Assembly (NCBI GenBank): GCA_963840855.1
Contig: CAWJBB010000033.1
Location: forward strand, 62,628-126,627
DNA from: an uncultured delta proteobacterium
GTDB taxonomy: Bacteria > Desulfobacterota > Binatia > UBA9968
DNA length: 64,000 bases
Reading direction: 5' to 3'
The notes beneath the pieces are model-generated. The model was not told the DNA's origin and did no database searches. It saw only the letters and a list, made by a program, of their open reading frames with translations. The position numbers and the translations under genes are program-made. Of the stretch, positions 1 through 64,000 are shown piece by piece; the first letter of the stretch is position 1; every line of letters begins with the position of its first letter.

Positions 1-712
1 CACATGGAAAACTTCGGCACGACTTTGGAACAAATTGGCAAGATCGCCGTGGCGCAGCGCTTCAATGCGATCAATAATCCGCAGGCGCTGTTTCGCGAGC
101 CGATGTCGATGCAGGACTATCTCAACTCGCGCATGATCTCCGATCCGATCCGGCTGTTCGACTGTGTTATGCCGTGCTCCGGAGCCGAATGCTTGATTGT
201 CGCTTCAGAGGAAAAAGCCAAACAGATTACCGACAAGCTGGTTTATCTGGTTACAGACGCCGAGAAGGTGCACTACCAGGTCGCCAACATGTTGCCGGAG
301 AAGACCACCTTTGGCATGAAAGCGGTGGGCGAGAAAATATTCGCGGAAGTGAAGCGCGAAGACATCGACTTGTTTGAAATTTACGACGACTATCCGATCG
401 CGGTGATGATCCAGATCGAAGACTTCGGTTACTGCAAAAAAGGCGACGGCGGAAAATTCGTCGACGCTCACGATTTGACTTACAACGGCGATTTTCCCGT
501 CAACACCGGCGGCGGCGAGTTGTCCGTCGGCCAAGCCGGCCTTGCAGGCGGTTTTTTGCACGTCGTCGAAGCTCTGCGGCAACTCAGAGGGCGAAGCCGA
601 AGGCCATCAGGTGAAGAAGGCTGAGCGTGCTTTGGTCACCGGCATCGGCTGGCTCAACTATGGGCGCAATCTCGGCACCACCGCCGCGCTGGTCATGGAA
701 AGGAGAAAGTAA
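1..712 (+). CDS. Thiolase-family (SCP2-thiolase-like) protein, 5' end outside the window, frameshift near 590
   Basis: ORF 4-624 has FEIYDDY, PVNTGGGELS and EALRQLRG motifs; the C-terminus (ALVTGIG...ERRK*) continues in another frame to TAA 710-712, overlapping the next ATG. Confidence 0.85.
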
Positions 713-1129
713 TGGCTGAAGCAAGGACTCCGCAAAAAAGCTTGCCCAAGATCAATCCCGTCGACGCGCCGTTTTGGCAAGGCGCCGCAAACGATAAGTT
801 TCTTCTGCAGAAGTGCAAGAGCTGCGGCAAGGTGCAATTCTTCCCGCGCGTCGCCTGTGTCGACTGCTTCGGCGAGATGGCCTGGATCGAAGTCGAAGGG
901 CACCGGCAAGATTCATACTTTCACGCTAGTGCGCGTGCCGCGCAACCCGGCTTTCAAGGAAGAGGTGCCGATCTATTATATCAACGTGATCTTGGATGAA
1001 GGTGTAATCATTGAAAGCCGATTGGTCGGCGATTCCAAAGAAAAAGTGAAAATGGGCGACCGGGTCAAAGTCGTTTATCAGGCGACCCACGATCCGACGA
1101 TAAAGCTGCCGTGCTTTGAGCTGGCATAG
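712..1129 (+). CDS. Zn-ribbon/OB-fold protein (DUF35/ChsH2-like thiolase partner), frameshift near 890
   Basis: CKSC...CVDC zinc ribbon in ORF 712-999; OB-fold C-terminus (GKIHTFT...KMGDRVKVVY) in ORF 857-1129. Confidence 0.85.
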
Positions 1130-1357
1130 GGGAATTTTGGATTTTCGATTTTGCGATTGTTTTCCGAAAATTCCCTCCCCGCGAAAGTGGTGGGGGCAGA
1201 GTGAGGGAAACCTCTGTGCATAAAAAAATCATAGGCAAAAGGCGTGAGTGGAAAAATGAATAGGAAAGTCGTGTGGCGGTGCGATATTCAGTTCAGGCAC
1301 GACGGTGACTTAGTTTGCTTGTGAGGCTACAGCAAAGCTGACTTCGAGGAAGGTAAA

Positions 1358-2350
1358 ATGATTAAAGCCCGATTGCTGCTAATGGTAGTTTGCTGTCTCT
1401 CACTCTTTGCTACCGCTTCAATTTTTGCCCAGTCCAAACCGTTGCGGGAAATGAAAGTCGGCTATCCTTTGGGCGGGTCCACGGGCTTTTTCTGGGTGGC
1501 GCATCGCTCCGGCTCCTTCGAAAAACACGGCATCAAAGTCGAGCCGATCTACATCAGAGGCGGGTTGATGGGCATCCAAGCGGCGCTTTCCGGCGATCTT
1601 AATCTTCAGCTCCAAGGTGCGTCCACCGTGGTCAACGCCTGGGCTCAGGGCGCGAAAGAGCTGCAATTCATCGGCGCCGTGGGCAATCGACTCGACTATA
1701 TTTTGGCCGCGCATCCGTCGATCCGCCGCCCCGAGGATCTCAAGGGCAAGAGAATCGGCGTCAGCCAGATCGGCTCGAGCACTGACTTTATCGCGCGGCT
1801 TGCTGCCCGGCGGGTGGGCTTGATTCCCGACAAGGACGTGCAGATCGCCGGCACCGGCGGGCAGGGAGATCGCTGGATTGCGCTCACGGCCGGGCATATT
1901 CACGCCACTGTGCTCCAATCGCCTTTTACTCTGAGGGCGCGCAAAGCCAATTATCCGATCCTCTTCGACTTTTCGAAGGAAGATTTTGAGTACACCATCG
2001 CCGGCCCACTGACCACCCGATCCTTCATCAAGTCCGACCGCGAAACCGTGATGAATTTCATGCGCGGTCTTGCCGACGGGATGGATTTTTACCGGGACGA
2101 GAAGAATAAGGACCGTGTCATCAAGTTTCTCGGCGAATATTACCGATCCAACATCGTTGAAGAGCTGGAGGAAACACGCAGAGTCTATAGTCAAGTCACC
2201 CCGGGGCTGCCGATCATCACCGTTAAAGCGATGGAAAATGTCGTCGCCAACGATAAAAACCTCGCCGGCATGAATCTGAACTTTGCGGAGATTTTGGATT
2301 TATCGTTTCTTGAAAGACTGGCGCAGGAAAGAAAGGCGAAGGGGCGATAG
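1358..2350 (+). CDS. ABC transporter substrate-binding protein (NMT1/SsuA-like)
   Basis: Signal peptide, DLKGKRIGVS motif, RBS upstream. Confidence 0.85.
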   Translation: MIKARLLLMVVCCLSLFATASIFAQSKPLREMKVGYPLGGSTGFFWVAHRSGSFEKHGIKVEPIYIRGGLMGIQAALSGDLNLQLQGASTVVNAWAQGAKELQFIGAVGNRLDYILAAHPSIRRPEDLKGKRIGVSQIGSSTDFIARLAARRVGLIPDKDVQIAGTGGQGDRWIALTAGHIHATVLQSPFTLRARKANYPILFDFSKEDFEYTIAGPLTTRSFIKSDRETVMNFMRGLADGMDFYRDEKNKDRVIKFLGEYYRSNIVEELEETRRVYSQVTPGLPIITVKAMENVVANDKNLAGMNLNFAEILDLSFLERLAQERKAKGR

Positions 2351-2364
2351 GCGTCATATTTGGC

Positions 2365-3213
2365 GTGAGGAATAGGAATGAGAGGATTGTTACGCTGCTG
2401 AATTTACAAAGGTGGGAAGATGGATTTGAAACGATACTATTTGAAGTGCGCGATCAGATCGCGCTGGTGACATTTAACCGGCCGGAGTCGATGAATGCCA
2501 TCAACCGGCAAATGGCGCGCGAGCTGGTCGACGCCTGTAAACAGATCGAAGACGATAGCGCTTTTCGCGTCGCAATTTTTACCGGTGCCGGGGAACGAGC
2601 ATTTTCCGCCGGCATGGATCTGAAAGAGCGCGCCGAGACGGCGTTTTCACCCATCGACCGGCGCAATCAAAAAATATCGCAGACCATTCATACCCAGTCG
2701 CGCGCCATCGCTGCGATGACGAAGCCGACCATCGCGGCGATCCGCGGTTACTGCGTGGGCGGCGGCCTCGAAATGGCGCTGGCGTGCGACATGCGCGTGG
2801 CCGCCGAGGATGCCAAACTTGGGCTAACGGAGGTGCGTCGTGGGTTGATCCCCGGCGCAGGCGGTACGCAGCGGTTGCCGCGCGCGGTCGGCGTCGCCAA
2901 GGCGCTGGAGATCTGTTTGACCGGAGACAATGTCACAGGTAGCGAAGCGCTGCGATTGGGTTTGGTGAATATCGCCGTGCCGGCGGCCGACGTGATCAAA
3001 GCTGCCGAGGATTTGGCGAGCAGAATTCTAAAAGGCGCGCCCATGTCGGTGGCTTTCATAAAGGAAGCGATCAAGAAGGGAATGGAGTTGCCGTTGGACG
3101 AAGGGTTGCGTTTGGAAGCCGATCTTTCCGCCATGATCGCGACCACCGAAGACAGCAAGGAAGGTCCGCGCGCCTTTGCCGAAAAACGCGCGCCCGTGTG
3201 GAAAGGGAAATAG
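2365..3213 (+). CDS. Enoyl-CoA hydratase/isomerase
   Basis: AFSAGMDL, GGGLE and LTE..RGLIPGAGGTQRL motifs; the real start is probably the ATG at 2420 with a missing T. Confidence 0.9.
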   Translation: MRNRNERIVTLLNLQRWEDGFETILFEVRDQIALVTFNRPESMNAINRQMARELVDACKQIEDDSAFRVAIFTGAGERAFSAGMDLKERAETAFSPIDRRNQKISQTIHTQSRAIAAMTKPTIAAIRGYCVGGGLEMALACDMRVAAEDAKLGLTEVRRGLIPGAGGTQRLPRAVGVAKALEICLTGDNVTGSEALRLGLVNIAVPAADVIKAAEDLASRILKGAPMSVAFIKEAIKKGMELPLDEGLRLEADLSAMIATTEDSKEGPRAFAEKRAPVWKGK

Positions 3214-3315
3214 GCACGAGGCATGAGGCGCGCGGTAATCGAGGGGCGAGTACATGTTTGCGCCGTCTGGAACTCGCTGTTACCATTCGCCAACGCCTCT
3301 AGAAAGGAGGAACGA

Positions 3316-4134
3316 ATGGCAGACGAAAAAGTACTTTACGAAGTGAAGGATAAAATCGCGTGGATCACGCTGAACCGACCTGAATCCTTGAATGCGGTAA
3401 ACCGCGACATGGTGCGGGCCATCGTCGGTTACTGCAAGCAGGCGAACGAGGATCGAAATGTTCAGATCGTGATCTTTAAAGCCAACGGCGAGAAAGCCTT
3501 CTCTGTCGGCGGCGATATTAAAGACCGTGTGCGCGCAAGCGAGGCGGCCCAGGCGGTTGAACCGGAGTCGCCGCTGGTGCTGCGTCAGGCGAGATATTCG
3601 ACGATTCCAGGCACGCCGGCGCCGGCCATCGCGGCAATCGACAAAATCACCATGGCGCTAGTTCACGGTTACACCGTGGGCACGGGACTGTTGATGAGTC
3701 TTGCCTGCGACATTCGCATTGCAGCGGAAGGCGCTCGCTTGGGACTTAGCGAAATTCGGCTTGGGTTCATGGCCGGTTCCGGCGGTACGCAGCGCATGGC
3801 GCGGCTCGTTGGGATTCCTAAAGCGCTGGAGATCTGTCTGTCCGGTGAGCTTTATGATGCCCAAGAGTGTTACCGCATCGGTCTTGTGAATCAGCTCGTT
3901 CCCTACGACCAATTGATTCCAGCCGGCGAGAAAATGGCCGCGTCATTCTTGAAAGGTGCGCCGCTGGCGCTGCGCTATATCAAGGAAGCGATTTACAAGG
4001 GCAGCGAGATGACGCTGGAGCAGGGATTACGGTTTGAGTCCGACCTTCAGAGCATGGTGATGCAGACCGAAGACGCCAAAGAAGGGCCGAAGGCGTTCGT
4101 CGAGAAACGGCCGGCGGCGTGGAAAGGAAGATGA
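3316..4134 (+). CDS. Enoyl-CoA hydratase/isomerase
   Basis: AFSVGGDI and LSEIRLG...GGTQR motifs; AGGAGG RBS before ATG 3316. Confidence 0.9.
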   Translation: MADEKVLYEVKDKIAWITLNRPESLNAVNRDMVRAIVGYCKQANEDRNVQIVIFKANGEKAFSVGGDIKDRVRASEAAQAVEPESPLVLRQARYSTIPGTPAPAIAAIDKITMALVHGYTVGTGLLMSLACDIRIAAEGARLGLSEIRLGFMAGSGGTQRMARLVGIPKALEICLSGELYDAQECYRIGLVNQLVPYDQLIPAGEKMAASFLKGAPLALRYIKEAIYKGSEMTLEQGLRFESDLQSMVMQTEDAKEGPKAFVEKRPAAWKGR

Positions 4135-4139
4135 CTGAG

Positions 4140-4249
4140 AGAGTTTCTAGTCTCTGGTTTTTAGTTTAGCAGCGGGAGAGCAACACGAAGCGATTAGCTG
4201 CCCCTGTATTTTGACGACCAGAAACTAGGAACTAGAAACTAGAAACTCT
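4140..4249. repeat. Inverted arms built from a 7-bp unit (TAGAAAC)n
   Basis: AGAGTTTCTAG at 4140 is the reverse complement of CTAGAAACTCT ending at 4249; both arms are degenerate heptamer arrays. Confidence 0.7.
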
Positions 4250-4250
4250 T

Positions 4251-5927
4251 ATGAATTCTACCCCGATGTTAATGGGCGACGGTTTGCGCCGTAACGCCTG
4301 GAAGTTTCCGGTTAAAATTGCCGCGAAGGACCGCTTTCGTGAAATCAATTACGCCGATCTCAATGCGCGCGTTAATCAGCTCGCCCATGGCCTTTTGTCC
4401 TAGGCGTGCGCCGGGGCGATGCCGTCGCGCTGTCGGTTGGCAATCGCATCGAGCATCTGGAAATCGTGTTCGCCACGGCGAAGATCGGTGCCCTGGCGAT
4501 CCCCCTCGACGTCAAGTGGAAAGCGCTGGAACTCGCCGCCGTCATAGCGGCTCTCGAACCAGGATTCATCATCCTTCAGGAAGATTGTGCGCAAGAATTT
4601 GAGAAAGCGAAAGAACTCAGGGATCTGAGCGCTCGTCAAGGCTGTTTCGTTATCGCCGGATTACACTTATAGCGGATTGCTCCGCGGGCAAAGCCCGGAG
4701 GAACCCGATATTCACGTCCATGAAGACGATCCATTCGCGGTCATGCTCACCTCGGGCACGACCGGATTTCCCAAGGGCTGTCTGGCGACGCAGCGGACAT
4801 TTGTTTTCCATGTATAAACAATGCCATCGAGAAGGGGCTGGGCGCGGACGACAAAGCGATACTTTCGTCACCGATCTATTTCAATGCCGGACGCTCGTTC
4901 ACGCTTGGAATTATCTACTTCGGCGGTACCATGATCCTGCATGAACGGTTCGATGCCGAAGAAGTGCTGAAAACCATTGAAGCGTGAGAAAGTTACTTAC
5001 GTCGGCGCCGTGCCGATCATGTGCGAGCGCATGCTCCATGTATTGGAAACAACGCCGTACAACACCAGCTCGCTGCGTTGCCTGGCGATAACCGGCGGCA
5101 AAGTGCATCCGGCGGTGCTGGAAGCATTGAAGAAAAATCTTACGCCTAACATCTTCCGGACTTACGCTTCGACGGACTCCGGACAGATGGCGATATCGAA
5201 GCCGGACGATATGGCGGCGAAGGCACACGCCGCCGGCCGGCCCGTTTGGTGCGTAGATCTGCGCATCGTCGATGAAAACGATAAACCCGTGAGGGTTGGC
5301 GAGGTGGGTGAAATTATTTGTAAGAGCCCGCTGGCTACCCATGGCTATTACAAAAACCCCGAAGCGACCAACGCGTCGTTCCGCGATGGCTGGTTTTACA
5401 CGGGCGATCTCGGTTATTTCGACGAGGAAGGTTATCTCTTCGTCGCCGGGCGCAAGAAGGACATGGTGAAGAGCGGCGGCATCAGTATCTATCCGTTGGA
5501 GATCGAAAGCGTCATCTATAGCCATCCCGATATTTTGGAAGCCGCCGTGATCGGAGTGCCCGATCGACAATGGGGCGAGGCATTGAAGGCTGTTATTGTT
5601 CTCAAACAGGGTGCGAAAATCACCGGGGAGGAATTGCAGCGGTTTTGTAAGGAACGCCTCTCCTCGTACAAAGTTCCGAAGTCGGTGGACTTTGTTTCTT
5701 CGTTGCCGCACACCGAAGTGGGGAAGGTGAACAAGGTCAAGGTGAGGGAAATGATTCTCGACCGAGGCGAAGCGGTAAGGTGTGGCGAGATAATTTTTTC
5801 TCGGATCATAGCTTTTCCATCACTTCACGCGCAAAGCTTTCTAGCGTCGCTTGTTTTGATACTCCACATGGAACGATGGTCAGCTCGTCGATGCCGGCGG
5901 CGATATATCGCTTCACTTTCTCCCTGA
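4251..5927 (+). CDS. AMP-dependent acyl-CoA synthetase, several frameshifts (homology ends near 5770)
   Basis: TSGTTGFPKG motif near 4750; GWFYTGDLG, GRKKDMVKSGG and GKVNK motifs in ORF 4977-5927. Confidence 0.85.
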
Positions 5928-6310
5928 CTTCATCCGGCGTGCCGGCGAGAGCGAACCGGTCCACCCATTCCTGCCGCACCAGGTAATCATGCTCCGGCCC
6001 CATATGATGGTAGGAGTCGTAGTGTTGGCGCAACCGCTCCACCGCTTGGCGGTCGGCTTGGTCGTCGAGTTCGCCGCGATTATACGACCTTCCCAGATGC
6101 GTGAACGCGGCACGGGCGACGATGCCTTTGACACTTTCCCGTGCTCGCTGTCCGTCGGCGCTGATGGCGCAAGGCATTCGATAGATGAACTGCACGGCCG
6201 TTGATGGTCTGTTGGCCTCTGCCGTGAAGGCGCGAATGTTTTCGATCAACGGCTTAGCGGATTCTCCGCATTTGGCTACCCCCATGACCGTTTATTCTGT
6301 CCGCCAATAA
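5806..6310 (-). pseudogene. C-terminal half of an LLM-class flavin/F420-dependent oxidoreductase
   Basis: DRFALAGTPDEVREKVKRYIAAGIDE C-terminal signature; about 160 aa only, with no room for the N-terminal half before the divergent gene at 6569. Confidence 0.65.
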
Positions 6311-6568
6311 AAGACGAGGCAAATAAAAAGACAACAAAGGTCCGTCAACAATAAACATCAAAACTTGCTTGACGGCAAAATGCTTCCCGATGTACTCCTT
6401 TACAGGCCGTCGATTGGCGCCGTCCCAAGCCCTGGGGCCGGCGCTAAGTCCGCAGAAACACGTTGACCAGAACGATGTTAAAGAGACCACGAAAGAGTTA
6501 GGATCGCATTAGCAGGAGTAACGCCAAGCGAACAATTGATTGCGGTATTTAAGGAAGGAGCGTGTATT

Positions 6569-7651
6569 ATGAAACTTGCCATCCCCACCGCCGTATTGTT
6601 ACTCTGGAGCTTGCCGCTGTTCGCACCTGCGGTCCAAGCCGCGGAACGGCCCTATTACCAGGGCAAGAACATAACGTTCCTGATCAACTACGCCGCCGGC
6701 GGGCCCACCGACATCGAAGGCCGCATCGTGGCGCGCCATCTGGCCAGATATATTCCGGGAAATCCGGCTGTCATCGTGCAAAATATGCCCGGCGCGGGCG
6801 GCGTAACCGGAATCAATTTTCTTGGCGAAGTGGCCAAACGCGACGGTCTGACCCTGGGCTATTTTACCGGGCCCTATAATCACCAGATGATGAAGAATCC
6901 GTCGTTAAGGATCGATCTGATGCAGGTGCCGTTCATCGCTTCGGTGGGCAGCGTGACCGTCTGCTACATCCGTTCCGATGTCCCGCCGGGGATCAAAAAG
7001 CCCACGGACATCGCCAAAGCGGAGCGTTTCAGAGCCGGCGGCCTGTCTTTCGACAGCAACAAGGATCTGCGCTTTAGGCTCGCCTTCGACGTTCTGGGGC
7101 TCAAGTACGATTACGTGACCGGTTACAACAGCAGCGCGGACGCGCGCCTGGCGGTGCAGCGCAACGAGATCCAGTATCATGACGAAAATATTCCGGGATA
7201 CCGCGGCGTCGTCGAGCCGCAAATGGTGAAAACCGGCATGGTCACCCCGCTCTACTATCACGATGTCATCAAACCCGACGGGACGATGGGGAAGAGCCCC
7301 GATTACCCCGAGCTCAATTCTTTTACCGAGGTCTACACGCAAATTCATGGCAAGGCGCCGACCGGAATCAAATACGAAGTGCTCAAAGCGGCAAATATGG
7401 CCAGCCAGAATCTCAGCCGCGTGGCTTTGTTGCCGCCGAATTCGCCCAAAGAAGCAGTCCTTGCCGTGCGCCAGGCTTTTACAGCGCTATCCAGGGACGA
7501 AGAATTCATCGGTGAGGCAATGAAAGTCATGCGCTTCCATCCGCGTTTCGATGTTGGGGAAGATGGCGAACGGCTGCGGGAAAAAGTGCTGCGGGCGCCG
7601 ACGGAGATCATCGACTTCGTCCGCCAGTACGTCGAGCAGGCAAGGAAGTAG
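6569..7651 (+). CDS. Tripartite tricarboxylate transporter substrate-binding protein (Bug/TctC)
   Basis: Signal peptide; YAAGGPTD..GR and VQNMPGAGG motifs. Confidence 0.85.
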   Translation: MKLAIPTAVLLLWSLPLFAPAVQAAERPYYQGKNITFLINYAAGGPTDIEGRIVARHLARYIPGNPAVIVQNMPGAGGVTGINFLGEVAKRDGLTLGYFTGPYNHQMMKNPSLRIDLMQVPFIASVGSVTVCYIRSDVPPGIKKPTDIAKAERFRAGGLSFDSNKDLRFRLAFDVLGLKYDYVTGYNSSADARLAVQRNEIQYHDENIPGYRGVVEPQMVKTGMVTPLYYHDVIKPDGTMGKSPDYPELNSFTEVYTQIHGKAPTGIKYEVLKAANMASQNLSRVALLPPNSPKEAVLAVRQAFTALSRDEEFIGEAMKVMRFHPRFDVGEDGERLREKVLRAPTEIIDFVRQYVEQARK

Positions 7652-7731
7652 TCCCGATATCAAGTGCTAGAATCCTGTTGGATTGGAGAACCGAGTATAA
7701 ACGATCAGAGAGAGGTGGTCGCAAGCAATTT

Positions 7732-8599
7732 ATGAATTTGGAACCGAAACAGCGTCATTTCGTGCACGACGGTTTACGCATGCATTATTGGGAGTGGGGC
7801 GATCCCAATGAAGACACTTATGTTTTCGTCCACGGCATCCGCGATCAAGGGCGAAGTTGGGATCAGTTTCTTGAGGCATTGCTCGCGCGCGGGGTGCCAA
7901 TTAAACATGCCGTCGCCATCGATCTGCGCGGTCACGGCGATAGCGAATGGCCCAACCACGGTCGCGGCTACCAGCATGAAGACTTCCTCACCGATCTTGC
8001 CGGGCTGCTCAAGCATCTCGACAAGGAGTCGTCAACCATCATCGGCCATTCCCTCGGCGGCAGCATGTGTTTGCTATACGCCGGGACGTTTCCCGAGAAG
8101 GTGAAGAAATTGGTGTTGCTCGAATCCCTCGGCCCTTTCGCGCGTGCCGATGACGAGGTGCCCAATATTCTCGCGGAACGGTTAAAAGGGAGAGATTATG
8201 TCGAGATCCCTTTTCCACATGAATCATTGGAAGCGGCGGCTCGAGGCGATTCAAAAAACTTTTCCCTTGATACCGGACGACGCGGCGTTGCACATGGCGC
8301 TATACGGAACCAACTACAAGGGTGGCAGATACCGTTGGAAGCATGATCCGATTCTTCGTTACCGGACGACGACGGCGATGTCGGAAGGGCAGATCGAGGC
8401 GTTCATTCGCCGCCTCAAATGTCCGATCCTGTTCGTCCACGGCACCGAGAGCGATTTCATGAAATCCGTGCGCGGCCATCGCGCGAATCTCTTCCCGAAC
8501 GCTAAAATCGTTCCCATCGAAGGCGCCGGCCATCACATTCCGCACGAGAAACCGGAGGAGCTGGCGGATGTCGTCGTCCCATTTTTACTCTCCGGGTAA
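7732..8599 (+). CDS. Alpha/beta hydrolase, frameshift near 8245
   Basis: FVHG, DLRGHGDS and GHSLGG nucleophile elbow; GAGHHIPHE in ORF 8198-8599. Confidence 0.85.
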
Positions 8600-8606
8600 A
8601 AATGGG

Positions 8607-8838
8607 CGTTCTAACCGTTCAAGACGTTCAAACCGTTTGGGATTACGCTCAAGATGGTCAGAAATTCAAAATCCCGATTCCCATTGGGTCATTCTGAACG
8701 AAGCGTAGCGGAGTGAAGAATCTCGGCCGAGATCCTTCGCGTTGCTCAGGATGACGGATAGACTGGCGTGATGATAGATCGATACCAGACTGCCGGTTAA
8801 CGGCTTGAACGTATTGAACGGCCGGAACGGTTTGAACC
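8607..8838. repeat. Composite palindrome: 9-bp-period inverted arms enclosing a REP-like element (8688-8755)
   Basis: CGTTCAA-type units at 8607-8640 and TTGAACG-type units at 8797-8838; inner GTCATTCTGA...GAAGAATCTC-GGCC-GAGATCCTTC...TCAGGATGAC. Confidence 0.75.
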
Positions 8839-8856
8839 AAACGTTACGAGGTGTTT

Positions 8857-9309
8857 ATGCATCTTTCCGCTAAAGTCATAGAGGCCATGGAAGGCGAACG
8901 ACGGGTTCACTTCGTTAACCCCAAGGCGGTGCGCATCAACAAATCGCTCGGCGACGCGGCCGGCCTCAAAAACCTTGGCGTTCACATGATGACCGTTGCG
9001 CCGGGTGACCGCTCCTCGGAGTATCACTGTCATCGTTACGAAGACGAGGCGATCTATGTGTTATCCGGTCACGGCACGGCGGTCATTGGCGAGCAATCCT
9101 ATCGGATCGGACCGGGAGATTTCTTGGGTTTTCCGGGTGGCGGACCTGCGCATGAAACGATCAACGACAGCGTGGAACCGCTGGTTTGCCTCGTCATCGG
9201 CCAACGGCTTGCGCAAGACGTGGTCGATTATCCCCGCGCCGGGAAACGGCTATATCGCAACAGCGGGCAGCGGGACATGGTTGACGTGGTAAATGTGCAG
9301 AAGCGGTAA
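8857..9309 (+). CDS. Cupin domain protein
   Basis: HCH..EDE..YVLSG and GDFLGFPGGGPAH cupin motifs. Confidence 0.85.
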   Translation: MHLSAKVIEAMEGERRVHFVNPKAVRINKSLGDAAGLKNLGVHMMTVAPGDRSSEYHCHRYEDEAIYVLSGHGTAVIGEQSYRIGPGDFLGFPGGGPAHETINDSVEPLVCLVIGQRLAQDVVDYPRAGKRLYRNSGQRDMVDVVNVQKR

Positions 9310-9375
9310 CGAGTCGGCTTAACCCGGTTGAACGATTTCAACCATCAAACTGTTTTGCTCGGAGGTAGTTTATTT

Positions 9376-10197
9376 ATGGTCGAGATGAAAACGATTATTC
9401 CTAAAATCGATGAAGAATCTGGAGTCGCGTGGTTGACTTTTAACCGCCCGGAGAAAAAGAACGCCCTCAGCCGAATCCTGATGGCCGAGCTGATCGCGAT
9501 TCTCAAAGAACTGCATGACAATGAAAAGATCAAGGTTATCGTAACCACTGGGTCGAGCAACGCCTACTCGTCCGGCCTCGATCTTTACGATCTGCGTGAT
9601 AGTTGGAAACGCAAGCGGCGCTGGGACGACGGCGGCACGACCCAAGAGATCATCCGGCTCATGCGCGGCGCGCCGCAAGTTACCATCGCGGCGGTGAACG
9701 GTTGGTGCCTTGGCGGCGGCCTGGCGCTTATCAATGGCCACGATCTCGCTGTCGCCGGCGAGTCGGCGATTTTCGGCATGCCGGAAGTGATTCGCGGCAG
9801 CTACGGGGCGGTGGCGACGCCCTCTCTGTTTCACGGCGGTATCCCGTTCAAGAAAGCCTTTTACATTCAGTTGACGGGGAGAAATCTTACGGCAGCGGAA
9901 GCGGAGCGGGTCGGGTTGATTACCCAGGTCGTGCCGGACAAAGAGCTGATTCCCTACGTCGAGCAAATGGCCAATGAGCTGGGCTCGCGCAACGCGGCGA
10001 CTTTGGACAGCGCGAAGATCGCGGCTTATTTGCAAAAGGATCTGGATTTCGACACCGCGCTGCGCATCGACGATCTGGTTTCCCATCGCATGCGCTATTA
10101 CACCAATCCGTTGAACGACGTTGAGGGTTACCTCCACTCGCAAAAAGGCGGCGGCAGTACGCGCTACGTGAAGCCGGAGGATCGGAAAAAATCGTGA
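9376..10197 (+). CDS. Enoyl-CoA hydratase/lyase family protein (divergent HCHL-like)
   Basis: FNRPEKKNAL, SSGLDL, VNGWCLGGG and FGMPE motifs; GGAGG RBS at 9361. Confidence 0.85.
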   Translation: MVEMKTIIPKIDEESGVAWLTFNRPEKKNALSRILMAELIAILKELHDNEKIKVIVTTGSSNAYSSGLDLYDLRDSWKRKRRWDDGGTTQEIIRLMRGAPQVTIAAVNGWCLGGGLALINGHDLAVAGESAIFGMPEVIRGSYGAVATPSLFHGGIPFKKAFYIQLTGRNLTAAEAERVGLITQVVPDKELIPYVEQMANELGSRNAATLDSAKIAAYLQKDLDFDTALRIDDLVSHRMRYYTNPLNDVEGYLHSQKGGGSTRYVKPEDRKKS

Positions 10198-10268
10198 TCG
10201 TGGCTCGTGTTGGGTACATTGCAGGCTGCGCTCTTACAGCCGATGAGCGATGTTGAACGGGAGTTAAT

Positions 10269-11399
10269 ATGAAACTACGCACGCCTTTGTGTGATCTGTT
10301 GGGCATCGAAGTTCCGATTATTCAGGCCGGCATGGGGTGGGATAAGGAAGGGATGACGACACCGCCGGCGCTGGTGGCGGCGGTGTCGAACGCGGGTGGA
10401 TTGGGATGTATCGGCGGCAGCTCGATCCGTCCGGAAGTGATTCGCGAGCGGATTCGCGCCGTGCGCCAATTGACGGACAGGCCGTTCGGCGTCGATATCA
10501 CCTTGCCGAAGATGGAAGACGTGAGAATCCCCGACCCGGACGAAGTGCGCAAGGAGATCGAAGAAAAATATCCCAAGCACGCCAAATTTACCGACGAGCT
10601 GCTGCCCAAGCTGGGATTACAGCCGCAACCGCCGGACCGAAAGAGCTGGGTAAAAACCCCGGCGGCGACGCGGGAACAATTAAAAGTGATACTTGAAGAA
10701 AAGGCGCCGATTCTGATCATCGGCCTGGGCGATACAGCGGAAGTCGTGCCGCTGGCCCACGAGAGAGGTATCAAGGTCATGGCGCTGGCGGGCGCGGTAA
10801 AGCACGCGCTCAGCCACGCGCGTAAGGGCGCCGATGTCATCATCGCCCAGGGCTATGAAGCAGGCGGTCACACGGGAACGATCGCTAATTTTCCGTTGAT
10901 TCCCCAGATTGTCGACGCCGTGAAACCGAAACCGGTGGTCGCCGCCGGCGGCATATCCGACGGCCGGGGCGTTGCTGCGGCGCTGGCGCTGGGGGCGGTG
11001 GGTGTTTGGTGCGGCACGACCTTCCTGGTGAGCAACGAATGCGGCATCCATCCCGCCTACAAAAGGCAAATTCTCAAAGGGACCTCGGAAGATTTCGTCC
11101 GCACGGCCTATACCAGCGGCCATTATGCCCGGCATTACCGGAGTGAGGTAATCCAAGCGTGGATGAATTCTGGACTGGAAGCGATGCCGACGCCGTATCA
11201 GGGCAACTCCATGGACGAAATTCGCCGCGCCGCGGAGGCGGCTGATCGGGTGGATTTATTGCATGTGCCCGGCGGCCAAGTGGCGGGCATGTTGAGCGAA
11301 GAAAAAAGTGCCCGGCCAGCCAGGGAAATCGTCGCGCGGATGGTTGAAGAGGCGGCGACGATCCTGAATAACATCCGCAGTTCATATGTGGGAGCATAG
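10269..11399 (+). CDS. Nitronate monooxygenase / FabK-like flavoenzyme
   Basis: PIIQAGMG, QGYEAGGH and AAGGISDGRG motifs. Confidence 0.85.
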   Translation: MKLRTPLCDLLGIEVPIIQAGMGWDKEGMTTPPALVAAVSNAGGLGCIGGSSIRPEVIRERIRAVRQLTDRPFGVDITLPKMEDVRIPDPDEVRKEIEEKYPKHAKFTDELLPKLGLQPQPPDRKSWVKTPAATREQLKVILEEKAPILIIGLGDTAEVVPLAHERGIKVMALAGAVKHALSHARKGADVIIAQGYEAGGHTGTIANFPLIPQIVDAVKPKPVVAAGGISDGRGVAAALALGAVGVWCGTTFLVSNECGIHPAYKRQILKGTSEDFVRTAYTSGHYARHYRSEVIQAWMNSGLEAMPTPYQGNSMDEIRRAAEAADRVDLLHVPGGQVAGMLSEEKSARPAREIVARMVEEAATILNNIRSSYVGA

Positions 11400-11409
11400 T
11401 GGCAATAAG

Positions 11410-13816
11410 ATGGATACACCCGTAGCATTCCTCAAAGGTTTCAGAGCGCTGGATTTAACCGGCTTGAGCGGCCAGCTATGCGGCCGCATCCTCGGCGACT
11501 TAGGCATGGAAGTGATCAAGATCGAGCCGCCGGGGGGCGACCCGGTGCGGAATCTTGCGCCGTTCGTAACATCTCCCGATGGCAAAACATTGAGCACGGT
11601 GTTCGCCCATCTGAACGCCGGCAAGTCGAGCAAGGTACTCGACTTGGACAAAGAGTCTGACCGCGCGGCGTTCAAAGGGCTGGTCGAGACGGCGGACGTC
11701 GTGCTAGAAAGCTTTCAGCCGGGGGAGTTGGACCGCCAGGACCTCGGTTACACAGATCTGGCGAGCATCAATCCCGGTGTCGTCATGGCCTCGATTACGG
11801 CCTTTGGCCAGACGGGGCCGAAGAAAAATCTCCTGTACAATGATCTCGTGGCGCTGGCCGAAAGCGGATTCTTATATATATCAGGCGATCCTTTATTAGC
11901 CGCCCTGTAGGCCACCGGAAACACAGGCATATTACTTTGCAAGTTTGTTTGCCGCGGCGGGCGTGTTGGCGGCGCTTTACCGGCGCGAGCGCACCGGGCA
12001 GGGCGATCACGTCGATGCGACGATGCAGGAGACACTGGCGACCCACGAGCATATCATTCGTCTCTATGCCAACGAGCAGCAAATTCTCAGGCGCGCCGGC
12101 AGCCAGCATGGCTCGGTGGCGCCGGCGAAAATCTTTCCGTGCAAAAATGGTTTTATTTATTTGTATGTAACCCGGCAACACTGGAAGTTATTTCTAGAAT
12201 TTTGGAAAGACCATCCGGCGCAGTTCGATGGCAAGGATTGGCTCAACAACGTATACCGGCGCTCGCACGCGGACGAATTAAATGCCGCCGTCGAGGCTTT
12301 TGTCGGCCAATACACGATGGCCGAGATTACCGACCTCTTGCAAGCTAAAGGCATCCCATGCGTTCCGGTCAACACGCCAACGGGTTTCGTTAACGACGAG
12401 CATGTGCAATCCCGGGGCTTCATGGTTACGGTGGACCACGCCGGCTTCGGCGCAACCAAACAGGCGGCGGCGCCTTTTGTTATCGACGGCGCGCGCCTGC
12501 CGGTAGGCAGCGTGCCGGTGTTGGATAGTTGGCGTTCTCCCTCTTACATCTCTCCCGTCGCGGGTGAGAGAAGAGAGGCGGCACCTCACAGGGAAAGAGA
12601 TTTGGACACCGGCAACGGTCCGCTCGACGGCATGCGTATCGTCAGCTTCGATCATGTCCTCGCCGGTCCCTATGGCACGACGATCCTGGCGGAGTTGGGT
12701 GCCGACGTCGTCAAAGTCGAATCGAGCAAAGGCGGCATGGACCCGTTTCGTTTTTTTGGCACCGGCGAAGATCCCAATCTCTCGCCGCGCTTTCTCGAAT
12801 TTAACCGCAATAAGCGGTCGTTCACCGTCAACCTTAAGCATCCGAAGGGCCAGGGGGTGCTGCACGATCTAGTCGCCAAGGCGGATGCCGTGCTGGATAA
12901 TTACAGCGTCGATGTCGTGGGGCGCATCGGGTTGGCATACGATCAGCTCTGTAAGGTAAAGCCGGATATCGTCAATTTGCGCATGCCGGGGCTCGGCACC
13001 ACCGGACCGAAGCGCCATTATTCCACGGTGGGTGTGAACATCACGTCGTTCACCGGTCTTACCTACATGTGGAATCATCCCGGCAATACTAACCCGCCCA
13101 TCGGTTCGCAGACGGTTTATCCCGATTATGTTTCCGGGGTGCTATGCGCGATCATTATTATTTCCGGTGTCCTCCATCGTGACCGCCAGAAGAAGGGGGC
13201 GTTCATCGACCTCGGGCAATCGGAAGCGACGGCGTTTATGATCGGCGCCAATTTGATGGAAGCCGCCGCCAGTGGAAAAGACCCTGAGCCCATCGGCAAT
13301 GCTTCGTTCTCCGTCGCGCCGCATGATTGCTATCCCTGCACGGGCGAGGACCGCTGGTGCGTCCTCGCCGCGGAAACCGATGCGCAGTGGATCGCGCTGG
13401 CGCGAATTGTCGGCGGCGGCATCGAGCAGGACGACCGTTTCAAAACCAACCCCGACCGGCTCAAACATCGCGCGGCGCTCAATGCGCTCATCGAGCAGTG
13501 GACCAAAAACAAAGATGCGTTCGAGGTCAGAGACCGGCTGCAAACGGCGGGCGTTCCCTGCGGCGTCGTGCAAACCGGCGAAGATTTATGCAATGATCCT
13601 CAGCTCAAGGAACGCGGCTTCATCGTCGCCGTGGAAAATCCTCGCCTTGGCCGCGTCGTGCTGCCCAATTTTCCGTTGCAGTTTAACAATGCGAAACTCA
13701 CAAGGCGATGGGAGTTCCCCGTGCTTGGCCGCGACACTGAGGCAGTGCTGCGCGATGTCGTCGGCTACAGTCCTGAAACGATTGCGGAGTATAAAAGAGA
13801 CGGTGTGCTGGATTAG
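11410..13816 (+). CDS. Fused two-domain family III CoA-transferase (CaiB/BaiF), frameshift near 11905
   Basis: Two CaiB-type N-terminal motifs (LGMEVIKIEPPGGD and LGADVVKVES...NRNKRS) across ORFs 11386-11910 and 11945-13816. Confidence 0.85.
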
Positions 13817-13870
13817 ACGGTAAATTTTGGGTTTTGGATTGCCGGCGGTAGGGGCGCAGCACGCGCGGCC

Positions 13871-13969
13871 GAGGCGCCGAAGAATTTCGCCGACTTGATA
13901 AAGCCGGAATTCAAAGGCAAGGTTGCGGTCAGCGGCGACGAAACCGGCGTTGTTAGGTGGGCGCGATGA
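13871..13969 (+). pseudogene. Short remnant of an ABC extracellular solute-binding protein
   Basis: Translates as EAPKNFADLIKPEFKGKVAVSGDE, resembling the PK..DLL.P..KGK motif; no start codon or flanking coding sequence. Confidence 0.5.
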
Positions 13970-14048
13970 TCCGTGCCAGAGGTGAAGACGTTCAATCTTT
14001 GCGGGGCTGATTCCCCCGCAGCAAGCCGCGGGGGGAGTTCATTCGGAC

Positions 14049-14077
14049 GAGATCCTGCGCTGCGCGCTCAGGATGAC
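14049..14077. repeat. Half copy of the REP-like element at 8688-8755
   Basis: GAGATCCTGCGCTGCGCGCTCAGGATGAC matches the right arm of the 8.7 kb element. Confidence 0.65.
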
Positions 14078-14180
14078 AAGGCGCACAATTTCGATGACTT
14101 TTTTGATCGATTGACAGTTTTGTTGTAACTCAAGTAGGACTCATAGTGGCAAAAAACAAGAACCAATAGGAGGAACGAAA

Positions 14181-14999
14181 ATGGCACAATATGAAACTCT
14201 TCTAGTAGACAAAAAAGAAGGGGTCACGACCGTCACGTTGAATCGTCCGGAGAAGCGCAACGCGATGAGCCCGCAACTCCACCGCGACATGTTCGATTGT
14301 CTCACCGAGCTGCGCTACGACAAGGACACACGCGTCATCGTGATCACGGGTGCCGGGGAAAGCTTCTGCGCGGGCCAGGACTTGAAGCAATATTTCATCG
14401 AGATGGATTCGCAGCCGGAGCGTGTGCGGGACGAAGTGCGCGAAAAATCTCGCCGGTGGCGCAACGAGATACTGCGGAAAATGCCGCAGCCTGTTATTGC
14501 CAAGATCAACGGCTGGGTTTTTGGCGGTGGTTTCACCGTGGTGACCGGCTGCGACATCGCGATTGCCGCGGAGGACGTGCAGTTCGGTCTCTCGGAAGTC
14601 AATTTTGGCCACTTCCCCGGCGGTGAAGTGACGATCGTCTTGACCGAACATTTGCAGCCGAAGCATGGGCTCTACTACGCGCTTACCGGAAAAACGATGA
14701 ACGCGAAGGAAGCGGAGCGCATCGGCTTGATTACCAAAGCGGTGCCGCGCGCCGATTTGGACAAAGAGGTTATGGACATCGCGAATAACCTGAAAGAAAA
14801 GGCGCCATCGGCGCTAAATGCCGTCAAGGAAGCATGGTACTACACGTTCTACTCCAACCCCGAAGTCGCCTATGAAATCTCCGGATTGATTTCCGATAAA
14901 GCCAAACTCGCGGTCGGTGGCAGGCCGGGTCTCCAGCAGTTCGCCCGCAAAGAGTATCGCCCGGGGCTTGGCTCGTACAAGTTTGAAGAAAAAAAATAG
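14181..14999 (+). CDS. p-Hydroxycinnamoyl/feruloyl-CoA hydratase-lyase-like crotonase
   Basis: LNRPEKRNAMSP, AGQDLKQYF, NGWVFGGGF, FGLSEVNFG and C-terminal RPGLGSYK resemble HCHL/Ech as recalled. Confidence 0.75.
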   Translation: MAQYETLLVDKKEGVTTVTLNRPEKRNAMSPQLHRDMFDCLTELRYDKDTRVIVITGAGESFCAGQDLKQYFIEMDSQPERVRDEVREKSRRWRNEILRKMPQPVIAKINGWVFGGGFTVVTGCDIAIAAEDVQFGLSEVNFGHFPGGEVTIVLTEHLQPKHGLYYALTGKTMNAKEAERIGLITKAVPRADLDKEVMDIANNLKEKAPSALNAVKEAWYYTFYSNPEVAYEISGLISDKAKLAVGGRPGLQQFARKEYRPGLGSYKFEEKK

Positions 15000-15006
15000 C
15001 CGTCAA

Positions 15007-15090
15007 TCGTGTTCGTGACTCGTGTTCGTGGCTCGATCCAGTGGAATAGCAATCGTTACGAGCACGATCACGGGCGACGAGCACGACCGA
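15007..15090. repeat. Inverted arms of a 6-7 bp unit (TCGTG/CACGA)
   Basis: TCGTGTTCGTGACTCGTGTTCGTG opposite ACGAGCACGATCACGGGCGACGAGCACGA. Confidence 0.65.
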
Positions 15091-15100
15091 GGAGTTCTCA

Positions 15101-16255
15101 ATGGATTTCAACCTGCCTGAAGAACTGCAGATGCTCAAAGATACGGTGCGGAAGTTCGTCGACAAAGAACTGATTCCCATCGAGATGCATACGATCGAGA
15201 ACATGGAACTCAAGGCGGACATTCGCGATCGGCTGGAAAAGAAGACCAAGGAAATGGGTCTCTGGATGTTCGACGTGCCGGAGGAATACGGCGGCGGAGG
15301 GCTCGGCAGCCTCGCGCAAGTGCTCGTCTGGGAAGAGCTGTCGCGCACCTGCGCGCTGCCGTCGCGCGGGCAGGGAATCTTTGGACCTGAGCTTAGGCCG
15401 ATTCTTTATGCGCTGAACGATGAGCAAAAAAAACGCTTCCTGGACCCGATACTGCGCGGCGAGAAAAAGCTCTGCTTCATGCAGACCGAACCGGACGCAG
15501 GTTCCGACCCCGGGTCCATGAAGACGCGCGCAGTGCGCCAGGGTGATCACTACATCGTCAACGGCACCAAACGTTTTATCACCGGCGCCGGCGCCGCGGA
15601 CTTTGGCCAGCTCATGGCCGTCACCGATCCCGCCAAGGGCGCCCACGGCGGCATATCCTGTTTCATGATCGATATGAAATCGCCGGGTCTCACGCTCGTT
15701 ACGAAATTCAAGACCATCATGGGCGAAGAGCCCTGGCAGATCGCTTTCGACGATATGAAAGTGCCGGCGGAAAACCTCGTCGGCAAGGAAGGCGAAGGCT
15801 TCAAGCTAGCGCAAAGATGGCTCGGCATAGGCCGGTTGAAACATGGCGCGCGCGCTTTGGGCGTCGCCGAACGCTGCATCGAGATGGGCGCGCGCTACTC
15901 TAAACAGCGGGTCACCTTCGGTAAACCGCTTTCGGAACGGCAGGGGATTACTTTCAAACTAGCGGATTCTTACGTCGAATTACACGCCGCGCGATTAATG
16001 GTTTACCAGGCGGCGTGGAAGAACGATCAGGAGCAGGATATTCGCAACGAAGCCTATATGGCGAAGCTATTCGCCGATGAGATGTCCTTCCGCGTCGTCG
16101 ATCGCGTCTTGCAAATCCACGGCGGCATTGGCTTGACCCTCGACTTGCCGTTGGCCAAATGGTTCGTCGATCAGCGCAGCCGCATGATCACCGAGGGCGC
16201 CTCCGAAGTCATGCGCATGGTCATCGCGCGCGAGTTGCTCAAGAAATATAACTAA
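15101..16255 (+). CDS. Acyl-CoA dehydrogenase
   Basis: QTEPDAGSD, NGTKRFIT, QIHGGIG and ITEGASE motifs. Confidence 0.92.
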   Translation: MDFNLPEELQMLKDTVRKFVDKELIPIEMHTIENMELKADIRDRLEKKTKEMGLWMFDVPEEYGGGGLGSLAQVLVWEELSRTCALPSRGQGIFGPELRPILYALNDEQKKRFLDPILRGEKKLCFMQTEPDAGSDPGSMKTRAVRQGDHYIVNGTKRFITGAGAADFGQLMAVTDPAKGAHGGISCFMIDMKSPGLTLVTKFKTIMGEEPWQIAFDDMKVPAENLVGKEGEGFKLAQRWLGIGRLKHGARALGVAERCIEMGARYSKQRVTFGKPLSERQGITFKLADSYVELHAARLMVYQAAWKNDQEQDIRNEAYMAKLFADEMSFRVVDRVLQIHGGIGLTLDLPLAKWFVDQRSRMITEGASEVMRMVIARELLKKYN

Positions 16256-16312
16256 CGGCAAAAAATGAACTGAAATATTTCACGGGCTGATGCTTTGCCT
16301 AGAGACCAGACC

Positions 16313-16334
16313 GGGGCGACCGGTCGATCGCCCC
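16313..16334. terminator. REP-like GC hairpin between convergent genes
   Basis: GGGGCGA-CCGGTCGA-TCGCCCC. Confidence 0.5.
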
Positions 16335-19300
16335 CTAAGCCTTCAAAGCGTTGTTGCCGGCGATCAACGTGCGCAGATTCTCGAGGTTTGCCGGTTTCAG
16401 GAAGTACTGATCGATAGCGGCGCTTTTGCGATCTGTCGAAACGTCTTCCCGCAGCCAGCCTGAAACCGCCACAATTAACGAGTTGGGCAGCTCGCGGCGC
16501 AGGCGTTCGGCGACTTCGTAACCGTCAACGTCCGGCAAATCGATATCGAGGCAAATAATATCCGGGACGAACTCAAGCGCCGTTTCGACCGCTGTTTTGC
16601 CGGTGTAAGCCGTCCGCGCCACGTGTCCATCCAGACGCACCGATTCGGCCAGCGACTCGGCGGCATCGATATTGTCGTCGACGACTAGAATACGCCGACC
16701 CGGTGCGGCGACGGCTGGCGTTGGGCCTGGCTCCGCCGCTCTCGTTGGCGGCAAAGCACTCTGATCCGTAGCGAGTGGCAATTGTACGACGAATTCACTT
16801 CCTTGTCCTTCGCCTGCGCTATGTGCCCAAACTTGCCCGCCGTGCATTTCCACCAACTGCTTAACCAGGCTCAACCCGATGCCGAGTCCCCCGCGCCTGG
16901 TCTCGGCTTGCTTGAACATGTCGAAGACATTCGGCAGAAACTCCGGCGCGATGCCCCTGCCATTGTCACGCAACCGAATAACGATTTGGCCCCCGTTACG
17001 GGCGGCGTTGAGTGAAATACGCCCCCCGGGCCGGTATATTTCGCGGCGTTATCCAGAAGGTTCGTCAGGACCTGCGCCAGGCGCGCCGAATCGGCGTCGA
17101 GATAAATCGTTTCAGGCGGCAGTGTAACGGTGAGCGTATGGCCGGCTTCGTCCAATGCCGGGCGGGCTGCTTTCCAGCGCCAAATTCACCACCGACGCCA
17201 GACTGACTCGTTGCGTGCGCAGGTCGAGCTTCCCCTGGGAGATCCGCGAAACCTGGAGCAGGTCATCCACCAACCGGTGTAGCTGGTCGGCCTGTCGTTC
17301 CGCCATACTCCAAATCCGCGCTAGCCTCTCCGGGTTGTCCGAGCGATTCTGGATGTCGAAGACCCCGCGCAATACCTGGAGGGGGTTACGCAGCTCATGA
17401 GAAAGCAATGCCAAAAACTCATCCTTGCGCCGGTCGGCCTCTCGCACGGCGTGCTCCATTTGCCGGCGCTCGGTGATATCCACGAAGGTCGCCACCACAC
17501 CGTCGATATGCTCTTGCAGCGTTCGGTAGGGGAAAACCCGGACCATGAACCAATGATTGTCGCTCGCGCGCACTTCGCGTTCGATGGGTTGCGACGTTTC
17601 GAGAACTTCGGCAAGGTCTGCCGTCAAGCTTCCGTAATCGAGCTTGTGTGTCACATGTTCCAGGGGCCGCCCGATATCGGTGTTAATAAGGTTGAAAAGC
17701 TTCTGCGTCCGCGGTGTGTAGCGTTTGACCCGGAGATCGCGGTCGAGAAAGATCGTCGCGATATCGGTGGAGGATATGAGATTTCGCAGATCCGTGTTGG
17801 CGCGGCCGCCTTCGTCGATGGTCTCTTTCAATTCTTGGTTGACCGTCGTCAATTCCTCATTGACCGATTGCAATTCCTCCTTGCCGGTCTCGAGCTCTTC
17901 GCCGGTCGAGCGCAGCTCCTCGTTCATCGCCAGCAGTTCTTCGTTGGACGCTTTGAGCTCTTCGACGGACAGCTCATGCTCTTCGACGGTGCCGCGCAGC
18001 CGGTCCTTGGTGCGTTGCAGCTCTTCTTCGAGACCGCGCACGAGGGTTTCTATCGCTTTGTCGCTCTCCAGGGCGGCCTGCGCCGAGGGCGCCAGTTCCC
18101 GTAGCGCCGCGGGCGACCGGATCTCATCGAAAATCACCAGGTAAAGGCCCTGGACGGCCCCGCTTGTCCCCAAACTGGGACGAACTATTAGATTTACCAG
18201 CCGCTGCTCACCGCTTAACGAGACGCGCAGGTTGGGCGTCTCGATCTGGTGATTTTTCTGCTTGGCTGTGATGAATGTGTTACGCAGATCGAGCCGGAGG
18301 GCGGGAGGGGCGATAGCGAATAAATTATACGACGGCTGGCCGCCCGGGAGCTGCAAATAACGGCCGGCATGTTGGCTCAAGTGAAGAATATCTCCCTCTT
18401 CGTTGACGAGCACGCTCGGCGGCGCGTATTCCTCGACGAGTATATGATGCAGGTTGCCAAGCGAAAGATCTTGGTGCTTGTGCGCGGCCGGCGGCTCTGG
18501 AAGTCGTATTTTCCACTCGCCGGTAAGCGGCATCGGCGGGTGTTGCGCCACGCTCGGCAATGCCCGGTAGATCCGGTTTTTCTTGTCCAAGGGAGCGAAA
18601 AGGGAAGCCGCCCCCTCGGCTGACTCGGACGCCCCCAAAAAAAGAAAACCGCCCTGTCGCAATACAAAATGTAAGACTCGCAGCAGGAGGTCCTGCGTGT
18701 TGCGGTTGAGATAGATCAACAAATTGCGGCAAGTGATCAGATCGATGCGCGAAAACGGCGGATCGCGCAGCAGGTTATGCGGCGCGAATAAAATCGAATC
18801 GCGCAATTCTTTCTTAACGATGTAGTTCTGTCCCTCCTTGACGAAAAACCGGCGCAGCCTTTCAGGGGAAAGATCGGCGGCGATGATTTCGTTGTAGCGG
18901 CAGTCGCGCGCCGTGGCGAGGGCGTCGGCGTCGATATCGGTGGCGAATATTTGAATTTTTGGAGGGTCAGCCAAGCGGGCTGCGTGCTCGTGCAGGAGAA
19001 TCGCTATGGAATAGGCCTCTTCCCCCGTGGCGCAACCGGCCACCCAGACCCGAACCTGCTCGGCCGAGGTCTTGTCGGCGAATATTTGCGGCACTACCTG
19101 TTGCTCCAGCGATTTGTAGGCGTCCTTGTCGCGGAAGAAATTGGTCACGGTGATCAAAAGATCGGAGAGCAGAGGCTGCATTTCCTCGGGATGACGGCGC
19201 AGATAGTCGATATATTCGTTCACGTCCGCCAGGTCGTGGACCTGCACCCGCCGGCTGATGCGCCGCCCGATGGTGGGCCGCTTGTAGTTCGAAAAGTCGT

Positions 19301-20033
19301 GCCCCGACCTTATGCGCAGCATGGCCAAGACTTCTCGAATCGGGTCCGCCCCGGCGGGAGCTTTCTCTTCCTCATGAGCGTCTTCCGATAGCTGGATCCG
19401 GTTCGCGCTCAGCTTGAGGGCCACCAGCTTTGCCGGGATCTCGGCGGCCGGCAGAATCAAATCCACGAGGTTGGTGGCGATGGCGCTGCGCGGCATGGAG
19501 TCATACTCGGCGTCGGCGGGGTCCTGGGCGATGGCGATGCCGCCGTCTTCCTTGATACGCTTGAGGCCGAGGGTGCCGTCGGACCCTGTCCCGGAGAGTA
19601 TCACGCAGATGGCGTTTCTCCCGTAAGCGGCGGCCAGGGTGCGCAGAAATACGTCGATGGGCACGCGCCGGCCGCGCGTCGCCTCCGGCTCGGTGAGCCG
19701 AACCTCGCCGTCCATCATGGCCAGATACTTGCCGGGCGGGATGACGTAGACGTGGTTGGGCTCGATCTTGAGCGTCTCGGTGACTTCGACGACCGGCAAG
19801 GAAGTGCTCGTCTGCAGAATCGCCGCCAGGTTGCTCGCGTGTTCGGGGGAAAGGTGGACGACCACGACGAATGCCATGCCGGTGTCGCCGGCCGTTTTTT
19901 CAAAAAAATGCCTGAGCGCGATAAGGCCGCCGGCCGATGCGCCGATGCCGACGACCGTGCATTGCGGCGTCACCGCCGCTTCAGACTGCTGCGGATCGGC
20001 TAGTAGGGTGGTAAGGTTGTCTTCATCGCCCAT
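16335..20033 (-). CDS. CheB/CheR-PAS hybrid histidine kinase with receiver domain, frameshifts near 17150 and 17000
   Basis: CheB triad (GASAGG, VVHL, GTGSDG), CheR (VTNFFRD, GCATGEE, CRNLLIY), coiled coil, PAS, HisKA SHELRNP, HATPase NLLDNAAKY/GLGIGL, receiver VVDD...KP. Confidence 0.88.
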
Positions 20034-20233
20034 AAGAAGATTACCCTTTAGAATATGGCCGGTTGGAACGAACTAATGATTTGAGCTGCACCACCGCCGG
20101 TTCGAGACACCGCATTAGCTCTCGCTTTACGGTCAATGCCGATTTTCAAAATGTAATTATATATCACACTTTGCAAGCGGCGATTCAAATTCGCATCGAC
20201 GGGGAGAGTGAAAGAGGAGGGCGCAGGCCCGAT

Positions 20234-20253
20234 GGCCGGTGACTCCACCGGCC
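20234..20253. terminator. Hairpin downstream of the sigma gene
   Basis: GGCCGGTG-ACTC-CACCGGCC, 8-bp perfect stem. Confidence 0.4.
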
Positions 20254-20284
20254 TCGTTTTCCTATGCGGGGGTTGCGGCTAAAT

Positions 20285-21826
20285 TTAGTTTAATTCCGCC
20301 CCGCCGTCCGAATCTCTGATTATCGGTATTAACGGTTTTCTCCGTACCGGGTTGCGCAGGATCTGCAGCGACTTCTGTTCGATCTGGCGAATACGCTCGC
20401 GCGTGACGGAGAATTTCTCTCCCAATTCCTCGAGCGTGTAGTCGCGCTTTTGTTCGATGCCGAAGCGCATGCGCAGGACGGTTTCCTGTCGGGGCGAAAG
20501 GACGGAAAGGGCTTTTCTCACGTCGCTGCGCAGCGTCGTCTCCAATGCCAGTTCATCCGGTCTGCGATGAATCCGGTCTTCCACGAAATCCCCAAGCTCG
20601 TCACCGTCCTCGAACACCGCTGTTTGCAGCGACACAGGGTCGGCTTGGGTCTGCATAACCTTGAGCATATCTTCCACCGACATGCCGATTTCCTTGGCAA
20701 GCTCTTCCGGCGCGGGCTCCCGTCCCAACTTCCGCTGCATGTAATGGGCGCTGTGCATGATCTTATTGCGCGTCTCGACCCGATGGACAGGAATGCGGAT
20801 CGTCTTTCCGGTATCGATAATGCCTCGGGTGATCCCCTGGCGAATCCACCAGGTGGCGTAGGTCGAGAAACGAAAGCCGCGGCGGTAGTCGAATTTCTCT
20901 ACGGCGCGCATCAGACCGAGATTGCCTTCTTGAATTAAGTCGAGAAAGCTCAAACCGCGGTTGATGTATTTCTTGGCGATACTCACCACCAGCCGCAGAT
21001 TGGCCTCGGTGAATTCTTTCTTTGCCCGGTTGACTTTAGTGATACCTTCGCCGACCCGGCTCGCGTGATCTTTGATCTGCGCCGCGGCCAGGCCCATATG
21101 ATTCTCGATCTTCCGTATCTCCGCGCGCAGCACGGCCCGGCCGCTCTTGGGCGCAAATTCGGCCTCGGCTGCAAGCGCTTTCACACGGTCAGCGGCCCGC
21201 TCCAGGTGGCGTGCCAGCTCCTCGACGTGTTCCGAGGAGAGTCGAAGCTCCGCAAGCAAACCGCAAATCTTCGCTGCCATCTGGTCGCGCTTTTTCTCCA
21301 GCGCCACGCGTCGCGGCTGTGACAGCGATTTGCGCCGAAGTAGCCGGCCTAATTGTTCCAGTCCCTGGCTTAAATGGCGCAGGCGCGCGATGGCCTTCAG
21401 GAAAGGCTTGGGATCGAGAACTCGGTTAGATTCGTCCCCTTCATCATCGGATTTTTCGATGATCTGGTGTAATTCGAGTTCGCCGTCGGCGAACGCTCGA
21501 CCCAGTTCCAGCACACGACGAAGTGCCATTGGCGTGGTAAAGATCGCCTCGAGGACTTGCCTATTGCCGGTTTCAATCTCCTTGGCCAGCTCGACTTCAC
21601 GCTCCCTCGATAACAGCGCAACGGCGCCGATCTCGCGCAGATAGGTCGTTATCGGGTCGTTAACTCCGATACTTTCGACGTCCGGCTGCTCCGTTTCTTC
21701 TTCCGGCTCTTCGCCCGGGGTGAATTCCGGCACCGTTTCAACAGCGTTTTCCTCGAATTCATTCGGCTCAAATTCGGGCGCGTCGAAGGCGTTTTCGTTA
21801 ACTCGTTTGGCTTCGATAACTAACAT
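20285..21826 (-). CDS. Sigma-70 family RNA polymerase sigma factor, RpoD-like paralog
   Basis: Region 1.2 [11 protein letters not shown], region 2 [13 protein letters not shown]...[11 protein letters not shown], region 4 [18 protein letters not shown]. Confidence 0.92.
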
Positions 21827-22016
21827 CCTCTTATCTCCTGAGGGCGAGCGGGGGGACCAGACACCCCCGGACTCCAGCTCGCCAACAAACCGGCGGTCAG
21901 GTTCTTTAAATTAGACGTTTCAGTTGCTGACTTCTGTCGCTTTGTGGCCCGTGCTGGAAGCGTTGACGGCCGAGAGGTTAACAGCTTTGATTGATCTATA
22001 TACTATTCGCCGCTGA

Positions 22017-22045
22017 AAGTTAAGAACTAAGGGCATATAAGTCAA
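22017..22045 (-). promoter_or_regulatory. Putative sigma70 promoter of the sigma gene
   Basis: TTGACT-N17-TAACTT on the minus strand. Confidence 0.4.
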
Positions 22046-22672
22046 GGGACGCTCTCTTCGTTTTGTTTGGCGCGCTTCGAAACCGGGGATACTGTCTGGA
22101 TTCGACAAGAACGCCTCCATCCTCTGTCAGCGGATTCTTATGTAATTCTCCGCACTTACCGCTGGTTGCTGTCGCTAGCGCGTAATCACTCCTGAGAGGT
22201 GTTTGAGCGCAACGACACAGATGAGTCTATTTCAACAACCTGTAGAATCCCCAGCGACAGGACACGTAGATCACCAATTTCTTTAGACGTTGAGAGCCCA
22301 ACTTTCGTTCCACCGAGCAGGACCTACAGTATGCGGGACATGGACGTGGTTGGCGCGAGCCATGTTGCATGAGTACGATGCGAAGGTTTGCTTGAACGTG
22401 CCGGCGGAATTCCGTCCCGCCGGGCAGTTCTTCAGAAACTTTTCCCAGGCCTCCGACATGATGTAGTCGAGACCGTGCGGCAAAGCGACGGCGAGGATTT
22501 CGGCAGCGAGGTTGAACGCTGACACGCGTGACGGCAATGTTTTTCGCTCGCGCGATTGCGTCGGTACTTTGTGCCTCGGACGCATGAAGAGATTTGTTGC
22601 AAAACCGTCCAATCAGTTAGGCGCATGATCCTTGCTGCGGTAGTTCTTCTTTCAGAAAAAGACCATACGACG

Positions 22673-22692
22673 GTGCAGGCAAAAACCTGCAC
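22673..22692. promoter_or_regulatory. Palindromic upstream activator site (candidate bEBP site)
   Basis: GTGCAGG-N6-CCTGCAC, about 70-90 bp upstream of a sigma54 motif. Confidence 0.5.
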
Positions 22693-22763
22693 GGTCGTGC
22701 CGTTATTCGTTGATGGAAGTCTTAAGCCTCCGAGAAAAGCAGGGAAATCTACGCGTCGCGGTG

Positions 22764-22780
22764 CTGGCACTAGAGTTGCG
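22764..22780 (+). promoter_or_regulatory. Sigma54 (-24/-12) promoter of the glyco cluster
   Basis: CTGGCACTAGAGTTGCG matches YTGGCAC-N5-TTGC. Confidence 0.7.
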
Positions 22781-22918
22781 TTCCGAAAATAATCCTGTTG
22801 CACATAGTGCTGTCTCCCGGCGATGAGAATTGGACATCTCGGGCGCGGGGCACTTTATTGCTGCGCATGTAAAGAAATTGGACAACTTTTTAAATCAGCA
22901 GCCAAGGAGTGTTCCAGC

Positions 22919-25490
22919 ATGAGTCTGCCAATGCCATCTGCCGGTGAATCGTGTTTCGACCCGCTCACCGGCGCGGCCAAAGCTCGAACTCACGGAAAGT
23001 TTTTCTTCGTTGACGAAAAAAAAGTTTTTCTGAGGGGAGTGACCTACGGTCCTTTCTCCCCGTCACAGCTAGGAGTGGCGTTTCCCGATGCTTCTAAGGT
23101 GGCGCTCGATTTCGCATTGATGAGGGAGTTGGGAGCCAATACCGTGCGCACGTTTACCCCGCCTCCTCTTTGGCTTTTCGATATAGCGGCGTCTTACGGA
23201 CTCAGGGTCATAACAGGCTTACCTTGGGCTCAACATACTTGTTTCCTTGATTCGACCCGAACTCGGACAGAGATTCGTCGTAGCATCGAACGCACCGTCA
23301 AGGCGTGCAAAGATCACCCTGCGGCTTTGGCTTATCTAGTCGGGAATGAGATTCCGCCTGAAATAGTGCGATGGTACGGACCGCATCGAGTTCGTGGTTT
23401 CCTCCGCGAGTTGTTCGATACCGCCAAATCAATCGACCCCGACACGTTCGTAAGTTACGCAAACTTTCCTTCTACCGAATATCTCGAAATCGATTTTGCG
23501 GATTTCTTCGCGTTCAACGTCTATCTGCATCGAGAGCAGGACTTTCGCCGCTACCTCTCGCACCTTCATAATTTGGCCGGCGATCGCCCTTTGGTTTTGA
23601 CGGAGATCGGAATCGATTCCATCCGCGAAGGGCGCAATAGTCAGGCTAAAATCCTTTCATGGCAATTGCGCGCCAGCTTCGAAACGGGCGTAGCGGGAAC
23701 CGTGATCTTCTCTTGGACTGACGACTGGCACGCTTATTCGGGACCTGAAGGCTTCCAAGTTGAAGATTGGGCTTTCGGATTGGTGGATCGGCACGCGCCG
23801 ACACAAGCCTGCTTTCTGGGCCGTGAAAAACTACTATGATGGTTCTTTGCCTCCGACTCTTGCCGCATATCCCAAGGTGTCGGTCATCGTTTGCGCCTAC
23901 AACGCGGAGCGTACGATGGATCGGTGTCTCGCCTCCTTGGAGAGACTCAATTATCCAAATTACGAGGTGATTATTGTCAACGACGGCTCCACGGATGCCA
24001 CTCGAGAAATCTGCCGAGCGCTATGACAGTGTCCGATTAATTAACCAGGAAAATAAAGGCTTGAGCGCGGCGCGGAACGTCGGTCTCAGCGCCTCGACGG
24101 GTGACATCATTGCGTACACCGACTCTGACTGTATGGCCGACCCGGATTGGCTCACCTATCTGGTAGCTCGGTTTCAATCGTCGACCTTCGCAGCCGTGGG
24201 CGGGCCCAATCTCTCGCCTCCTGATGATTCTCTGGTGCCGTCATGCGTCGCCGTATCACCCGGGGCGCCGACTCATGTGCTGCTCGACGATGAAGTCGCT
24301 GAACATATACCGGGTTGCAACATGGCATTTCGCCGTGAAGCGTTGGAAGCAACCGCTGGATTCGATCCCGTTTTTCGCGCTGCCGGAGACGACGTTGATC
24401 TTTGTTGGCGCCTTCAGAATAAAGGATACAAGATCGGCTTCAGTCCGGCAGCTGTTGTCTGGCATTTTCGCCGCAACACGGTTCGCGACTACCTGAAGCA
24501 ACAAAGAGGGTACGGCAAAGCCGAAGCGCTGCTTTTTTTCAAACATCCTTACCGTTTCAATCGTGCTCGGCCAGTCGCGATGGTTTGGCAGGATCTACGG
24601 CGACATCTCTAGTTTTCTTTGAGCCTTCGGCCGAGAATATATTCTGGCGTTTTTGGCCGCGGGCTATTTCAAACGCTCTATCAACCTCCTGCGTCGCTCG
24701 GAACATATATCCCCATGACTCTGGAATGGAATATGGTTTCGGTTGCGCTGATAGTTTGCGCGTTCTTGTTCGGAGGGTATTTCTGGTTGGGGTTGGCTCC
24801 CCTTTGTCTAACGTTTACCCGATGTCTGGCGAGCGCTCTCAAAGCTCGCGTCGATTCGCGCTTCAGGGGACTCAGAGCAACTCTGCTGGTGACGCTGTTA
24901 GTTTTCTTGGGGCCGCTGGTCCGAGCTCTTGAGCGTTATCGCTGGCGTATGCGCCGTTTTCGAGAGGTCAAGGCGGTCGTCCCCAATGGAGCCGTGCAGC
25001 CTCCGCACGTCTCCTGGCTCGAGCGCGCTTTTTATCTCGCCTACTGGAACGAGGACGGACAGGAAAAAGAAAGCCTTCTGCACGGAGTGATGGAATCTCT
25101 GTTGCCGCGCAAATATCTCATTGCTGTAGACCAGGGCTGGAGCCAGCTGGGATCTGGAAATCTGCCAGGGCCCTTGGGCCAAAGCTCAAGTCATGGTGGC
25201 TAGTGAAAATCATGGCGGGACAAAACGTCTCTTGAGGGTCCGATGCGCGCTTAGGCTGTCGAGGGTTTCGATCGCCTGTTTTTGCGCTGTATGTTTTCAT
25301 GGCTGCTATCACGGCGATTCTTGGCCTTACTCCGATTACCGCAATAGCCGTCGTCACCGGTTTGGTTCACGGTGGTGCGATCCTGTACCAAAAATTTCAC
25401 ATCGGCAATGCGCTCTACCACGTGGTTGAATCCGTGGCGCACAGGCTGCGGTTCGTGCCGGTTCAAAATCAACCAACGAGGCCTGTTTGA
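22919..25490 (+). CDS. Clan GH-A (GH2-like TIM barrel) / GT2 glycosyltransferase fusion with C-terminal membrane helices, several frameshifts
   Basis: VGNEIP and LTEIG catalytic glutamates; VSVIVCAYN, YTDSD, GDDVD and QQRGYG GT2 motifs in consecutive overlapping ORFs. Confidence 0.82.
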
Positions 25491-25503
25491 AAGCACTAAG
25501 CTG

Positions 25504-27291
25504 ATGAAACGAACCGTTCGCTCCTACCTAAGACCTTACTGGACTGACTTTTGTTTTTGCGCTCGCTCAGGTACTCTTCATTAGCGCACTGGAGCTTCTC
25601 AAGCCCTGGCCGCTTAAGATCATCATTGACAATGTTTTGAGCGGAAACCCTCTGTCATGGGAATTTGCTCTTAACTGGTCGTCACAGACTCTGCTCTTGG
25701 TGGCTTGCGTGGGTCTGGTTCTTATTTATCTTCTCTTCGGCGGACTGCGCATCCTTAACGATTATACAACCATCAGGATTGGACAGAGGCATGGTGAACG
25801 ATCTTCGTCGGGATCTCTACAGCCAAATACAACGCCTCTCGCTCTCTTTCCATAACCGCCAGCAAGTCGGGGATCTCATGTATCGGATCACTGCCGACAC
25901 AATGGGGATCCAAACGCTCACGATGAACGGACTTTTTGCAATCCTCTCGGCTTCTGTCCTCTTGACCGGAATGTTTGTCATCATGCTTTCGCTGGACTGG
26001 TATCTCACGCTGCTGGCGTCTGGCTGTGTGTCCGGCGCTCTTCGGTGCCATCGGGCTTCTAGATAGGAAAATGTCCTCTGCTGCAACGCAGGCTCGGCAG
26101 AAAGAAAGCATGGTCTATTCTCTGGTCCAGCGAACGCTCTCAGGAATACGCGTGATCCAAGCCTTTACAAAAGAAGAGGACGAGGAGCGGCGCTTTCTCA
26201 AAGCCAGCACCGAGAGCCTGGCCGCTAATTTGCGGCTCTACAATCTGCAAAATTTTTATTCTGCGGTGGTGAACGTCACTATCGCCGCTGGAACGGCCGC
26301 TGTTCTGTGGGTGGGCACCCGGCACGTTTTGTCCGGGGAGCTCTCGATAGGCGAAATGGTCGTCTTTACTTCTTATCTGGCCTCTCTGTACGCCCCACTC
26401 AGCAATATTTTCGAGACCTACGGATTGGTTCAGAGCGCAAAGGTCGGTGTTCGAAGGGCATTCGAAATTTTGGAATCGGAGAGAGAGCCTGTCAGAGGGG
26501 CGTAGAGCTTTCGGGACCAATGGAGCCGAAAGGACGAGATCTCGTTCGAACGACGTTTCATTTGGCTATGATGCTTCACGGCCGATTCTAAAAAAGATTA
26601 ACCTTCGCGTTGCGCCGGGAGAGAAAATCGCGATTGTTGGCCCGACCGGAGCGGGAAAATCACGTTGGTCAGTCTTTTGCCGCGTTTTTACGATCCTCAG
26701 TCGGGCCGTGTGACGATCGATGGGATAGATATCCGAGAATTCCAGCTCAAGTCCCTGCGCCGGCAAATCGCGATGGTTCTTCAACCTCCTCTCCTGTTTC
26801 CTTTCACGATCCGCGAAAATATCGCTTACGGCCGACCTGAAGCTTCGATGGAAGAAATCGTCTCTGCAGCACAGGTGGCGCAGGTCCACGAATTTATCGA
26901 GCAGCTTCCGCAAAAATATGACACTATGGTCAGCGAGCAAGGATCCACCTTGTCGGAAGGACAGAAATTGCGCCTCACGATCGCACGCGGGATCTTGCTT
27001 AATGCTCCCATACTGATTCTGGACGAGCCCACTTCTTCCGTGGATTCGGAGACCGAGGCGCTCATCATGGACGGGCTGGAGCATCTAATGGCCGGCAGGA
27101 CCACTTTCATTATCGCCCACCGTCTATCCACCGTTCGGCAAGCCGATCTCATTCTAGTCCTGTGCGACGGTCAGATTGTTGAACAAGGCACATTTGGCGA
27201 GTTGCTGCGTCGGCGTGGCCCGTTTGCATCGCTGTATCGGACTCAGTTTGGACTGCACGAAGAAAGTCGAAACTTTCGGGTCGTAAAATAA
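25504..27291 (+). CDS. ABC transporter permease/ATP-binding protein (MsbA-like exporter), frameshifted
   Basis: [12 protein letters not shown]-terminus, transmembrane segments, [20 protein letters not shown]. Confidence 0.85.
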
Positions 27292-28013
27292 TGGAGCGCG
27301 AGATGACAGGAATCCCCGATCTGAATGACCCTCGCTATCTAGATGAGATTGGTTGGTTTCTTTACCACGAGAAGTACGGTCGCGATCAATTCGGCGGCTC
27401 CTATGACGCCGAGCGACGCGTCATACTCGCGGCTGCTGCTCGAGGAAGTCGTCGGCTTTTTGGGCCAGGATACAAAATGGATGGAGGGCAAGACCGTCGT
27501 CAGCATCGGCTGCGGCTGCACCGGTGACCTATCCGCCTTTCCTGCGGCCGTCAAAATCGCGATCGATCCGCTTCTTTATGTCTACCAGAAACTCGGAATG
27601 TTGACGGACGATGCGCCGGTGACCGGACGATCTATCTTTCCATGGGCGCCGAGAATCTCCCCCTGCTGGACGAGTTCGCCGATCTGGTGATATGCCGGAA
27701 CGCTCTCGATCATATGCCCGACCCGTCGATTACGACGAAAGAACTGTGGAGGATCCTGAAAAAGGACGGAGCGCTGTTCGTAAGCGTCGATATCGGCGGA
27801 GCGCCGACTCCGGATGAGCCCACCGTATTTTCCCTGGAAAGCCTTCGCAGTCTTCTCAGGGATCAGTTCGAAGTGGTGGCGCTGGCGGACAACTGCTCCC
27901 CGCACAGCGAGGGGCGACTCCGCAGTGTCAGACTTCTAGCGCGAAAAAAATTCCTAGCGAGCCCTGCGCTGGATAAGGCGGCAATTCTGCGGGCCTACGA
28001 AGCTCGTCTGTAG
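27291..28013 (+). CDS. Class I SAM-dependent methyltransferase, frameshifted
   Basis: VSIGCG motif I; DLVICRNALDH; LWRILKKDG. Confidence 0.75.
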
Positions 28014-28068
28014 CCAGAGCTAAAAAAGTGGCGAGCATGGCTGTGGGTGGAATCTTCAATCCGGGAAC

Positions 28069-29235
28069 ATGAAACCACGATCCCTCGTAGTTGTCGGCAC
28101 GCTTGCATCCGATCCTTACGCCGGGATGGCGTGGATGCACATGCAGATTGCCGCCGGACTGCAACGGCTCGGCCACGACGCATACTATTTTGAAACCACT
28201 TCGGCTTGGCCCTATGACCCAGTGCGAAATACCACCGTCAATGATTCCGACTACGCGTTGCCGTATTTGGAAAAAGTCGCTGAGAGTTTTGGTCTTGGCA
28301 ACCGCTGGGCTTATCGGCGAAGCTATTCGGACAAGGCATGGTTCGGTCCAAGCCGGGTCAATGCCGAGGAACTGCTTGCCCATGCCGATGCCGTCCTGAA
28401 CGTCGCTGGAGCCACGCGTTTTGCGGAAGAAGGGTTGAAGATTGGGAGGCTAGTTTACTTTGGTACCGACCCGGGCCATCACGAGATCGCCTTCGCCAGA
28501 GGACAGAAGGACGTGCGAACGCTTATTGAAGAACATGCTGATTTTGTCACATACGGCGAAAACATCGGAAATACCGATTGTCCTTTACCGCCCTTGCCTC
28601 GCCTCCGCTCAAGGACGCGGCAACCGATTCTGCTCGACCTCTGGCAAGACGGGCCGCCCGTGAAGAAAGAATTCACGACGGTCGGCAACTGGCGGCAGAC
28701 TGGCCGCGACATCGAATTTGAGGCTCAAACTTATCGTTGGAGCAAACACCACGAGTTCCTGAAGTTTATCGACTTGCCGCGGCAGACTCATGAGTCCATC
28801 GAACTCGCGACGGGATTGGCCAGTTTAAGCCCGGAAGAGCGTGATTTGCTCGAGACCATAGGGTGGCGCTTGCGCGATGCCCATCCTTTCACTACCGACC
28901 CTTGGCGCTATCGGGATTATGTTCGATCGTCGCGCGGGGAATTCACGGTTGCCAAAGACCTGCACATTCGTCTGCGCAGCGGCTGGTTCAGCGAAAGGAG
29001 CGCCTGCTATCTCGCCGCGGGACGTCCCGTGGTTACCCAGGACACCGGGTTCGCAAATTTTCTTCCTACGGGTGAAGGCCTCTTTTCATTCAACACGACG
29101 GAAGAAATCATCGCTGCTTTTGATGCCATCAACTCTGACTATGAAAGACACAGCCGCGCGGCGCGCGCCATCGCGGAGGAATACTTCCGAGCGGAGACCG
29201 TGCTTGAGAAAGTCATCGATGATTTGGGGCTTTGA
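28069..29235 (+). CDS. GT-B-like glycosyltransferase (YkvP/CgeB-like C-terminus)
   Basis: SRGEFTVAK, SGWFSERSACYLAAGRPVVTQDTGF and AIAEEYF motifs. Confidence 0.75.
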   Translation: MKPRSLVVVGTLASDPYAGMAWMHMQIAAGLQRLGHDAYYFETTSAWPYDPVRNTTVNDSDYALPYLEKVAESFGLGNRWAYRRSYSDKAWFGPSRVNAEELLAHADAVLNVAGATRFAEEGLKIGRLVYFGTDPGHHEIAFARGQKDVRTLIEEHADFVTYGENIGNTDCPLPPLPRLRSRTRQPILLDLWQDGPPVKKEFTTVGNWRQTGRDIEFEAQTYRWSKHHEFLKFIDLPRQTHESIELATGLASLSPEERDLLETIGWRLRDAHPFTTDPWRYRDYVRSSRGEFTVAKDLHIRLRSGWFSERSACYLAAGRPVVTQDTGFANFLPTGEGLFSFNTTEEIIAAFDAINSDYERHSRAARAIAEEYFRAETVLEKVIDDLGL

Positions 29236-29378
29236 TTTTTAAAAATATCTGATTGTCAAAGCGTTGTTTCACCCGAGCGCAGTTGCACGGGGTATAAAAG
29301 GAGGCTCCTATTGCCAAGGTATCAAATCCGACTGTCACAGATTCAAAAACGGAGGGCACGCCCATAAGCAAGCGGGAA

Positions 29379-30023
29379 TTGACGAACCAAAAAGCGCAGA
29401 CTTTCTTTGAAGAGCTGTGGAAGCGAGGCGACCCGTGGGACATCGAAACATCTGATTTCGAGCAGCGCAGGTGTGCTCGTTTGCTGCAGGTTCTCTCCGC
29501 GCGTCGCTATGCCAAAGCGCTTGAGATCGGCTGCGCGACGGGCGTCTTCACCCGCCGCCTCGCCCGGGTGGCGGACCGGGTGGTGGCCCTCGACATCTCG
29601 CCAACGGCGATCGAGTGTGCGCAGAAAACTTGGGCGGGCCCGGATGCGACCGAGTTCCGGGTCGCGAACATCATTGAATACGATGCGCGGGCCGAGGGCC
29701 CCTGGGACCTGGTGGTCATGAGCGACATGATTTATCTCCTCGGGTGGCTTTACCCTTTTTTTGACGTTGCCTGGCTAGCCATGGAGTTGTTCGCCGCAAC
29801 CTCTGCCGGTGGACAGCTACTTCTCGCCAACTGCTATGGGGGTGCGGAGGACTATCTTATGCGGCCAAGTTTGATCCGCACCTACCGCGACCTGTTCGTC
29901 AATGTGGGCTACGAGATCAATGCCGAGGAGGTTTTCTACGGTACAAAGAATGGCGTGGAAATTCAGGTTTTGATCACGCTGTTCGAGAAAAAGACAGAGG
30001 AAACAACCCCCGGCGGTTATTAA
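29379..30023 (+). CDS. NodS-like SAM-dependent methyltransferase
   Basis: GDPW...FEQ, ALEIGCATGVFT and DLVVMSDMIY motifs. Confidence 0.75.
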   Translation: MTNQKAQTFFEELWKRGDPWDIETSDFEQRRCARLLQVLSARRYAKALEIGCATGVFTRRLARVADRVVALDISPTAIECAQKTWAGPDATEFRVANIIEYDARAEGPWDLVVMSDMIYLLGWLYPFFDVAWLAMELFAATSAGGQLLLANCYGGAEDYLMRPSLIRTYRDLFVNVGYEINAEEVFYGTKNGVEIQVLITLFEKKTEETTPGGY

Positions 30024-30026
30024 ACA

Positions 30027-30764
30027 ATGGCTTGCAATAAACAGCTAATAGTCAATGCGGATGACTTCGGCCGGAGCTTGGGAGTCAACGGCGGCGTCAT
30101 CGAAGCTCATGAATCCGGCATCGTGACCAGCGCAAGCCTCATGGTGCGTTGGCCGGCCGCCGCGCAAGCTGCTGCTGACAGCCGGAAACACCCGAAACTC
30201 AGCCTCGGTCTCCATGTCGACCTCGGCGAATGGAGATACCGCGATGGAGCCTGGAAAGCGCTGTATGAAGTCGCTCCGTTGGATGACGTCAATATTGTCA
30301 AGGAAGAGCTAACGCGCCAGCTTGCAACCTTCCACGACCTCGTGGGCAAGCGGCCGACGCATATGGACTCCCATCAGCATGTGCATGTGCGCGAGCCCGC
30401 GCGCTCCGTTCTACGCGAGGTCGCGCGCTTTCTCGATATTCCTCTAAGGCACTTCAATCCAGGAGTCCACTACTGTGGAAAATTCTACGGCCAGACGGCC
30501 GAAGGCCTTCCTCTGCCAGACGCGATCAGCGCTCACAGCCTGGTCAAAATTCTGAGAACACTGCCCGACGGTATTACGGAACTCAGCTGCCATCCCGGAG
30601 AAGGGAGTGATCTCGACACAATATACGGTGACGAACGCGCACAAGAGCTGAAAACATTGTGCGATCCGCAAATTCCGATGATCATCAAGTCTATGGAAAT
30701 TGAGCTTCGCTCGTTCGGCAACCTGCCGGTTGGTTATTGGCGAGGATCCACCGTGCATGTTTAG
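30027..30764 (+). CDS. ChbG/HpnK (YdjC) family deacetylase
   Basis: LIVNADDFG, GLHVDL, HMDSHQHVH and ELSCHPG motifs. Confidence 0.88.
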   Translation: MACNKQLIVNADDFGRSLGVNGGVIEAHESGIVTSASLMVRWPAAAQAAADSRKHPKLSLGLHVDLGEWRYRDGAWKALYEVAPLDDVNIVKEELTRQLATFHDLVGKRPTHMDSHQHVHVREPARSVLREVARFLDIPLRHFNPGVHYCGKFYGQTAEGLPLPDAISAHSLVKILRTLPDGITELSCHPGEGSDLDTIYGDERAQELKTLCDPQIPMIIKSMEIELRSFGNLPVGYWRGSTVHV

Positions 30765-30778
30765 GAGAAGTATTGCGT

Positions 30779-31649
30779 ATGGATCAGCTATTGCCGGACC
30801 AATTGAAGGAATTATGGCACCGCGTCGAACAGAAAGAACTTTTGACGGAAGAGTTTAATCTCATGCAAGAACGCGGACTAGCTGAGTACCGGAAAATATG
30901 GAGCGATGCCTTATTTTTGGAGGGATACCGGGAATTGGAAAAGAGTCTCCTTGATGAACTCGGGTTTTACGTCGGTTGCCAGGACTCGGCTGAAATCCAA
31001 CAGCGCTGCAGCCGCGCCGTAGAAAGCCTTGCTAAGGAGTGGCGGGAAAAAGTCGATGCCACGGACCGAAAGTCGGTCGAGAACTTTTACAATGAGACTG
31101 AGGCGGAAATTTACGAGTTGATGTGGTGGCATGTCTTGTCGGAAGACCTTTCCCCATTATCTTACGTGACCGCATTGCACTTCGCTCTACGTGAGGGCTG
31201 CCATAGATGTCTTGATTTTGGCGCGGGAGTGGGCTCGGGCGGCATCCTGTTTGCGCGTCATGGGCTCGATATCGCTTTGGCAGATATAAGCTCTCCCTTG
31301 TTGGTCTTTAGCGAGTGGCGTTTTCGGCTGAGAAAGCTGGCGAGGCGAATTTTTCGACTTGAAGACGCTCGACCTGCCAAGCGAGGCCTTTGATATGGTG
31401 ACGGCGATGGATGTTTTTGAGCATCTCGCCGATCCGGTGGAGGCCGTCGAAGGCCTGTCGAAGGTCCTGAAGCCGGGAGGATTCCTCTTTGGCCGTTTCA
31501 GCGCCGAACTCAACGAGGACCGTCCGATGCACGTCGTTCAGGATTTCGAACCGACCTTCAGACGCTTGCGCGAGCTTGGCTTCATCGAGGTTTGGCAGGA
31601 CAAGTGGCTCTGGGGACAACAGGTCTTCCAAAAACTCAGCAACCGATGA
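30779..31649 (+). CDS. Class I SAM-dependent methyltransferase, frameshift near 31345
   Basis: LDFGAGVG; FDMVTAMDVFEHL; LKPGG. Confidence 0.8.
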
Positions 31650-31661
31650 CGCGCTACTCAC

Positions 31662-33209
31662 ATGAACTCAAAAGAGCGACGCATTCCATCTCGTGAAATT
31701 GTTGTGCTTGCCGGTTTACTTGTCCTAGCTCTAGCCGTGCGGCTGATCAAAATCTCGCAGCCCTACGTGGATGAGTGGAGCTTTAAACAGGGCACGATAG
31801 CGATGATCGCCGAGAACTTTTATCGCAACGGCTTCAATATTTTTTATCCGCAGATCAACTGGGCGGGAAATGCCGCAGGCTATATAGGTACCGAGTTTCC
31901 CCTTGTACCTTTTCTTGCGTCGTTGCTCTATATTCCCTTCGGCGTGCAAGAATGGATTGGCCGATCGGTGTCTGTCACGTTTTCGGTCTTAGCTCTGCCC
32001 TTTTTCTATTTTCTCGTCAAGAAGGTCTCCAATGAACGTAGCGCGGCATTTGCCGGGGTGATCTATGCCGTTGCACCGCTCAGTATTTTTGCCAGCCGTT
32101 CATTCATATCGGACATGACTTCGCTTGGTTTTTCGATTGCCGCACTTTACCTTTTCAGCGAATGGCTGGACCGGTCGAATGATCGGCGTCTACTATTAAG
32201 CGCCGCTGCAGCGACCACATTGGCGATCCTCGTCAAAGCACCCACGGCAATCATCGCTTTACCGCTAGCATACATGGCCTGGGAACAGTATCGGTGGAAA
32301 TTCATCCGCCAGCCGAAAATTTGGGTTTTTGCCTGCCTGTCTATGGCTTTTCCGATCGCTTGGTATACCCATGCCTATTTTCTAACGATGACCTATCCTC
32401 CTCACCAGTTCATGGGAAGCGACGGTCTAAGGCTGGAGGACTTGCACTTCTATGCATCCGTAGGGCGTCGGCTCGTCGGTTCCAGCCTGACTCCAGTCGT
32501 AGCCGTCGGGACGTTGGCCGGACTTTTTTTGCCTCCCGCGACCAAATATGGGCGGCTGTTTTATTGGTGGCTCGTTGCTATTTGCCTCTTTATCATCGCC
32601 GCCGGCTTCGGAAACCGTCATCCTTGGTATCAACTTCCCCTCGTGCCTGTGGCGGCGGCCTTCGCCGGGCGGGCGTTTGATTTTTTGCTGTACAGGATGC
32701 GCGCACTCACTGCATCGAGAACCGCCGAGCATTTCGGCGGCGCCGTGCTGTGTCTCACGCTCCTTGCCGTTTCTTATGTGTACGTCAAGCCGCTTTATGA
32801 GCCGTGGGCTACGCCGCTACGAAAGGCCGGATATCAGCTCGACCGCATTACTTCTCCCGACGCGCTTGCGGTCTTCGTGGTGGATGGCGATTCGTCGGGG
32901 ATCTACTACAGCAGACGAAAAGGGTGGCATGCTTTCGATGATAGCGACTGGGGTGCCCCCCTGGATAGCGCGCAAGCGATCATGGAACTCGAGAAATTGA
33001 GGAATCGCGGGGCGACGCATTTGGTATTCACCCTATACACAGTCTGGTGGTTGGATTATTACAAGGAGTTCGCGGACTATCTGGATTCGTACTATCGGCG
33101 CGTGAGTGAGACTGAGGATTATGTGATTTTTGATTTAGCAGACGGACTGAATAAGACGGCCACGGCCGGCGGATCCCCGAGCTTCCGGGTAGACCCTTCT
33201 CAAGACTAA
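31662..33209 (+). CDS. ArnT/PMT-family (GT-C) membrane glycosyltransferase
   Basis: PYVDEW loop motif, EFPL, multiple transmembrane helices, LAILVK. Confidence 0.8.
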   Translation: MNSKERRIPSREIVVLAGLLVLALAVRLIKISQPYVDEWSFKQGTIAMIAENFYRNGFNIFYPQINWAGNAAGYIGTEFPLVPFLASLLYIPFGVQEWIGRSVSVTFSVLALPFFYFLVKKVSNERSAAFAGVIYAVAPLSIFASRSFISDMTSLGFSIAALYLFSEWLDRSNDRRLLLSAAAATTLAILVKAPTAIIALPLAYMAWEQYRWKFIRQPKIWVFACLSMAFPIAWYTHAYFLTMTYPPHQFMGSDGLRLEDLHFYASVGRRLVGSSLTPVVAVGTLAGLFLPPATKYGRLFYWWLVAICLFIIAAGFGNRHPWYQLPLVPVAAAFAGRAFDFLLYRMRALTASRTAEHFGGAVLCLTLLAVSYVYVKPLYEPWATPLRKAGYQLDRITSPDALAVFVVDGDSSGIYYSRRKGWHAFDDSDWGAPLDSAQAIMELEKLRNRGATHLVFTLYTVWWLDYYKEFADYLDSYYRRVSETEDYVIFDLADGLNKTATAGGSPSFRVDPSQD

Positions 33210-33400
33210 TACTTACGCCGGTATCGAGGACTATCTTCTCCGCCCATGGATCATCCGGACCTATCATGACCTGTTTGTTAATGTAGGCTACCGGCTCGAG
33301 TCCGAAGAAATTTTTCGGGGAACAAAGGAAGGAGTCGAACTCGAAGTCTTGATCTCACTTTTCGCCAAAGCGCCAGAAAAAGAAGTGCCATCTGGTTATA
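33196..33400 (+). pseudogene. C-terminal remnant of a second NodS-like methyltransferase
   Basis: NTYAGIEDYLLRPWIIRTYHDLFVNVGYRLESEEIFRGTKEGVELEVLISLF aligns with the C-terminus of 29379-30023. Confidence 0.8.
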
Positions 33401-33425
33401 CCGATCCTCGGAGGACATTAACAAC

Positions 33426-34328
33426 ATGTCTGTTGACCGATCCTACCTCGACCAAATAGCGGCCCTTGAGTTCAAGGGCGTCGAGTGGACGCGGGAAAAG
33501 ATCCTTGCGGTGCGGGACTTGCTCTCGCCGTGGAACCACAACATCGCCTTACCGCACGGCGTGTACACGGCGGCGTGCGACGATTACTACCCCGCGCACC
33601 GGGAGATCATGCGCGTCGTGCGCGAGCGCCTCGGAAACAACTTCAGCGGCAGGCGCATCGTGGACATCGGCTGCCTAGAGGGATACTTCTCGATCGAGTG
33701 CGCGCTCCAGGGTGCGGAGGTCCTCGGCATCGACGGCAAGCTCCTCAACGTCCGGAAGTGCGAGTTCGTGCGGTCCGTCCTCGGCGTCGAACGAGCGACG
33801 TTCGCCCTCGGCGACGCGATGACTGTGACCTGCGAATCGTCAGGCCGATTCGACGCCGTCCTTGCGCTCGGGCTTCTCTACCACCTCGATGATCCCTATA
33901 CGTTCCTCGCCAACGTGGCCGCGCTCTGCACCGGCTTCGCAGTGATCGACACGCACGTCGCCCTGGAGGATCAACCAGAGCGCATCAAGGGGGGAAGCTG
34001 GCGGCCGGACCTCTCGGAGCTGCGGACGTTCACGTTCGATGGGAGGCGGTACGAAGGCCGTCTCTTCCGCGAGTTCCCAACAGGAACGGCTCGCGATGTG
34101 AAGGATCTTTCGCCGACCGCGTCGCTGGAGAACGAACTCTCTGTGTGGCTCACCGAGGATTCCCTCGTCCGGATGCTCCACGACGTCGGGTTTTCCGGCA
34201 CGGAGAAGGTCGTCTACCCAAGGGAAGTGGGCACCTGGTGGTCGGACCTGCGCAAGGAATGCCGCGTACTCATGGTTGCATCGTCCTCGCGCAACCGGTT
34301 CAGGTCAAAGCTGTTCCCAAATTCGTGA
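33426..34328 (+). CDS. SAM-dependent methyltransferase (CmoB/DUF1698-like)
   Basis: WNHNIAL, VDIGCLEG and FDAVLALGLLYHL motifs. Confidence 0.8.
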   Translation: MSVDRSYLDQIAALEFKGVEWTREKILAVRDLLSPWNHNIALPHGVYTAACDDYYPAHREIMRVVRERLGNNFSGRRIVDIGCLEGYFSIECALQGAEVLGIDGKLLNVRKCEFVRSVLGVERATFALGDAMTVTCESSGRFDAVLALGLLYHLDDPYTFLANVAALCTGFAVIDTHVALEDQPERIKGGSWRPDLSELRTFTFDGRRYEGRLFREFPTGTARDVKDLSPTASLENELSVWLTEDSLVRMLHDVGFSGTEKVVYPREVGTWWSDLRKECRVLMVASSSRNRFRSKLFPNS

Positions 34329-34791
34329 CGTCGGGCAGTGGCCGTCGCTCGCCCGCTTCCGAGTGGACGGGGTCCACAACCCCACGGGCATCGGGCCTTT
34401 TCACGGGCTACAACACTGCGACCGCGAGTAAAGGCCAGTGACCAAACAGATGCGCGCCCCAAACGGTCGTCGCCTCTTTGCGTCACCGCGTGGCAATTCG
34501 AAGCGAGTCAGCCCAGTAATAGCGGCCATGGTGTCTTGTGGGTCATTCCTCTTATGTCAGCCGCGTACGAACCTATTTGACGGTCTTCGAAGAATTTGGG
34601 CTCAAAGAGGCTCTTGGAAGGCGGGGACCATGTTGATAGGAACATGCTGGAGATTGGCTGTGGTGCCAGATGCCTCACTCGATCTTTTGCTTGCACCAGG
34701 ATATGGGGTTTCACGACCACCACTGCCCGCTGAGCATCGGAATAAAGCTCATCAAGCAAACTATTCATAAGTCGCTCAAAGTAGTGCCCTG

Positions 34792-36437
34792 ATGCAGAGG
34801 AAAGCCCTTTCCAATGAGATTGCTACTGGTATTGCGGTCACACTCGTGGGTTTTGCGATCCTTGAGGCTCTGCTGAGGATCGCATATTTTGTGCGGAATT
34901 CGATGGTTGATTATATTCCCTTAGTCTACGATATCCGCGACGAGTATGGAGTTGCTCCCCCTTGGCTGGATGGCTTCAGGATTCTTGAGCGAGACAAAGT
35001 CTTACTCTGGAAAAATCGACCGAACGTTCAGGGGCGATATCTTGACGTCTTCACCCCCGTTAACACGGAAGAGGAGCGTGTTTCTCTGCGCCGCCAGTTC
35101 TTCCCGCGTATTCCTGATTCGCTAAAAGCAAACCCGACGTGGAAGATTTCCCTAAACTCGGAAGGGTTCCGGGACGTGGAGTTTGCGAAGGCAAAATCCG
35201 CTTCTAGCTTTCGGATCATCTGCCTCGGGGATTCCTGGACCTTCGGGGCGAATGTTGATCAAATAAACGCCTACCCCCGCCAGTTGATGGCCATGCTCAA
35301 CCGGGATTTTTTGCAGGGAAACTTCGAAGTCTTCAACCTCGGGGTAATGGGCTACTCTTCTTATCAGGGTTTGGAACTCATGAGGCGGAGCGCCATCAAC
35401 TTGAATCCCGATGTGGTCGTGATTGGCTTCGGGATGAACGATTCTAGGGTGGCCGGATACCGCGACAAGGATTTGTCCCGCGGCCCAGCGCTCTCAAGCA
35501 ACTGGATTCATCAATCCCTAGAAAATATAGAATTCTATAAGTTGTTACGATATCTGGTCCTGGTCCTAAAGAACAAGCCAACGTCAATCGGCGATGGCCT
35601 AAAGGCAGAGGCTGAGAGCGCTCGTACCGGGGACGACGTGTTAGCGAGGAGACGCTTCGGCAAATCAGGTTACGAGGACGTTGAATCCTGGACGCGTGTC
35701 TCACTCGGCGACTACGAGAACAACTCCTCGAGATGATTAATTTAGCGAGGAACCAAGGGGCTGGTGTTATTCTCCTCTACAACGAACTTTGGACTGAGAG
35801 TCCCTACCGAACCGTGCTTGAGAAAATTTCCAGAACTAAAGGAGTGCCGTTCGTGGACAGCAGTGCTTTGATCGTAGCGGCACAAAAGAAGATCGAGGAG
35901 GAGTTAGAGAAGAAATTAGATCTTCGCCCTCGTAAGCCTCAAAGAGGCAACGCTGATGACGAAATCGAAGTTATCTTTCGGGTGTTTGCTGATAAATGGT
36001 CTGTGCCAAACGCGATGTACATTGCGGGAAACCATCCGAAGCTGGGCAATCTAGCACCCAACAAGATTGCCATGTATGACGATGGAACACACGGAGATCA
36101 AAGGGCGGGAGACCATGTCTGGTCTTATTCAGCGACATTTACGCCAGGGACAAACCTCTTCCATGTTTACACCAAGGGTGCAGAAGAGGGGAAATGGGAA
36201 GGCTTGGATGTTCCACATATTAGGGGTTTCACGGTCGCCGCTCAAAACGGCGAGGCAAAACTTTACAGGCCTATCGAATCCTTCGGAAGGATTTATATGC
36301 AGGCTGATCCATGGCACACGAACGTCGTTGGGTACGAGTTGATTGCTAAGGCCTTACTAGACGTCCTGAAGGAAAACGACAAGGTAAAAGACTATCTTCG
36401 ACAAGCTAAATCAAACGGCTTAAAGTCGATCCCATAG
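34792..36437 (+). CDS. SGNH/GDSL hydrolase with an inserted carbohydrate-binding-like domain, frameshift near 35725
   Basis: CLGDSWTFG, NLGVMGYS, GMND and DPWH motifs; inserted YIAGNHPKLG and MYDDGTHGD...D..W segments. Confidence 0.78.
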
Positions 36438-36440
36438 AGA

Positions 36441-36929
36441 TCCAACTACCTGAGGTATATTGATTTGCCCCAACGGTCCCGGCGTGCCTTTGAGCTCGCT
36501 GCGAATATCCACCCAGAAGACTCGACCGGGGATCGTCAGCTGCTGTTAAGGCACCATTGGAAACTTGTACATCCGCATTCTATTGCCGGATCGCCCGCCT
36601 CCTATCAGCAATACATCAAGCGTTCACGTGCCGAGCTCCTTTGTCCAAAACCGATACATAGACAACTTAAGTCGGGTTGGTTTAGCGACCGGAGCGCTGG
36701 TTATCTCGCTAGCGGCCGGCCGGTGCTCGCGGAAGATACAGGTTTCAGTGACCATTTGCCTACGGGCCGCGGATTGCTGTGTTTTAATGATTTGGAAGAG
36801 GCTGTTGCCGGAGTCGCGGAGATCGACCGCAACTACTCGGAGCACATGCGCGCCGCCCGCGAACTGGCGGAGGAATATTTCAATTCCCAAAAATCGCTTC
36901 CGGCCATGCTTTCCGCATGTGGCTGTTAA
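36441..36929 (+). pseudogene. C-terminal fragment of a paralog of the GT at 28069
   Basis: YLRYIDLPQ...SGWFSDRSAGYLASGRPVLAEDTGF...AEEYF; begins directly after the SGNH stop with no N-terminal half. Confidence 0.75.
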
Positions 36930-36987
36930 TTCCGCGCAAGGCTGGAGCGACTTAAATAATATAAAACCGGTGCACTACTGATATCGG

Positions 36988-38869
36988 TTATCCAGCCATC
37001 GCAGCGACTTTGTCGCGCATAGGAACGCCACTGCTACGTCGCGCCGATTCGGGCACGGCGGTCACTTCCACGATGGAGGAGGGCCCGCTCCCATTGGACC
37101 GTACCAGAAGCTGGCGAGCGTGGAAGGCACGTAGCGTCGCGCGATGGCCCACGCTGAACACGGTCGTCCCCGCGAGCCGCTCGCGCACCAGCCGATAGAG
37201 GCGGCGCCTCCGTAGCCTCATCCACCGCCGAGGTCGCCTCGTCGAGGAAGAGCCAATCCGGCTTCTGGACGAGCGCGCGAGCAAAGGCGATGCGTTGCTG
37301 TTCGCCGGGGGAAAGTTGAAGCGCCCAATGGCCGGCCTCGTCGAGCCGCTCGGCCAGCTCAGGGAGCCCCACTGCCTCCAGCGCCTCGCCCAGTGTCGCG
37401 TCGTCCACGCCGCCTGTTGGCATCGGATAACTCACCACTTCCCGGAGCGTGCCGATCGGCAGGTAGGGCTTCTGCGGCAGAAAGAGGATCCGGGCGTCGC
37501 GCGACCCGCGGATCTCGCCGTGCCCAAACGGCCAGATTCCGGCGATCGCACGGAGGAGCGTACTCTTCCCCGAACCCGAAGCTCCTCCCAGGAGAACGGT
37601 GTCTCCGCGCAAGAGCGAGAGATTCACATCCGCGATGAGCGGCTGTCCATCGGGGAGATAGAGATCCACACCCTCCACTGTCAAGTGGGTGGCGTCCCCG
37701 TCGACGCGCCGGACGCCGCCGCCGGTCGCCGCCTGGATGCGCACGCGCTCTAGCGCGCGCTCGAACCCGGAGAGCCGCTCCACCACCGAGCACCATGCAG
37801 CGATCTCCTTATACGAGTTGACAAAGAAGCTGAGCGAATCCTGTACCTGGCTGAAGGCCCCGATGGTCTGCATGAGCCCTCCGAGCGCAAGCTCGCCCCG
37901 GAAATAGCGCGGCGCCGCGACGACGGACGGGAAAATCCACGCCGCTTGTCCATAGCCGGCAGTGAAGTAGGTCAGCCGTTTCTGCCGGCGCATGATGTTC
38001 CACCAGTTCGCAACCACCGCCTCGAATCGTTCGCGGAAACCACGGAACTCGTCCGCCTCGCCGCGGTAGAGCGCTACACCCTCGGTGTTCTCGCGGAAGC
38101 GGACTAGGCCGAAACGGAAGTCGGCTTCACAACGCTGCTTGTCGAAGTTCAGCCGCACAAGCGGGCGACCGATCCAGTGAGTGAGCCATGTGCCGGCGAT
38201 AGCGTACACGAGGGCCGCCCATACCAAGTAGCCGGGCAAGGTGAGCGGAGGACCCGCCAAGGGGGACGGTGAGCGTTCCGGAGAGCGCCCAGAGGATCGC
38301 CACAAAGGTGACCAAAGTTACCAGCCGCGCGCAAGCCTCCCATGAGGAGAGCGAGGGTGTGGGAAATAAGGAGGTGAACGTCTTCGGCGATGCGCTGGTC
38401 GGGATTGTCGGTTTCAGCCGCCACGAGTTGCATCCGATAGTAGGCACCGTCGGCCAACCAAGCGCGGAGGTAACGTTCGGTAAGCCAGCGCCGCCAGCGG
38501 ATCTCGAGCATCTGGTTAAGGTAAAGCTGGTAGACGGCGAACAGGATGATAAAGGCCCACAAGCCAGCAGACGCGGATCAGCTGTTGGAGAAAGATTGTT
38601 TGGTTTTTGTTCTGCAGGGCGGTGAAAAAGGCGTTATTCCACTGATTGAAGAGAACATTGATGTAAACCATGCCGAGGGTGAGTGCGACGACGACGAGGA
38701 GCAGCCCCCAGGCCGCCCAGCGGTCCTCCGAGGACCAGTACGGGCGGATCATGGCCCATGCGGTAGGAAGCAGTCGGCGCAGGCGAGTTGTGGCTGGATC
38801 TTCCGCGCGATTGAGAGCGATCGCGCTAGTTGGGCCTATGCTGGCGCGACCAACGACCGGATGGACCAT
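36988..38869 (-). CDS. ABC transporter permease/ATPase, YddA/BacA-like (ABCD-type), frameshifted
   Basis: PYWSSEDR, DNPDQRIAED, EADFRFGLVRFRENTE, GASGSGKST, LSPGEQQR and FLDEATS motifs. Confidence 0.85.
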
Positions 38870-38912
38870 TCGTCCCTGCCGATCACCAATGGCAGAATTT
38901 TTCGATTCGTTC

Positions 38913-40026
38913 TTATTGTTCCGTTGCCTGCGCACTAGTCACCTCCGCAGACTCTTTATGTGTTACTTTTCCGTTTGGCGATTCGCCGATTTCTCGTAAC
39001 AAGACCGCCAAAGTAGCTGCTCGTGCCTGCCTGTTGGAGACGACTGAGCCCGCTGTGATACATACGGCATCCCACAGAGGATTCGCGCTACTATCCACAG
39101 ACTTCCGCCAATCAATGTTTTCGAGGAGCTTAAGTTTTTGTTGCCAATCATCGGGATATTTTTCGAGCAACGTTCTGCCGACGCCACCGAGAGCACGTAA
39201 AACGACCGCATGAGTATTGATTTTGTCCTGACGGAGTTCGGAAGCGCTCAATTCTCCACTTTTGACTTTCTGCCACTCGTCGATGATGTTCGAAAGCTCG
39301 GTCCAGTATTCGACAGCAGTCTTCAGCGCTGCTTTATAGCCCGGCGACCCCGGTTTATCGATGTTTCTACCCAGCAGCTCTTCATTCGCCTCGTATAAAG
39401 CTGCAATTGTAAAAAGCTTAGGCGACCTGAGCGGGATCGTAACCTTCTCTTTGTCCACTGTGCCTCGAAATACATCCACCCGCTCTGTTACTTCCATGGT
39501 TATTGAAGAAAGGCTATCTCGATGATCATAGAGAATACCCAGCGACTTTGAGGTCTGCTGCACGAACCGATTTAGATCTGAAAACATTTGTTGCAGCCGC
39601 TCCAAACTTTCCGTCTCAAAGAGGAGCACCGAAATTTTTTCCTTGCCAAGCGCAGGATTCTCTTTGAGTGCAGCGGCGATCGCGGCGCAACGATGCTGGC
39701 CATCGTTGATAATGAACTCAATGTTTTCCAGCTCCATTTCTAACTCGCCAACGTCGGGGTTTCCTGTTGAAGGGACGAATTTCACAGGACACGAGTAGGA
39801 CGCTGTGATCGACGAAAAGAGATATCCGTTTCCATTATCCAATATGTATTTCGCGATATCCGGAACCCGTCCTTTATTCAGAACTCTTTGCGCGCGCAGC
39901 TCCGGAGTGACACTTTTCCCAATCGTTGAATTTAAACAAACGAGGAATTTCTGAAAGCGAAATCAGCAACGAATAGTAATGCCGCCAACCCATATTTCCC
40001 CGCATAACTGGAAAACTAACTTTCAT
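38913..40026 (-). CDS. dndB: DNA sulfur modification protein DndB / DGQHR domain protein, frameshift near 39915
   Basis: INDGQHR, RAQR.LN..RV..IA.YI, YLFSSITAS and QQMFSDLN motifs; ATG 40026 with GGAGG upstream. Confidence 0.85.
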
Positions 40027-40063
40027 GACTGGACAAAACCTCCGCATTCTATCTTGCTCGGGA

Positions 40064-40179
40064 GAGCTGGAACATATCAGCCATACAGCTCTATGTCAAT
40101 GAGTCAACAGCTGTTTTCCCAGAACGGACCAGCTGTGGACAGGTAGCAATACAGCTCCAGCTGGACAATAGCCGAGCTG
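40064..40179. repeat. Six SAGCTS sites phased at exactly 22 bp
   Basis: AGCT cores start at 40065, 40087, 40109, 40131, 40153 and 40175. Confidence 0.85.
40071..40099 (-). promoter_or_regulatory. Sigma70 promoter of dndB
   Basis: TTGACA-N17-TATGTT with an extended -10 TGn on the minus strand. Confidence 0.7.
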
Positions 40180-40394
40180 TGCACGCTTTCGGCGTCCCCT
40201 CTCGGACAGGGCTTTTGGCATGCTAACTATGCAATTTAAATACTAATTTATGTAGGGGGGACGTGCCAGCTCTAGTAGACTCTTCGCGGTATGCCGCTGC
40301 CGCCGCCGCTTTCGCACGCGATTTCTTGATTCAGACCTCGTGTTGCGTCGGCTTCTAGAGCTCGTCTGTATGTAAGATCCTTCAGCCGTCTATC

Positions 40395-41249
40395 TCATCG
40401 GTTGGATAACGCGGTCTCCGATCCTTTCGTATTCGTCGCCGGCTGCGCGGAAGCAGTATTCGACGCCGAGTCGTTTGACGATGCTTTCATCCCGTCGAAA
40501 AGCAGCCTCATGACATCGACGGGAATGGGCACTACGACGGTGTGGTTATTTTCCGCCGCAACCTGAACCAGACTTTGGAGGAAGCGCAAATGGATCGCGG
40601 TTGGCTGCTTGGCGATGGTTTCCGCGGCGTCCGCCAGTTTCTGTGAGGCCTGGAATTCGCCTTCGGCGTGAATTATCTTTGCCCGCCTTTCTCTTTCCGC
40701 CTCCGCTTGTTTGGCCATGGCGCGCTGCATCTCTTGCGGCAGATCGATATGCTTGAGCTCTACCAAAACCACTTTGATGCCCCAGGGCTCGGTTTCAGCG
40801 TCTAATATTTCCTGAATGCGCGAATTGAGCCTATCTCGCTGCGAAAGAAGTTCGTCCAACTCGGCCTGGCCGCAAACGCTGCGCAATTCTACTTGCGCTA
40901 ACTGCGACGTGGCATACAGATAATTCACAACTTCTCGAATGGCGCGGTTCGGGTCGAGCACTCTGAAATAGAGGACCGCGCTCACTTTTACCGAGACGTT
41001 GTCCCTCGTGATCACATCTTGGGGAGGCACGTCCATTGTCACCGTGCGCAAATCCACGCGGACCATTTTTTCGACGATGGGGATAACATAAGTGATGCCC
41101 GGCCCGCGCGTCGGAACCATGCGCCCGAGGCGAAAGATCACGGCTCGATCGTATTCTTTAAGAATCTTGATGCCGCTGATCAAAAATACCGCGGCGATGA
41201 CGAGCGCGCTGCCCGCGGGTCCTAACAGTTGTCCGATAATCTCTAGCAT
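40395..41249 (-). CDS. SPFH/band 7 (stomatin-like, slipin) protein
   Basis: [21 protein letters not shown] and [16 protein letters not shown] motifs. Confidence 0.92.
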
Positions 41250-41302
41250 GAAACACGCCTCCCGGCTCCCATGACCCGGCGCGACATCTCTTCCTTCAAT
41301 CA

Positions 41303-41319
41303 CGCGATATACGTGCCAA
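41303..41319 (-). promoter_or_regulatory. Sigma54-type promoter of the SPFH gene
   Basis: TTGGCACGTATATCGCG on the minus strand (GG-N10-GC). Confidence 0.6.
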
Positions 41320-41504
41320 AAGGGAAATTTGCCGCGCCGCTCGGCGTCAGATGCCTCAGCTTAGCAGGTTACACGGTCGAATGCAGGCTCATGATTCCTG
41401 GCCGCGCGCATCGAGGCTGTGGCAAAGCGCGCAGCAAGTTTGATATTCAAGCCTCGACGCCGGATGCGACCGCCACTGTTCGGGTTCTCCCGCTGCTACC
41501 CGCG

Positions 41505-43863
41505 CTACTTCCAATCGCGCACTTCAGGCATGTCTTCGCCGTGGCGCGTGATGTAGTGCGAGTGTTCCGTTAGCTTGTCGCGCATGAGCTGTTTGAGATA
41601 GGCCGCGCGGTAACCCAACTTGGGCACCCGGTTGACCACGTCCATCACCAGATGGAAGCGGTCGAGATCGTTTCTCACCGCCATGTCGAAAGGCGTCGTC
41701 GTTGTGCCTTCTTCTTTATAGCCGCGCACGTGCAAATTTTTATGATTGGTACGCCGGTAGGTGAGGCGGTGAATCAGCCAGGGATAGCCATGATACGCGA
41801 AAATAACCGGTTTGTCCGTGGTGAACAGGCTGTCAAAATCCCAGCGGGTAGCCCTTGAGGATGCTCGCTCGCGCGGCTGCAGCGTCATCAAATCCACGAT
41901 ATTGATCATTCTGATTTTTAATTCCGGCGCATGCTGGCGCAAAAGCTCGATGGCCGCCAGGATTTCCACCGTAGGGCACGTCGCCGGCGGCGGCCATGAC
42001 GACATCGGGTTCGCCGGCCGGTCGTTGCTCGCCCAGTCCCAGATGCCAATGCCGGTGGCGCAGTGCTTGATCGCCTGAATCGATATTGAGCCACTGAGGC
42101 TGTGGTTGCTTGCCGGCGACGATGACGTTGACGAAGTTGCGCGAGCGCAGGCACCAATCGGTAATATAGAGCAGCGTGTTGGCGTCCGGCGGCGAGAAAA
42201 ACACGGATGATGTCGGCTTTCTTGTTCACGACGAGATCGATGAAACCTGGGTACTGATGGGAAAAACCGTTGTGGTCTTGGCGCCAGACATGGGAGGTAA
42301 GAAGGATAGTTCAACGAAGCAATGGGGCGGCGCCAGGGGATTTCTTTGGCGACTTTGAGCCATTTGGAGTGCTGATTGAACATCGAATCGACGATGTGGA
42401 TAAACGCCTCGTAGCAGGAGAATAATCCATGCCGCCCGGTGAGCAGATAACCTTCGAGCCAGCCCTGGCAGGTATGCTCGAAGAGAGAATTTCCATCACC
42501 CGGCCGTCCGGAGCGAGATGATCATCTTCGGGGATTGTTTCCGCCAACCATGTTCGAGCTGTGGCCTCGAACAGAGCGTCGAGCCGGTTCGAGGCAGTCT
42601 CGTCGGGACCGACGACGCGGAAGTTGCGCGACGCTGAATTCAACTTCATCACGTCGCGCAAGTAGTTGCCCATGACGCGGGTCGATTCCGCTTGCGCACC
42701 GCCAGGTTCAGCTACCTTGATGGCGTAGTCGTCGAAAGTCCGGCAATTTGAGATCTCGCAGCAGCATGCCGCCGTTGGCGTGCGGATTGCCGCCCATGCG
42801 CCGCGCGCCTTCAGGCGCCAGGGCGCGCAGATGCGCTTTCGGCTGCCATCTTCGTCGAACAGTTCATCCGGCCGGTAGCCCTTCATCCAGTCTTCCAGCA
42901 GCTTGAGATGGTTATTGTTGGAGGCCATGTCGGCGACAGGCACTTGGTGCGAACGCCAATGGCCTTCGGTTGATCTTGCCGTCCACCTCCTTGGGTCCCG
43001 TCCAACCCTTGGGTGTTTTAAGCACGATCATCGGCCAGCGTGGCCGCTCGACCTTGGCGTCGTCGCGGGCGGCTCGCTGGATCGCGTGAATCTTATCGAA
43101 TATCCGATCTAAGGTTGCCGCCATCGCTTCGTGCACGAGTTCCGGGTTCGCGCCCTCCACCCAGAGAGGGTTCATAGCCGTAGCCGATCAACAGGCTGTC
43201 CAGCTCCGCTCGTGTGATTCGCGCCAGCAAAGTAGGGTTGGCGATTTTGTAACCGTTTAAGTGCAGGATCGGCAGCACCGCGCCGTCGCGCGCCGGGTTC
43301 AAGAACTTGTTCGAGTGCCAGGCCGCAGCCAGCGGTCCCGTTTCCGCCTCGCCGTCGCCGATGACACAGGCGACGATCAAATCCGGATTATCAAACGCCG
43401 CGCCGAAAGCATGGGCCAGCGAGTAACCGAGTTCGCCGCCTTCATGAATCGATCCCGTCGTTTCTGGCGTCACATGGCTGCCGATACCGCCGGGAAAAGA
43501 GAATTGCTTGAAAAGTTGCTTCATGCCATCGGCGTTTTGCGGCAAGCTAGGATAAAGTTCGGTGTAACTGCCTTCGAGCCAGGTGCTAGCCACGAGCGCC
43601 GGTCCGCCATGGCCGGGGCCGGCGATATAGATCATATTGAGATCGCGCGCTTTGATAATGCGGTTTAAGTGCGCGTAAATAAAATTCAGCCCCGGCGAGG
43701 TGCCCCAGTGGCCGAGCAGCCGCGGTTTGACATGCTCGATCTTGAGCGGGTCCTTGAGGAGCGGATTGTCGAGCAAATAAATCTGTCCGACCGATAAGTA
43801 ATTGGCCGCGCGCCAGTAGGCGTCGATGGCTTTCAGTTCCTGATCGGAAAGCGTCCGTTGCAT
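41505..43863 (-). CDS. xfp: Phosphoketolase (XFP family), several frameshifts
   Basis: [42 protein letters not shown] and [14 protein letters not shown] motifs. Confidence 0.92.
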
Positions 43864-43920
43864 CTATTTTTCTCCCTGCTGCTGCGTGCTTGTCTTTGTA
43901 ATCTTGCACCTCCGTAGTTT

Positions 43921-44104
43921 AAGTCAATGCTTACCGAGGATGCCGGAGAAACATTACAGTCGCAAGGAGGAAAAAAGGAGTCTGATTGAAAAGTTGCTTC
44001 ATGCCATCGGCGTTTTGCGGCAAGCTAGGATAAAGTTCGGTGTAACTGCCTTCGAGCCAGGTAAGTCAATGCTTACCGCGGATGCCGGAGAAACATGCAG
44101 TCGC
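43921..44104. repeat. About 43-bp imperfect direct repeat flanking an exact 77-bp copy of internal xfp sequence
   Basis: 43921-43963 resembles 44063-44104; 43986-44062 is identical to 43508-43584. Confidence 0.85.
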
Positions 44105-44160
44105 CCGGATGAGATTCTAGGGCGCACGTGATACACGGATAATAAGGAGAAACAAAAACC

Positions 44161-44955
44161 ATGAGCTACCGCAACTTTGTTTTTGAGAACAACGATGGCG
44201 TGGCCACGATCCGCCTAAACGAGCCGGAGAAGCTCAACGCGCTGACCTTTGAAGCCTACGGCGATCTAGAAAAGATTTTCGCAGAACTTGCCCATGACGA
44301 TACCGTCAAAGTGGTCGTGTTGACGGGAACGGGCAAAGGGTTTTGTTCCGGTGGCAGCGTCAACGCCACTATTGGCCCGCTGCTCAAAATGAAAGGCGAC
44401 GAACTGTATAAATTCACCCGCATGACCTGCAACGTCGTCAAAAACATGCGTAATTTGAAAAAGCCGATCATCGCCGCAATCAACGGTATCGCCGCCGGCG
44501 CCGGCGCGATGCTCATGCTCGCTGCAGATCTACGGATATTCTCGGACAAGGCGCGGGCAGCTTTTCTGTTCGTAAAAGTCGGCCTGTCGGGCGCCGATAT
44601 GGGCGCCCTTTACTTGCTGCCAAGAATTGTTGGATTGGGCAGAGCAACCGAGCTGGTTTATTTTGGCGATACCATCGACGCGCATGAAGCCTATCGAATC
44701 GGTTTGGCCAACCGCGTCGTACCAGGGGACACTTTGATGGAGGAAGCCTACAAATGGGCGAGGCGCCTGAAGGACGGCCCGCAGTACGCCGTCGGAGTCA
44801 CCAAAGAACTTCTCGACCGTGAAGCCAACGTGGATCTTGAAACAGCCTTGGAAATGGAAGCGAGAGCTCAGGCGAGATGCATGCAAACGCCGGATTTCCT
44901 CGAGGGATACAATGCGTTTGTCGAAAAGCGGCCGCAGTTATTCAACCGCCGATGA
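44161..44955 (+). CDS. Enoyl-CoA hydratase family protein
   Basis: GFCSGG, INGIAAGAG and FVKVGLSGADMG motifs. Confidence 0.9.
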   Translation: MSYRNFVFENNDGVATIRLNEPEKLNALTFEAYGDLEKIFAELAHDDTVKVVVLTGTGKGFCSGGSVNATIGPLLKMKGDELYKFTRMTCNVVKNMRNLKKPIIAAINGIAAGAGAMLMLAADLRIFSDKARAAFLFVKVGLSGADMGALYLLPRIVGLGRATELVYFGDTIDAHEAYRIGLANRVVPGDTLMEEAYKWARRLKDGPQYAVGVTKELLDREANVDLETALEMEARAQARCMQTPDFLEGYNAFVEKRPQLFNRR

Positions 44956-44983
44956 GAAAAATTCGGCTATCATTGGAGGGATC

Positions 44984-45889
44984 ATGTTTACAAAAATAAT
45001 GATACCGCTGGATGGATCGCGGACCGCCGAGACAGTGCTGCCCTACGCCCGCACTCTAGGGGGCGTGCTCAAGATTCCCGTAGAACTAATGGCCGTGGTG
45101 GACATCGGTGAGATGGCGACACACACTACGGCTTCCAAGGCGCAGTTCCTCGATACCATGGTGGAAGATGCGGAGCGCAGTTACTCGGAGTATCTGAAGA
45201 GGGTCGCCGCGAAGACAACGGACGTGAACGTTAAGTGGAGTATCGAAAAGGGCCGACCCGAGGAAGTGATCATCGGGAAGGCGGCGGCGGACAAGAACAT
45301 TCTGATCGCTATGGCGACCCACGGCAGATCGGGCCTCAACCGTTGGATGCTCGGCAGTGTGGCGGAAAAGGTACTCAGAGGGTGTGAAAATCCGCTGCTC
45401 CTGGTGCGAGCGAGTGGAGAGATCGATGCAGAGGAGAAAGTCGCGCTCAAGTCCGTCATCGTGCCCCTCGATGGCTCTGAATTGGCGGAACGCGTACTGC
45501 CGTCCGCGGTCGCGCTTGCCAAGGCGATGAATCTCGAAGTGGTTTTGTTTCGCGCCTACAGCATTCCCTACAGCGTGTACAGTGGCATGGACGGTTATAC
45601 CGCCATCGATTTCGAGGAACTAATTGCCGGCGTGAAAGATGAAGCCGTTGACTATCTGGAGAAGAAAACCGCGGAATTGAAAAAGGACGGTGTTGCGAAA
45701 GTGTCCTACGTCGCGAAGGAAGGCCTCAGCGCCGACGAGATCATCGCTCTGGGACGCGCCACGCAGGACAATTTGATTGCGATGTGCAGCCACGGGCGCT
45801 CCGGCGTGCAGCGCTGGGTGCTGGGTAGCGTCACGGAAACGGTGGTGCGCCACTCCGGGGACCCGGTCTTGGTCGTGCGCGCGGGTTGA
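44984..45889 (+). CDS. Tandem-domain universal stress protein
   Basis: Two PLDGS...HGRSG...GSV(A/T)E domains. Confidence 0.92.
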   Translation: MFTKIMIPLDGSRTAETVLPYARTLGGVLKIPVELMAVVDIGEMATHTTASKAQFLDTMVEDAERSYSEYLKRVAAKTTDVNVKWSIEKGRPEEVIIGKAAADKNILIAMATHGRSGLNRWMLGSVAEKVLRGCENPLLLVRASGEIDAEEKVALKSVIVPLDGSELAERVLPSAVALAKAMNLEVVLFRAYSIPYSVYSGMDGYTAIDFEELIAGVKDEAVDYLEKKTAELKKDGVAKVSYVAKEGLSADEIIALGRATQDNLIAMCSHGRSGVQRWVLGSVTETVVRHSGDPVLVVRAG

Positions 45890-45904
45890 GCCATTTTTTT
45901 CGCG

Positions 45905-45998
45905 ACGCATTGCGTCGACCCATGCCAGATCGGGCCTCCGTCGCTGGTTGCTGGGCAGTGTCGCCGAGAAGGTCATTCAACATTCAGCGATCCGGTGC
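45905..45998 (+). pseudogene. USP C-terminal remnant
   Basis: RIASTHARSGLRRWLLGSVAEKVIQHS directly after the USP stop. Confidence 0.65.
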
Positions 45999-46076
45999 AG
46001 TTGATTCGGCCCTCTTGAAATAGCGCAGTGGTTATCGTTAGCCTAAGGCATGAATGCTACTTGGCCTTCGGGGGCC

Positions 46077-46748
46077 ATGATAACCATACCGTTCAGCGTC
46101 GATGAGTTCCTCGAAAACCTCGCACAATACAACGAGGCCGTTTGGCCCATGCAGCTGGTTCTGTACGCCGCTGCACTAACGTGTTTGGGATTGCTGTGCA
46201 CGACGCGCGCATGGGCGAGTCGCATGATCTCCCTTTTGTTGACCGGCCTCTGGATATGGATGGCGGTCGCCTATCACCTGAAGTTCTTCGCCCTTATCAA
46301 TGTCGCCGCCTGGTGGTTTGGGATCTTATTTGCCCTCGGGGCCACGTTTTTCGATTGGTACGGCGTCGTCAATGACCGGCTGCGCTTCCACCTGGCCAGC
46401 GGTCCATGGCACGTCACCGGCGCGATTCTTGTGATCTTCGCACTTGTGATATATCCCCTGCTCAGCTTTACCCTGGGGCATCGATATCCGGCTATACCCA
46501 CCTTTGGACTTCCCTGTCCCACGACAATATTCACGATCGGCATCTTGTTGTTTGCCCAGGCCCCGGCACCTAGGGCGGTATTTGTCATACCGGTTCTTTG
46601 GTCCGCCATCGGTTCTCTCGCGGCGCTGGAGCTGGAGATGACGCAGGATCTGGCACTATCGGTTGCAGGCATCATTGGGTTTGTGGCGGTGTTGCGAGTC
46701 CGAGGTCTGCGTATCTGGCTGTGCGAACAGATGTCTCACGTCCGGTGA
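46077..46748 (+). CDS. Membrane protein (DUF6064-like)
   Basis: PFSVDEFL..YN.AVWP and FGLPCPTTIFTIG motifs; multiple hydrophobic helices. Confidence 0.7.
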   Translation: MITIPFSVDEFLENLAQYNEAVWPMQLVLYAAALTCLGLLCTTRAWASRMISLLLTGLWIWMAVAYHLKFFALINVAAWWFGILFALGATFFDWYGVVNDRLRFHLASGPWHVTGAILVIFALVIYPLLSFTLGHRYPAIPTFGLPCPTTIFTIGILLFAQAPAPRAVFVIPVLWSAIGSLAALELEMTQDLALSVAGIIGFVAVLRVRGLRIWLCEQMSHVR

Positions 46749-46770
46749 ACACACAAGAGGAGGATGGCAC

Positions 46771-47256
46771 TTGCAACTGACAACCTTAACGATAGAGAAA
46801 CCTAGCGAGATCAATTTCATTCTCGGCCAGAGCCACTTCATCAAAACCGTCGAGGACATTCACGAGGCGATGGTCCAGGGGATACCCGGAATCAAGTTCG
46901 GCCTTGCCTTTTGCGAGTCATCGGGCGAGATGCTTATTCGCTGGACGGGCACGGACGACACGATGATCGATCTGGCCAAACGGAACGCCCTCGCTCTCTC
47001 AGCGGGCCACAGCTTCATTCTTTTTCTCGGCCCCGGCTTCTTCCCGGTGAGCGTGCTCAACGCCATCAAGATGGTCCCGGAAGTTTGCCGCATCTTCTGT
47101 GCGACGGCGAATCCGGTGGAAGTGATCATCGCCGAAACCGATCAGGGGCGCGGCATTCTCGGCGTCGTCGACGGCGGCAAGAGCAAAGGGATCGAGGACG
47201 AAGCAGGGATTGCCTGGCGGAAAGATCTGCTGCGCAAGATCGGATACAAGCTGTGA
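46771..47256 (+). CDS. Adenosine-specific kinase family (DUF355)
   Basis: GQSHFIKTVEDI, FGLAFCESSG, IFCATANP and LLRKIGYKL motifs; TTG start after GAGGAGG. Confidence 0.85.
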   Translation: MQLTTLTIEKPSEINFILGQSHFIKTVEDIHEAMVQGIPGIKFGLAFCESSGEMLIRWTGTDDTMIDLAKRNALALSAGHSFILFLGPGFFPVSVLNAIKMVPEVCRIFCATANPVEVIIAETDQGRGILGVVDGGKSKGIEDEAGIAWRKDLLRKIGYKL

Positions 47257-47396
47257 CCCGCAATCGACGCTCGTATCCATAGCCACGCTGCAACCGGATT
47301 GCCGACAACAGGCCCGATCGGCTCCAGGAATAGCGCGGAGACCGAAGCGCGGCGCGGGCGGGCAGCCATTTCTTTTCCACAATATCTGTGCCTTCC

Positions 47397-47425
47397 TTGA
47401 CAAGACTCGGTCGCAACCCTAGTCT
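47397..47425 (+). promoter_or_regulatory. Sigma70 promoter of hsp20-lon
   Basis: TTGACA-N17-TAGTCT. Confidence 0.55.
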
Positions 47426-47482
47426 CAAATGAGTTACTGATTCCAAATTATTTTACTTTCACGTGACGGAGGCTAGGATCGT

Positions 47483-47908
47483 ATGGCGGAACGCGATTGG
47501 GATTTTTTAATATTGCATCGGGCCACGGACCTGCTCCAGCAGGCCGAGCGGATTCACAGAAATTATTTGCAGATCGCTGCCGGTGCGCGCTTTCGGGTGT
47601 CTTACAGCAGAAAGCCAAGCTGGGAGCCTCCGATTAATGTCGTTGAGACAGACGAAAGCCTATGGGTGATTTTGGCCATACCTGGAGTTGCGGTGGACCG
47701 GGTGGATGTAAGGCTGGAAGGTCGGGAACTAGTCATCACCGGTGATCGCCCGCTTCCGGGGTGCTGCCGCGACGGCGAACTCAAGATCTGGGAAATCCCG
47801 CTCGGGCATTTCGAGCGGCGGGTCGGGCTGGCGGCGGGGGAGCATCAACCGTCGGTAGGCGATATTTCCCTCCAGAATGGCCTGTTAATCATCGAGCTAA
47901 GGAAGTAA
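47483..47908 (+). CDS. Hsp20/alpha-crystallin family protein
   Basis: WEPPINV.E, IPGV, EIPLGHFER and NGLLII motifs. Confidence 0.85.
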   Translation: MAERDWDFLILHRATDLLQQAERIHRNYLQIAAGARFRVSYSRKPSWEPPINVVETDESLWVILAIPGVAVDRVDVRLEGRELVITGDRPLPGCCRDGELKIWEIPLGHFERRVGLAAGEHQPSVGDISLQNGLLIIELRK

Positions 47909-47910
47909 AT

Positions 47911-50319
47911 ATGAACGCTGAAGCGAAGGAAACTCCTAAATCCAAACCTCATCTCGTTGTTCCTCCTGGAGCGTTGGTGATTTTGCCGTTGCGCAATACG
48001 GTGCTCTTTCCCGCCACGGTCATGCCGCTGGTCGTCGGCCGCCCGCCAAGCCTTCAGGCCGTCGAAGAGGCTGTGCGCCAGCAATTTCCCGTGGGGTTCG
48101 TGGGCCAACGGGACCCGAACATCGAGTCTCCGCAGCCCAAAGACCTTTACGGCGTAGGCACGGCCGCGGACGTGTTACGGATGTTCGGCCTGCCCGATGG
48201 ACAGCGCCAGATCATCGTGCAAGGCCGCCAACGGTTCGGCATCGGCGAATTTCTCGAGACCGATCCCTTTCTGATTGCGCGCGTCACCATGGTGGAAGAA
48301 AAAGTGCCGCCAACCAAAGAGTTCGAGGCGCGCATCTTACATCTTCGCCAAGAGGCGTCCAAAGCTTTAGCCCTATTGCCGCAGCCGATGAACGAGCTAA
48401 TAGCTATGATCGAAAGGATCGAAGATCCCCTCGCCTTGATCGACGTCATCGCATCCACGTTGGATCTTCCGGCCAACGAGAAGCAAGAAATTTTGGAGAT
48501 TTTCGACCCGGTGGCGCGGGCCCAACGGGTCTCCGAGAAATTGGCGCGTCAGATCGAGCTGCTCGAGCTGAGCAAAAAAATCGGCGAAGAAACCAAAGAA
48601 TCCATGGATAAAACGCAGCGCCAGTATTTTTTGCGCGAGCAACTAAAGGCGATTCAAAAGGAACTGGGTGAGGAGGACGGTAAAAGCGTAGAAGCCGAAG
48701 AGCTGCGCAAGAAAATCTACGAGGCGAAAATGCCGCCCGAAGTCGAGAAGGAAGCGCTGCGAGAACTATCCCGGTTGGAACGCATTCCGGAGATGGCGGC
48801 CGAATACTCGTCCCTCAGGACCTATTTTGACTGGCTGCTGGAGCTGCCATGGAGTGTTTTCACGAAAGAAGAGATCGATCTGCCCAAGGCGCGCGAGATT
48901 CTCGACGCCGACCATTACGATCTCGAAAAAGTAAAAAAGCGCATCATTGAGTTCTTGGCCGTCCGTAAACTGATGCCGCAAGGGAAAAGTCCGATTCTTT
49001 GCTTAGTGGGTCCCCCCGGCGTAGGAAAAACCTCTCTCGGACAGAGTATCGCTCGGGCCATGAACCGAAAATTCGTGCGGCAAAGTCTCGGCGGAGTCCA
49101 TGACGAGGCCGATATTCGCGGTCATCGGCGCACCTATATCGGCGCTCTCCCGGGCAATATCATTCAGGGCATTAGAAAGGCGGAAAGCCGAAATCCCGTC
49201 TTCATGCTCGATGAAATAGATAAGCTCAGCGCCAGTTTTCACGGCGATCCTTCCGCCGCTTTGCTGGAAGTGCTCGACCCGGCGCAAAACGCGACCTTTC
49301 AGGATCATTACCTCGGCTTGCCGTTCGATCTATCCCAGGTATTGTTCATCGCCACGGCTAACGTGCTCGATACTATTCCGGGCCCGCTTCGTGACCGCAT
49401 GGAGATTCTAGAACTGCCGGGATACATCGAGGAAGATAAATTGGCCATTGCGAAGGGATATCTCGTTCCCCGGCAGATTGCCGAAAACGGCCTGAAGGAC
49501 AGTGAGATTCATTTTAGCGACGAGGCGATTCGGGAAATTATCAGATCCTACACGCGTGAAGCCGGGGTTCGTCAACTCGAGCGTGAATTGGGCGCCGTTT
49601 GCCGGAGCGTGGCGACGCGCGTCGCGGAGGGCCTCAAGGAGCCTATCACCATCGATGCAGAGTCTATCCCCGCCTACTTAGGGCCGCCGAAATTTATCAA
49701 CGAGATCGCTCTGCGAACCAGCTTGCCCGGGGTCGCCACCGGTTTGGCCTGGACGCCCGTCGGCGGCGACATCTTGTTCGTCGAAGCCACCAAGATGCCG
49801 GGAGACGGCAAGTTGATATTAACGGGCCAGCTCGGCGAAGTCATGAAAGAAAGCGCGCAGGCGGCGCTGAGCCTGGTTAAATCACGGGCGAGCATGCTTG
49901 GGATCGATGCCGGCCTGTTTAGACAAAACGACGTGCATATCCACATTCCTGCAGGGGCCATCCCGAAAGACGGGCCAAGCGCCGGCGTCACGCTTTTTGT
50001 CGCTCTCGTTTCACTCCTCACGGGGCGACGAATCAGCAAAGATATCGCCATGACGGGCGAGATCAGCCTCCGGGGATTGGTGCTCCCGGTGGGTGGCATA
50101 AAAGAAAAAGTATTGGCAGCGAAGAGGGCAGGTATTTCTTGCGTCTTGCTGCCCGAGTTAAACCGCAAAGATCTGGAGGAGATTCCAACGCTGGCCCGCG
50201 GCGGGATTCGCTTTGAGTTTTTGAGAACCGTCGACGACGCCTTGCAGCTCGCGCTTGAATCGGACGCCCCGGGCGATTCACTCTCCGACGAACGTTCCGC
50301 GGCTCAACTCAACCCCTGA
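47911..50319 (+). CDS. lon: Endopeptidase La (Lon protease)
   Basis: LPLRN.VLFP N-domain, GPPGVGKT, LDEIDK, KDGPSAG (catalytic Ser), GGIKEK (catalytic Lys). Confidence 0.95.
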   Translation: MNAEAKETPKSKPHLVVPPGALVILPLRNTVLFPATVMPLVVGRPPSLQAVEEAVRQQFPVGFVGQRDPNIESPQPKDLYGVGTAADVLRMFGLPDGQRQIIVQGRQRFGIGEFLETDPFLIARVTMVEEKVPPTKEFEARILHLRQEASKALALLPQPMNELIAMIERIEDPLALIDVIASTLDLPANEKQEILEIFDPVARAQRVSEKLARQIELLELSKKIGEETKESMDKTQRQYFLREQLKAIQKELGEEDGKSVEAEELRKKIYEAKMPPEVEKEALRELSRLERIPEMAAEYSSLRTYFDWLLELPWSVFTKEEIDLPKAREILDADHYDLEKVKKRIIEFLAVRKLMPQGKSPILCLVGPPGVGKTSLGQSIARAMNRKFVRQSLGGVHDEADIRGHRRTYIGALPGNIIQGIRKAESRNPVFMLDEIDKLSASFHGDPSAALLEVLDPAQNATFQDHYLGLPFDLSQVLFIATANVLDTIPGPLRDRMEILELPGYIEEDKLAIAKGYLVPRQIAENGLKDSEIHFSDEAIREIIRSYTREAGVRQLERELGAVCRSVATRVAEGLKEPITIDAESIPAYLGPPKFINEIALRTSLPGVATGLAWTPVGGDILFVEATKMPGDGKLILTGQLGEVMKESAQAALSLVKSRASMLGIDAGLFRQNDVHIHIPAGAIPKDGPSAGVTLFVALVSLLTGRRISKDIAMTGEISLRGLVLPVGGIKEKVLAAKRAGISCVLLPELNRKDLEEIPTLARGGIRFEFLRTVDDALQLALESDAPGDSLSDERSAAQLNP

Positions 50320-50338
50320 TTGGTCATCAGCCGGAGCT

Positions 50339-51361
50339 ATGAGCGTTTCAATGCCTGTAAGATCTTCCTACTCGTCCGGTCATTTTGCCGGGGCCGTCGT
50401 TTTGCTGTCCTTCGTTGTCTTTTTGGCATCGCCTGCAAGGGCAGCCACTCCAAACAAACGCGTTGTGCTGGTCTCCGCAGATTTTAGTGAGCGGTCGGGA
50501 CTTTATTTCGTCGCGAAGGATCAGCACCTGTTCGAAGCCCAGGGTGTCGACGTCGATGTGGTGCAAGTGCGTAGCGGTCCAATTGCGATTTCGGCCATGG
50601 CGTCCGGCGACGCGCAGCTCTACGGTGTCTCGGCGACAGGCGCTTCGCTGGGGGCGATGGCTAGCGGTCTGGACATCGTTTGGGTCGCCGGACTGATCAA
50701 CAAGCTCGATGGTTACTTCGTAGTGTCCGCCAAGATTCGCAGTCCCGAAGATCTCAAGGGTAGAACCATTGGGGTTCAAAGCATTGGAGGCGGGATTTGG
50801 ATGTTCACGCAAATCTTGCTGGACCACTGGGGTCTCAACGCCGAGCGCGACAAGATCCAGATTCGCGTTCTTGGCGATGATTCCGTGCTCGCCCAGGCCG
50901 TGATGACGGGCATCGTCGATGGCGCCGTACTGGGCTATGCGTTCAGCCGGCTGATACCACGGAGCGGCGGAAGCATTCTGGCGGACCTGCCGACTTTGAA
51001 TATTCGATACCAGGGAACCGGCATCGTCGCTCGCAGGAGTTTCATCGACGCCTCACCCGATGTCGTAGAAAAAACCCTCAGAGCCTTGATACGCGCGAAT
51101 CGGTTTATCCAAGACAAAAACAATCAGCCGGCGGTGATACGGAGCTTGAGTAAGTGGTTGCGGTTGCCGAAAGCCGAAGGGGTCGAAGAATTATACGAGC
51201 GAATGAGACAGCTCTACGACCGGAGCATCATTCCCACCAGAGATGGGATTCAAAATGCCATCCGGATCCTGAGCAAGAACGATCCCAAGTTCGGCAAACT
51301 CAAGGCCGAGGACCTCGTCGACGACCGCATCGCCCGCAAGCTGGAACGGGAAGGCCCGTGA
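50339..51361 (+). CDS. ABC transporter substrate-binding protein (NMT1/SsuA-like)
   Basis: Signal peptide; DLKGRTIGV motif. Confidence 0.82.
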   Translation: MSVSMPVRSSYSSGHFAGAVVLLSFVVFLASPARAATPNKRVVLVSADFSERSGLYFVAKDQHLFEAQGVDVDVVQVRSGPIAISAMASGDAQLYGVSATGASLGAMASGLDIVWVAGLINKLDGYFVVSAKIRSPEDLKGRTIGVQSIGGGIWMFTQILLDHWGLNAERDKIQIRVLGDDSVLAQAVMTGIVDGAVLGYAFSRLIPRSGGSILADLPTLNIRYQGTGIVARRSFIDASPDVVEKTLRALIRANRFIQDKNNQPAVIRSLSKWLRLPKAEGVEELYERMRQLYDRSIIPTRDGIQNAIRILSKNDPKFGKLKAEDLVDDRIARKLEREGP

Positions 51362-51409
51362 GTCTATGGTGCGCGATTGTTACCTGGAAGGCACGGGCTC
51401 ATTCCCTTG

Positions 51410-52177
51410 CTAATTGGTCAGCCGGTTGCGCACGCTGCGGCGCGCCCAGAGAAGCAGCAGCAGAGACGTTCCCAACGTATAAGCCACATCCCACAATACG
51501 GTTACGGAAAACTCGCCATTGAACGACGCGCGGGCGAGCCGCACGGGGTGCAGCAGCGGAAGCGCTTCCGCGACCCATAGCCACGGCTCTGCCAGCCGTT
51601 CCTTCAGAGGAAAGAACACATCGGAGAATAAAAACAGCGGGGTGAGAAAGAGCGTAAAGTAAAAACTGAACATATCGATGTTTGGAATGCGCAGTGAGAA
51701 AACCATGCCGATGGCGGCAAAAAGCAGTCCCGTGATCGGGATCACCAGCAACGCCCAGAGCGACGACGGTAAAGGCGCCAGCCCGAAAAGCATCAACACG
51801 ACAAAGAAACAGCCGCCATAGATGCCGGCGCGAGTCACCGCCCAGAGCACTTCGCCGGTTAGAACATCGTCCGGCTCGATGGGAGTGGTCAGCATGGCAT
51901 CATAGGTCTTTTCAAAAATAAGCCGGACGTAGATGTTATAGGTCACTTCAAAGCTCGCCCCATTCATCGCTGCCACACAGACCAGCCCTGGAGCGAGAAA
52001 TGCAATATAGGTGGTGCCGCCCATCTCTGAAACGTAAGCGCCGACGCCTATGCCAATGGAAAAGAGGTAGAGAACGGGCTCGAAGAAGTTGGGTAGGATA
52101 TTCCATTTCCAAGTTCTCTTGTAAATCGATGCATTGCGCCGCCATACGGCCAGTGCATAGGGAAGCGAAATACTCAC
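51410..52177 (-). CDS. ABC-2 type permease (NodJ-like)
   Basis: EPVLYL..IG.G, Y..FLAPGL and PLFLFSDVFFP motifs. Confidence 0.88.
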   Translation of the reverse strand: MSISLPYALAVWRRNASIYKRTWKWNILPNFFEPVLYLFSIGIGVGAYVSEMGGTTYIAFLAPGLVCVAAMNGASFEVTYNIYVRLIFEKTYDAMLTTPIEPDDVLTGEVLWAVTRAGIYGGCFFVVLMLFGLAPLPSSLWALLVIPITGLLFAAIGMVFSLRIPNIDMFSFYFTLFLTPLFLFSDVFFPLKERLAEPWLWVAEALPLLHPVRLARASFNGEFSVTVLWDVAYTLGTSLLLLLWARRSVRNRLTN

Positions 52178-53148
52178 GGATTGCCTTCCAGGCTTGTGCC
52201 GGTAAGAGAGAGATAGACATCTTCGAGATTGGTGGGCCGGACGATGATCGGGCGGCGGTCCCCTTGATCGTGGCGGCGCACATTTTCGATAAGACCGGCG
52301 GCGTCATCGAGGTAAAGCATAAGCCGCCTACCAACGCGCAAGCGCTGGCTCGATGGGACGCCGTCGAGCAACACCGCTTCCTCGCTCGGGGCACAATCAA
52401 ATTCTACCGTTTCAGGCGCCAGCCGAGTAGCGATGAGATCCGCCGGCGCGCCTGCGCCGATCACTTTGCCCGCCGACACGATGGCGACCTGATCGCAAAG
52501 ACGCTGCGCCTCGTCCATATAATGGGTCGTGATGAGCACGGTTGTGCCCGCCGCGCGCAGTTCTCTGATGCGCGACCACAAAGATAATCGCATTGCCGGA
52601 TCGAGTCCGGTGGTGGGTTCATCGAGGATCAAAAGCTCGGGGCCGTTGATCAACGAAAGCGCAACCGCCAAACGCCGTTGGAATCCACCAGAAAGCTGCC
52701 GGACGGGAACCCCCGCGTGGGAGCGCAACTCAAGAAAATCGATCAACTCTTCCGCGCGTCGCGAAAGTTCCGGCTCGCGCAGCAAATGATACCGGCCAAA
52801 AACCAATAGGTTCTCTTTGGGCGACAACGTTTCAATCAAAACGTTCTGCTGCAAGGTCACGCCGAGACGGGAGCGAACCGCGCGGAGGTGATGGGCGATG
52901 TCCATGCCGAACACGCGAATCGTCCCGCTGGTGGCCCGAGTGACGCCATAGATCATGCGCAGGGTCGTGGTTTTACCGGCGCCGTTGGGTCCCAGAAGCC
53001 CAAAGCATACTCGCGCCGGAACATCGAGATCCAGATGATCGACGGCCAAGCGGTCGCCAAATTTTTTGGTAATCGCTCTAGCCTCGACCACTGGCGGCGC
53101 CAATGAGGCTGCTTTTTTCCTTCGATGCGGTTTTCTTGAAATGTCCAT
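52174..53148 (-). CDS. ABC transporter ATP-binding protein (NodI-like)
   Basis: GPNGAGKTT, LSGG, LDEPTTGLDP and TTHYMDEA motifs. Confidence 0.9.
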   Translation of the reverse strand: MDISRKPHRRKKAASLAPPVVEARAITKKFGDRLAVDHLDLDVPARVCFGLLGPNGAGKTTTLRMIYGVTRATSGTIRVFGMDIAHHLRAVRSRLGVTLQQNVLIETLSPKENLLVFGRYHLLREPELSRRAEELIDFLELRSHAGVPVRQLSGGFQRRLAVALSLINGPELLILDEPTTGLDPAMRLSLWSRIRELRAAGTTVLITTHYMDEAQRLCDQVAIVSAGKVIGAGAPADLIATRLAPETVEFDCAPSEEAVLLDGVPSSQRLRVGRRLMLYLDDAAGLIENVRRHDQGDRRPIIVRPTNLEDVYLSLTGTSLEGNP

Positions 53149-53472
53149 CGCTATGCTCAACAAATCGTTGAGAATGCCCCGTCCCACCAATTAAAAAACT
53201 CCAAGCCTATAAAAAATCTGACCTATTCTAATCGCAACTGCAAGAATGGGAGGTGGCGTACAGGGGTTTATTTAGAGAATCAAAAAAACAGGCAATAAGA
53301 AAATAACAGAAGTTCCCGGATGCTATGCGCGAAACAGCCGATATAGAATGGCAATGTTCAAGCCAATTACTTCAATCGTGCGCCACAATTGGGGCAGTCA
53401 TCGGCGAAACTCATATCCAATCAAGTTATTGATTAGTCAGCTTGAGCGCCATGCTTGGCGCCATTGGCGTCG

Positions 53473-53868
53473 CTATGACATAGGGGACAGCATATTCGCA
53501 TCGCGCGCCAGAACCCACTTGCCGTTTTGTTTCTTGAGGATAGAAAGAGTGTACCCTGCGCGCGTCATCGATGGAGCACCCTCCGGTGGAGTTGCCACGA
53601 CGGACAGTTTGGTCCACATGAACGCCCATTCCCCGAGCACCTGGATCTCCTGAATCTCACTCTTGCCGTCGAACTGAGGTGGTTCCTGATTTGACGGAGT
53701 ATGTGCCGCTGCAGCGAATGCAGACTTTCCGATCATGGGGGGTTGGCCGGGCATCAGAAAAACGACATCGTCGGCCATCAGGCTCAGGACCGTATCTATG
53801 TCACCCACCTTCGTCGCCGTCATCCAGGTTACGACTAACTGCCGTATCTCTTGTTCATCACCTTCCAT
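53473..53868 (-). CDS. SnoaL/NTF2-like protein (SgcJ/EcaC family)
   Basis: DE..IR.LV..W..AT..GD, DVVFL.PG and W.LARDAN motifs. Confidence 0.82.
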   Translation of the reverse strand: MEGDEQEIRQLVVTWMTATKVGDIDTVLSLMADDVVFLMPGQPPMIGKSAFAAAAHTPSNQEPPQFDGKSEIQEIQVLGEWAFMWTKLSVVATPPEGAPSMTRAGYTLSILKKQNGKWVLARDANMLSPMS

Positions 53869-54009
53869 GGGTTCCCTTTTTCCGGCCTAGACGAATAACA
53901 TTTATCCCCAAAAGCCTGGAAGTAATCAGCGTCGGGGATGGCGCTTCAAGCAATAACGGGCAGGAGAGTGTTGAGAAAGCGGAACCTTGAACTTTGAACG
54001 GATAGCCTG

Positions 54010-54400
54010 CTAGAGATCGTAAACCGGTGAATGGAGCGCGACATGTTTTCCCAGCGCGATGGCGCTGACGATATCGGCCCGGCTCACGATACCGACGATT
54101 TTGTTGCCCTTCATGACCGGCAGCCGTTTGATTTTGTGTATGGCCATGAGTTGGGCGATCTCTTCCACGGGCGTCTCTTCGTTGACGCTCACGACCTTGG
54201 TGCTCATGATGCCTTTCACCTGCCGCGCTTTTTTGGCGAGGATATCGGCTTCGGAGACGATACCGACGATCTTACCGTCCTCGGCGGCCACCGGGCGCGC
54301 CGCTGATCTGGTTCTTGATCAAGAGCATCGCCAACTGCTTGACCGTCATCTTCGGCTTAACCATGATAATGTCGCGGGTCATGATGTCCTTGGCTAGCAT
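54010..54400 (-). CDS. CBS domain protein, frameshift near 54290
   Basis: MLAKDIMT...ISGAPV, then GIVSEADI and IKRLPV...GIVSRADI. Confidence 0.85.
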
Positions 54401-54438
54401 TTTCCGTCCCTCCTAGCAGGCAGTGTTTCGTCGGTTTC

Positions 54439-55452
54439 CTACAATTCACGTTCCAACATTAATGCCGCCAGGTCGCCAACGCGGCAACTGTAGCCCCATT
54501 CGTTGTCGTACCAGGATAGCACCTTGGCCAACTTGTCTTCTATCACTACCGTGGATAGCGAATCAACGATGGACGAGGCTGGGTTGCCGCGAAAGTCGCT
54601 GGAGACCAGCGGCTCGTCGCAATATTGCAAAATTCCCTTCATTTGCCCGTGCGCGGCTTTCTTAAGCGCCTCGTTCAGACTCTCCACTGAAGCGCTTTTC
54701 TTGAGATCGACGACGAGGTCGACAACCGATACCGTGGAGGTGGGTACTCGCAGCGAAAGGCCGTGCAATTTGCCGTTGAGCTCCGGCATGACCAGGCCGA
54801 TGGCTTTGGCTGCGCCGGTGCTGGTGGGGACGATATTCACGGCGGCGGCGCGGGCCCGGCGCAAGTCTGAGTGCATCAAGTCCAAAATGCGCTGGTCGTT
54901 GGTATAGGCGTGAATCGTGGTCATGAGGCCGCGCTCGATGCCAAAATTGTCATGGAGCACCTTGGTCACCGGCGCCAGACAGTTCGTCGTGCACGAGGCG
55001 TTGGATACGATATGATGCTTGCGCGGGTCATAATCCGAATCATTGACGCCGAGAACGAGCGTGAAATCCTCGTTCTTCGCGGGCGCCGTGATGATGGCCT
55101 TTTTCGCTCCGGCGTCGAGATGTGCGCGCACCTGATGAGCGTCAGTAAAAACGCCGGTCGATTCAATGACGATATCGACGCCAAGCTGTTTCCAGGGCAG
55201 TTTGGCCGGATCTCTTTGGTTCAAAACAGCGATATTCCAGCCATCGACCTGGAGGAGACCTTCACCGATTTCCACTTTGCCGGGATAGACGCCATAGTTG
55301 GAATCGTAACGAAAGAGATGCGCGTTGGTTTTCAGGTCGGCCATGTCGTTGACGGCAACTACGGTTAAGTCCTTCTTGTGCCGTTCCAGCATGGCGCGCA
55401 GGCTTAATCGTCCAATGCGCCCGAAACCATTAATGGCGACTCTGCTTGTCAT
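54439..55452 (-). CDS. gap: Type I glyceraldehyde-3-phosphate dehydrogenase
   Basis: [21 protein letters not shown] and [10 protein letters not shown] motifs. Confidence 0.97.
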
Positions 55453-55464
55453 CGAATCTCCTTT

Positions 55465-56784
55465 TCAACTCGCGCCCTTGAGATCGGTCGTGAGGTATTG
55501 ATAGCGGTTTCTAAACTCATCAGGCGAGCAGAAATGCTTTTCTGACGATGCCGCCTGAGCCAGAATCCTCACTTTCTCTTCGTCCGCGAAATCCTCTTTT
55601 TCCAGGCGAATCATATATTCGCGGGCAATTTTATAGGACGGGGCATCGATGTCCACTCTGCGCACCGTGGTCTTGCCGGTAGCGGGGTTCAGCAAGCTCG
55701 CGAAGTCAAGATATTCGAGCTTGCCGTTGATCAGGGCAACCAGAGAGCCGGTGAGCTTTCTCGCAGCCGGATCGTGACTCAGCAACCATTCAATGGCGCC
55801 ATAACCGAGGGTGCGGACGTATTCGCAATCGAAAGCGATGGGCGGAGCCGAGCGCAGCTCATAGCCGATATTCTTGTGCACGACGGCGACGGGCGAACCG
55901 CGGCTCGAGAAGCGGCGTTCCACCAAGGTTTTCAGGATATAGGCGAGATCGACCTCGGCGAGACGCAAGTGGCCGTAGGCATCGTGGGTAATACTCACAC
56001 CTTCGATGCCGCTCAGTTCCTCCGGCAAGATCTGTTCCAACAAACCTTCGGCGATGACCGCAACGCCATCGGAGCGGCTCCATAGCGCTTTTCTTTTTAG
56101 AATCGCGCCTTCGAGAATATCACAAACTGTGCTTATCTTGACCGGACCGGGAAACTCCTCCGGTATGAGCGACAGCGTCGCGCCGGTGGCCTTGCCAATA
56201 CCGAGGGCAAGATGGCCGGCCGAGCGCCCCATCACCACGACGAAGTACCAGCGTCCGGTGGTGCGCGAGTCTTCCATGAGATTTCGCACCAGATCGCTGC
56301 CCAACTGGCGCGCGGTCTCGAATCCAAACGTGGGGATCTCGCCGGGCAGCGGCAAGTCGTTATCGATGGTTTTAGGCACATGGCAAACGCGGATCCGTCC
56401 GGCCGCCTGTTTGGCCACCTGGCTGGCCGCGAACATGGTGTCATCGCCGCCTATGGTGGCGAGACAGCCGATGCCGAGCTTATCCAACGCGGCTACGACT
56501 CGCTTTAGGTCTTCGGCTTTTTTAGTCGGATTGGCGCGTGACGTATTCAGAATAGAGCCACCGTGAAAGTGAATGCGCGACACGTCGTCATGCTCTAGGT
56601 CTTTCACGTGGCCCGTTTCACCCTTCATCAGCCACTGAAAGCCATCAGAAATGCCGATAACCCGGCGCGCTCGGGTGCGCGCTTCCAGGGTAATCGCGCT
56701 GATCACGCCATTAATGCCGGGCGCGGGTCCGCCACCCACGAGAACGCCGACATGGTTCTTACCGGCATTGGGAGGTTCGGCCAT
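55465..56784 (-). CDS. pfp: Pyrophosphate-dependent phosphofructokinase
   Basis: GGGPAPG, GGDD and PKTIDND (Asp/Lys diagnostic of PPi use), MGR. Confidence 0.9.
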   Translation of the reverse strand: MAEPPNAGKNHVGVLVGGGPAPGINGVISAITLEARTRARRVIGISDGFQWLMKGETGHVKDLEHDDVSRIHFHGGSILNTSRANPTKKAEDLKRVVAALDKLGIGCLATIGGDDTMFAASQVAKQAAGRIRVCHVPKTIDNDLPLPGEIPTFGFETARQLGSDLVRNLMEDSRTTGRWYFVVVMGRSAGHLALGIGKATGATLSLIPEEFPGPVKISTVCDILEGAILKRKALWSRSDGVAVIAEGLLEQILPEELSGIEGVSITHDAYGHLRLAEVDLAYILKTLVERRFSSRGSPVAVVHKNIGYELRSAPPIAFDCEYVRTLGYGAIEWLLSHDPAARKLTGSLVALINGKLEYLDFASLLNPATGKTTVRRVDIDAPSYKIAREYMIRLEKEDFADEEKVRILAQAASSEKHFCSPDEFRNRYQYLTTDLKGAS

Positions 56785-56853
56785 GGGTCGCACTCTGACA
56801 GTAGAATGTTGCTAGCTTATTAAAGCCCTTAAAGTTCTCTATGTAAAGGCCGT

Positions 56854-56870
56854 GGCGATTTTCATGCCGC
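56854..56870 (-). promoter_or_regulatory. Possible sigma54 promoter of pfp-gap-CBS
   Basis: GCGGCATGAAAATCGCC on the minus strand (GG-N10-GC). Confidence 0.4.
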
Positions 56871-57122
56871 AAGAAAATACTTCCAAATTAGCGGGCCGTG
56901 TAATCCCGGACAGTAGTTTTCGGTAAAAAAGCGAAGAATCGCCAGCTGGTATCTCAATCCTGAGAAAATATAACCGGCTGAACAGCTATCGGTGTATTGG
57001 CGATCAATTGCGAGAGATTCTTTGCGCGCAGCTGACAGCGGTTAATCGCGCGAGTTCGGAATGCTATTGACCTGGCTTTGCGGTGGACGGTTCTGCGAAA
57101 GGTATTTGCGTGACCCGTTCGG

Positions 57123-57527
57123 TCACCTCTGCAGCGTAGCGACATACTCGGCGATGATTTTAGCTTTCAGGAGAGACGTCAGCTCCGGGTATTTCTTTTT
57201 TTCCTTTTCCGTCAGGAAAACCTCGCCCCAGACCGGCATGTCACGCTCGCCGTGACCTTTGACGGTGCGGCGGCCGTCGATGGTCGCCATCACGTCGTCA
57301 AGGGGAAAGATGCCCTTGTTTTTTTTCCTGAGCAGAGTTAAATCGGTCGCCTTGATTTTGAGCTGCTTGGTCACGGGGCCGTTCCCTTTGCCGTCGGCGC
57401 CGTGGCACGAGGCGCAGTACTGGAGATACATTTGCTTACCAGCATCGGTCTCCGCGGCACGCGCCCCGGAGTAAAGAGCGCATAGAAACAATACCGGCGA
57501 AGTCAAAAGCAGAAGTGTTTTTGTCAT
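57123..57527 (-). CDS. Monoheme cytochrome c
   Basis: Signal peptide, CASCH, HG.RDMPVWG. Confidence 0.9.
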   Translation of the reverse strand: MTKTLLLLTSPVLFLCALYSGARAAETDAGKQMYLQYCASCHGADGKGNGPVTKQLKIKATDLTLLRKKNKGIFPLDDVMATIDGRRTVKGHGERDMPVWGEVFLTEKEKKKYPELTSLLKAKIIAEYVATLQR

Positions 57528-57732
57528 CCTCTTCTCCTTAACCGATTAGGACCTCCAAATCCAATTGCTGTCCGAAAGTAACTTAAATTTGGCAGAGAGG
57601 CAAAAACAATTCCTTGACTCTTTTCAACCAAAGCTGCAACGAGCGTTCTATCATCGTAAACATTTTGCACTTCTGACATGGGCGCATGGCTATCTTCGCA
57701 GATGTGAGAAGGCATAGCGCGGCTACTTTCGT

Positions 57733-57800
57733 AGAGATTTCCGTGCTTATGCTAGTGATGCGCCCTCCAGTGAGGGCCCAAATTGTGCTATTGGGTTTAC
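57733..57800. repeat. 68-bp tandem repeat unit; the second copy (57801-57823 plus 59215-59259) is split by the IS
   Basis: TGATGCGCCCTCCAGTGAGGGCCCAAATTGTGCTATT is present on both sides of the IS. Confidence 0.8.
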
Positions 57801-57823
57801 AGAGGTTTCCGTGCTCATGCTGG

Positions 57824-59206
57824 GAGCCGTTGTCAATAGGTGTGTAAAAGGATTTAGGCGGCGACCCTGTCATCTTGGATCTCTTCTCCGTCTATCGTAT
57901 CGTGTTCCATCAAGCGACTTTTTCAACCAACTGCGGTGCATTGAGTTTTCTGAAACTCATCTCGGCTACCATCATCGTCTTCCAGATCAAGCAGGTGGCA
58001 TTGACCTGGGATTTAAATCGTCCTTGAAGCTGCGGTTCTCAGCCTGCACCCGTGAGAAAGGAGATTCCACCACGTTGGAAGTCCGTAAGTGTTTCCAGTG
58101 CTCACGGGGAAAATCATAGTAAGTCGTCAGCCGCTCCCAGTTCTCCACCACCGTCTTGACCGCTTTGGGGTTGTGCCGAAAAGCTTGCTCGAATTTCTTT
58201 CGCTCCTTTAACGCTTCCTCGCGGCTCTCGGCATACATCATGGCGTTAAGATGCCTTTTGACTTCGACCTTGCTCCTTCTTGCTCACCGCATCCATCACA
58301 TTGAGCATCTTGTGATTCCAGCAAAGCTGCTCCTGGGCCTGGGGATAAACCTCCCCAACCGCAGCCCACAATCCGAGGTTGCCATCGCCGACAAACAGCC
58401 GGGCGCTTCTTAACCCCCGCGCTTTCAATTGCCTGAGCACCTCAAGCCCACGACTCCTTACTCTCTCGATACCCAGGCTCCAACGCTAAAAACCGCTTTG
58501 CTCCCATCCCTCTTGTACTCCTATCACCACCAATAACGCCGCCTTCTCCTTGCCGATCCCCGCTTTCACATAAATCCCATCCGCCCAAAGATACGCTAAG
58601 TCCTTCTCCTCAATCGGCGTGCTCTTCCACTGCTCGTATTCTCTCTCCCATTTCTCCTTGAGCCGCTGTAACGATGACGCCGATAGCGGCGCTCCTTCCC
58701 CCAACAACCCTCTGAGCGCCATCTCAAAATCTCCACTGGCTAACCCGTGCAAGATAAAGCTCCGGGATCAGATACGCGCACCTGCTTGGTCTGCCGCTTG
58801 AAACAACGGCAACACCTTCGAGACAAACCGCTCCCCCAAATCTCTCACCCGCGGCCGGCGAATCTCGATGGTCCCCAGGCTTAACGTAAACCGCCTCGTC
58901 TTGCCGTAACCGTTGCGATACCCGGGTTGTTCTAAAGGATTGATTCTTGCGCTCGCTCTTCTCTCGCCCCAACCATTCGGTGACTTCCTGCTCCAACAGA
59001 TCTTGCAAGTGCTCGCGGATCTTCTCACGAGCATATTCCTCCAGCTCCTCGTAACAAGATTCCCTTTGACTCATCTGCTCGCAATATGCTTCTCTTTCAT
59101 CGGCGTATCCTTTCTCTGCCTGCTCCAACAGGCAGCCTTTCGTTTTGGGTTTACGAAAGGGTACGCCTACCTATTTCTCTATTTCCACACTTTTTGATTA
59201 TAGCTC
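57824..59206 (-). mobile_element. IS256-family insertion sequence with a frameshifted transposase (about 57850-59130)
   Basis: GYRNGY, YLWADGIY, GDG..G, CWNHK and LRTSNVVES motifs; terminal IRs match at 18/25; 8-bp TSD CATGCTGG at 57816-57823 and 59207-59214. Confidence 0.92.
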
Positions 59207-59350
59207 CATGCTGGTGATGCGCCCTCCAGTGAGGGCCCAAATTGTGCTATTAGATTTATCGAGCAAGAGATATGCCGCGATGACGGAGAGGCGTGGATTG
59301 AAAGATCAGTTCAAAATACGGCCGGCCATCCCATCGGAGAATGATAAGCC

Positions 59351-59770
59351 GTGATTATCCTGGTGATCAATAGCGGCAGCTCGACGGTCAAGTTTCAGGT
59401 CATCGAGATCACGGGACGTAAACGGTGATCTGCGTCAGCAGCAAAAAGTTGCCCATGGCTTGGTGGACTGCATCGGCGCTGCGGCATCGTATCGAAGCTC
59501 AGGGCGTATCGGCCGACTCTTACTCCACAGCGGTGGGGGATCATGAAGAAGCGGTGCAGATAATCATTCACTGGCTGCGCTCTGGTGCGCCAGAAAATTT
59601 CCGCCGGCATGGAGTGGTGCGGGCTGAAATTGGATATTCGTCTCAACGCGACGGCGCCGCAGCACGACTGGAGCATCTGCGCTGAAGATGCAAAACTGCA
59701 AGCCTACGTGGTGCATACGGATGAAGAAGGGATCATCGCCCGCGAAACAGCGCGGCTCTGCGCGAAATGA
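59351..59770 (+). pseudogene. ackA: Acetate kinase remnant with a large internal deletion
   Basis: N-terminal ILVINSGSSTVKF and C-terminal GLKLD...VVHTDEE..IARE within about 420 bp. Confidence 0.8.
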
Positions 59771-60025
59771 AGAATTGGATTATCGTAGCCACTCGGCCGG
59801 GGCCGGCCGGTCACTGCCGCGATGATGCTAACCTTTGCGGATTTTTTCTTCGATTCCTGGTTTCAGCTCGAAACACCTCTCAGCAAATAATAATTCCTCG
59901 ACCCCTTGCACTCCCGCGAGCGGCGAGTTGATATAGATTGACGTTTGTACGCTTAGGATTAACTGAGAATATTTGAGTGTACCTCGCAATGGCGTGAGTT
60001 CCTTTATTAAGAGAGGTCGACCTAA

Positions 60026-61306
60026 ATGAATGCAAGCAACGGCCGCAGCAAGGGCAGGAGAGTGGCGGTAACTGGGCTCGGCGTGGTTAGCCCTAATGGC
60101 GTTGGATTGGAGAGCTACCAAGACTCCCTAAGAGAAGGGAGGGGTGGAATCGACACGATTGCCACCTTTGATGCCGGCTCTCTCTCGTGCCAGGTTGCGG
60201 GCGAGGTGAAAGACATCCGCCCGCAGGATTTCCTGCCTGCCAAAGAGCTCAAACGCACGGGCCGAGCGGTGCATCTCGCTATCCCAGCCGTCCATGAAGC
60301 ACTGCAGCGAGCTGGACTTTGCGTCAAACGCATGAGCCTGGAGGAAAAACAGTCATGGGGGGTGATTCTGGGAAGTGGCGGCGGCGCGCCCGACTTTCTT
60401 GAAGAGCAATTTCGACTGTATTACAGCGAGCGACTGCGCAAGCTCAGCGCCTACAATATCTCCAGCTCAACAATTGGTTCACTTTCAAGCGAGATCTCGA
60501 TTTACTTCGGTTTTCACGGCGCGAGCCACGTGATATCGACCGGTTGCACGAGCTCCACCGATGCGCTGGGTTACGCCTTCAACATGATCCGCTTCGGTTT
60601 GGCCGATCATATGGTCACCGGCGGCACCGACGCAACCATAACTCCGGCGGTGATGCAGGGTTTCTGCGTGATGCAAGTCGTGACGACGTCGCGCAACGAC
60701 GAGCCTGCCAAGGCATCGAGGCCCTTCGACCGCGGACGAGACGGTTTCGTCCTCGGTGAAGGCGCATGGATCCTGATTTTTGAAGAACGGGAGATGGCTC
60801 TCGCCCGAGGCGCGCGCATCTACGCCGAGGTCCTGGGCTATGGCTCGACCTGTGATGCCTATCACCGTGTGCGCCTCGATCCCGCGGCAGAGGAGCCCGC
60901 CCGCGCCATGACAAAGGCAATTGAAGACGCGGGCGTGGCCAAGGACGAAGTAGGCTACATCGCTCTCCATGGGACCTCCACGGTCCTGAACGATAAAACC
61001 GAGACGCTGGCGACGAAGTTATGTTTCGGTAAACGGGCGCGGGATATTCCGATGAGTTCTGTCAAGTCGATGATCGGCCATCCCCAAGGAGCTTCTGGCG
61101 TGGCGGGCGTCGTCGCGGCGATCTGCGGCATGAACGGCGGATTTCTACCACCGACGATTAACCTCGAAGAGTCCGACCCGGAATGTGACCTCAACTATAT
61201 TCCGAATGCCAGTGTCGCAAAATCGGTGGACGTTTCCCTATGTAACTGCATCGGCTTCGGGTCGAAGAATTCGGCGCTGGTAATTGAGCGTGGAGACATA
61301 CCGTGA
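60026..61306 (+). CDS. Beta-ketoacyl-ACP synthase II family (FabF-like)
   Basis: VAVTGLG, STGCTSS (Cys), HGTST, KSMIGH, GFGSKNS. Confidence 0.9.
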   Translation: MNASNGRSKGRRVAVTGLGVVSPNGVGLESYQDSLREGRGGIDTIATFDAGSLSCQVAGEVKDIRPQDFLPAKELKRTGRAVHLAIPAVHEALQRAGLCVKRMSLEEKQSWGVILGSGGGAPDFLEEQFRLYYSERLRKLSAYNISSSTIGSLSSEISIYFGFHGASHVISTGCTSSTDALGYAFNMIRFGLADHMVTGGTDATITPAVMQGFCVMQVVTTSRNDEPAKASRPFDRGRDGFVLGEGAWILIFEEREMALARGARIYAEVLGYGSTCDAYHRVRLDPAAEEPARAMTKAIEDAGVAKDEVGYIALHGTSTVLNDKTETLATKLCFGKRARDIPMSSVKSMIGHPQGASGVAGVVAAICGMNGGFLPPTINLEESDPECDLNYIPNASVAKSVDVSLCNCIGFGSKNSALVIERGDIP

Positions 61307-62004
61307 GACGGAGTTACGAGAAGGAGATGATAGATCTGCACAGCAACGAACCGGTCATGCTGGCGGAAGATTTATGTAATCTCCGGCTCCTGAATCGTTA
61401 TCTCTGCGGCCGCCGGTGCGTCATGCTCGGCTTGCGTCGGGCTTTGGGTCGAGAGCAGCTCAAGCACTTTTCTTTGCTCGATATCGGGACGGGGAGCGCG
61501 GATATTCCGGCGGCCATTTTGGCTTGGGGTAAAAGGATGGGGGTCGACGCGAATATTATCGGGCTTGAGGCCGATCCGATGACTGCGAGAATCGCCGCCG
61601 GTCGGACAAACGATTCGCCGGCTATCGCGATTGTTCAAGGAGATGCCGGCGCGCCGCCGTTTTTGCCCGGGTCGTTTGATTTCGTTGTGGCATCGCAGTT
61701 CCTGCACCATTTCCCGGATGAAAGGATTGTCGAGCTTTTGAGGCGTTGGGCGAAGCTCGCTCGCAAAGCCATCGTCATCAGTGATCTCATACGCCATCCT
61801 GTCGCGTATCACGGCATTCGCCTGCTAACATCCCTCATCACGCGCAACACCATGACACGCACGGATGCGCCGCTATCGGTACAGCGGGCATTAACGTTCA
61901 TGGAATGGCGAAATCTTTTGATGCGAGCGGCAATCGGTCCAATTGAAATGTTTTCGGTCTTTCCATTCCGCATGGCTGCCTGTGTCAATCTGGAAGGGCA
62001 TTGA
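61303..62004 (+). CDS. SAM-dependent methyltransferase
   Basis: LDIGTGSAD, FDFV...QFLHHF and D...SV.RA.T..EW motifs. Confidence 0.85.
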   Translation: MRRSYEKEMIDLHSNEPVMLAEDLCNLRLLNRYLCGRRCVMLGLRRALGREQLKHFSLLDIGTGSADIPAAILAWGKRMGVDANIIGLEADPMTARIAAGRTNDSPAIAIVQGDAGAPPFLPGSFDFVVASQFLHHFPDERIVELLRRWAKLARKAIVISDLIRHPVAYHGIRLLTSLITRNTMTRTDAPLSVQRALTFMEWRNLLMRAAIGPIEMFSVFPFRMAACVNLEGH

Positions 62005-62100
62005 TGCAGTTGATCAGATGTCGCCGTTATCGGTAGCGGTCCCTCGGGCGCGTCGCCAGCGATTACACTCGCGAAATTCGGTTATGGCGTTCTGCTAGTC
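62004..62100 (+). pseudogene. N-terminus of an FAD-dependent oxidoreductase truncated by an IS
   Basis: DVAVIGSGPSG...LAKFGYGVLLV Rossmann motif ending at the IS left end. Confidence 0.7.
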
Positions 62101-64000
62101 CGAAATTCTCGCCCGTTTTCTTTCCAATAGCAGTGTAATTCTTTGGTTTGTCAAGGCATTTGGGGTTTTGGCACCCGGCATGTGTTCCCATGTATGAGGC
62201 TTGCATTCAGTAGTAATATCTGCTATTGAGTTGCCATGTATATCGAAATAGTCCCGAACCGCGTTCCCCGCCCGCCGTGCTCCTGCGCGAGGGGTCGCGC
62301 GAAGGCAACAAGATCTGCAAACGCACGCTTGCCAACCTCACCGCTGGTAGCAGGCGGGCATCGATGCCCTTCGCCGCGTGCTCAAGGACGAGCCTGTGCT
62401 CAGCGCGCAGGATGCCTTTGTTGTTGAACGCTCGTTGCCTCATGGCCATGTGCAGGCAGTCCTGGAGGCGCTCAAGCGCATCGGCCTGGACACCTTGATC
62501 GGACAAGCGCTCGCGCGAGCGCGACCTGGTGCTGGCCATGATCGTGGAGCGGCTCATCCATCCGTGCTCGAAGTTGGCCACCACCCGGCTCTGGCACAGC
62601 AGCACCCTGGCTGAGGAATTACGGTGGGCGATGCCACCGAAGACGATCTGTACGAAGCGATGGATTGGCTGCTTGAGAGGCAATCGCGCATCGAGCACAA
62701 GCTTGCCGCCCGCCACCTGGGGCAGGGCGCGCAGGTGCTCTATGACGTCACCAGTAGCTACTACGAAGGGCGAACTTGCCCCTTGATGCGCTTTGGCCAT
62801 GACCGCGATGGTAAAACCGGTCGCCCCATTGTGGTCTACGGGGTATTGACCCATGCGCAAGGGCGCCCCATTGCCCTGCAAGTTTATCCGGGCAACACCG
62901 GGGACCCCAGTACCGTGCCCGATCAGGTGTACAAACTGCGCGAGCAGTTTGGTCTGCAACAGGTGGTGCTGGTGGGCGATCGTGGCATGCTCACGCAAAC
63001 GCAGATCGATAAGCTCAAGCAGTACCCGGGGCTGGGATGGATCAGCGCTACGCTCTTCGGCGATTCGGGACTTGGTCCAAGCCGGCACGTTGCAGCTCTC
63101 GTTGTTCGATGAACAGAATCTGGCCGAGATAAGTTCGCCTGAGTTTGCGGGCGAGCGGCTCATCGCCTGTCATAACCCGCTGCTGGCTGAGGAGCGGGCG
63201 CGCAAGCGCGAGGAGTTGCTCAAGGCTACTGAAAAGGCGCTCGAGCGCATTGCTCGCCAGGTGCACCGGCGCACCAAGACTCCTTTGACGGCAGCCGAGA
63301 TCGGCCAGAAAGCCGGCGCGGTGGTCAATCGCTTCAAGATGGGCAAGCACATGGAGTTGACGATCAAGGACGGCGCGTTTGGCTATGCGCGGCGGTCACA
63401 AAACATTGAACGCGAGGCCGCACTCGACGGTATCTATGTCATCCGCACCAGCGAACCGCCCAGTCGTCTATCGGCTGCGGATACGGTGCGCAGCTACAAG
63501 ATCTGGCGCAGGTGGAACGCGCCTTTCGCTGTCTAAAAGGCATCGATATTCTGGTGCGCCCGATTCGTCACCGCGACGAACAACGCGTCAAGGCACATCT
63601 GTTCTTGTGCATGCTTGCCTATTACGTGGAGTGGCATATGCGCAGGGCCCTCGCCCGCTTCTTCGACGACGAGCAACTGGATCAAGATCGTAAGACCCGC
63701 GATCCGGTGGCAGCGGCCAAGCCCTCTGCCTCGGCAAAAAAGAAAAAGGCTCTGCGTGTTACCACCGAGGGCCTGCCGATTCACAGCTTTAACTCTGTTG
63801 GCAGAACTCGCCACGCGTTGCCGCAACCGCTGCCGAATCAAGTCCGATCCCAAAAGCCCCACGCTCTCTCACCTTACCGAACCGACACCCCTGCAACAAC
63901 GAGCCTTCGAACTGCTACAACTGTTGCCAGTAACGGGAAGTTCGCATTCCTGAAACCGCACCTCAAATCAATACGTTAACTCTAAAACGCTGCGGGAACT
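62095..64000 (+). mobile_element. IS1634-family element with a frameshifted transposase (62236-63953); right end just beyond the window
   Basis: MYIEIVPNR...KRTLANL, LYDVTSSYYEG, VGDRGM, LDGIYVIRTS, ERAFR.LK and RVKAHLFLCMLAY motifs; the window end GCGGGAACT partly mirrors the left end CTAGTCCGAAATTCTCGC. Confidence 0.88.

Follow-up and report, generated by a model that had tools for sequence, protein, structure and literature searches.

The promoter of an orphan DndB-like gene from uncultured Binatia is overlaid by six short palindromic cores, (C/G)AGCT(C/G) or SAGCTS, that follow one another at exact intervals of 22 bp. Because the same array recurs upstream of relatives of this gene in many bacterial phyla, comparison of the sequences indicates that its most likely role is that of a conserved site through which the gene itself is controlled. 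We think it probable that this site works as an operator for autoregulation, bound cooperatively by the DndB-like protein that is encoded immediately downstream and that has a predicted ParB-like fold. The window to which we refer throughout is the whole 64-kb stretch of DNA that was analyzed, and its features are collected in the table.

The original prediction had placed AGCT cores at 40065, 40087, 40109, 40131, 40153 and 40175, in steps of exactly 22 bp, and had read the six sites as GAGCTG, CAGCTC, CAGCTG, CAGCTG, CAGCTC and GAGCTG. Both the positions and the readings were correct. Units 2 and 5 do share AGCMATACAGCTC (repeat D1, 40079-40091 and 40145-40157, 92%), the 13-mer common to them being real, and AACAGCTGTT, at 40106-40115 in unit 3, is a palindrome. 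The array also includes a seventh SAGCTS site, absent from the earlier list, which lies out of phase beside core 5. SAGCTS occurs 93 times in the 64 kb, or about once per 688 bp, and its mean count in shuffled sequence was 72.3. At the observed density, the occurrence of seven such sites within 116 bp represents a strong local excess.

To allow for free choice of both motif and period, we scored all 256 4-mers at all exact periods from 8 to 60. The longest chain in the window was that of AGCT at 22 bp, with six units; the runner-up had four. Among 30 dinucleotide-type shuffles, a chain of four was reached in 13 and a chain of five in none. When AGCT alone was considered, at steps of 21 to 23 bp, this array was the only chain of three or more cores within the window. 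On the basis of the shuffles and the global test of k-mers and periods, a chance origin of the array was rejected, in agreement with the earlier claim that such phasing is very unlikely to arise by chance.

A promoter scan recovered, on the minus strand, the TTGACA-N17-TATGTT promoter that had been proposed to lie beneath the array, with 10 of 12 hexamer positions matching. The cores are placed on this promoter as predicted, with one AGCT in the spacer (40087-40090) and another 2 nt beyond the -10 hexamer (40065-40068), while the remaining four are upstream of the promoter hexamers.

Table. Features of the array and of the genes downstream of it. Positions are those of the window; for the cores they give the SAGCTS site, and AGCT starts one base later.
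Feature	Position	Strand	Remarks
SbmA/BacA-type ABC-transporter gene	37034..38935	-	overlaps the DndB stop codon; at least two pieces here
DndB-like gene, C-terminal frame with DGQHR motif	38913..39917	-	Pfam DndB E 2e-82; TIGR03233 310.2 bits; TIGR03187 197.6 bits
DndB-like gene, N-terminal piece	39877..40026	-	ATG at 40026; stop reached after frameshift
Extra base (TG-T-C), approximate site	39910..39910	-	alignment with five Binatia homologs; source of frameshift
GGAGG ribosome-binding site	40039..40043	-	12 nt ahead of ATG; read from sequence
Core 1, GAGCTG on + strand	40064..40069	-	2 nt downstream of -10 hexamer, about the transcription start
-10 hexamer TATGTT, TG ahead	40071..40076	-	promoter scan
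Core 2, CAGCTC	40086..40091	-	within 17-nt promoter spacer, 3 nt past -35 hexamer
-35 hexamer TTGACA	40094..40099	-	promoter scan
Core 3, CAGCTG	40108..40113	-	middle of palindrome AACAGCTGTT
Core 4, CAGCTG	40130..40135	-	
Core 5, CAGCTC	40152..40157	-	
Off-phase extra CAGCTG	40158..40163	-	6 bp from core 5
Core 6, GAGCTG	40174..40179	-	farthest core from gene

The family of the gene under the array was confirmed with Pfam PF14072, against which its C-terminal frame scored 277.3 bits (cutoff 29.1), and this frame also matched the NCBIfam DGQHR model TIGR03187. For the DndB equivalog model, TIGR03233, an intact homolog (P0002) scored 342.8 against a cutoff of 328; the piece in the window falls below that cutoff because its N-terminus has been removed by a frameshift. 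P0002 matches the PADLOC model of DndB as well. Within the motif INDGQHRC of the window protein, residues D108, G109, Q110, H111 and R112 are invariant in 56 sequences.

In the window the gene is split over two frames, with one base too many relative to the five homologs from Binatia. Other genes there are broken in similar ways: the phosphoketolase gene at 41508-43863 falls into three pieces, and several more are split or start in mid-profile. With so many split genes in the window, the DndB frameshift may be either a real pseudogene mutation or an indel of an indel-rich assembly. If the frameshift is real, the array in the window would stand without its proposed binder.

The description of the gene as an orphan was borne out, since no dndC, dndD or dndE family was detected among the 62 proteins scanned in the 64-kb window. 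Thus, the arrangement that defines a dnd system, in which dndB adjoins dndC (PAPS-reductase type), dndD (SMC-like ATPase) and dndE, is absent from this stretch.

Homologs of the protein are abundant, with at least 4155 proteins at an E value of 1e-3 or better among 8000 candidates scored. Those in the best 120 database clusters are 81-95% identical and 350-417 aa long, mostly 358 or 369 aa. A scan with one genome per species yielded 80 loci, taken with 5 kb on each side, of which 79 had upstream DNA. The closest of these loci, at 79-87% identity, mainly carry titles of Candidatus Binatia or 'uncultured delta proteobacterium'. Loci at 47-65% come from Acidobacteriota, Pseudomonadota, Verrucomicrobiota, Chloroflexota, Nitrospirota, Bacteroidota, Planctomycetota and others, and the farthest, at 36-41%, are mostly from archaea of the Nitrosopumilaceae.

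The original prediction had staked its case on a periodic motif upstream of homologs, and the 22-bp AGCT lattice was found there in at least nine phylum labels. At least four phased AGCT cores, in steps of 21-23 bp with one skipped site allowed, preceded the gene in 41 of the 79 loci; four loci had three cores and 34 had two or fewer, so the array is not obligatory for the family. As a control, 20,000 random windows of 303 bp were drawn from the same loci, and none reached even three phased cores. The 794,015 bp of the 80 loci contain 35 uninterrupted chains of four or more, every one of them upstream of a DndB-like gene. All except one of these chains end 15-96 bp ahead of the start of the match (34/35); the chain of L054 lies 466 bp ahead. 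With the window included, about 858 kb were examined, and no second array was present in this DNA. Conservation is strongest in the Binatia-type clade, where 13 of 15 rows, including that of the window, show four or more cores in an uninterrupted chain, and the chains of the loci contain four to seven cores. The exceptions are L005, in which the array is interrupted, and L012, which lacks upstream DNA.

Steps between cores are of 22 bp in 124 cases, 23 bp in 22 and 21 bp in 15, with a mean of 22.0 bp. In 85 sites from Binatia and 112 from other groups, AGCT carries the full 2 bits of information per position and the flanking S about 0.7-1.15 bits, and the rest of the unit contributes 0.0-0.45 bit, with a weak preference for A/T midway between cores. 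Between genomes, therefore, only AGCT, its flanking S and the promoter hexamers are conserved, a pattern that speaks for selection on cores and spacing rather than for recent common descent.

The lattice also has a fixed position relative to the promoter. In Binatia, 3 nt separate a -35-like hexamer from the core after it, and the -10 hexamer is followed by the next core; the corresponding pattern, TTGnnn-N3-AGCT, was found in 13 of 15 regions, the first match in L001 being spurious and the genuine one lying further downstream. Other clades use a different register, in which 1-2 nt lie between a core and the -35-like hexamer that follows it, and the -10 comes just after the next core; here AGCT-N1-2-TTGnn was found in 18 of 27 regions. 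In both counts, a few of the first matches are not promoter-proximal. These simple patterns were used in place of a strict search for TTGACA-N16-18-TATAAT, which proved too stringent, giving 14 hits in 42 regions, some of them spurious. In a few loci, other cores occupy the same 22-bp lattice and the same position on the promoter: GATGTC three times in L024, AGACTC three times in L028, GAGCGG four times in L049, and GGCTC in L041. A core that changes with the lineage of the gene, on a lattice and promoter that stay constant, fits a binder that is encoded in cis.

A quick maximum-likelihood tree of 74 rows separated a clade of 10 rows from one of 64 (SH-aLRT 100). The smaller clade consists of archaea together with L067 and L071. 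Its rows that were examined have dndC, dndD and dndE downstream, dnd partner genes being present at the archaeal loci L068-L080, and none of its 10 rows has an array. Of the 64 rows in the larger clade, which is not associated with dnd, 35 have uninterrupted arrays; these rows represent every major subclade and carry at least nine phylum labels. Some bacterial subclades of this clade are poor in arrays, with two or fewer phased AGCT cores, namely those of Verrucomicrobiota (L051, L053, L055 and L077) and Planctomycetota (L044, L056, L058 and L066). Plasmid-borne loci show the same division. The array was absent from all four bacterial plasmid loci with annotated dndBCDE, and it was present on a 15-kb Neorhizobium plasmid that carries a 51%-identical copy of the gene and no dndCDE. 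Since the protein tree disagrees with taxonomy, sequence comparison suggests that the DndB-like gene has been transferred horizontally.

The genes that accompany this pair differ from group to group. In Binatia, an SbmA/BacA-type ABC-transporter gene, intact at 638-646 aa, overlaps the DndB gene in nine loci, and no dndC, dndD or dndE was found within 5 kb in the Binatia loci; the ABC-transporter gene of the window is probably co-transcribed from the promoter under the array. A group made up of Acidobacteriota and others has a protein of about 790 aa downstream and an N6/N4 DNA methyltransferase nearby, and four Alphaproteobacteria have an open reading frame of about 100 aa downstream. Neither the ~790-aa nor the ~100-aa neighbor matched a family in PADLOC, NCBIfam or Pfam. 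Many loci have no neighbor in common, and within 5 kb on each side the sole constant partner of the array is the DndB-like gene. This joint travel of gene and array through changing neighborhoods is what a gene-plus-array module, as originally proposed, predicts. That part of the proposal is supported; the description of the module as self-contained does not strictly hold for Binatia, where the transporter gene overlaps the stop codon.

The same evidence bears on whether the array might be bound by some other factor acting in trans, be it a regulator of the host, a nucleoid protein or the product of a neighboring gene, with the DndB-like gene merely its target. The core is short enough to be read by many proteins, and some lineages do have recurrent neighbors (the ~790-aa protein, the DNA methyltransferase and the ~100-aa open reading frame) that could be considered. 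Nevertheless, no neighbor is constant across the array-bearing loci, a host factor shared by at least nine phylum labels is hard to envisage, the ~858 kb contain no second array for such a factor to act on, and the variant cores track the lineage of the gene. We therefore consider another binder unlikely.

A search of solved structures by sequence returned no match for the protein, and we turned to a structural model. A first model, built on an alignment of 18 near-identical sequences, was useless (pLDDT 40.9), and it was redone with AlphaFold2 and 56 diverse sequences, which gave a pLDDT of 89.3. The best Foldseek matches of this model among solved structures were Noc, ParB and KorB; the probability for the top five was 0.96-0.99, but the matches were weak, with E values of 4.5e-3 to 0.1 and TM scores of 0.21-0.25 on the query. 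By eye, the GQHR of the sequence fits the GxxR phosphate box. The model suggests a ParB-like fold for the DndB-like protein, in agreement with the ParB/Srx assignment given in the portion of PMC11662687 available to us. In this model no DNA-reading element was identified. Furthermore, a comparison of proteins from loci with AGCT cores and with variant cores gave no consistent specificity residue: only residues 330-331 differ, and they do so in two of the four variant-core proteins (L024 and L022).

The structural matches raise the question of whether the array is a centromere-like or clamp-loading site, used for segregation, spreading or distant silencing in the manner of ParB/parS or KorB, with promoter control as a secondary effect. 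Besides the matches to ParB, Noc and KorB and the fit of GQHR to GxxR, such a role would agree with the location of one array-bearing copy on the 15-kb plasmid and with the horizontal transfer suggested by the conflict between tree and taxonomy. A period of 22 bp is, moreover, typical of plasmid iterons. Still, neither a ParA-type nor a Rep family was detected among the 62 window proteins, and none recurs beside the gene in the other loci. Most copies reside in chromosomal contigs of 0.1-6 Mb, each unit conserves 4-6 bp as against 16 bp for parS and 17-22 bp for iterons, and the array is always in register with the -35 and -10 hexamers of the gene. The centromere or iteron role entertained in the original prediction is therefore not upheld by these data, and we regard it as quite improbable.

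AGCT and CAGCTG are also classic targets of methyltransferases. Accordingly, one could imagine that the cores are sites of DNA modification, methylated at AGCT or CAGCTG, and that they form an epigenetic switch that the DndB-like protein senses or competes for. In 12 loci an N6/N4-type DNA methyltransferase does lie within 5 kb of the gene, and the copy on the Neorhizobium plasmid is followed by two N-6 methylase genes. A relation between phosphorothioate-modified sites and dndB expression in Streptomyces lividans is described in the section of PMC8569181 that was accessible. Several observations make a switch of this kind very unlikely here. The window contains no DNA methyltransferase family, its methyltransferase-domain matches being of small-molecule types (NodS, Methyltransf_11/23/25), and the Binatia loci have no recurrent methyltransferase. 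The variant cores GATGTC and AGACTC are not palindromic methylation sites, and a target of methylation has no need of exact helical phasing.

Palindromic cores need not be read by a protein; in principle they can also act by base pairing, within a structured RNA leader or a DNA cruciform. Nested stems do occur in the 5' UTR at 29 loci, all from a single subclade outside Binatia. The outer stem pairs a GAGCUC that follows the promoter with a GAGCUC beside the ribosome-binding site and shows covariation (columns 10/80 are GC in 20 and CG in 7; columns 13/77 are CG in 23 and UA in 5), and the inner stem is UGAGCG/CGCUCU. No Rfam family matches either the array or this leader. In several Binatia loci, the two promoter-proximal cores also appeared by eye to be mutually complementary. 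RNA pairing between adjacent cores of the array was tried and rejected, since their flanks are complementary in 113 and 110 of 164 pairs, little above the roughly 55-60% that base composition alone predicts. With the predicted start site lying at one of the six window cores and downstream of the other five, and with the leader absent from the window and other Binatia, pairing is hardly credible as the function of the array.

An autoregulatory operator bound by the DndB-like protein, the reading that we favor, could work as follows. Each copy of the protein, which has a DGQHR domain of predicted ParB/Srx fold and putative nucleotide-binding ability, would recognize a single palindromic core. 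Because the cores are two helical turns apart, the units are nearly on one face of the DNA, and bound copies would be placed so as to touch each other, with the lateral contacts supplying the specificity that a site of 4-6 bp lacks. The resulting cooperative nucleoprotein stretch of about 130 bp would cover the -35, the spacer, the -10 and the start site, and its occupancy from about -112 to about +1 would occlude RNA polymerase and turn transcription off. By analogy with canonical DndB, binding of a nucleotide (ATP or GTP) would probably tune release. In Binatia, including the organism of the window, the same promoter would also drive the ABC-transporter gene, and the DndB-like protein would then regulate a small operon unrelated to phosphorothioation. 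Several points speak against such an operator. Besides the weak fold matches, the loci with two or fewer cores, the failure to find a consistent specificity residue and the frameshift in the window, a palindrome of 4-6 bp is unusually short for a specific site, and the known operator of Salmonella DndB has a different architecture, its box being absent here.

A wider scenario is possible, which we offer tentatively and do not hold to be probable. The large DndB-like clade that lacks dnd may have parted from phosphorothioation and evolved into a portable transcription switch, gated by a nucleotide, which spreads horizontally with its own loading array and would form on it a phased filament or a train of clamps over the promoter. 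The lattice would then be older than the spread over at least nine phyla, cores would have been re-specified in some lineages, and the cargo would have been exchanged; the cargoes seen are the ABC transporter, the uncharacterized 790-aa protein accompanied by a DNA methyltransferase, and open reading frames of small size. In one subclade the GAGCTC word would serve in a structured mRNA leader as well, which would make DNA and RNA alike points of control.

To our knowledge, the one role established for DndB has been to repress phosphorothioation operons, by way of two 18-bp boxes. The loci described here belong to a far larger set of DndB relatives without dnd partners, distributed across soil and aquatic phyla, and they have in common a very unusual cis element, made up of as many as seven palindromes of 4-6 bp, at an exact two-turn spacing, locked to the promoter. 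The array is thus a concrete candidate, put forward from sequence, for the DNA target of a protein with a putative ParB/Srx fold outside chromosome segregation. How minimal sites and phasing yield specificity can be asked in this natural system, with the variant cores on the same lattice serving as natural specificity variants, and a conserved ABC-transporter operon of the uncultured Binatia gains a first functional handle. Experiments are feasible, since there are three cultured carriers: Bosea spartocytisi SSUT16, Sulfitobacter aestuarii TISTR 2562 and the host of the plasmid of Neorhizobium sp. SOG26.

Several known systems resemble the array in part. In the met-boxes of MetJ, the heptads of the omega repressor and parC bound by ParR, very short repeats gain specificity from phased cooperative binding, often over a promoter. 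The array is like these operators in consisting of very short repeats. MetJ, omega and ParR, however, are ribbon-helix-helix proteins that bind abutting units of 7-11 bp, whereas the cores of the array, spaced at 22 bp, are separated by unconserved DNA, and the protein, of about 370 aa, has a predicted ParB-like fold. The iterons of R6K and RK2 also have a period of about 22 bp and several direct units, and they sometimes autoregulate the adjacent gene. The array shares this period and the direct units, but iterons are conserved over most of a 17-22-bp unit and form a replication origin beside a rep gene, whereas the array conserves 4-6 bp and has no rep gene.

The closest structural matches, KorB of plasmid RK2, ParB and Noc, are proteins whose binding to DNA is gated by a nucleotide, and KorB represses transcription. 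They load at a single 16-bp palindrome through a helix-turn-helix and then slide, whereas here there are many minimal phased cores. Neither the single 16-bp loading site nor the adjacent partner ATPase of the ParA type that characterizes these clamps was found, and the fold match, as noted above, is a weak one.

The nearest relative by family is DndB (DptB) of Salmonella enterica Cerro 87, which, according to the text available from PMC4507180, represses its own dndBCDE promoter through two TACG-N10-CGTA boxes. A preprint, seen in excerpt, reports binding of ATP and GTP by a DndB-like protein, and it terms DndB an ATP-dependent repressor (10.1101/2025.10.10.680097); the available portions of PMC12345140 and PMC10470545 do not address DNA binding by DndB. 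The protein described here belongs to the same family, as the score of its intact homolog against the equivalog model indicates, and in both cases short 4-bp palindromic elements lie over the gene's own promoter, with negative autoregulation predicted for the array. Unlike the two boxes of Salmonella, the array has six to seven AGCT cores on a 22-bp lattice that extends over about 130 bp. A search for TACG-N10-CGTA with up to one mismatch gave no match in 40027-40394 and 13 in the whole window, which is the level expected by chance. The clade with the array is, furthermore, unlinked to dndCDE, and the loci that are linked to dndBCDE lack the array, both in the dnd clade of the tree and on the four plasmids. 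Our searches of the published literature turned up no account of such an array or of the clade without dnd. Autorepression by DndB is itself already known; what would be new is DndB-type autoregulation through a different, multi-site and phased operator, in a clade that is detached from phosphorothioation.

At five homolog loci, the 22-bp spacing of the cores and their placement over the promoter upstream of the DndB-like gene are unchanged, while the cores themselves are other than AGCT (see table). To judge from their sequences, these loci are natural specificity variants.

A second conserved element is a 5' leader, which lies about 30-110 nt upstream of the start codon in 29 loci (among L026-L077 and L081). 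Compensatory changes occur in its outer stem, GAGCUC/GAGCUC (in Verrucomicrobiota, for instance, GAGUUC pairs with GAACUC), and an inner hairpin, UGAGCG-loop-CGCUCU, is located 28-56 nt upstream of the ATG. The leader had no match in Rfam and was not found in the window or in other Binatia; it is retained in Verrucomicrobiota loci that lack the AGCT array. At one locus, L054, ~470 bp separate the array and leader from the start of the DndB match. This stretch begins with a different ATG-led frame, and the DndB gene there was called as two open reading frames. Two other RNA features were observed. In a Verrucomicrobiota locus, an Acido-Lenti-1 RNA (46.3 bits versus a gathering score of 37) is located immediately upstream of the DndB-like promoter; in a Rhizobiales locus, the array has a tRNA gene about 600 bp upstream of it.

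Within the window, an inverted repeat and a promoter-like site are present in the stretch that separates the SPFH gene from the array, and no intrinsic terminator was predicted after the SPFH gene. Elsewhere in the window, five SAGCTS sites are loosely clustered within the CheB/CheR histidine-kinase gene, accompanied by TCTT/CTTC chains with a 42-bp period; this cluster is probably a coding repeat.

Alignment with five Binatia homologs revealed a frameshift in the DndB-like gene of the window, where one extra base (TG-T-C) places the N-terminal 50 codons out of frame with the remainder. When the database homolog P0030 was aligned, an alternative frame was read across the same N-terminal stretch (FRFQRFL...NSTIG), which suggests that the frame was broken independently a second time, or that a second sequencing error occurred, at the site of the window frameshift. 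Numerous other genes of the window are in pieces or begin mid-profile: the phosphoketolase gene is in three pieces, and two ABC transporters, a CoA-transferase, the CheB/CheR histidine kinase, a methyltransferase and an AMP-binding enzyme are also affected. So many affected genes imply either that the assembly is rich in indels or that pseudogenes are widespread.

Coordinates of features in the window and, within each locus, at the homolog loci
Feature	Location	Coordinates	Strand
GATGTC cores	L024	about 2550-2640	
AGACTC cores	L028	about 4860-4940	
GAGCGG cores	L049	about 4830-4920	
GGCTC cores	L041	about 4850-4930	
AACTC/GAGTT cores	L022	about 4850-4960	
5' leader (example)	L038	4926-5009	
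Region upstream of DndB match	L054	4469-5000	
Acido-Lenti-1 RNA	L051	4756-4817	minus
tRNA gene	L048	4137-4208	
Inverted repeat CGTCCCCTCT / AGGGGGGACG, 51 nt apart	window	40193-40263	
Promoter-like TTGGCA-18-AATACT	window	40215-40244	plus
SAGCTS cluster	window	17892-18023	
Frameshift	window	39905-39915	minus
Split or mid-profile genes	window	41508-43863, 37034-38935, 11386-13816, 16335-20033, 25975-27291, 27343-28013, 4977-5927	
Trio (example)	L014	6122-8515 and 3558-4790	
~100-aa open reading frame	L043, L047, L048, L073	about 6107-6460	
TIR/CopG/methylase neighbourhood	L081	5866-13355	

Some neighbours of the DndB-like gene recur. Directly 3' of it, a ~100-aa open reading frame with no family match is conserved in four Alphaproteobacteria. 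On a small 15-kb plasmid with a MobQ relaxase (L081; NZ_CP025514.1, Neorhizobium sp. SOG26), the array-bearing DndB-like gene is flanked by a TIR-domain gene on one side and a CopG gene on the other; two N-6 DNA methylase genes come after the CopG gene. A recurrent trio (L014-L019, L022-L025, L027, L031, L039 and L061) consists of the DndB-like gene, then a ~790-aa protein with no match in Pfam, PADLOC or NCBIfam, with a Type-II-like N6/N4 DNA methyltransferase nearby. This trio may constitute an undescribed modification or defence module.
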